Origin: Candidatus Eiseniibacteriota bacterium
Lineage (GTDB): Bacteria > Arandabacterota > Arandabacteria > Arandabacterales > Arandabacteraceae
DNA: 26,170 bases
Assembly: GCA_043810925.1 (NCBI GenBank)
Contig: JBDRNT010000119.1
Span: 1 to 26,170, forward strand
Reading direction: 5' to 3'
Under the pieces are notes generated by a model. That model had not been told where the DNA came from, made no database searches, and saw nothing but the letters and a program-made list of their open reading frames with translations. A program made the translations under genes and the position numbers. This document shows, piece by piece, positions 1-26,170 of the stretch; the first letter of the stretch is position 1, and every line of letters begins with the position of its first letter.

Positions 1-137
1 TCTGCCCATTCATCGGTTATAGGTAAACTTGATGGGTACATCCTAAAGTGGGATGAGAATATTATAGCTACAACTATCAGTAGTATAGGGATAATGTGTT
101 TATTGTTTATTATTTTTTTAAAGTCGATTTCTTCCAT
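1..137 (-). CDS. N-terminal part of a membrane protein running off the window edge; resembles archaeal (DPANN/Woesearchaeota-type) STT3/AglB oligosaccharyltransferase
   Basis: Not in the ORF track. ATG at 137, 5 nt downstream of the 143..421 stop, reads MEEIDFKKIINNKHIIPILLIVVAIIFSSHFRMYPSSLPITDEWA: a TM helix followed by FRMYP..LPITDEWA, which I recall from DPANN AglB N-termini. The family call is from memory. Confidence 0.5.
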   Translation of the reverse strand, partial: MEEIDFKKIINNKHIIPILLIVVAIIFSSHFRMYPSSLPITDEWA

Positions 138-142
138 TATAT

Positions 143-421
143 TTAACACAAATTTTCTTCACATTCTGTTGTCAAAGGAGTGTGCATACATTCTCCTAAA
201 TAAAAATTATGTGCTTCACAACTCTGTCCATCTTTGAAATAACAATAGGGTATGTCTAAACTTGAGTCTATTTCTGGGATATATACAGATTTAATCCTGT
301 ATTCATAACCTTGATCTTCACAATATTGTTTCGTTGGATTTGTTTCTATATTTAGCAATACTGCGACTAATATTATAAACAAAACACATACAATAGATCC
401 TATCATTATTCCTTTGTTCAT
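143..421 (-). CDS. DUF333 (putative hemolysin) domain membrane-anchored protein
   Basis: N-terminal TM helix, then NP..YC..QGY...YC.F.DG..CEA..FY.GEC, the DUF333 cysteine pattern. AGAGG SD upstream. Confidence 0.75.
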   Translation of the reverse strand: MNKGIMIGSIVCVLFIILVAVLLNIETNPTKQYCEDQGYEYRIKSVYIPEIDSSLDIPYCYFKDGQSCEAHNFYLGECMHTPLTTECEENLC

Positions 422-519
422 TTTAAAAACCTCTTTAATTCTTTATTATTTTCTTCTATCCTTTTTTTAAACAACTCAATTTTTTTCTCTAAATAATAGT
501 TTTCTGATTCTAGTTTCAT
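418..519 (-). CDS. Small hypothetical protein, 33 aa (MKLESENYYLEKKIELFKKRIEENNKELKRFLK)
   Basis: GAGAGG SD before ATG 519. Its TGA overlaps the DUF333 start (ATGA coupling at 418-421) and it fills the gap between two co-oriented genes. Confidence 0.45.
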   Translation of the reverse strand: MKLESENYYLEKKIELFKKRIEENNKELKRFLK

Positions 520-542
520 AACCTCTTTTATGCTTCCTTTCA

Positions 543-926
543 TCATATCAACCTCAATAGAATCATTCCTTCGTTTTGCATAACTAGTTCAAATCTAAAA
601 TTATGAAGATCATCTATAACTTTTTGTATCATTAAATTGGTGTTTGGACCATAATTTCCTACAAACGCACTAAATGATTTACCACTTATTATCAAATATT
701 CATAGTTATTTTCCTTTAACCAGTTATAAATCTCTTCTCCAGACCTTGACAAAGTATCTTTTCCAAACTCTAATTCTGGGATACACCATTCACATATATC
801 CATATCGTAAGCTGAAACAACATTATGAAACCCTGATAGATCATAAGCTTTTGAATGTTTAGGGAGAAGAGTTGGTATCTGTGAATATCCTTCTACTTCT
901 AATTCTGATAACTGTGCAAAGTGCAC
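543..926 (-). CDS. C-terminal fragment of an archaeal-like (possibly GT-C glycosylation-associated) protein, apparently 5'-truncated at the GC-content junction
   Basis: AT-rich codon usage. Motifs CEWC and 'IYNWLKENNYEYLII'. The frame opens only at about 926, where composition changes, and has no convincing start or SD. Confidence 0.5.
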   Translation of the reverse strand: MHFAQLSELEVEGYSQIPTLLPKHSKAYDLSGFHNVVSAYDMDICEWCIPELEFGKDTLSRSGEEIYNWLKENNYEYLIISGKSFSAFVGNYGPNTNLMIQKVIDDLHNFRFELVMQNEGMILLRLI

Positions 927-1031
927 TCATCAAGAAGCTGCGAAGATCGTTCTTTTGGGGGATCCAATTTGAAGCTGATTCTGAAAGTTCTGCCTATGGT
1001 GCAGTTTGGGGACCCATTTGGAACCAAAGGC

Positions 1032-1268
1032 AGGGATGAGTTACTCAATGGCGAGCTCTTCGACACCTTGTGGGAGACTCAGGTACTTCTTGAGCAGTGG
1101 AGGCGGGAATACAATGCGATCAGGCCACACAGCTCACTGGGGGTATCGACCGCCGGCCCCGGAGACGTGGTCCTGGCCGGTGATGAAGGCAAAGATCGGG
1201 GCTCTTCGGACGACTCCGGTACTTGAAAAACTGTATGGCTGAGTGGTACGGTTAATGGTGGCACGTCA
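1032..1268 (+). mobile_element. IS3-family remnant: frameshifted transposase C-terminus (rve_3 integrase core) plus probable right terminal inverted repeat
   Basis: RDELLNGELFDTLWETQVLLEQWRREYNAIRPHSSLG continues as YRPPAPETW in another frame after a +1 G in the run at 1139-1143. The segment ends GTGGTACGGTTAATGGTGGCACGTCA (1268), the typical IS3 ...TCA end. Confidence 0.8.
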
Positions 1269-1346
1269 GTTTTGAAAATGATCGCGGGGCATCCCGCTGG
1301 GGATTGCCTGAAAACAAAGTGAGGGTATGGAAACAAGGAGAGGTGT

Positions 1347-1796
1347 ATGTCGCTGAGTGATCTGGTACCCATTCTTCAGATATCAATCGGTCCGGTTATC
1401 CTGATCTCGGGCATCGGACTGCTTCTTCTTACTATGACGAACAGGTTTGGTCGAATAATCGACCGGATACGGCAGCTCTCCAGAGATCTCCAGTGCGACA
1501 ACGAAGCTGATAGACAGAGGATAATCGCTCAGCATAAGGTACTCCTGCGCCGAGCACGCATTGTGAGGACGGCGATTGCCCTTGCCGGACTGAGTGCCCT
1601 TCTGGCTGCCTTGCTCATTATTGTCCTCTTCACCACCTCGCTCTTTCACCTGGATATCGTATGGTCGATCAGTGGACTGTTTGCCGCCTGCATGGTGTGC
1701 CTGATCGCCTCCCTGATCTTCTTCATTGCGGACGTGAACATATCACTTACAGCACTCAAACTCGTGGTAGATGTCAAGGACCACAAAGACGCCTAG
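1347..1796 (+). CDS. DUF2721 domain membrane protein
   Basis: I.P..LISGIGLLLLTMTNRFGRIIDR.R.L motif, three TM helices, GGAGAGG SD. Confidence 0.85.
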   Translation: MSLSDLVPILQISIGPVILISGIGLLLLTMTNRFGRIIDRIRQLSRDLQCDNEADRQRIIAQHKVLLRRARIVRTAIALAGLSALLAALLIIVLFTTSLFHLDIVWSISGLFAACMVCLIASLIFFIADVNISLTALKLVVDVKDHKDA

Positions 1797-1881
1797 CAAT
1801 GCACTGAGGTGGATTCCTCACGCAAGAGATCCAGGATATCGTTGTCGTCAACAACGACCCGGCTTTTGAGAAACTGATCGA

Positions 1882-2919
1882 CTAGAAGAACCAGTCTACG
1901 CAGAGCGTATAGACGGAGTACCTTTCGGGGTCTTCGCGGCGTACCCAGTCAAGAGAGATGCGAAGCGGCGGGGCATCATTCCTCAGTTTTCCGATCGGAA
2001 GACCAAAACCGAGTCCATAGGTTGTCTCACCGACCCAATCGTCGTTGCCCTCCACCTCCGACCTGTTCTCGTAATAGTATCCTGTTCTGAGGGCAAGCAA
2101 CTCGAGCAGGCTGACCTCACCGCCAATCTTGTAGGCATCAAAGTAATCCGAGTTAAGAACATCCTGGTATTCGAGATGGCAGAGAAGTCCCAAAGTCCTC
2201 AGTCTTTCATGCCAGGAGCGATGTGCCAACGATATCCGGTAGGCAGTACCAATGCGAAGCGTTACGGGCAGACTCTCATCACCGGCCGCGGTCACCACGT
2301 CGGAGTTGGTGAAATTCGAAAGGCTGCCTCCCATGGACACTCGGTGTTGGGTATGGCCCGACCCGCCCCGGCGAAACACTTTGAGAATCCCGACATCGGG
2401 ATAATAACTGTTTTCGTCCTGCCCGCCGGCACTTGATCTGAGGAGATTCAGATTCATACCGATATAGAGATGGGCTGCCGGAGCTGCGGCGAGAGTAAGA
2501 GTGTAGGTAGAACTCTTCGATGGATAGGTCACCTGCCGCCGGCCTGGATGCACGGTCTGAGTGCTGTAGTCTAAGTGATACCGGCTGAAACCGACTCCGA
2601 CATACCTGCCGACGGGGATCCCCACACCAAAGAACGAACGGTCGGCACGATCGACGGCATAGCGGTCATCAGAGAAGGAAGTGCAGAAGGTGAGCCCGAT
2701 CGCATCGGCGAGCCCGGCGGGGTTGTTGATGCTGCTGAGGATATCTCCACTTAACGCAACGGTGCCCCGGCCCAGGGCTTCGCCCCTGGCGGACGGTTGC
2801 CTTCCGAAGAAGTTCTCTTCGAATGCACCTCCGTACTTGCACATTGCATCGGAGCTACTCAATATGACACCGATCACGACGACCAGTGCCTTTACCAGTC
2901 TAACTGACAGGCATATCAC
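1882..2919 (-). CDS. PorV/PorQ-family (UPF0164-like) outer-membrane beta-barrel protein
   Basis: Signal-like N-terminus, SAR..ALG...VA..D.....NPAGL motif, LP.TLRIG and G.E...L..LALR.GY motifs, C-terminal aromatic residue (WFF). Start codon uncertain. Confidence 0.75.
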   Translation of the reverse strand: MICLSVRLVKALVVVIGVILSSSDAMCKYGGAFEENFFGRQPSARGEALGRGTVALSGDILSSINNPAGLADAIGLTFCTSFSDDRYAVDRADRSFFGVGIPVGRYVGVGFSRYHLDYSTQTVHPGRRQVTYPSKSSTYTLTLAAAPAAHLYIGMNLNLLRSSAGGQDENSYYPDVGILKVFRRGGSGHTQHRVSMGGSLSNFTNSDVVTAAGDESLPVTLRIGTAYRISLAHRSWHERLRTLGLLCHLEYQDVLNSDYFDAYKIGGEVSLLELLALRTGYYYENRSEVEGNDDWVGETTYGLGFGLPIGKLRNDAPPLRISLDWVRREDPERYSVYTLCVDWFF

Positions 2920-3025
2920 CTTCTTTCTTGGTGCAGGACTGACCCGCGGATACTATACAGGACCCGGGAAGTCAAATCACTCAGGTTGTGTACAGTATCC
3001 GCAGGCTCCTGTTCATCCACCGGTC

Positions 3026-3397
3026 TTAGCGAACGCCCACGGTGTCCGTTCCAGTGAACTCGACTCCGTCCTTGGTGCTTCCGAGGAGAGTAAGGGTCGC
3101 CTCGGGGGGTTCGATGATGGCCTTGATTTCTTCCAGATCGAACTTGGCTACAAGGTTACCCTTTGCATCGGCTTTTGTCCAGGCTACCGGGACATCATTG
3201 AGGCTCAGGGTGGATGTGTCAACCAGACCAAGTGCGATGTCGGTATGGACGGTCACCCATTCACCTACTGAACCGAGGGCGATTGTGCTGGGAGATACCT
3301 TGATATCGATAGTCGACGCGGAGCCCGCAGTGCTCGCAGTCAAAACCAGCCCAATCATGATACAGATAACAGACAAACAGACAGTGAAGCGTTTCAT
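3026..3397 (-). CDS. Small secreted beta-rich hypothetical protein (123 aa)
   Basis: Start moved from 3451 to ATG 3397 (GGAGG SD, signal peptide MKRFTVCLSVICIMIGLVLTA). Mature part IDIKVSPSTIALGS...LVAKFD...LTL.G...DG..F.GTDTV is Ig-like. Confidence 0.75.
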   Translation of the reverse strand: MKRFTVCLSVICIMIGLVLTASTAGSASTIDIKVSPSTIALGSVGEWVTVHTDIALGLVDTSTLSLNDVPVAWTKADAKGNLVAKFDLEEIKAIIEPPEATLTLLGSTKDGVEFTGTDTVGVR

Positions 3398-3541
3398 TCC
3401 AACCTCCGTAGACTTTTTGATCACCAGTTGCCAGCGTCCCATCCTCGCCATTTTAAGGTCATGTGCCGTCGTCTACCGGGTCACCTCCTCTTTCGTAAAT
3501 TTGACCTTTCATCTCGTTAGACAGCGTCGGGTTTAAATACA

Positions 3542-3610
3542 AATTCGGTGACAGTCTGCTAATCCATAGCACATGCCGTGCCATGGAAATTAGTAAACTG
3601 TCACCGAATT
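3542..3610. repeat. 69-bp near-palindrome / long hairpin (REP/REPIN- or MITE-like)
   Basis: AATTCGGTGACAGT (3542-3555) pairs perfectly with ACTGTCACCGAATT (3597-3610) and extends to 20/22 bp. Inner stem TCCATAGCAC/GTGCCATGGA (9/10) surrounds a 5-nt loop. Confidence 0.85.
3568..3583 (-). promoter_or_regulatory. Putative sigma54 (-24/-12) promoter for 3026..3397
   Basis: Minus strand TGGCACGGCATGTGCT has exact GG-N10-GC spacing and one mismatch to TGGCAC-N5-TTGCW. Confidence 0.55.
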
Positions 3611-3622
3611 AAGGGCAAATGC

Positions 3623-3646
3623 AAAAAGGGCCCCGAGGGGCCCCTT
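3623..3646 (-). terminator. Rho-independent terminator of the RRM gene
   Basis: Minus strand AAGGGGCCCCTCGGGGCCCTTTTT: GC stem plus U-tract, about 55 nt after the stop. Confidence 0.75.
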
Positions 3647-3700
3647 CGTATTTGGCTCCTGTCACACTTCTACTGTGACAGAATCATACTGCGACAAAAC

Positions 3701-3997
3701 CTACCAGTTATTCCGGCTACCGGACATTCTCCCGCGATCGCGCGACTTGCTGTTGTCACGAGGACGTGCCTCGTTGACGTTGAGGGCGCGACCCTTCAGG
3801 TCCATGCCGTTGATCGCTTCGATAGCTGCTCTGCCCTCATCATCCTTGGGCATCTCAACGAAGCCGAACCCGCGGGAACGACCGGTAAACTTGTCACTGA
3901 TGACATTGGCACTTGCCACTTCACCGTGGGCCTCAAACGCCTGCTTGAGATCGTCCTCGGTGACTTCGTACGATAGGTTGCCAACATAAATATTCAT
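3701..3997 (-). CDS. RRM (RNP-1) RNA-binding protein
   Basis: MNIYVGNLSY (RNP2), RSRGFGFVEM (RNP1), LNVNEARPR. AGGAG SD. Confidence 0.95.
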   Translation of the reverse strand: MNIYVGNLSYEVTEDDLKQAFEAHGEVASANVISDKFTGRSRGFGFVEMPKDDEGRAAIEAINGMDLKGRALNVNEARPRDNSKSRDRGRMSGSRNNW

Positions 3998-4438
3998 TCT
4001 AGTCTCCTATTACTGACACTGAACAGTTTTTACTGGGATTCGACTTGAGCGTGCCTGGACGGGTTATTCAGCCGCATCAGATGACACCAGCAGGCCTTAA
4101 GTTCTTCCGAGCGCAGATCTGTTCGCCTTAGTTCGATTAGTACTACTTCCTTCCTTATTCCTTTTTAAAACTTCCACTCCTCCAGATCCGAACCTTCTCA
4201 CCTCCACGCCTTCGAAAATCTGGTCGATACTTCCGTTCGCGGCTGATTCACTCACAGCCAGCCTTCTGGTTTCACCTAAAAGGCACGAAGACTGTGAATG
4301 CTGGAACTTAATAGGTGTATCGGCATAAGTCAAGCGGAAAAGAGGAATTCGTGGACTGTGAGAAATCGGTGGCGCCCGGAAGTGAGATAATGGCATAATA
4401 GAGCAGGACTTAGGTCGATACTTGAGGCGGGCAAGATA

Positions 4439-5284
4439 ATGTGTGAATTCTGCCTAAAGCATGGGGAAGGGAAGAAGTGGTACCTTGAGGCCAAGAACTA
4501 CTCTGAAGATCTCTTAAGCGATATCAGGCGCCGGAGGATGATTGAGGAGTTCTTCACGAACCCCGGATCACTCGGCCAGGACGTCATGCGTCTCGGCCAA
4601 CTGGAAAAGGCTCCGGCCTTCGTCAGGGGGTTGGTGAAGCGGATCATCACAAGGCGTCAGAAGAAGGAGCACTTCGGACAGGTGGTGCCGATTGAGGAAG
4701 TCGAGCAGATATTTGGCTTTCTCGGTTCCATTGTACGCGTAGCATGTATCTGCAGGCACATCACACTTGGCGAGGAGAAGCGGTACTGCTATGGGATCAG
4801 TCTCGCCCCCGATGGCGGCAAGATGATGGAGATCCTCCGTGGAATCGACGACAGTTTCCTTACGGGGCCGGATGATACCGGATTCGAAACACTTACCAAG
4901 GATGAGGCCATCGCTGCCTTTCGCAGCCACGAACACGACGGTCTCTGCCACACCGTGTGGACTTTCCAGGCGCCCTTTATCGGAGGGATATGCAACTGTG
5001 ACCGCTCGGACTGTCTCGCGATGAAGACCACCGTCACGCACGATCTCCCGGTGATGTTCCGTGCCGAGTATGTCGCCGAGGTGGACCCGGAGAAGTGTGT
5101 CGGGTGCCGGCAGTGTATGCGGGTCTGCCAGTTTGGTGCCGTCACTTACAGCCCCTCGAACGAGAAGGCTGTCATAGACCAGAAATGGTGTTATGGCTGC
5201 GGAATCTGTCGCGCCGTATGCAAGAAAGACGCAATCGAGCTCAAGGACCGTTCCCGGGTTCCTGTGGCTGCAAACCTCTGGTAG
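4439..5284 (+). CDS. 4Fe-4S dicluster (ferredoxin) domain protein
   Basis: C-terminal CVGCRQCMRVCQ and CYGCGICRAVCK motifs. Additional Cys motifs MCEFC, CICR and ICNC...C. Confidence 0.88.
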   Translation: MCEFCLKHGEGKKWYLEAKNYSEDLLSDIRRRRMIEEFFTNPGSLGQDVMRLGQLEKAPAFVRGLVKRIITRRQKKEHFGQVVPIEEVEQIFGFLGSIVRVACICRHITLGEEKRYCYGISLAPDGGKMMEILRGIDDSFLTGPDDTGFETLTKDEAIAAFRSHEHDGLCHTVWTFQAPFIGGICNCDRSDCLAMKTTVTHDLPVMFRAEYVAEVDPEKCVGCRQCMRVCQFGAVTYSPSNEKAVIDQKWCYGCGICRAVCKKDAIELKDRSRVPVAANLW

Positions 5285-6422
5285 CAGCCAGGGCAGCCAG
5301 GGCTTCGCGAAGAACGGCGGCCGCCGAGATCGCAAGGCCTGCATGGCCTAGATAGCCGTAGCGCATGAACAGTCTCGACTCCAATACCACATAGGGCGCA
5401 ACTGCTGTGAGGAAGAACAAGGATCCAAAGATTACTATCCGGCCTGATTGGGAATACCGGTTTCTTGAACCAGGATAGCGCAGGAAGAACACCACGACCA
5501 CAGCCACGATAAGCCCGAATCCTGCCTTGACAAGACCTGTTGCAGCCGCTCCGGCAATCCCCGGCACCATCACAATGCTCTCAAGCCTGAATGATAGCGA
5601 GTTGAAGAAGGTGAGTAGATACGTTGCGCCGCCCTCGAGCAGATGTGACAATGAGAAGTTGTATGAAAAGCCGGTCGGTTGGTGACTGGTGACTCTCCGG
5701 AAGAAGAACGCGAAAAGGATCACCCAGACACCGCCCGCAACAAGGGGAGCGAGATAGTGACGCCAACCACCCCGTTCGCCAAAGAGCCACCAGTAGATTA
5801 TGAAAATTGCCGGCAATACGAGGGAGGTCTCTTTGCTGAATAGAGCCAGAACGAATGCAATTAAGGCTGCCCATACGAGCCAGTTGCGCTTCAGCCGTCT
5901 TCCCCGAATGAAGAGATTGAGAGCCACAAGCGAAAAGAAGACAGCGAGGAGTGTCTGGATCTCACATGTATTGAGTACGACCTCGACGTGAGAGAAGCGC
6001 GAAACAAAGATCCCGGCTGCGACAAGCGCCCACACCCTCGGCAGAAAGACCATGCATACGAGGTAGAGCAGGAGTCCGTTGACAAGACAGACCCCAACAT
6101 TGATGAGATGGTGGATGCCGACATTGTTCGAGAAAAGCTTACGGCCGAGGTAGTAATAGAGATTGGTTGTCAGTGGTCTGTAGAGGCCCGGCCAGACCGG
6201 CGGACTCGTGAAGCAGTCTCCGAGCGAGTGAATGGTGGCAGCGTTGTGTTTGATGAATATCCCGTCCTCCCATTGATATGTGGAGTAGTTGGCGATCACT
6301 CGCCTCCCGTGCACAGCAGAAAAGGCAGTGAGTACGACAAGAAGGGCGATCACAAGGTGATATCTGGATATGAACCCGCTCCCACTTTGATGATCCGGTT
6401 TGAGTCTGCGGCGCGCTTTCAC
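5241..6422 (-). CDS. Polytopic membrane protein, GT-C/ArnT-PMT-like glycosyltransferase family
   Basis: ED motif in the first loop, YRPL motif, H..N...C..N..L.Y, ALFSKE motif, RY.Y motif, about 10 TM segments. The GTG start overlaps the upstream TGA. Confidence 0.7.
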   Translation of the reverse strand: MKARRRLKPDHQSGSGFISRYHLVIALLVVLTAFSAVHGRRVIANYSTYQWEDGIFIKHNAATIHSLGDCFTSPPVWPGLYRPLTTNLYYYLGRKLFSNNVGIHHLINVGVCLVNGLLLYLVCMVFLPRVWALVAAGIFVSRFSHVEVVLNTCEIQTLLAVFFSLVALNLFIRGRRLKRNWLVWAALIAFVLALFSKETSLVLPAIFIIYWWLFGERGGWRHYLAPLVAGGVWVILFAFFFRRVTSHQPTGFSYNFSLSHLLEGGATYLLTFFNSLSFRLESIVMVPGIAGAAATGLVKAGFGLIVAVVVVFFLRYPGSRNRYSQSGRIVIFGSLFFLTAVAPYVVLESRLFMRYGYLGHAGLAISAAAVLREALAALAATRGLQPQEPGNGP

Positions 6423-8293
6423 AGTTTGCCCTCATCCCTGAGTTGCTTCAAAATCCTGTCAACGTCCTCCGCCATCTCCTCTGGCGGATTCAGCCGCTTA
6501 AGATACAGCAGCTCTTCGGCTCCTTCTTCGATCCGCCCCAGGGCTATGAGCATCTTCCCGTAGAAAGCATGGAACACTGGGTTGTCCGGATGATACTCCG
6601 TCCCCTCGCGGGCGAGATCGAATAGTTCTTCATAGTGCTGCGACCGGAATAGAATCAGAGCCATCTCGGAACGGACTCTCTCGTTGAGTGGTTCATGCTC
6701 AAGTACCGGCCGGAGCATTCCCGCGGCATTGACCAGCTGCCCATCGTCCCTGTAATAGACACTGAGGAGAATGTAGAGCCGGGAGTTATAGGAAAAAGAA
6801 ACCGCTTTTTCCATAGCGGTAATTGCCTCTTTCAGACGATGGCCATCGTGGTATTGCTTGGCCAGTGTTTCATATGCATACTGCCCGAATGTCGTATCAT
6901 AGGAGAGAATGCTCTCGTAGCGCCTTGTTGACTTTTCCTCTGATGAGTTGATACCGATCCATGACACGGCCAGGGCAGCGCTCATTACGATTACCGGGGT
7001 AGTGACGAGTGATAGAGCGGATCTGCGACATCGTGACAGGAAACGTTTAGCCATGAGCATTGCAAGCGAAATCAGCCCAACTGACGTGATAGTGAAGAGA
7101 TCCCAATCTCTTGCCATCCCGAGTTTAGGGTCGAAGACCATGAGAAATAGAAGGCAAGGTACCAGCAAGTGTAGAGCGAAATGCTCTTCCACATACCTCC
7201 TGGACCTCATGAGGGCGACGGTCATGAATACAAAGACGGGAAACATAGGAAGGAGGAGCAGAAGCTCATTGAACACATCCAACCAGTGAGACGATGAAAG
7301 AATCCCGGTGCTCCCGGCAGAAGCTCTGACTGGAAGCAGGTGTTCGCCTTGCCCGGGAAGCGCCCCTGCCACGTACGTTCCGATGAGAACAAGAGCGATC
7401 AGTAAGGGCGAGACAACTGTGAGAACATGTTTTCGCCGCTTATATGTCAGAAACCAGATGAGAAGGAGCGCGAACGAAGGGGCCAGCAAGATACCCTGGA
7501 TATGCATGAAGGTACCTAAGACGAGACAGGCCAGGGCCGCGAAAAGCCAGGTTGCGCACTTCCGCTGGATCAGGATGAAACCGCTTACCGCATAGAGAAC
7601 TGCAAAGAGCATGAGCGCGGTGTAATTTTCCACGTAGCCGAAGAAGAGCTCAATTGTACCCGAAGTGAGTGCTACTGTTGCCAGCCAGCTCTTGAACGGG
7701 ATACGCATGAACACAAGAACCAGAATGCCGCCAAGCAGACAATTGAGGATTCTCATTGCCTTCAAGGGCGGCCAAGAGAATACCGTGAAAGAGGCCTTGG
7801 TGAACCAGTAGTAGAGCAAAGTCGCTCCCTTTGCTATAGATTCACCCTTGAGTATCCACAGTGGGTTGTTTGTCACCATAGTCGTATCACTGAGGAAGGT
7901 ATGCTTGAAGTTGTCCGCGACGAGCTTGCCGTCACCAAGGAGCAGCGTGGATGACTGGAATCCGACGAAGATCGTCGTCGCGACGATAGCTATAATGATG
8001 GAAACCCACACGACGCGCCTGCTGTGTGCTGCGAGGCGCTCGATACCGGCCTTAAGGAGTGAATTGAGCCCGCGCGCGACCCCCGGCACGAACGACAGGG
8101 CGATGAGTCCCAGTGTTCCAAGGCGGATGGGGACGGGGTAGAACGCCAGATGGTTGATCCCCCACAAGCGCTTGTCGGGGAGAAACGATGCGACAGCGAC
8201 GAGTGCAAATGTGAAAGCGAGCGGAACATACAGGATCTGTGCGGAGAGAGGATGCTCAGACTCACCGGGTTGATGTCCGGACGGCCGGCTCAT
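6419..8293 (-). CDS. Multi-TM membrane protein with C-terminal TPR repeats
   Basis: LLGDG, FFGYVENY and LGMARDWDL motifs, many TM helices, TPR-like helical repeats in the last ~170 aa. Confidence 0.8.
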   Translation of the reverse strand: MSRPSGHQPGESEHPLSAQILYVPLAFTFALVAVASFLPDKRLWGINHLAFYPVPIRLGTLGLIALSFVPGVARGLNSLLKAGIERLAAHSRRVVWVSIIIAIVATTIFVGFQSSTLLLGDGKLVADNFKHTFLSDTTMVTNNPLWILKGESIAKGATLLYYWFTKASFTVFSWPPLKAMRILNCLLGGILVLVFMRIPFKSWLATVALTSGTIELFFGYVENYTALMLFAVLYAVSGFILIQRKCATWLFAALACLVLGTFMHIQGILLAPSFALLLIWFLTYKRRKHVLTVVSPLLIALVLIGTYVAGALPGQGEHLLPVRASAGSTGILSSSHWLDVFNELLLLLPMFPVFVFMTVALMRSRRYVEEHFALHLLVPCLLFLMVFDPKLGMARDWDLFTITSVGLISLAMLMAKRFLSRCRRSALSLVTTPVIVMSAALAVSWIGINSSEEKSTRRYESILSYDTTFGQYAYETLAKQYHDGHRLKEAITAMEKAVSFSYNSRLYILLSVYYRDDGQLVNAAGMLRPVLEHEPLNERVRSEMALILFRSQHYEELFDLAREGTEYHPDNPVFHAFYGKMLIALGRIEEGAEELLYLKRLNPPEEMAEDVDRILKQLRDEGKL

Positions 8294-8560
8294 CGGTGGG
8301 TTTCCCGATATTGCCTGAGAGGGGCCCTTAGATCAATACCCTGATCGCAGTATGCTAGGCAGACTGTGAGCACGTGTCGATCGACATCTTCAGTTTCAAA
8401 AGGCATATCACTTCCGGCCCAGTCGTATCCAATCCCGGGAGATTGACCGTACCGCAGCCTGAGTCCGAAGCCCCTCGTTGTCACTGATTCGGTTCCCCCC
8501 GCGCCGCCAGTCCATTCCACAGTATGAGCTCGACACCGGCCTCATCCCGTGGTGAGCAGC
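8290..8560 (-). pseudogene. Degraded C-terminal fragment of a PorV-like beta-barrel gene
   Basis: One frame gives AGVELILWNGLAARG; another frame continues TTRGFGLRLRY...IGYDWA.....DRHVLTV. Together they parallel the C-terminus of 1882..2919. No intact upstream frame; boundaries approximate. Confidence 0.4.
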
Positions 8561-8873
8561 CTGCCGTTTCCGCGCAACCGAACGGAAGTCAGACGGTCAG
8601 ATTGAACCAAATCGCCTCCGTGGATTCAACACCAAACCCCCGGACACCCCGGGGGATGAGGTCCGGAAACCAAGCGGTTGCCGCGCCGGGTCGAACAAGA
8701 TCTATAGATCATCACAGGCGAGAGATCATGCGCAGGATACAGTTGGATAAGATAGAAGGACTTCACCGGAAGAATCAACCTGACCATCCGTTCTCCTGGG
8801 CCGGCTTGATAGCGATGGGGGACTGGAGATAGACGGCATGGCCGTCACCATCAGCCTCTTTCTGACTATGGAT

Positions 8874-9323
8874 CTAGAGATCTACGAGGGTGATGCCCCG
8901 GTTCAATCTGTCCGACCGCAAAGAGTCCTTGAGAACGGGGTGGGCAATCATGAGGTCGCGTGCTCTGTCAGATAGTTCAGAGTAATCCTCACCGGGATGA
9001 AAGCCTTTGATTTGTCCCTGGCGCTCCAGCCGTATGAGATACTTGTGAGTTGCCTTCTTTATCTTGCCGCCGCTTCCAGTGGAACCCCATCCGTGAATGA
9101 TCCTGACAATCTTAGTGCCGCCACTGCGTGCGGTCTCAAGCCTTACAGCGAGCCGGCGCACGGCCTCGGCCGCCGTCGGCAGGTCCGATTTGAGGTTCAC
9201 GGTCGTAAGACGTTGCGCCCTTTTCTTCCTCCGGGGGGTAGAGGCTGCCAGGAAGCTCTTACAGTAGGGGCACTTCGACACCTCATCCTCTATATCATTG
9301 CCGCATATCTCGCATATCTTCAT
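8874..9323 (-). CDS. Smr/MutS2 C-terminal domain protein with N-terminal zinc ribbon
   Basis: CEIC...CPYC zinc ribbon, Smr signature RIIHGWGSTGSGGKIK and N.G.T.V. Starts 8 nt after the stop of the upstream gene. Confidence 0.85.
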   Translation of the reverse strand: MKICEICGNDIEDEVSKCPYCKSFLAASTPRRKKRAQRLTTVNLKSDLPTAAEAVRRLAVRLETARSGGTKIVRIIHGWGSTGSGGKIKKATHKYLIRLERQGQIKGFHPGEDYSELSDRARDLMIAHPVLKDSLRSDRLNRGITLVDL

Positions 9324-9331
9324 CTGAGAGC

Positions 9332-11386
9332 CTAGCGCAGGAGAACGGCTCGGCGGGTCTGGCGTCCCGCCGGGGTGGAGATCTCTATGAAGTAAACTCC
9401 ACTTGCGGCCTTGTGGCCGGACTCATCCATCCCGTCCCAGGCGGCAATGCACTCACCCGGGCCCCGTTCACCGGCATCCAGAACCCGGACCAGGCGACCT
9501 GCCGGACCGTAAACGGCGAGCCGCACCCGGGTCCTCGCCGCCAACCAGAACCGGACATCAGTTGCGGGTTGGAATGGATTGGGTGCGGGTGGTGAAAGCC
9601 GGATGTCTGCCTGGCTTGTGGGGGTGTCATGGGAAGGTCCGTCGCCCGGGACTCCGGCCAACTCAAGCAGCGAATCGATTGTTGCGATGATGACCTGCGG
9701 ATCGTATTCCCACGACCAGTATCTGATGATGCCACCCTGATCGATCACATAATCCTGTGGATAGGGCATCTGTGGACTCTCCGGATAAGGAACACGGTAA
9801 GCGTTATAGACCGTGTTTCCCACGTCTTCAAGAGCCAGGAAGCCCATGCCGAAAACATCGCGGAACTTCTCTATTATGGGGAAGTCCCGCGCAACCTGAA
9901 AAACTGCTACATCCGCCGAATCATAGCGTGAGTAAATCGCAGCGTCCGTCGCTGCAGCCTGCAGCGGCACGACTGGTCACCAGCACGCACCGAACTCAAG
10001 GAATACGACCTTCCCACGGTAGTCGGAGAGACTGTGCATCACACTATCGAGGCCCAGCAGTGTGAAGTCCGGCGCCTCCACGCCAACGCCAAGAAACGTC
10101 GTGCTGTTCTTGTATACATGCTGGACGGACTGGGGCTCGTCCGGGTCGTTGGAAATGTAGAGAATCCCACCGCGGACCGTGCCTGCTCCGGAAGCCGTCA
10201 CGGTGACGGGTTGAGTCAGCCCGGGTCCGAGTGAGAATGTCTGAGGACTGAGTGATATGCCGGTCGGGGCCCAGGTGGAGTCGACGGTGAGTGTACCGGC
10301 CCCGTTATTCCTGATGAAGACCGTCGTGTCCCGCGGTGTAGCGCCCACGGGTCCGAAGTCGAGTCTAAGGGGATAGACGTCAATGTCTCCGCCGAGATCG
10401 GGCCTCGGAAGATAAACGCCCATACCTTGCCAATCCGCCACAGCGATCACGGTGTCGCCGCTTGAGATAACACCGACGTCTGCCCCGAGGGCCCAGAGGT
10501 GCGTAGCATCCCAGCCGACGAGGCTGATGTCGCCTGGGTCACCGATGTCGAAACGCTCGAGGTAAGTGTACGAACCGACGGCGAGTATGTCACCGACCGC
10601 CCCCATTGAGAAGGCATTGCCCATTGTCGGTGCCCTGTCAAGCAGCACAGGATGAGTCGGATCTGAGATATCGACCGAAGCGATTCCTTCTGCCGCCAGT
10701 GATAGAAAGACCGAAGTGCCGGAGACAATGATGTCATTCGCAAGACCCGGCAGCGAGAGCGTAGCAACCTCACCTGGTCCACCTGCAAGATCGACCACCG
10801 AAACCCCAAACCGCCCATTCGCTACAAACAGATACCCACCCGCCTCGGTGATATTCCAGCATGCGTTATCCGCAAGTGGAAGCTCGGAGACAAAGGTGGG
10901 ACCACCGGGTGAACCTATGTCGAGTACGTGAATACCCAGCTGGTGTGCAGCCACATAGAGCAGGCTTCCGACAGCCACCCCTCCTTCATAGAAGACATCC
11001 GGGTCGGGCGGATCGTACGAGCCAAGAAGCGCAGGAGTCCCCGCTGATATGTCAAACATCTGAATACCCATGTCGTGACAGAAAGTGAAGAGGGTGTCAT
11101 TCCGTGACCATCCTCTCCAGCTGGGAACACCACCGCGTGAAACACGTGTGGGATTGGCTGGATCGGCTATGTAGTAAGTCTCTAAGCCGGAATCATAACC
11201 GTTCAGGCAGTATGCATAATCCCCTACGATGTGGAAGTGCATTAGATGCGCATACTGGATATCGTTCCTGCCCACCAGGCGCATCCCGTCTATGCCGTCC
11301 TGGGCGTGGACCGGGGTCAGCGCCCCCAGGATACCGGCTAGCGCGAGCAGGAGGATGCTTGCTGGCCTCGGTGCAGGAACGAACAT
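9332..11386 (-). CDS. Predicted secreted selenoprotein (~684 aa): signal peptide, LVIVD repeats, Ig-like (ASH/choice-of-anchor D-like) domain, Sec-containing TlpA/AhpC-TSA redoxin, FlgD-Ig/T9SS C-terminal sorting domain
   Basis: ORFs 9977..11596 and 9332..9970 share a frame and are separated by one TGA (9977-9979) in APDFTL...SLSDYRGKVVFLEFGACW-U-PV. The rest of the thioredoxin fold (..LED....YNAY.V...P..YVID.GGIIRY) follows, and a SECIS-like hairpin lies downstream. Start ATG 11386 has a GGGGAG SD and a signal peptide ending VHA|Q. Confidence 0.88.
9944..9973 (-). promoter_or_regulatory. Bacterial SECIS element (selenocysteine insertion hairpin)
   Basis: UGA CCA GUCGUGC CGCUGCA GGC UGCAGCG ACG GAC: perfect 7-bp upper stem, G-led apical loop starting 17 nt after the UGA, bulged lower stem. 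Confidence 0.8.
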
Positions 11387-11428
11387 GGTATGTACTCCCC
11401 GGCTGTGCCGGCTGCCTGCGAAAGATCT

Positions 11429-11457
11429 AGTATACCACACCTGAAGGCATTTGTCAT
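11429..11457 (-). promoter_or_regulatory. Putative sigma70 promoter of the selenoprotein gene
   Basis: Minus strand ATGACA-17 nt-TATACT with a TG extended -10. It lies about 42 nt upstream of ATG 11386, supporting that start over 11596. Confidence 0.55.
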
Positions 11458-11692
11458 CAGGCAACACCGCGCTATGGTGTAACGTATTGTGCGCGGAATC
11501 CGTGGGAAGGGGTTGAGACATGGTGCCGTTCCGCATGAGGCCGGCCAAACGTATTCTGCATGGAACTCCGGGTTTCAGAGGTGCACAGAGCATCACGCGC
11601 GGGTTGGGGTGCGCGTGTCCCGAGGTTGCTTCCTTAGCCTATCTTGTGTGGCTGCACAGCATAACCTGAGTCTGCTGCTTCGCGGCCCGTCG

Positions 11693-11708
11693 TGGCACAC
11701 GAGTTGCA
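11693..11708 (+). promoter_or_regulatory. sigma54 (-24/-12) promoter for 11927..12472
   Basis: TGGCACACGAGTTGCA is a perfect match to TGGCAC-N5-TTGCW, in an intergenic region. Confidence 0.75.
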
Positions 11709-11926
11709 ATCATGCTACGCGTCCGGGATAGCTGTTCTCCGATACGGATCCTGACGGATCCCATTCTGGGAGATGGTGGAGTATGTCCTGCCCGTTGCTT
11801 CCGCGGGCAGACAGCGCAAGCCTCCGGTGCGTCGTCGACCATTCCCTGAAGAAGGTGGTGATGTCTATGCTCTGAGTAGTGGTCGGGTTTTGTGGTTAAG
11901 CCAACTCGAACGAGGGAGGAAGAAGT

Positions 11927-12472
11927 ATGTTCAACAAAGTTGCGGTCCCAGCTGTTGTAGTTATGATGATTGTCGCCTTGCTGGCGGGTTCGGCGCTGGG
12001 CAAGAGTGCCGGCCGGGCGAAGGGTCCGAGTGGTCGAGAAGGGAACTCGCACATCGGTCACCTCTACCTTCATGAGAAAGACCCTGTAAGTTGGGAGATC
12101 ATTGAAGACGGTGCGTGGGGGAAGTTGAAGTACAACACATACGGCCCGACGTTTGACTTCGTATTCAACGGCCACGGTCTGGAGGCGACAGTAGACTATG
12201 TGCTCATTTACTACCCGGACCCCTGGCCCGGTGCAGGTCTCATTTGTCTCGGTGAGGGTACTGCGGATCTTGACGGCAACGTGCACATCAAGGCGGATGT
12301 GGATACGGGCGACCTTCCGGTCATAGCCGACGAGAATTACCCCGGCGGCGCGAAGATCTGGCTGGTTCTTGCTGATGACGTCGATTGCTTCATGAACGAG
12401 ATGATCGGATGGAATCCGACCGAGTACCTGTTCGAATTCGATCTCATCACTTTCGACGACAGCGACTTCTAA
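11927..12472 (+). CDS. Secreted acidic hypothetical protein (181 aa)
   Basis: GGGAGG SD, signal peptide MFNKVAVPAVVVMMIVALLAGSALG, globular region with YVLIYYPDPWPG, GAKIWLV and WNPTEYLFE. Confidence 0.85.
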   Translation: MFNKVAVPAVVVMMIVALLAGSALGKSAGRAKGPSGREGNSHIGHLYLHEKDPVSWEIIEDGAWGKLKYNTYGPTFDFVFNGHGLEATVDYVLIYYPDPWPGAGLICLGEGTADLDGNVHIKADVDTGDLPVIADENYPGGAKIWLVLADDVDCFMNEMIGWNPTEYLFEFDLITFDDSDF

Positions 12473-12530
12473 AGGCGTGTCGGGCTCAGCCCTCCTGGGT
12501 TAGCCTGACTTCCCGCAGATGGCAGCGGAT

Positions 12531-12560
12531 AGCCCTCCCTGACGGGGGCCAGGGAGGGCT
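12531..12560 (+). terminator. Strong stem-loop downstream of 11927..12472 (terminator or transcript stabiliser; no U-tract)
   Basis: AGCCCTCCCTG-acgggggc-CAGGGAGGGCT is a perfect 11-bp stem. A second imperfect hairpin lies at about 12480-12508. Confidence 0.45.
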
Positions 12561-12670
12561 CGTCGCCGCTGAGGGCGTGTAACCCCTACAATCAGATGGA
12601 CTTATACGCGGTGGCCTACCCTAAGGATTTGCTCGCAATAGCGCCTGGATTATGGTATAATGAATCTGAG

Positions 12671-15319
12671 ATGCGTGCTATGACACAGTCGCTGAAAGGC
12701 TTCAAAGTACCGATGCTCATGCTGGTTTTCGGGCTGGCGTTCGCACTTGGCGTCCAGGACGCCGGGGCGGCACCGGCCGACAGCGTGGGACCGGCATTCC
12801 ATATCGGAGCGAACCCGGTCTACGGTTCGCCTATGGCGAACCAGTTTAACCCCGCGGTGGCCTCTGATGGGACCGATTACCTGGTCGTGTGGGACGACCA
12901 GCGGAACACCCTGGACTTCGACATTTATGGCGCACGGGTGGCCGCGGACGGGACGGTCCTTGACGAGGTGGGTATAGCCGCCTGCATAGCTGTGGAGGAT
13001 CAAAAAGAACCCGCGATCGCTTTTGATGGTACGAACTACCTGGTGGTCTGGACGGACGAGCGAAACGGCTCGGCCGATATCTATGGAAGCCGTATGGGCT
13101 CGGACGGCCAGGTGCTCGATCCCGACGGCATTCTCATATCCGCTGCCTCAAGCGCCCAGTCAAGCCCGGCAGTCGCGTTCGGGGATACGGCCTACTTCGT
13201 AACATGGACCGACTGGCGCGACGGGAACGCGAACATCTATGCGGCACGAGTGGCCCTTGACGGTACCGTGCTTGATACATCCGGAGTTATGGTGTCGGCT
13301 GCCGTGGCCGAACAGGAGTTCCCGGCCGTCAGCTTTGACGGCACAGGCTGGCTTGTCGTATGGCATGACTCCCGCAGCGGGCAGGCCGATATCTATGGGA
13401 GCCGTGTGGCCCTTGACGGTACTGTGCTTGATTCAAGCGGTATCGTGGTCTCCGCATCGGTCACCGAAGAGCTTAATGCGGACATAACATTTAACGGCAC
13501 AAACTACCTTGTGGTCTGGGATGATGAACCGGGTGCGACCTCGCGCGATGTATACGCCGCCCGCGTAGCCCCCGACGGTACTGTGCTTGATCCTGCCGGG
13601 ATTCCCGTGTGTACGGTTGCCAACCAGCAGGAGTTTGCCGCCGCCAGTTCGGATGGCTCGAATTACCTGGTCACCTGGATTGATTTCCGCGGTGGTGGGA
13701 CCTGGGATGCATACGGGGCGCGCGTGGATGCAGCAGGCAATGTGATTGATGTCGCTTCACTGCCTATCTGTACCGATCCCAGCCAGCAGTACGCGGTAGA
13801 TCCGGCCTTTAACGGCACAAACTGGCTTGTGGCCTGGCACGACAGCAGGAACGGGCCCAAAGACATATATGGAACACGGGTCGCCACCGACGGAAGCGGT
13901 GTGGACCCGGCGGCCTTCCCCATATCCACAGCGGCAGCTTACCAGTCCCACCCGGAACTCGCCTTCGACGGCGGCAATTACCTTGCCGTCTGGCACGAGT
14001 GGAGAAGCGCTACGGGTTATGATATCCGTGGGGTACGTGTCGCCGCTGACGGTACGGTGCTTGATCCGGGCGGAATCGTAATATCGGCGCGAACAACCGA
14101 TGAGTTGGACCCTGCGGTTTCTTTTGATGGAACCAACTACCTGGTTGTCTGGCAGGATGAACGTAGCGGCTCGTTTGACATCTATGCCGCCAGGATCGAT
14201 ATCGACGGAAACGTGCTTAACCCCTCCGGGATTGCCCTATCGGCAACCGCAGACCAGGAGGAGTACCCGGCCGTTGCCTTTGACGGCACCAATTACTTCG
14301 TCTCGTGGCAGGATAACCGCAACGGCATCTACACCGATATCTATGGAACGCGCCTTACCGTCACGGGCACGGTACTCGACCCGGCCGGCATAGCGGTATC
14401 GGATGCAAACCGCAACCAGGGACAGCCCGCCGTGAGCTTCGATGGCACGAACTACCTGGTTGTCTGGCAGGATGCGCGGAATGTCTACAATGATATCTAT
14501 GGCACCCGGGTTACGACCGGTGGGACTGTGCTTGACGGCGCAGGCATCCCGATATCGAGTGCGTCGCTGGCCCAGGAATACCCGGCGCTGGCCTTCGATG
14601 GGACGAACTATGTCGTTGCCTGGCAGGATAAGCGCGCCAGCTCCAACTATAACATCTACCTGTCACGAGTGGGTACGGACGGGACCGTGCTTGACCCTGC
14701 AGGAATACTCGCTTCAGGCGCCGCCGGCGACCAGATCTACCCGGCCATAGCATTCGATCAGAGGAACTACCTCGTCGTCTGGCAGGACGGACGCTCGTCC
14801 GCCGGCTACGACATATACGGGACCGATGTTGATCCGGACGGAAGCGTACTCGATCCATCCGGCATTGCTGTTTCCACGGCCGACCATGACCAGGCGGTCC
14901 CCGCCGTGTGTTCTTCATCCTATGGGCTGGTTCTTACAGCATATGCATCACTAACCGCCCCTCCCGACTATGGGATTCACCGCATATGGGCGAACTTCTA
15001 CGACGTCCGGGCCGGGATCACGCATGAGGATGACGGTCGCGAGTGTGCGCGGCTTCTTGATGGTTTTCCCAACCCATCGAGAGGACCGGTGACGCTTAGG
15101 TTCTCTCTCTCAGAACGTCAACGGGTATCACTGAGGGTCTATGATGTCGAAGGTCGACTCGTTGAGACCCTGCTTGATGGGTTCTGTGAAGCAGGAGCGC
15201 GCGACATCGGATGGGACGGCGGATCTCCATGCGGCAGGCCTGTCGCACCCGGACTTTATTTCTGTCGCTTGCAGACAGGTGTTTCACTTCAGACTATAAA
15301 GATCATGCGGCTCCGCTGA
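12671..15319 (+). CDS. Secreted repeat protein (13 full + 1 degenerate ~52-aa repeats, probable beta-propellers) with FlgD-Ig/T9SS type A sorting domain
   Basis: Repeat consensus Q..PAVAFDGTNYLVVW.D.R.G..DIYG.RV..DGTVLDP.GI.IS. C-terminal FPNPS...LRVYDVEGRLV..L...WDG...V.PGLYF.RL. Signal peptide present. A TGGTATAAT at 12653-12661 argues for a start at 12671/12680 rather than 12596. Confidence 0.88.
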   Translation: MRAMTQSLKGFKVPMLMLVFGLAFALGVQDAGAAPADSVGPAFHIGANPVYGSPMANQFNPAVASDGTDYLVVWDDQRNTLDFDIYGARVAADGTVLDEVGIAACIAVEDQKEPAIAFDGTNYLVVWTDERNGSADIYGSRMGSDGQVLDPDGILISAASSAQSSPAVAFGDTAYFVTWTDWRDGNANIYAARVALDGTVLDTSGVMVSAAVAEQEFPAVSFDGTGWLVVWHDSRSGQADIYGSRVALDGTVLDSSGIVVSASVTEELNADITFNGTNYLVVWDDEPGATSRDVYAARVAPDGTVLDPAGIPVCTVANQQEFAAASSDGSNYLVTWIDFRGGGTWDAYGARVDAAGNVIDVASLPICTDPSQQYAVDPAFNGTNWLVAWHDSRNGPKDIYGTRVATDGSGVDPAAFPISTAAAYQSHPELAFDGGNYLAVWHEWRSATGYDIRGVRVAADGTVLDPGGIVISARTTDELDPAVSFDGTNYLVVWQDERSGSFDIYAARIDIDGNVLNPSGIALSATADQEEYPAVAFDGTNYFVSWQDNRNGIYTDIYGTRLTVTGTVLDPAGIAVSDANRNQGQPAVSFDGTNYLVVWQDARNVYNDIYGTRVTTGGTVLDGAGIPISSASLAQEYPALAFDGTNYVVAWQDKRASSNYNIYLSRVGTDGTVLDPAGILASGAAGDQIYPAIAFDQRNYLVVWQDGRSSAGYDIYGTDVDPDGSVLDPSGIAVSTADHDQAVPAVCSSSYGLVLTAYASLTAPPDYGIHRIWANFYDVRAGITHEDDGRECARLLDGFPNPSRGPVTLRFSLSERQRVSLRVYDVEGRLVETLLDGFCEAGARDIGWDGGSPCGRPVAPGLYFCRLQTGVSLQTIKIMRLR

Positions 15320-15351
15320 CACGATCCGACACCCCGGATGCTCTGAGTGGG

Positions 15352-16440
15352 TCACTCGCACTTACGGTGGATGATATACTCGACCATTCTCCCGAAGTAG
15401 TCACTGACCCTGGGAGCTTCGAGTCCGGTCGCTCTCATGGTATTGGCATTGTCGAATCTCAAGTCGCCCGTGAGGTACGGCATGTAAAGACGGATCTCGT
15501 TGACCAGATCAAGCTCATCTGCTGAGACCTTCCCGGCCGATTTCGAGACATTGGCGCTGAACTCCTCGGGGGTGACCAGGGTAAGAGGTTCCCTCTGGAA
15601 GTGATGCGCCGCGAGGTTCCTGATCTCCTCGAACGATGTCAGATTGCTCAATCCGGCGGTCAGATGGAAGCACTTGCCGAGGCTTTTTGTGTTTGCACAA
15701 ATGGAGTGCATTGCGTCAGCGACGTAGTCCGCCGGTACGAGATCAAGCAGAACCGACGGACGAGCCGGGAGCATCTTGATCCGGCCCAAAGCATACCCTT
15801 TAAGCACCCTGGAAAACGCATCGTGGCCTGACCCCCTTCCCGTCTTTGAATCACAGATCACAATGCTGGGCCGGTGAATGGCTGCCGGAAGGTCAGCCAT
15901 GGATTGTCTCACAGCCTTCTCTGCCTCGAGTTTGGTCTGCTCATATGTATTGTTGTGCTGCTGCCCGCAGTCGAGCTCGTCCTCCCTTATGATCCCAGTT
16001 CGTGTACCCGCAACATACGCCGTACTGACATGGTCAATTCTCTTAAGGTCTTTGCATCTCCGGGCCAGGGACAGGATATTGTGCGTCCCCGACACGTTGA
16101 TCCGGCGCGCCTCAGCGAGTTCAAGATCGAACCGGGCGGCCGCGGCACAGTGGATTACGTGTGAAGTCTTCCGGGTGAGCCCGGCATACTCGGGGGCGCT
16201 GAGCCCCAGCATGTCCAGGGCGACATCGCCTTCGACGATCGCTATCCTCTGTGCCAGAACGGACGTGTCGCTATCCGGATAGAGCTCGCCAAGCACGCTC
16301 TGTATTCTTTGCTCCGGAATTTCCTGCGATCTTGCCCTTACCAGAAGAGTGATTCTCGCGTCCGACGCATCAAGCCATTTCTTAAGCAGACTGCTCCCGA
16401 TAAAGCCCGTTGCGCCGGTTAGGAAAACCTCTCCTGACAA
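15352..16440 (-). CDS. Extended SDR, NAD_binding_4 family (fatty acyl-CoA/thioester reductase-like)
   Basis: FLTGATGFIG, IHCAA, HVSTAYVAG, YEQTK (YxxxK), RPSIV, LDLVPADYVA. TTG start with GGGAGG SD. Confidence 0.9.
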   Translation of the reverse strand: MSGEVFLTGATGFIGSSLLKKWLDASDARITLLVRARSQEIPEQRIQSVLGELYPDSDTSVLAQRIAIVEGDVALDMLGLSAPEYAGLTRKTSHVIHCAAAARFDLELAEARRINVSGTHNILSLARRCKDLKRIDHVSTAYVAGTRTGIIREDELDCGQQHNNTYEQTKLEAEKAVRQSMADLPAAIHRPSIVICDSKTGRGSGHDAFSRVLKGYALGRIKMLPARPSVLLDLVPADYVADAMHSICANTKSLGKCFHLTAGLSNLTSFEEIRNLAAHHFQREPLTLVTPEEFSANVSKSAGKVSADELDLVNEIRLYMPYLTGDLRFDNANTMRATGLEAPRVSDYFGRMVEYIIHRKCE

Positions 16441-16450
16441 CTTCGCCTCC

Positions 16451-18256
16451 CTATTCCTCTGTATACATAGAGTCTATTTCATTTCGATACCTGGCTGCTA
16501 TGTTGTTCCGTCTGAGTTTCATGGTCGGGGTAAGCAGCTGGTTTGTTATTGTGAAACCCTCCGGTAGCAGCGTAAACACCTTCACCTTCTCGTAGGAGGA
16601 GCAGGTGACCGTCGCCTTCTCGATCTCGACTGCGATAAGGTCCCTGATCTCGGCTCTTGCCAGGATCTTTCCGTAGTCTGCGGACGTCATATTCTTCTCA
16701 CGGGCGTAGCGTTCGACCGCAACCCTGTCCGGTACTATGAGCGCGACGATGTGTTTCCTTTTGTCACCGTAAACCAGAGCCTGGTCTATGTACCTGCTCT
16801 TTGTGATCTCAATTTCGATCGGTACGGGTGCCACGTTCTTGCCGTAGGATGTAACTATGACTTCTTTTATTCGCCCGGTTATGATGAGGTTTCCGTCCTC
16901 GTCAAACCTGCCCTGATCTCCCGTGTGCAGCCAGCCGTCCTCGTCAAGCGCTTCGGCAGTATCCTCGGGCCTATTGTAGTAACCTCTCATGACGTTCGGC
17001 CCCCTGACGAGGATTTCGCGGCGATCGCCTATTCGAACCTCCACATCATCGAAGGGCTTTCCCACGGTGCCCAGACGTATGTCCTCAATCAGGCCGGTTG
17101 CGACGACTGGTGATGCCTCAGTCAGGCCATACCCCTCCACAATGTTGAATCCCAACACATAGAGAGTCTTCGCGAGCTTCCTGTCAAGGGCCGCACTTCC
17201 GCAGGCGAGAAGCCGCACCCTGCCGCCCGCAATCTTTCTGAATTTCGAGGCTGCCATCGTGTCGTAGAGTGCGCACTTAAGCTTCAACAGGAGCGGGACT
17301 CTAGCGCCTGTATATCTTAGATTCGCGGCCCGGTTCAGGTTCCGGATGGCCGCTGTCACGAGTCGTCCCCTGATCGGTGAGCCCTTCCGGAGCCGCTCCT
17401 CGACAGCCTCAAAGATCTTCTCAACGAGCCTGGGAACCACGATGAGAATGGTGGGTCTGACCGCCTGGACGTCATCGACGATGCTCGCAAGGTTCTTCGC
17501 ATATGCGACGGTGGCGCCGGCAAAGAGCATGGTGTAGTGCCCACATGTCTTCTCGAACATGTGGCACAGAGGAAGAAAGGACAGAAACACGTCATTTGGC
17601 GTGATCCTGAATCGCTTAATCGAAGTCAGGGCATTGGAAAGGACGTTTCCGTGTGATAGGAGAGCGCCCTTAGGTACGCCGGTAGTGCCTGAAGTGTAAA
17701 CGATGGTTGCGATGTCGCTTTCCAGCACTGTGGATGGTTCCTCGGTTGGTTCTTCGCTGAGAGGTTCGCCTCTGCGGTTGATCAATTCATCAAATCCGAT
17801 TACGTCGGCGTCAGAGTCTATCCCCGTCGTGTCAAAGACCGCGATTGTCTCCAGACAGGGGATCTCCGTTTCGGCATCTCTGATCGAGGAGAGCAGGCCG
17901 GCGTCTTCTACGAAAACCAGCCTGGTCCCGGAATCGGTTAGTATATGCTTCACTGCCGCGGGTGACAATGTGGGATAGACCGGCACGACAATCGCACCGA
18001 TCTTCAGGACCGCCAGATCTACGATAATCCACTCAGGTCTGTTGTGGGAGAAGATCGCGACACGATCGCCCTTGCTTATACCCAGTCTGGTGATGGCACT
18101 TGCAGCCATGTTTACCGAGTCACTCATCTCTCGGTAAGAGATGCGTCTGTACGCGTGATCCTCCCCGCGATGCATCAGGGCCGTCCTTCCGGGATTCAAA
18201 GCGACCGCCCGGCTGAAGGCTTCATAGAGGGTTTCGGGTTTTCGCGCTGTGCTCAT
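16451..18256 (-). CDS. Long-chain fatty acid--CoA ligase (AMP-dependent synthetase, FadD15/FAA1-like)
   Basis: YTSGTTGVPKG, FLPLCHMFE, EGYGLTE, GWLHTGD, ITGRIKE, LTPTMKLRR. Start placed at ATG 18256 (MSTARKPETL). Confidence 0.93.
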   Translation of the reverse strand: MSTARKPETLYEAFSRAVALNPGRTALMHRGEDHAYRRISYREMSDSVNMAASAITRLGISKGDRVAIFSHNRPEWIIVDLAVLKIGAIVVPVYPTLSPAAVKHILTDSGTRLVFVEDAGLLSSIRDAETEIPCLETIAVFDTTGIDSDADVIGFDELINRRGEPLSEEPTEEPSTVLESDIATIVYTSGTTGVPKGALLSHGNVLSNALTSIKRFRITPNDVFLSFLPLCHMFEKTCGHYTMLFAGATVAYAKNLASIVDDVQAVRPTILIVVPRLVEKIFEAVEERLRKGSPIRGRLVTAAIRNLNRAANLRYTGARVPLLLKLKCALYDTMAASKFRKIAGGRVRLLACGSAALDRKLAKTLYVLGFNIVEGYGLTEASPVVATGLIEDIRLGTVGKPFDDVEVRIGDRREILVRGPNVMRGYYNRPEDTAEALDEDGWLHTGDQGRFDEDGNLIITGRIKEVIVTSYGKNVAPVPIEIEITKSRYIDQALVYGDKRKHIVALIVPDRVAVERYAREKNMTSADYGKILARAEIRDLIAVEIEKATVTCSSYEKVKVFTLLPEGFTITNQLLTPTMKLRRNNIAARYRNEIDSMYTEE

Positions 18257-18336
18257 GGCCGAATTGTATCGCCACGGTGGGTTGCAGTAAAGCGGATTGG
18301 GGAGAGCGAAGTCGGCCGGCGGAAGTCCCCTTGCGC

Positions 18337-18364
18337 TTGACAAACTAACCCACAGTGCTATGCT
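18337..18364 (+). promoter_or_regulatory. Putative sigma70 promoter of the histidine kinase gene
   Basis: TTGACA-16 nt-TATGCT with a TG extended -10, in the divergent intergenic region. Confidence 0.55.
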
Positions 18365-18560
18365 TCGGTTGCAGAGACAGGTTTAGGCACCAGTGCGACT
18401 GTCTGTGTCACTTGCATAGTTGCCTTAATCGAGGAGCGAGGTACTATGAAGGGATACGGGAACTCAGTCTGCCACGCAATGCGTCCGGGATTCAGTGCCC
18501 CGTCGGGGCAGCGAACACACCCTTTCCACGGTTACGAATCCAGTCTTAGAGGAGGCAATC

Positions 18561-21500
18561 ATGGGTGGCAAGAAGCCTTCGGATAGGAAACTGGAGAAAC
18601 GACGTGAGAAGTTCCACGAGATAATCTCGGGACTTGGCATTTTCAATGAGATCCAGGATGGTGTGAACGTCGTTAATGATCAATATGACATTGTGTTTGC
18701 AAACAAGGTTCTTGAGGATACCTTCGGGCCGTGGGAGGAACGTAAATGCTACGAGTACTTTGAGAACGAAACAGAGGTCTGCAAGACATGTCCCGGGCCC
18801 GCCGTTTTTGAGGGGAAGACGATCTGGAAGGAGTGGCATTGCTCCAAGATCGGCAGGATCTACGAGCTGATCGACTCCCCGCTACGTAACCCGGATGGGA
18901 GCATCAGCAAGCTCGAGGTTCTGCGTGACATCACTGCCCGCAAGCAGATCGAGCGGGAGCTACTGCACTCTGAGGCGAAATACGCGGCTCTCGTTGAGCA
19001 AGCAACTGACGGTGTGCTCGTAGCACAGGACAATGTCTTGAAGTTCGTCAACAAGGCCTGCGCAGACATGGTGGGCTATTCTGTGGAGGAAATGACCGGG
19101 CGGCCTTTCCTGGATGTCATAGCACCGGAGTACAGAGCTGTGATTGGGGAAAGGTATAAAGCCAGGCTGAACGGTGAAGATGTGCCATCGCTGTTCGAGG
19201 TGGAAGCCTGCTGCAGTGATGGGACAACGAAGGAGGTGGAGTTCTCTTCCGCCATAATTGAATACGAAGGTAGACCCGCCATCATGGGGATGGTTCGAGA
19301 TATTACTGAACGCCGACGTGCTCAGGAGGCCCTGAAGGCCTCTGAGGAGAGGTATCGTGCAGTTGTCGAAAACGTCAGTGCGGGAATTGCAGTTATTCAA
19401 GACGGGAAGTTCCTCTTCGCCAACCCGACACTGGCCCGGATCCTCGGTTACTCGCTGGAAGATCTTGTCGGCCGGAGTTTTCTCAGCGTCGCACATTCGG
19501 ACGACCGCCCGATCGTGATCGACACGCACCAAAGGCGACTCCGCGGTGAGGCTCTCCCCTCCTCCTATGCCGGGAGAGTAATCCGCAAGGACGGCGGTGT
19601 CCGATGGTTGGAGATCAACGGTGTAGTGATTGATTGGGGGGGGCGGCCCGCCACACTAAGCTTCGCCCTCGACATAACCGAACGCAAGCAGGCACAGGAG
19701 AGGCTGGGCTACCAGGCGAGTCTCCTTCAGAGCATATCGGACGCCATTATTGCGACGGATAAGGACTTCAAGATAACCAGCTGGAACAAGGCTGCCGAGA
19801 AAACCTACGGCTTCACCGAAGCAGAAGTTCTTGGCAGAAAGGCCGATGAGGTCACAAGGCTCGAGTATTCAACGGAACGCATCGAAATCGTGTTGGAGCG
19901 TTTCCTTAAGGAAGGGCATTGGCAAGGGGAAGTCATACAGAGACACAGGGACGGTACGTACATCTCCGTCTACACCTCAGTTACAGCTCTCAAATCTGAG
20001 TCCGGGGAGATAGTAGGTGCGGTCGGGGTTAACCGTGACGTCACCAGCCGCAAGCGTGTTGAGCAAGACCTGCGTGAACGGACACATGATCTTTGCGAAC
20101 GCGTCAAAGAGATGAAGTGCTTGTACACAGCTCATTCGCTCATGACTGATCTGGAAAAGCCACTATGTGAGGTCCTGCAGGACGTTACGAACCATCTTCC
20201 GGCAGGATGGCAGTATCCTGAAATCGCTTGTGGCAGGATCATCTTCCAGGGACGGGAATTCACGACCAACAACTTCCGTGAGACCGCCTGGAAGCAGTCA
20301 GAGGCAATCGAGATATCCGGCACGCCGGTCGGAAGCATCGAGGTTGGGTACTTAGAGGAAAGGCCGGCTGCTGACGAGGGGCCTTTTCTCATGGAAGAGC
20401 GTGAACTGATCGTTGCACTCACGAGAAGCATTGGGGGCTTCGCAGAGCGACGGCTCGCGGCGGAGACACTCAGAGAAAGTGAGGAGAAGTACCGCAGTCT
20501 CGTGGATAATTCAAGCGATGGGATCGTGATAGTGCAGGGGCTTGAAATCAAACTGGTGAATAGGGTCATGCTAACGATGTTTGGTTGCACGAGTGAGAGC
20601 GATATGTTGGGGAGATCATTTGTCGATTTCGTTACCCCTGAGTTCAGAGAGTCCATGAAGGAAAGAGGCATTGGGAGGGAGCAAGGTGAGTCAGTACCAG
20701 CGCAGTATGAGTTCAAGGGATTGCGTAGAGACGGCACAGAGTTCGATGCAGAGATTTCCCTGGCGATGCTGAAATACCAGGGCCGGCCGGCAAGGCAGGG
20801 GATAATCAGAGACATCACACGGCGGAAGATTGCAGAAGTTGCTCTCAAGGAGAGCCGGGAGCAGCTTGAGCGTTACAGCCGGGAACTTGAGGACATGGTT
20901 GACAGCCGGACTACGCGGATCCGGGAGCTCGAAAGGCAACGGACGGAAAGCGAAAAGCTGGCTGCGACCGGTCGTATGGCCGCAAAGATAGCCCATGAGA
21001 TCAACAATCCACTCGCCGGGATCAAGAACTCCTTCCTGTTGGTCAAAGACATTGCAGAGAAGGGGCATCCACACTATGCCTACGTCAACCGGATTGAGAA
21101 CGAGATCGACCGGATTGCGGTAATCGTCCGGCGCATGTTCGACCTTTACAGCCCGGACAGAAAAGAGCCGAGAAAGGTGGCGATCGATGAGGTCTTGGGC
21201 GACGTGGTCGTGTTGCTCGAAAGCAGCTACCGCCCACGGGATATCAAACTGGAAACCAGTGTTCCCGATGAACCCATAATTGCGTTCTTACCGGTGGGCT
21301 ACATCAACCAGATCCTGTTCAACACTATCAGTAACGCGATAGACGCCTCGGAGCCCGGATGCACGGTGAACGTGGCTCTGAGTACCGATGGTGATTCGGC
21401 GACGATCACGGTTGCGGACCAGGGTCGGGGTATCCCGGAGGAGATTGCCGATCGCATTTTTGAGCCGTTTTTTACGACAAAGGACGGTGCGGAGACACGT

Positions 21501-21638
21501 GGATTGGGCCTGGGGCTTTCGATCACCAAGTCAATGGTCGAGGCTTCAGGTGGATCGATCAGATTCGAGAGCACGCCCTCGGAAGGAACGGTGTTTACTG
21601 TGACTCTTCCTCTAAAGCCCGCCGCTAATTCCCTCTGA
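18561..21638 (+). CDS. Multi-PAS sensor histidine kinase (NtrB-like)
   Basis: Five PAS/PAC units ending (R)D(I/V)T.R(K/R), a GAF-like insert (WQYPE...EGPFL.EER), H-box AHEINNPL, N-box NAIDA, D.G.GI, FEPFFTTK, GLGLGL. Start ATG 18561 with GAGGAGG SD. Confidence 0.93.
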   Translation: MGGKKPSDRKLEKRREKFHEIISGLGIFNEIQDGVNVVNDQYDIVFANKVLEDTFGPWEERKCYEYFENETEVCKTCPGPAVFEGKTIWKEWHCSKIGRIYELIDSPLRNPDGSISKLEVLRDITARKQIERELLHSEAKYAALVEQATDGVLVAQDNVLKFVNKACADMVGYSVEEMTGRPFLDVIAPEYRAVIGERYKARLNGEDVPSLFEVEACCSDGTTKEVEFSSAIIEYEGRPAIMGMVRDITERRRAQEALKASEERYRAVVENVSAGIAVIQDGKFLFANPTLARILGYSLEDLVGRSFLSVAHSDDRPIVIDTHQRRLRGEALPSSYAGRVIRKDGGVRWLEINGVVIDWGGRPATLSFALDITERKQAQERLGYQASLLQSISDAIIATDKDFKITSWNKAAEKTYGFTEAEVLGRKADEVTRLEYSTERIEIVLERFLKEGHWQGEVIQRHRDGTYISVYTSVTALKSESGEIVGAVGVNRDVTSRKRVEQDLRERTHDLCERVKEMKCLYTAHSLMTDLEKPLCEVLQDVTNHLPAGWQYPEIACGRIIFQGREFTTNNFRETAWKQSEAIEISGTPVGSIEVGYLEERPAADEGPFLMEERELIVALTRSIGGFAERRLAAETLRESEEKYRSLVDNSSDGIVIVQGLEIKLVNRVMLTMFGCTSESDMLGRSFVDFVTPEFRESMKERGIGREQGESVPAQYEFKGLRRDGTEFDAEISLAMLKYQGRPARQGIIRDITRRKIAEVALKESREQLERYSRELEDMVDSRTTRIRELERQRTESEKLAATGRMAAKIAHEINNPLAGIKNSFLLVKDIAEKGHPHYAYVNRIENEIDRIAVIVRRMFDLYSPDRKEPRKVAIDEVLGDVVVLLESSYRPRDIKLETSVPDEPIIAFLPVGYINQILFNTISNAIDASEPGCTVNVALSTDGDSATITVADQGRGIPEEIADRIFEPFFTTKDGAETRGLGLGLSITKSMVEASGGSIRFESTPSEGTVFTVTLPLKPAANSL

Positions 21639-22443
21639 GCGGTATCAGATCGATCTCGAAAATCCTGGGCCAGTGCTTACCCGTGACGAAGAGCCGGTCA
21701 TTCTGACCGTCGTATGCGATGCCGTTAAGTACACCCCACTTCCCTTTGGGATCCTGTGCGCTCTGGAGCCATTTGAGATCGATCCATCCGGTTACGTCTC
21801 CCGTCGAAGGTGAAATCCTCGCGATTCGCTGCGTCGGTCTTACATTGGCAAAGACCTCTCCCCGGACGTACTCGAGTTCGTTGAGTCCTTCGACCGGGAT
21901 GCCGCCGGCATGCACCCGGATGGTGCTTACTTCTTCGAGACTTTCCGGATCCAGGAGATGTAACTCCGACGTTCCATCACTCATTATCAGATGAGTGCCA
22001 TCGTGGGTTATACCCCAGCCCTGAGTGGGGTAACTGAACTCACGCAACAACTCGAACGTGGCCTTGTCATACACAAAACCGACACGGGATGTATATGTCA
22101 GCTGGACGATTCTGTCTCCGAAGATCGTAATGCCTTCACCGAAGAGATGATCGGGAAGCTCGTACATCTTGAGAACAGCCCCGGTCTCGAGTTCGACCTT
22201 GCGGAGTGTCGACTCACCCTCGATGCCTGTGCCTTCATAGAGAAAACCGTTCTCGAAGACGAGTCCCTGTGTGAAGGCATCAGGATCATGCGGGTAGGTG
22301 TTTACTAGCTTATAGGTATAGACCGGTAGGCCTGAGGACGGCAAGGCAACCGGTTGAGGTTTTGAGCGGAACCGCGTATAGAGTAGAGCTGCTGCAATGA
22401 GCACGAGTACTATCGGAACCAGTGTCTTCAGGGCGCTACGCAC
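21625..22443 (-). CDS. Glutaminyl-peptide cyclotransferase (bacterial/plant-type glutaminyl cyclase)
   Basis: YPHDPDAFTQGL, YEGTG, FGEGIT, GWGIT.DG..LIMSDG, LNELE, VLNGIAYD, VTGK.W. GTG start at 22443 with AGGAGG SD, followed by an N-terminal membrane anchor. Confidence 0.92.
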   Translation of the reverse strand: MRSALKTLVPIVLVLIAAALLYTRFRSKPQPVALPSSGLPVYTYKLVNTYPHDPDAFTQGLVFENGFLYEGTGIEGESTLRKVELETGAVLKMYELPDHLFGEGITIFGDRIVQLTYTSRVGFVYDKATFELLREFSYPTQGWGITHDGTHLIMSDGTSELHLLDPESLEEVSTIRVHAGGIPVEGLNELEYVRGEVFANVRPTQRIARISPSTGDVTGWIDLKWLQSAQDPKGKWGVLNGIAYDGQNDRLFVTGKHWPRIFEIDLIPLRGN

Positions 22444-22548
22444 GAGAAACCTCCTGGACCTTTCTATGTCAAGCCGACCCTCACTGCCCGAAACCCTCAC
22501 TCCGCAGGCCGGTGCCGATGATGATAGCACCTCACAGTGCTTCTCGCC

Positions 22549-22577
22549 TTGAGAATTGCGGCCGCGTGTAGTATAAT
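22549..22577 (+). promoter_or_regulatory. Putative sigma70 promoter
   Basis: TTGAGA-17 nt-TATAAT upstream of GTG 22639. Confidence 0.6.
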
Positions 22578-22638
22578 ACCTCAGGACTGTACTGTAAAAG
22601 AGTCGCGAGACGGGACGTTCAGAAAAGGGGATACTGGT

Positions 22639-23241
22639 GTGTTGAGGATCTACGTCCTGGCGGCGCTATTGTGCGTCCTGCTGTCCGCAGCCGGTTTTGC
22701 AGGCTCAAATGAGAAACACAAGGTCGCGCTTCATATCCTGCCTCACGAGAGCAGGTCGTGTAGTGAGAACTTCCCCGTAATCGAGCAATGCCCCGGGATT
22801 ATCCACACGTATCTCGGCTGCGGCGAAATCGATGTGTTTCCTGTCTTCTTTGATCTTATCGAGGTGACTGCTTTGGAGTATGGGCTCACATGGCCTGCCG
22901 TTTGGGGGAACTGTGTCTATACCGCATGCGGCGGTGATGTCATAAACGGGAATATCGCCTCTCCCGGAGACGGGATATCTCATCAATGGTCGAGCTGCCG
23001 GCAGGTGCCGGTCATCATACCCGGATATGCCTGGGTCGGAATCCAGGGATTGGGCGGGGGGATTGCCCCGGTGGCCCATCCCGGCACTGGACTTATCGGC
23101 ACCACGGACTGCGACGCCGGAAAGGATGTCCCCCTGGGCATATATAGCGCCGGTGTCTGTGGTGTGCCCGGTGACGATCCCTGCTGTCTGTGCGGTACTC
23201 GGAAGACAACCTGGGGCGAGATACGGATGATATTCAGGTAG
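22639..23241 (+). CDS. Secreted Cys-rich hypothetical protein with C-terminal TTWGEIRMIFR motif
   Basis: GTG start after AAGGGG SD, signal peptide LRIYVLAALLCVLLSAAGFA, many cysteines, terminal TWGxI(K/R)xx(F/Y)R motif. Confidence 0.8.
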   Translation: MLRIYVLAALLCVLLSAAGFAGSNEKHKVALHILPHESRSCSENFPVIEQCPGIIHTYLGCGEIDVFPVFFDLIEVTALEYGLTWPAVWGNCVYTACGGDVINGNIASPGDGISHQWSSCRQVPVIIPGYAWVGIQGLGGGIAPVAHPGTGLIGTTDCDAGKDVPLGIYSAGVCGVPGDDPCCLCGTRKTTWGEIRMIFR

Positions 23242-23248
23242 ACTCCGA

Positions 23249-23728
23249 TCAGAACGCGTACAGGATCAGCGGCTGGATCGGGTCCGGCGCCCCCGGTGCG
23301 TAAATCCGAAGCAGCATGGGACCGCCATCGTCGTATGCCCGCTGATATGCATGCTTGAGCGGCACCAGACTGAATTCCAACTCGCCTGTTATCAGTGCCT
23401 CACAATCATCACCGTTCGCATTGTGAGATAGGTAAACCGATGCCTGCGGAGGATCGGATTCGAGAAACGCACTCCTGCCGTAGAGATCGAACCCATGCTC
23501 CATGCAGCCTCCACCATACTCGACCTTGAAGTACAGGATGTCTCCGGTAAGACCGATCTCTCTGATGGTCAGATCATCCGCATGAAGAGAGATGTCATCG
23601 AGAGCATCGAACATGATGACGTCGTGAGGAACTTCGGAATCACACACCGTCCTGCACGGGTCTTCATCATCGCACCCGGCGACTGTTATCACCAGTAGAG
23701 CTGCCAAAGTCACGGCAAGATGTTTCAT
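23249..23728 (-). CDS. Lipoprotein with NigD-like C-terminal domain
   Basis: ATG 23728 with GGAGG SD, lipobox VAGC, YGGGC..H.F.L.....ES.P.Q....L.H....D.CEA motif. Confidence 0.75.
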   Translation of the reverse strand: MKHLAVTLAALLVITVAGCDDEDPCRTVCDSEVPHDVIMFDALDDISLHADDLTIREIGLTGDILYFKVEYGGGCMEHGFDLYGRSAFLESDPPQASVYLSHNANGDDCEALITGELEFSLVPLKHAYQRAYDDGGPMLLRIYAPGAPDPIQPLILYAF

Positions 23729-23809
23729 GCCGTCAACCTCCCCTGATATGTCGAAAAGAGCTGGCATAGACACTCTACCCAAAACATGGCAGGACGACAA
23801 GCCGTGCGA

Positions 23810-25114
23810 TTACTCTGCCTGGGACGTCCAGCTGAAGGTGCGGACACCGATGAGGAAGCAGACGACGCCCAGTATGATCAGAATACCGCAGGGCTGAAGC
23901 ATCTCACCAAATGAGAATCCCCGCCAGACAGCACCCTCCATGGCAAGGATAGACCACTTGACCGGGCTGAAGTCGCTGATACGATGCATCCATGCAGGCA
24001 TTGCAAAGAGCGGTATCATCCCGCCCCCCAGCATGGACATCACTATTAGAACCGCCCAGCCGATTCCCCCGGCAGCCTGCTCGGTCTTGCCCACCACTGA
24101 AAGCAACATCATGATTCCAACGAACGCGATCGCCGTCGATAGCACTGCCATCACGAGCAGGGGGTAGGAGGTGGGTCGCAGGCGGAAGACGAAGAAACCG
24201 AACACATACAGGCCCACAGCGATCCCGGTCGTACTTATGAAACATGCCGCAGCTTTTCCTGCCAGGATATGCATACGGCTTATGGGAGCAACCTGAAGCC
24301 GGAGGAGGGTTCCACGGCTGCGTTCGATGACAATCGATATTGCAAAACCCGCAGAGGCACCGAGGATGCCCCAGATCACACCTTGCGGGAAGGATATCGC
24401 ATAGGAGCTGGTCGGCCACTGGCGACTGATGACGGTGACGTCGGTCCTCTCGACAACCAGTGGTTGGAAGCCGCTCACGCGGCCCTGAGCACTCAGCTCG
24501 GTGTCGGCACCGGGCTCGAGCGATTGATGTCCGAGAAAGCGGTCGAGATCGGTATAGAGCTGCTCGAGGTTGTCGCGGATGCCGGCAGGCATATTGGGGG
24601 ATGACCGGATCGATGCTCTTCCCTCTTCAATGCTTGTGCGCTGAATCGCCGGGTCGGAGAAGAACTGCTGGATCCTCTCGGCGCCGTATTTCATCAGGAT
24701 GCCCTCGATCATCGCCGCTTCGGCCTGGCGGGCCGGATCGGTACCGAGTTCCACAGTCGGGGGCTCGCCCCAGAACATCCGCCCGGATGCCTCGCCGAAG
24801 CCGCGTTTAAGTGTAACGTACGCTATGGCCTTGCGACGACGGACGAGGTCAACCGCCTCTTCATGGCTGGCAGTGGTTATGTCGAGCTCCGGTGCCGAGT
24901 CGAGAGTACTCACAAACTCCTGCGATCTTTCAGTCTCATCCTCATCGACAAGCAGAATCGCCATGGCGCTGTGGCCTCCGCCGCCACCTCCGCCGAATAT
25001 GGTTCCGAAGAAGATCGCGATTATGAGCGGCCACATCAACGTGAAGAAGAACCCGGTCTTGTCCCGGAGCAGCAGCCGCAGGTCCTTGTGTGCCAGCGTC
25101 AAGATCTCTCGCAT
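23810..25114 (-). CDS. ABC-2 type transporter permease
   Basis: KDLRLLLRD, large extracytoplasmic loop, ERSRGTLLRL..AP....ILAGK, LGG...P...MP.W...IS.FSP. Translationally coupled to the ATPase gene. Confidence 0.92.
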   Translation of the reverse strand: MREILTLAHKDLRLLLRDKTGFFFTLMWPLIIAIFFGTIFGGGGGGGHSAMAILLVDEDETERSQEFVSTLDSAPELDITTASHEEAVDLVRRRKAIAYVTLKRGFGEASGRMFWGEPPTVELGTDPARQAEAAMIEGILMKYGAERIQQFFSDPAIQRTSIEEGRASIRSSPNMPAGIRDNLEQLYTDLDRFLGHQSLEPGADTELSAQGRVSGFQPLVVERTDVTVISRQWPTSSYAISFPQGVIWGILGASAGFAISIVIERSRGTLLRLQVAPISRMHILAGKAAACFISTTGIAVGLYVFGFFVFRLRPTSYPLLVMAVLSTAIAFVGIMMLLSVVGKTEQAAGGIGWAVLIVMSMLGGGMIPLFAMPAWMHRISDFSPVKWSILAMEGAVWRGFSFGEMLQPCGILIILGVVCFLIGVRTFSWTSQAE

Positions 25115-25962
25115 CAGTTGTCCCTCAGATGTTTGCCGGTCAGATTGAGAAAGACCCCCTCGAGATCCGGGCTTTCGACGCTGAACCTCAGGAGCTTGCC
25201 GCCTTCCTGAAGTCTCACAAGTTCTACCATCGGATCAACGGCCTCCAGACGCACCTCTCCATCGGCTCGTTCGGCCGTTATGACACTCTTGCCGCCATAC
25301 GCTGCGATAAGGCCGTCGACGGTATCAAGTGCAAGCAACTTACCGTGGTCCATTATGCCCACCCGGTCACAGAGGCGCTGGGCTTCTTCCATGTAGTGGG
25401 TCGTGTAGACGACAGTGCGGCCCTCGGTCCGCATGATCTTGATCTTCTCAAAGATGGCGCTTCGCGACTGGGTGTCAACGCCCACCGTGGGCTCATCCAG
25501 AAGCAGGAGCGGCGGATCGTGGACCAGAGCCACAACGAGATTGAGCCTTCGCTTCATGCCGCCTGAATACGTCTTGACTCTGGAGCGGCGGCGGTCGGTG
25601 AGATTGACGAAGTCGAGAGCCCACTCAACCCGCTCCCTGAGTTTTCGTCCGCTGAGCCCGTGCATCCTGCCGAAGAATGCCAGGTTCTCCTCGCCCGTAA
25701 GGTTCTCGTAGATGGCGAGAGCCTGAGGGGCGACACCGATCATGGAACGTACTTCCGGCCGTGTAGGCGGGCCCTGGCCGTCGAAATCCACCGAGCCGCT
25801 GTCGGGCTCCAGCAGTCCGACCGCCATGTTCACCGTAGTCGTCTTACCTGCACCGTTGGGTCCGAGGAGACCGAAGATCTCCCCGCGCGGGATGTCGAGC
25901 GTGAGGTCGTCGACCGCAACGATGGTGCCGAAAGCCTTGTTCAAGCCTCTTAAGTTTATCAT
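25114..25962 (-). CDS. ABC transporter ATP-binding protein (DrrA/NatA-like exporter)
   Basis: Walker A GPNGAGKTT, signature YSGGMKRR, Walker B LLLLDEPT, H-loop TTHYMEEA. Confidence 0.95.
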   Translation of the reverse strand: MINLRGLNKAFGTIVAVDDLTLDIPRGEIFGLLGPNGAGKTTTVNMAVGLLEPDSGSVDFDGQGPPTRPEVRSMIGVAPQALAIYENLTGEENLAFFGRMHGLSGRKLRERVEWALDFVNLTDRRRSRVKTYSGGMKRRLNLVVALVHDPPLLLLDEPTVGVDTQSRSAIFEKIKIMRTEGRTVVYTTHYMEEAQRLCDRVGIMDHGKLLALDTVDGLIAAYGGKSVITAERADGEVRLEAVDPMVELVRLQEGGKLLRFSVESPDLEGVFLNLTGKHLRDN

Positions 25963-26018
25963 GGGTCTTATCCTGTACCGATCCTACACTGCTATGTCGC
26001 AGTGGTCAACAATGTCCT

Positions 26019-26138
26019 CCCCCGCTGGGGTCAGAGCTCAAAAGTTGACTTTGTTGGGGTGAGGGCGAAAAAAACGGCGCGGTGCGGGGGTGTGGCCCCC
26101 CAAACCCCCCGCATTTTTAGCTCTGACCCCAACGGGGG
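26019..26138. repeat. 120-bp element bounded by 25-bp inverted repeats (REP/REPIN- or MITE-like)
   Basis: CCCCCGCTGGGGTCAGAGCTCAAAA (26019-26043) against the reverse complement of 26114-26138, CCCCCGTTGGGGTCAGAGCTAAAAA, matches 23/25. Internal hairpin TGCGGGGG...CCCCCGCA. Confidence 0.8.
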
Positions 26139-26170
26139 CCCAAACTGCTTGAAAGCCGAAGTATATTATG

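Follow-up and report, generated by a model that had tools for sequence, protein, structure and literature searches.

A gene that annotation cuts in two most likely encodes one exported protein of 684 residues with selenocysteine (Sec) in a thioredoxin-like active site, and its family is most likely an overlooked one that is spread over several uncultured bacterial phyla. For the whole reading, namely a single gene for an exported selenoprotein in which UGA 470 specifies Sec, the selenol is thioredoxin-like, and export is of the type IX secretion system (T9SS) type, we estimate a probability of about 0.85.

The window (the whole 26,170-nucleotide stretch of DNA analyzed) contains, in its list of open reading frames (ORFs), two minus-strand ORFs that share one frame, 9977..11596 and 9332..9970. 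When TGA is read as U, 11596..9332 translates in one frame, which has only one internal TGA (9979-9977), in the context GKVVFLEFGACW-U-PVV, or in longer form ...SLSDYRGKVVFLEFGACW-U-PVVPLQAAATD..., and the protein ends in ...PNPFQPATD...AAWDGMDESGHKAASGVYFIEIS...AVLLR, followed by the stop codon TAG. An earlier note on this DNA had described two ORFs in one frame divided by a lone TGA at 9977-9979; its coordinates are right, and the gene lies on the minus strand. A plus-strand reading of 9332-11386 was ruled out, its frame being crowded with stops. Retranslation from ATG 11386 returned the figures that the note had given, 684 residues with Sec at position 470 (Table 1). The gene caller's product, P0005, starts at the same ATG and has 469 amino acids, and 49 of the 50 predicted family proteins in the protein collection end exactly at the Sec column, with ..FG..W (one of the 49 ends with ..ACS), as anticipated by the note, which held that gene callers would split the gene. 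Among sequencing runs, none of RNA and one of DNA (X1; word share, 0.15) contained this stretch, and the three 151-nt contigs from X1 all lie outside the TGA.

Table 1. Features of the proposed selenoprotein gene, in coordinates of the window
Feature	Position	Strand	Remarks
Shine-Dalgarno-like GGGGAG	11395..11400	minus	8 nt upstream of ATG, read in the 40 nt upstream; presumed function
Whole selenoprotein gene (proposed)	11386..9332	minus	ATG 11386, in-frame TGA 9979-9977, stop TAG 9334-9332; 684-residue product
Putative signal peptide, residues 1-28	11303..11386	minus	MFVPAPRPASILLLALAGILGALTPVHA, followed by QD; read by eye; model helix 9-21, low pLDDT over 1-28
Seven-bladed LVIVD beta-propeller, residues 36-326	10409..11281	minus	PF08309, AF2 model
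Ig-like beta-sandwich, residues 335-426	10109..10384	minus	Model strands 335-426
ResA/TlpA-like thioredoxin-fold (AhpC-TSA) domain, residues 434-576	9659..10087	minus	Holds Cys468, Sec470, and the invariant cis-Pro-type Pro541
Cys468 codon TGC	9983..9985	minus	Two residues before Sec; genus-level clade only, with Val in place of the usual +3 Cys
Proposed Sec codon (UGA), residue 470	9977..9979	minus	Frame, conservation, Cys counterparts
SECIS-like hairpin	9940..9975	minus	Apical helix 9966-9950, CGCUGCA GGC UGCAGCG; lower stem to 9975/9940 in the minimum-free-energy fold
C-terminal beta-sandwich sorting domain (putative), residues 595-684	9335..9604	minus	After disordered linker 578-593

Conservation and decoding of the in-frame TGA

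A scan of genome contigs yielded 17 homologous loci from independent assemblies, down to 26% identity, and TGA stands at the same column in every one of them (17/17); their record titles include Gemmatimonadota, Eisenbacteria, WOR-3, Calditrichota, and Fibrobacteraceae. Judged from these alignments, conservation of the TGA column is far above chance. The earlier note had looked to homologues for either TGA or Cys at this position, and both occur, TGA in the 17 loci and Cys in five more distant full-length proteins. It had also counted a residue other than Cys against the proposal, and here the fit is 49 of 50 family proteins; the only such case is P0004 (630 aa, from a 2344-nt contig), in which both the Sec column and +3 are Ser and the Trp is lost as well. 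From this Ser-x-x-Ser form it follows that the redox center can be lost while the remaining protein stays. Apart from this one form, only Sec-encoding genes were found in the main subfamily, and a Cys form in the window's own subfamily was found neither among the 50 family proteins nor among the 50%-identity representatives, where 13 single-stretch matches end at query residue 467-469. Within the phylum the gene was found in 2 of 18 genomes (G000 and G001). The part beyond the TGA also appears to be translated: in an ungapped codon alignment (684/684 codons) with the 84%-identical, same-genus orthologue L041, dN/dS is 0.103 upstream of the TGA (469 codons) and 0.148 downstream (214 codons).

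The Sec machinery, on which the note had made its proposal depend, is present throughout: the genome contains selA (587 bits), selB (376 bits), and two copies of selD, together with a tRNA-Sec (74.2 bits) to which ARAGORN assigns the anticodon tca, all above curated cut-offs. One selD copy, beside the tRNA-Sec gene, has an in-frame TGA itself. UGA 470 would be decoded by SelB and Sec-tRNA(Sec), directed by a hairpin that begins 11 nt downstream. The helix of this hairpin corresponds to columns 20-26/30-36 of alignment A2, in which 84.9% of cells are paired, compared with 16.7 to 50.8% in slid controls, and it covaries, with both sides changing in four of seven pairs (24 cells); none of 500 shuffles reached its covariation score. 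In all eight sequences folded, the distance from the UGA to the apical loop (GGC, GAGUUNU, or GGUC) is the same. The single-sequence fold energy of the window's hairpin region is no better than that of shuffles (z, -0.20 and -0.68), and therefore the hairpin rests on comparative evidence. Among the relatives, fold energy is significant in L042 (z, -3.61) and L049 (z, -3.07) and not in four of the seven folded, with L056 at z -1.29. An Rfam scan of 9700-10200 gave just two matches at chance level, a miRNA and a snoRNA. We infer insertion of Sec at UGA 470 from four findings: UGA conservation, hairpin covariation, the Sec machinery, and purifying selection downstream.

Two other readings of this codon have to be weighed, and each is very improbable. 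If the TGA were a true stop, through nonsense mutation, pseudogene formation, or assembly error, only a 469-residue propeller-Ig fragment would be made, and what lies downstream would be a relic or a separate gene starting from GTG 9970. Gene callers do annotate the gene in this way (a GenBank relative is entered as a 457-aa "hypothetical protein"), ORF 9332..9970 does have a GTG start, and TGA is a normal terminator elsewhere in the window. A true stop is nevertheless hard to reconcile with the 17 independent assemblies that keep the TGA or with the downstream dN/dS, where the other two frames of that part have 5 to 9 stops; moreover, it would cut the redoxin fold midway and leave a downstream piece without a signal peptide of its own, while the Cys forms are continuous proteins. 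The frame alone cannot show which residue goes in, and low-level UGA read-through occurs in bacteria, so that the UGA might be read as a standard residue (Trp, Cys, or Gly) by near-cognate decoding or in a reassigned code. We give this hardly any credence either: TGA terminates 7 of the 17 ORFs of the window and is never in frame in the other 16, the G001 orthologue itself terminates with TGA, the Sec system is complete and a covarying hairpin lies at SECIS distance, and the column is that of the catalytic Cys of the fold, with Cys in relatives that have no TGA.

Domain architecture and redox center

Prediction of the structure of the joined protein gave a full-length model (pLDDT, 84.6; pTM, 0.75) with the domain order that the earlier note had proposed. 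The order is putative cleavable signal peptide, seven-bladed LVIVD propeller, Ig-like domain, ResA/TlpA-like redoxin, and FlgD_ig/T9SS-type C-terminal domain. The N terminus, read by eye, has a positive n-region, a hydrophobic core, and VHA before Q, and the N termini of relatives are likewise hydrophobic. PF08309 matches the propeller with 26 bits (cut-off, 20.2), and the AF2 model has 28 strands here, or seven blades, mostly at pLDDT 87 to 96, with Foldseek matches that are propellers, PorZ first. The Ig-like region gives weak matches to choice-of-anchor D and to a HYDIN/VesB-like Ig domain (E = 0.0025, below cut-off). Pfam AhpC-TSA matches residues 434-556 (504-626 of P0001) with an E value of 1.7e-15 and 57.5 bits (cut-off, 26), and since this match runs across the TGA, the domain spans it; the note's observation that a redoxin fold begins before the TGA and is completed after it is borne out. 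The C-terminal domain matches Pfam FlgD_ig with 39 bits (cut-off, 27) and falls below the cut-offs of TIGR04183 (19.1 versus 23 bits) and Por_Secre_tail PF18962 (13 versus 27); the PorZ and PorU models also match it weakly with their C-terminal regions, and its homologues close many ORFs in this and related genomes. None of the NCBIfam models reached its cut-off against the full-length protein, the redoxin domain, or the C-terminal domain.

The best structural match of the redoxin-domain model is ResA (PDB 1su9), with a target-normalized TM score of 0.83 and an rmsd of 2.4. With the ResA/TlpA/DsbE type as a whole (1su9, 4nmu, and 3gl3) it shares the fold (TM, 0.79 to 0.83, target normalized; rmsd, 2.4 to 2.7), a nucleophile after Trp at the start of helix 1, and an invariant Pro at the cis-Pro position, the Pro541 column being kept in all 18 aligned sequences. 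These are, however, Cys enzymes of about 140 to 180 residues, membrane anchored or periplasmic, whereas the window protein has no +3 Cys; the curated NCBIfam models give 45.7 for the ResA subfamily (cut-off, 170) and 13.7 for TlpA (cut-off, 230). In 2ls5, 3hdc, and 4hqs the counterpart of U is the first Cys of ASWCxxC, so the earlier note placed Sec correctly in taking the residue after the Trp for the catalytic Cys position; Sec would thus occupy the site of the nucleophilic first Cys of WCxxC. A peroxiredoxin of the TxxC/TxxU kind was considered and rejected: U is preceded by A-C-W, and Thr is missing from -3; its alignment partner is the first Cys of CxxC and not the second; and NCBIfam PrxU scores 15.9 against a cut-off of 270. 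The TxxU peroxidatic motif of peroxiredoxins is that of a review table (PMC13188914).

The motif U-P-x-C is present in 16 of the 17 related loci. The window and L041 instead have U-P-V-V with a Cys at -2, the site in the window being C-W-U-P-V-V, and in a FastTree tree of the redoxin alignment this combination of Cys468 with Val at +3 is confined to one genus-level clade. On the sequences compared, U-x-x-C has become C-x-U (with U-x-x-V) in this genus alone. Since this genus has Val at +3 and Cys at -2, its resolving partner has probably shifted, and Cys468 and Sec470 would be joined in a selenenylsulfide; the coincidence of a Cys at -2 with loss of the one at +3 suggests upkeep of a redox pair. 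Such a switch would constitute a natural experiment on relocation of the resolving partner of a selenol.

[quoted passage not shown] The present family has in common with them an AhpC-TSA match above cut-off and Sec first in a CxxC-type motif, with U-P-x-C in 16 of 17 relatives. Set against that table entry, the redoxin is here the fourth module of a predicted exported protein of 684 residues, and the UxxC/UxxU motif is absent from the window protein itself. The note knew of no characterized selenoprotein of this architecture; the table passages of PMC13188914 describe none, and they do list the kind of domain.

Several other proteins resemble parts of this one. Etrx2 of Streptococcus pneumoniae (4hqz and 2yp6), one of the top matches both by structure and by sequence, likewise places a TlpA-like fold outside the cytoplasmic membrane, but it is an exposed lipoprotein of a monoderm, with Cys and without a propeller. 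Etrx2 contributes to resistance against extracellular oxidative stress. When the whole model is searched with Foldseek, PorZ (5m11) ranks first; it consists of a beta-propeller and, after it, a C-terminal beta-sandwich, and it also gives a weak NCBIfam match on the C-terminal domain; the likeness is limited to TM 0.28 to 0.30 and 10% identity, and PorZ has neither a redoxin domain nor Sec. The remaining whole-model matches are mostly generic propellers. Five full-length Cys-form relatives, P0227 to P0230 and P0232 (697 to 725 aa), carry LVIVD, redoxin, and C-terminal sorting domain in the same order in the Pfam list and have W-C-P-A-C at the Sec column. They bear Pfam Por_Secre_tail and belong to a distant subfamily (L054 to L056 type) rather than to that of the window; P0228 is 41% identical to the Sec paralogue of G001 (632 residues aligned) and 28% identical to the window protein (494 residues aligned), with a Cys of P0228 falling in the Sec column. 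One source names these relatives "thiol-disulfide isomerase/thioredoxin."

Proposed export and function, and genomic context

SprA, PorU, and PorV were searched for as T9SS genes. SprA reaches 541.8 bits summed (cut-off, 200) and PorU 526.6 bits (cut-off, 420), and a PorV-like gene with 89.8 bits, below its cut-off of 250, directly adjoins PorU. The C-terminal part of the PorU model recurs at no fewer than 44 other ORF ends of this genome, and four places, on contigs C120, C146, C156, and C173, are common to this list and to that of the window's C-terminal domain. The Sec translocon would move the protein over the inner membrane, and the C-terminal domain would then pass it to the T9SS of this genome, to be either displayed on the outer surface or released there. 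Secretion may be selenium dependent, as the earlier note had proposed; the N-terminal signal peptide of a truncated product would still take it across the inner membrane. At the surface, the propeller and Ig domains would hold a substrate or partner on which the selenol would perform thiol/selenol-disulfide exchange, the substrate presumably being a redox one.

Public annotation stops the family at the Sec codon in 49 of 50 clusters, the named ones being labeled "hypothetical protein," and by this truncation the redoxin half and the sorting domain become invisible in databases. Prokaryotic selenoproteins, known or predicted, are for the most part redox proteins of a single domain. A search of the literature returned no relevant report of a selenoprotein with LVIVD, type IX secretion, or a C-terminal sorting domain, and among the few membrane and outer-membrane selenoprotein types in the table passages of the review (PMC13188914), none has the present architecture. 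We would go only tentatively so far as to call this the first recognized selenoenzyme family that is T9SS cargo on the diderm outer surface, a propeller-tethered, TlpA-like selenol oxidoreductase of several mostly uncultured phyla, in one genus of which U-x-x-C was rebuilt to C-x-U. If so, selenium chemistry would be extracellular, acting on substrates that the propeller captures and having no access to cytoplasmic reductants, and a surface-displayed selenoenzyme would widen the known sites of selenium biochemistry.

Two alternatives accept Sec and differ on where the protein acts or on what it does. It could be kept in the periplasm or anchored to the inner face of the outer membrane as a ResA/TlpA/CcmG-like reductant of a periplasmic client, with a C-terminal domain that is a plain Ig-like one. 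ResA/DsbE-like reductants are recycled by inner-membrane CcdA/DsbD, which an outer-surface protein could not reach, and the nearest solved folds are such periplasmic or extracytoplasmic reductants (ResA, DsbE-like); the subthreshold scores of TIGR04183 and Por_Secre_tail and the Gemmatimonadota relatives L046 and L047, which lack this C-terminal domain, point the same way. We consider retention unlikely in view of SprA and PorU above their cut-offs, the PorU-type ORF ends with their four shared places, Por_Secre_tail in the Cys-form relatives, and a best whole-model match, PorZ, that is itself a T9SS surface component. A shade less probable again is a nonenzymatic redoxin, in which the domain would use its selenol to bind or sense a soft metal, a metalloid, or sulfur species and would be carried on a surface adhesin-like scaffold. 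Loss of the CxxC-type pair in the window's clade (UPVV), P0004 with its whole protein retained around Ser-x-x-Ser, and the beta-helix/NosD-like genes described below are compatible with such a module, and metal-binding selenoproteins have entries in the review table (PMC13188914). Against it, U-P-x-C in 16 of 17 loci and the Pro541 column in 18 of 18 sequences are as in catalytic thiol:disulfide oxidoreductases, and gain of a Cys at -2 in the very clade without the +3 Cys speaks for a redox pair that is maintained. A surface-exported selenol oxidoreductase remains our preferred reading.

The neighboring genes, 18 ORFs in the window and 70 across the 17 loci, include no conserved gene for a redox partner or reductant, and the hints among them are scattered. 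A beta-helix/NosD-like gene lies directly downstream in 4 of the 17 loci, and P0164 has a domain of this type fused at its N terminus. A Ni-SOD gene follows L057, and a Bcp-like gene is located near L048.

Probable selenocysteine insertion at the in-frame TGA

The earlier note had placed at 9332-11386 a protein of about 684 residues with a putative Sec codon at 470, formed by two ORFs joined at a single in-frame TGA, its redoxin domain crossing that codon and its gene liable to be broken by gene callers; all of this was borne out, with the gene on the minus strand. The two minus-strand ORFs (9977..11596 and 9332..9970) share a frame, and a plus-strand reading of 9332-11386 was rejected because that frame is full of stops. 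Translated with TGA as U, the frame has its sole internal TGA at 9979-9977 (...SLSDYRGKVVFLEFGACW-U-PVVPLQAAATD...) and ends in ...PNPFQPATD...AAWDGMDESGHKAASGVYFIEIS...AVLLR before a TAG stop. From the ATG at 11386, which has GGGGAG 8 nt upstream, the product is 684 residues long with the TGA as codon 470; the gene caller's 469-aa product (P0005) shares this ATG and is terminated by the TGA. Pfam matches to the read-through protein, all over cut-off, are LVIVD in the N-terminal half, AhpC-TSA spanning the TGA (residues 434-556; E, 1.7e-15), and FlgD_ig at the C terminus.

Homologues were sought in one genome per species, and loci were counted only if propeller and redoxin were encoded together. 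The 17 such loci, 84% down to about 26% identical to the window protein, come from records titled Gemmatimonadota, Candidatus Eisenbacteria, WOR-3, Calditrichota, Fibrobacteraceae, or merely "bacterium." Beyond the TGA their frames run on for about 205 to 215 codons; L052 and L057 exceed this length, and L051 is ended by the contig edge. Of the 50 best family members from the protein collections, 49 terminate exactly at ...FG..W (one of them at ...ACS). Among representatives of 50%-identity clusters, 13 reach no further than query residue 467-469, and residues 475-684 are matched by a distinct protein of 203 residues. These common ends are gene callers halting at the same TGA, whose recurrence among relatives rules out that the window's TGA is a sequencing error. 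Comparison with the same-genus orthologue (84% identity, ungapped) gave the dN/dS values listed in the table.

The earlier note had asked whether homologues carry Cys or TGA at this column, counting any other residue against selenocysteine. The aligned column is TGA in 17/17 loci and Cys in five more distant clusters, but P0004 (630 aa, from a Logan contig of 2,344 nt, 56% identical) has a continuous frame reading F-G-S-S-A-S-P-I-S, in which Ser fills both the Sec column and position +3 and the Trp is absent. P0004 may represent a lineage whose redox center was lost, in which case the scaffold could persist without it, or a contig error.

TGA is an ordinary stop in the window organism: it terminates 7 of the 17 window ORFs examined, the other 16 of which contain no in-frame TGA, and it is also the stop codon of the orthologue in the sister species genome. 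The insertion genes that the earlier note had wanted sought are all in the window's own genome (91.7% complete, 185 contigs, of which the window is C119), namely, tRNA-Sec (74.2 bits; cut-off, 47; ARAGORN anticodon tca), selA (587 bits), selB (376 bits), and two copies of selD. We put the probability that this is a real selenoprotein gene at about 0.9 or more. One selD copy, with its own in-frame TGA, lies directly before the tRNA-Sec gene (G000:C89:56288-57423; L001, L019); the second match (G000:C38:32076-32999; L018) sits inside a 738-residue open frame and may be a fusion.

An ungapped alignment of all 18 sequences covers 71 nt around the TGA and contains a 7-bp helix, which presumably matches the SECIS type of Escherichia coli fdhF. 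In this helix 84.9% of cells are paired, compared with 16.7 to 50.8% when the partner is slid; both sides change in 4 of the 7 pairs (24 cells), and the covariation score was matched by 0 of 500 shuffles. Compensatory changes include U-A to C-G in L048 and L049 and G-C to U-A in the group of L050 to L053 and L057. In the three off-register sequences (L054 to L056) the hairpin is displaced one base and carries a GGUC loop, and a G-containing apical loop follows UGA by about 18 to 20 nt in 8/8 folded sequences. The fold energy of the window's own hairpin does not surpass that of shuffles (z, -0.20 and -0.68); support for the hairpin therefore comes from covariation.

Features of the selenoprotein gene and its predicted product
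Feature	Position	Strand	Detail
7-bp helix	alignment columns 20-26/30-36; window 9966-9950	minus	CGCUGCA GGC UGCAGCG
Signal peptide	helix 9-21		model; within low-confidence N terminus
Propeller	residues 36-326		model; 28 strands, seven four-stranded blades
Beta-sandwich	residues 335-426		model
Thioredoxin fold	residues 442-576		model
Disordered linker	residues 578-593		model
C-terminal beta-sandwich	residues 595-682		model
Before TGA	469 codons		dN/dS 0.103
After TGA	214 codons		dN/dS 0.148
Remainder of redoxin domain			dN/dS 0.112
C-terminal domain			dN/dS 0.141

Predicted active site and its rearrangement

That Sec occupies the catalytic-Cys site of the redoxin, as first proposed from the sequence, agrees with alignments in which U lies beneath the first Cys of A-S-W-C-x-x-C in the solved TlpA/ResA-like proteins 2ls5, 3hdc, and 4hqs. 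A profile of the redoxin domain run against longer proteins recovered five Cys clusters (P0227 to P0230 and P0232; 697 to 725 aa) in which LVIVD, redoxin, and Por_Secre_tail domains occur together with the motif G-T-W-C-P-A-C. Aligned over 632 residues, P0228 and the distant Sec paralogue of the sister species (Y-G-S-W-U-P-A-C) share 41% identity, with Cys beneath Sec; between P0228 and the window protein the identity is 28% over 494 residues, and the Sec column aligns in the same way. The top scores against this profile went to P0223 to P0226 (966 to 1,005 aa), which have several thioredoxin-, redoxin-, and GSHPx-type Pfam domains and look like tandem arrays of TlpA-like domains. Invariant in the family alignment are the Sec column, the next Pro, and Pro541, which we take to be the cis-Pro position of the fold.

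The motif U-P-x-C (x = I, V, L, or A) is found in 16 of the 17 related loci, while the window protein and its same-genus orthologue (L041) have U-P-V-V and a Cys two residues before Sec (C-W-U). The closest relatives of the window protein are predicted proteins ending in ..GACW or ..GACS (P0005 to P0008 and P0026). In a FastTree phylogeny of the redoxin domain, the window sequence groups with L041 (support, 1.0) inside the U-P-x-C sequences; the C-x-U state is therefore derived. Apart from Cys468 the family alignment places no Cys in the window's redoxin domain, and we infer that the role of resolving partner passed to Cys468. CxU motifs are among those given for other selenoprotein families (PMC13188914). 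The sister species also encodes a second Sec paralogue (L056; G001:C132, gene 2497-4722), 32% identical and with W-U-P-A-C; a query with the window protein found no paralogue of this type in the window's own genome (91.7% complete).

Domain architecture and predicted export

The domain series proposed earlier was reproduced by a full-length AlphaFold2 model of the joined protein built on 19 family sequences (mean pLDDT, 84.6; pTM, 0.75). Its best PDB match is PorZ, a surface component of the T9SS, followed by generic propellers. Modeled alone (pLDDT, 83.7), the redoxin domain matches ResA (1su9; TM, 0.83 normalized to target; rmsd, 2.4), a Bacillus thiol-disulfide oxidoreductase (4nmu), 2ls5, the DsbE-like 3gl3, and the exposed pneumococcal lipoprotein Etrx2 (4hqz and 2yp6), with Bcp- and AhpE-type peroxiredoxins ranked slightly lower.

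By eye, the N terminus looks like a Sec-type signal peptide, with Arg7 followed by a hydrophobic core and V-H-A / Q. The C-terminal domain scores over the cut-off for FlgD_ig (39 bits; cut-off, 27) and below it for TIGR04183 (19.1 bits; cut-off, 23) and Por_Secre_tail (13 bits; cut-off, 27), and it weakly matches the C-terminal regions of PorZ, PorU, and M6-like cargo models. The window's own genome encodes SprA (541.8 bits summed; cut-off, 200) and PorU (526.6 bits; cut-off, 420), which adjoins a PorV-like gene below cut-off (89.8 bits; cut-off, 250). The C-terminal part of the PorU model matches at least 44 other ORF ends in this genome, and four places, on contigs C120, C146, C156, and C173, are matched both by it and by the window's C-terminal domain. 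The best reading is that the protein is probably T9SS cargo, with a C-terminal domain below the TIGR04183 cut-off. Two Gemmatimonadota loci (L046 and L047) keep the Sec codon and have a different C terminus without a FlgD_ig-type domain; their frames stay open far upstream of the propeller. The claim that secretion depends on selenium stands only in part: without Sec insertion the sorting domain would be missing, but the signal peptide would be retained and could bring the shortened protein into the periplasm. A 907-residue ORF (12596-15319, plus strand), transcribed divergently from the selenoprotein gene, has a C-terminal FlgD_ig domain, a weak Por_Secre_tail match there, and DUF3659-like repeats; its product, too, is probably T9SS cargo. 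L041 likewise has a DUF3659 ORF on that side.

Known selenoproteins, function, and gene neighborhood

[quoted passage not shown] Given these redoxin-type entries, the window selenoprotein is of an already known kind at the domain level. What is new is the multidomain architecture with predicted export, the sorting domain encoded beyond the Sec codon, the wide spread of a family that databases systematically cut short, the absence, as far as found, of Cys forms from the main subfamily, and the C-x-U rearrangement. No NCBIfam model matched the protein or its domains at cut-off, and open-access full texts and bioRxiv yielded no paper on such an architecture, members of which may already be included in supplementary lists.

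We lean toward a catalytic oxidoreductase: at the cell surface or in the periplasm, the protein would carry out thiol/selenol-disulfide exchange on a substrate held by its propeller and Ig domains. Neither the 18 ORFs of the window nor the 70 ORFs around the 17 loci include a conserved partner gene. In L041, L043, L044, and L045 the gene immediately downstream is beta-helix/NosD-like, and the related P0164 (999 residues) carries PF07602 and NosD-type (PF05048) domains N-terminally, before LVIVD. The L057 gene (2953-6102) is directly followed by one for Ni-superoxide dismutase (6282-6770), and a Bcp-like gene lies near L048. About 370 extra residues separate the redoxin and C-terminal domains in L057, and L053 and L057 alike have a protein-isoaspartate methyltransferase gene ahead of the selenoprotein gene. 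In the window, the selenoprotein gene is followed on its own strand, after 8 nt, by a small Smr-domain ORF (8874-9323, minus strand), whose place in the sister species is taken by the beta-helix/NosD-like gene.
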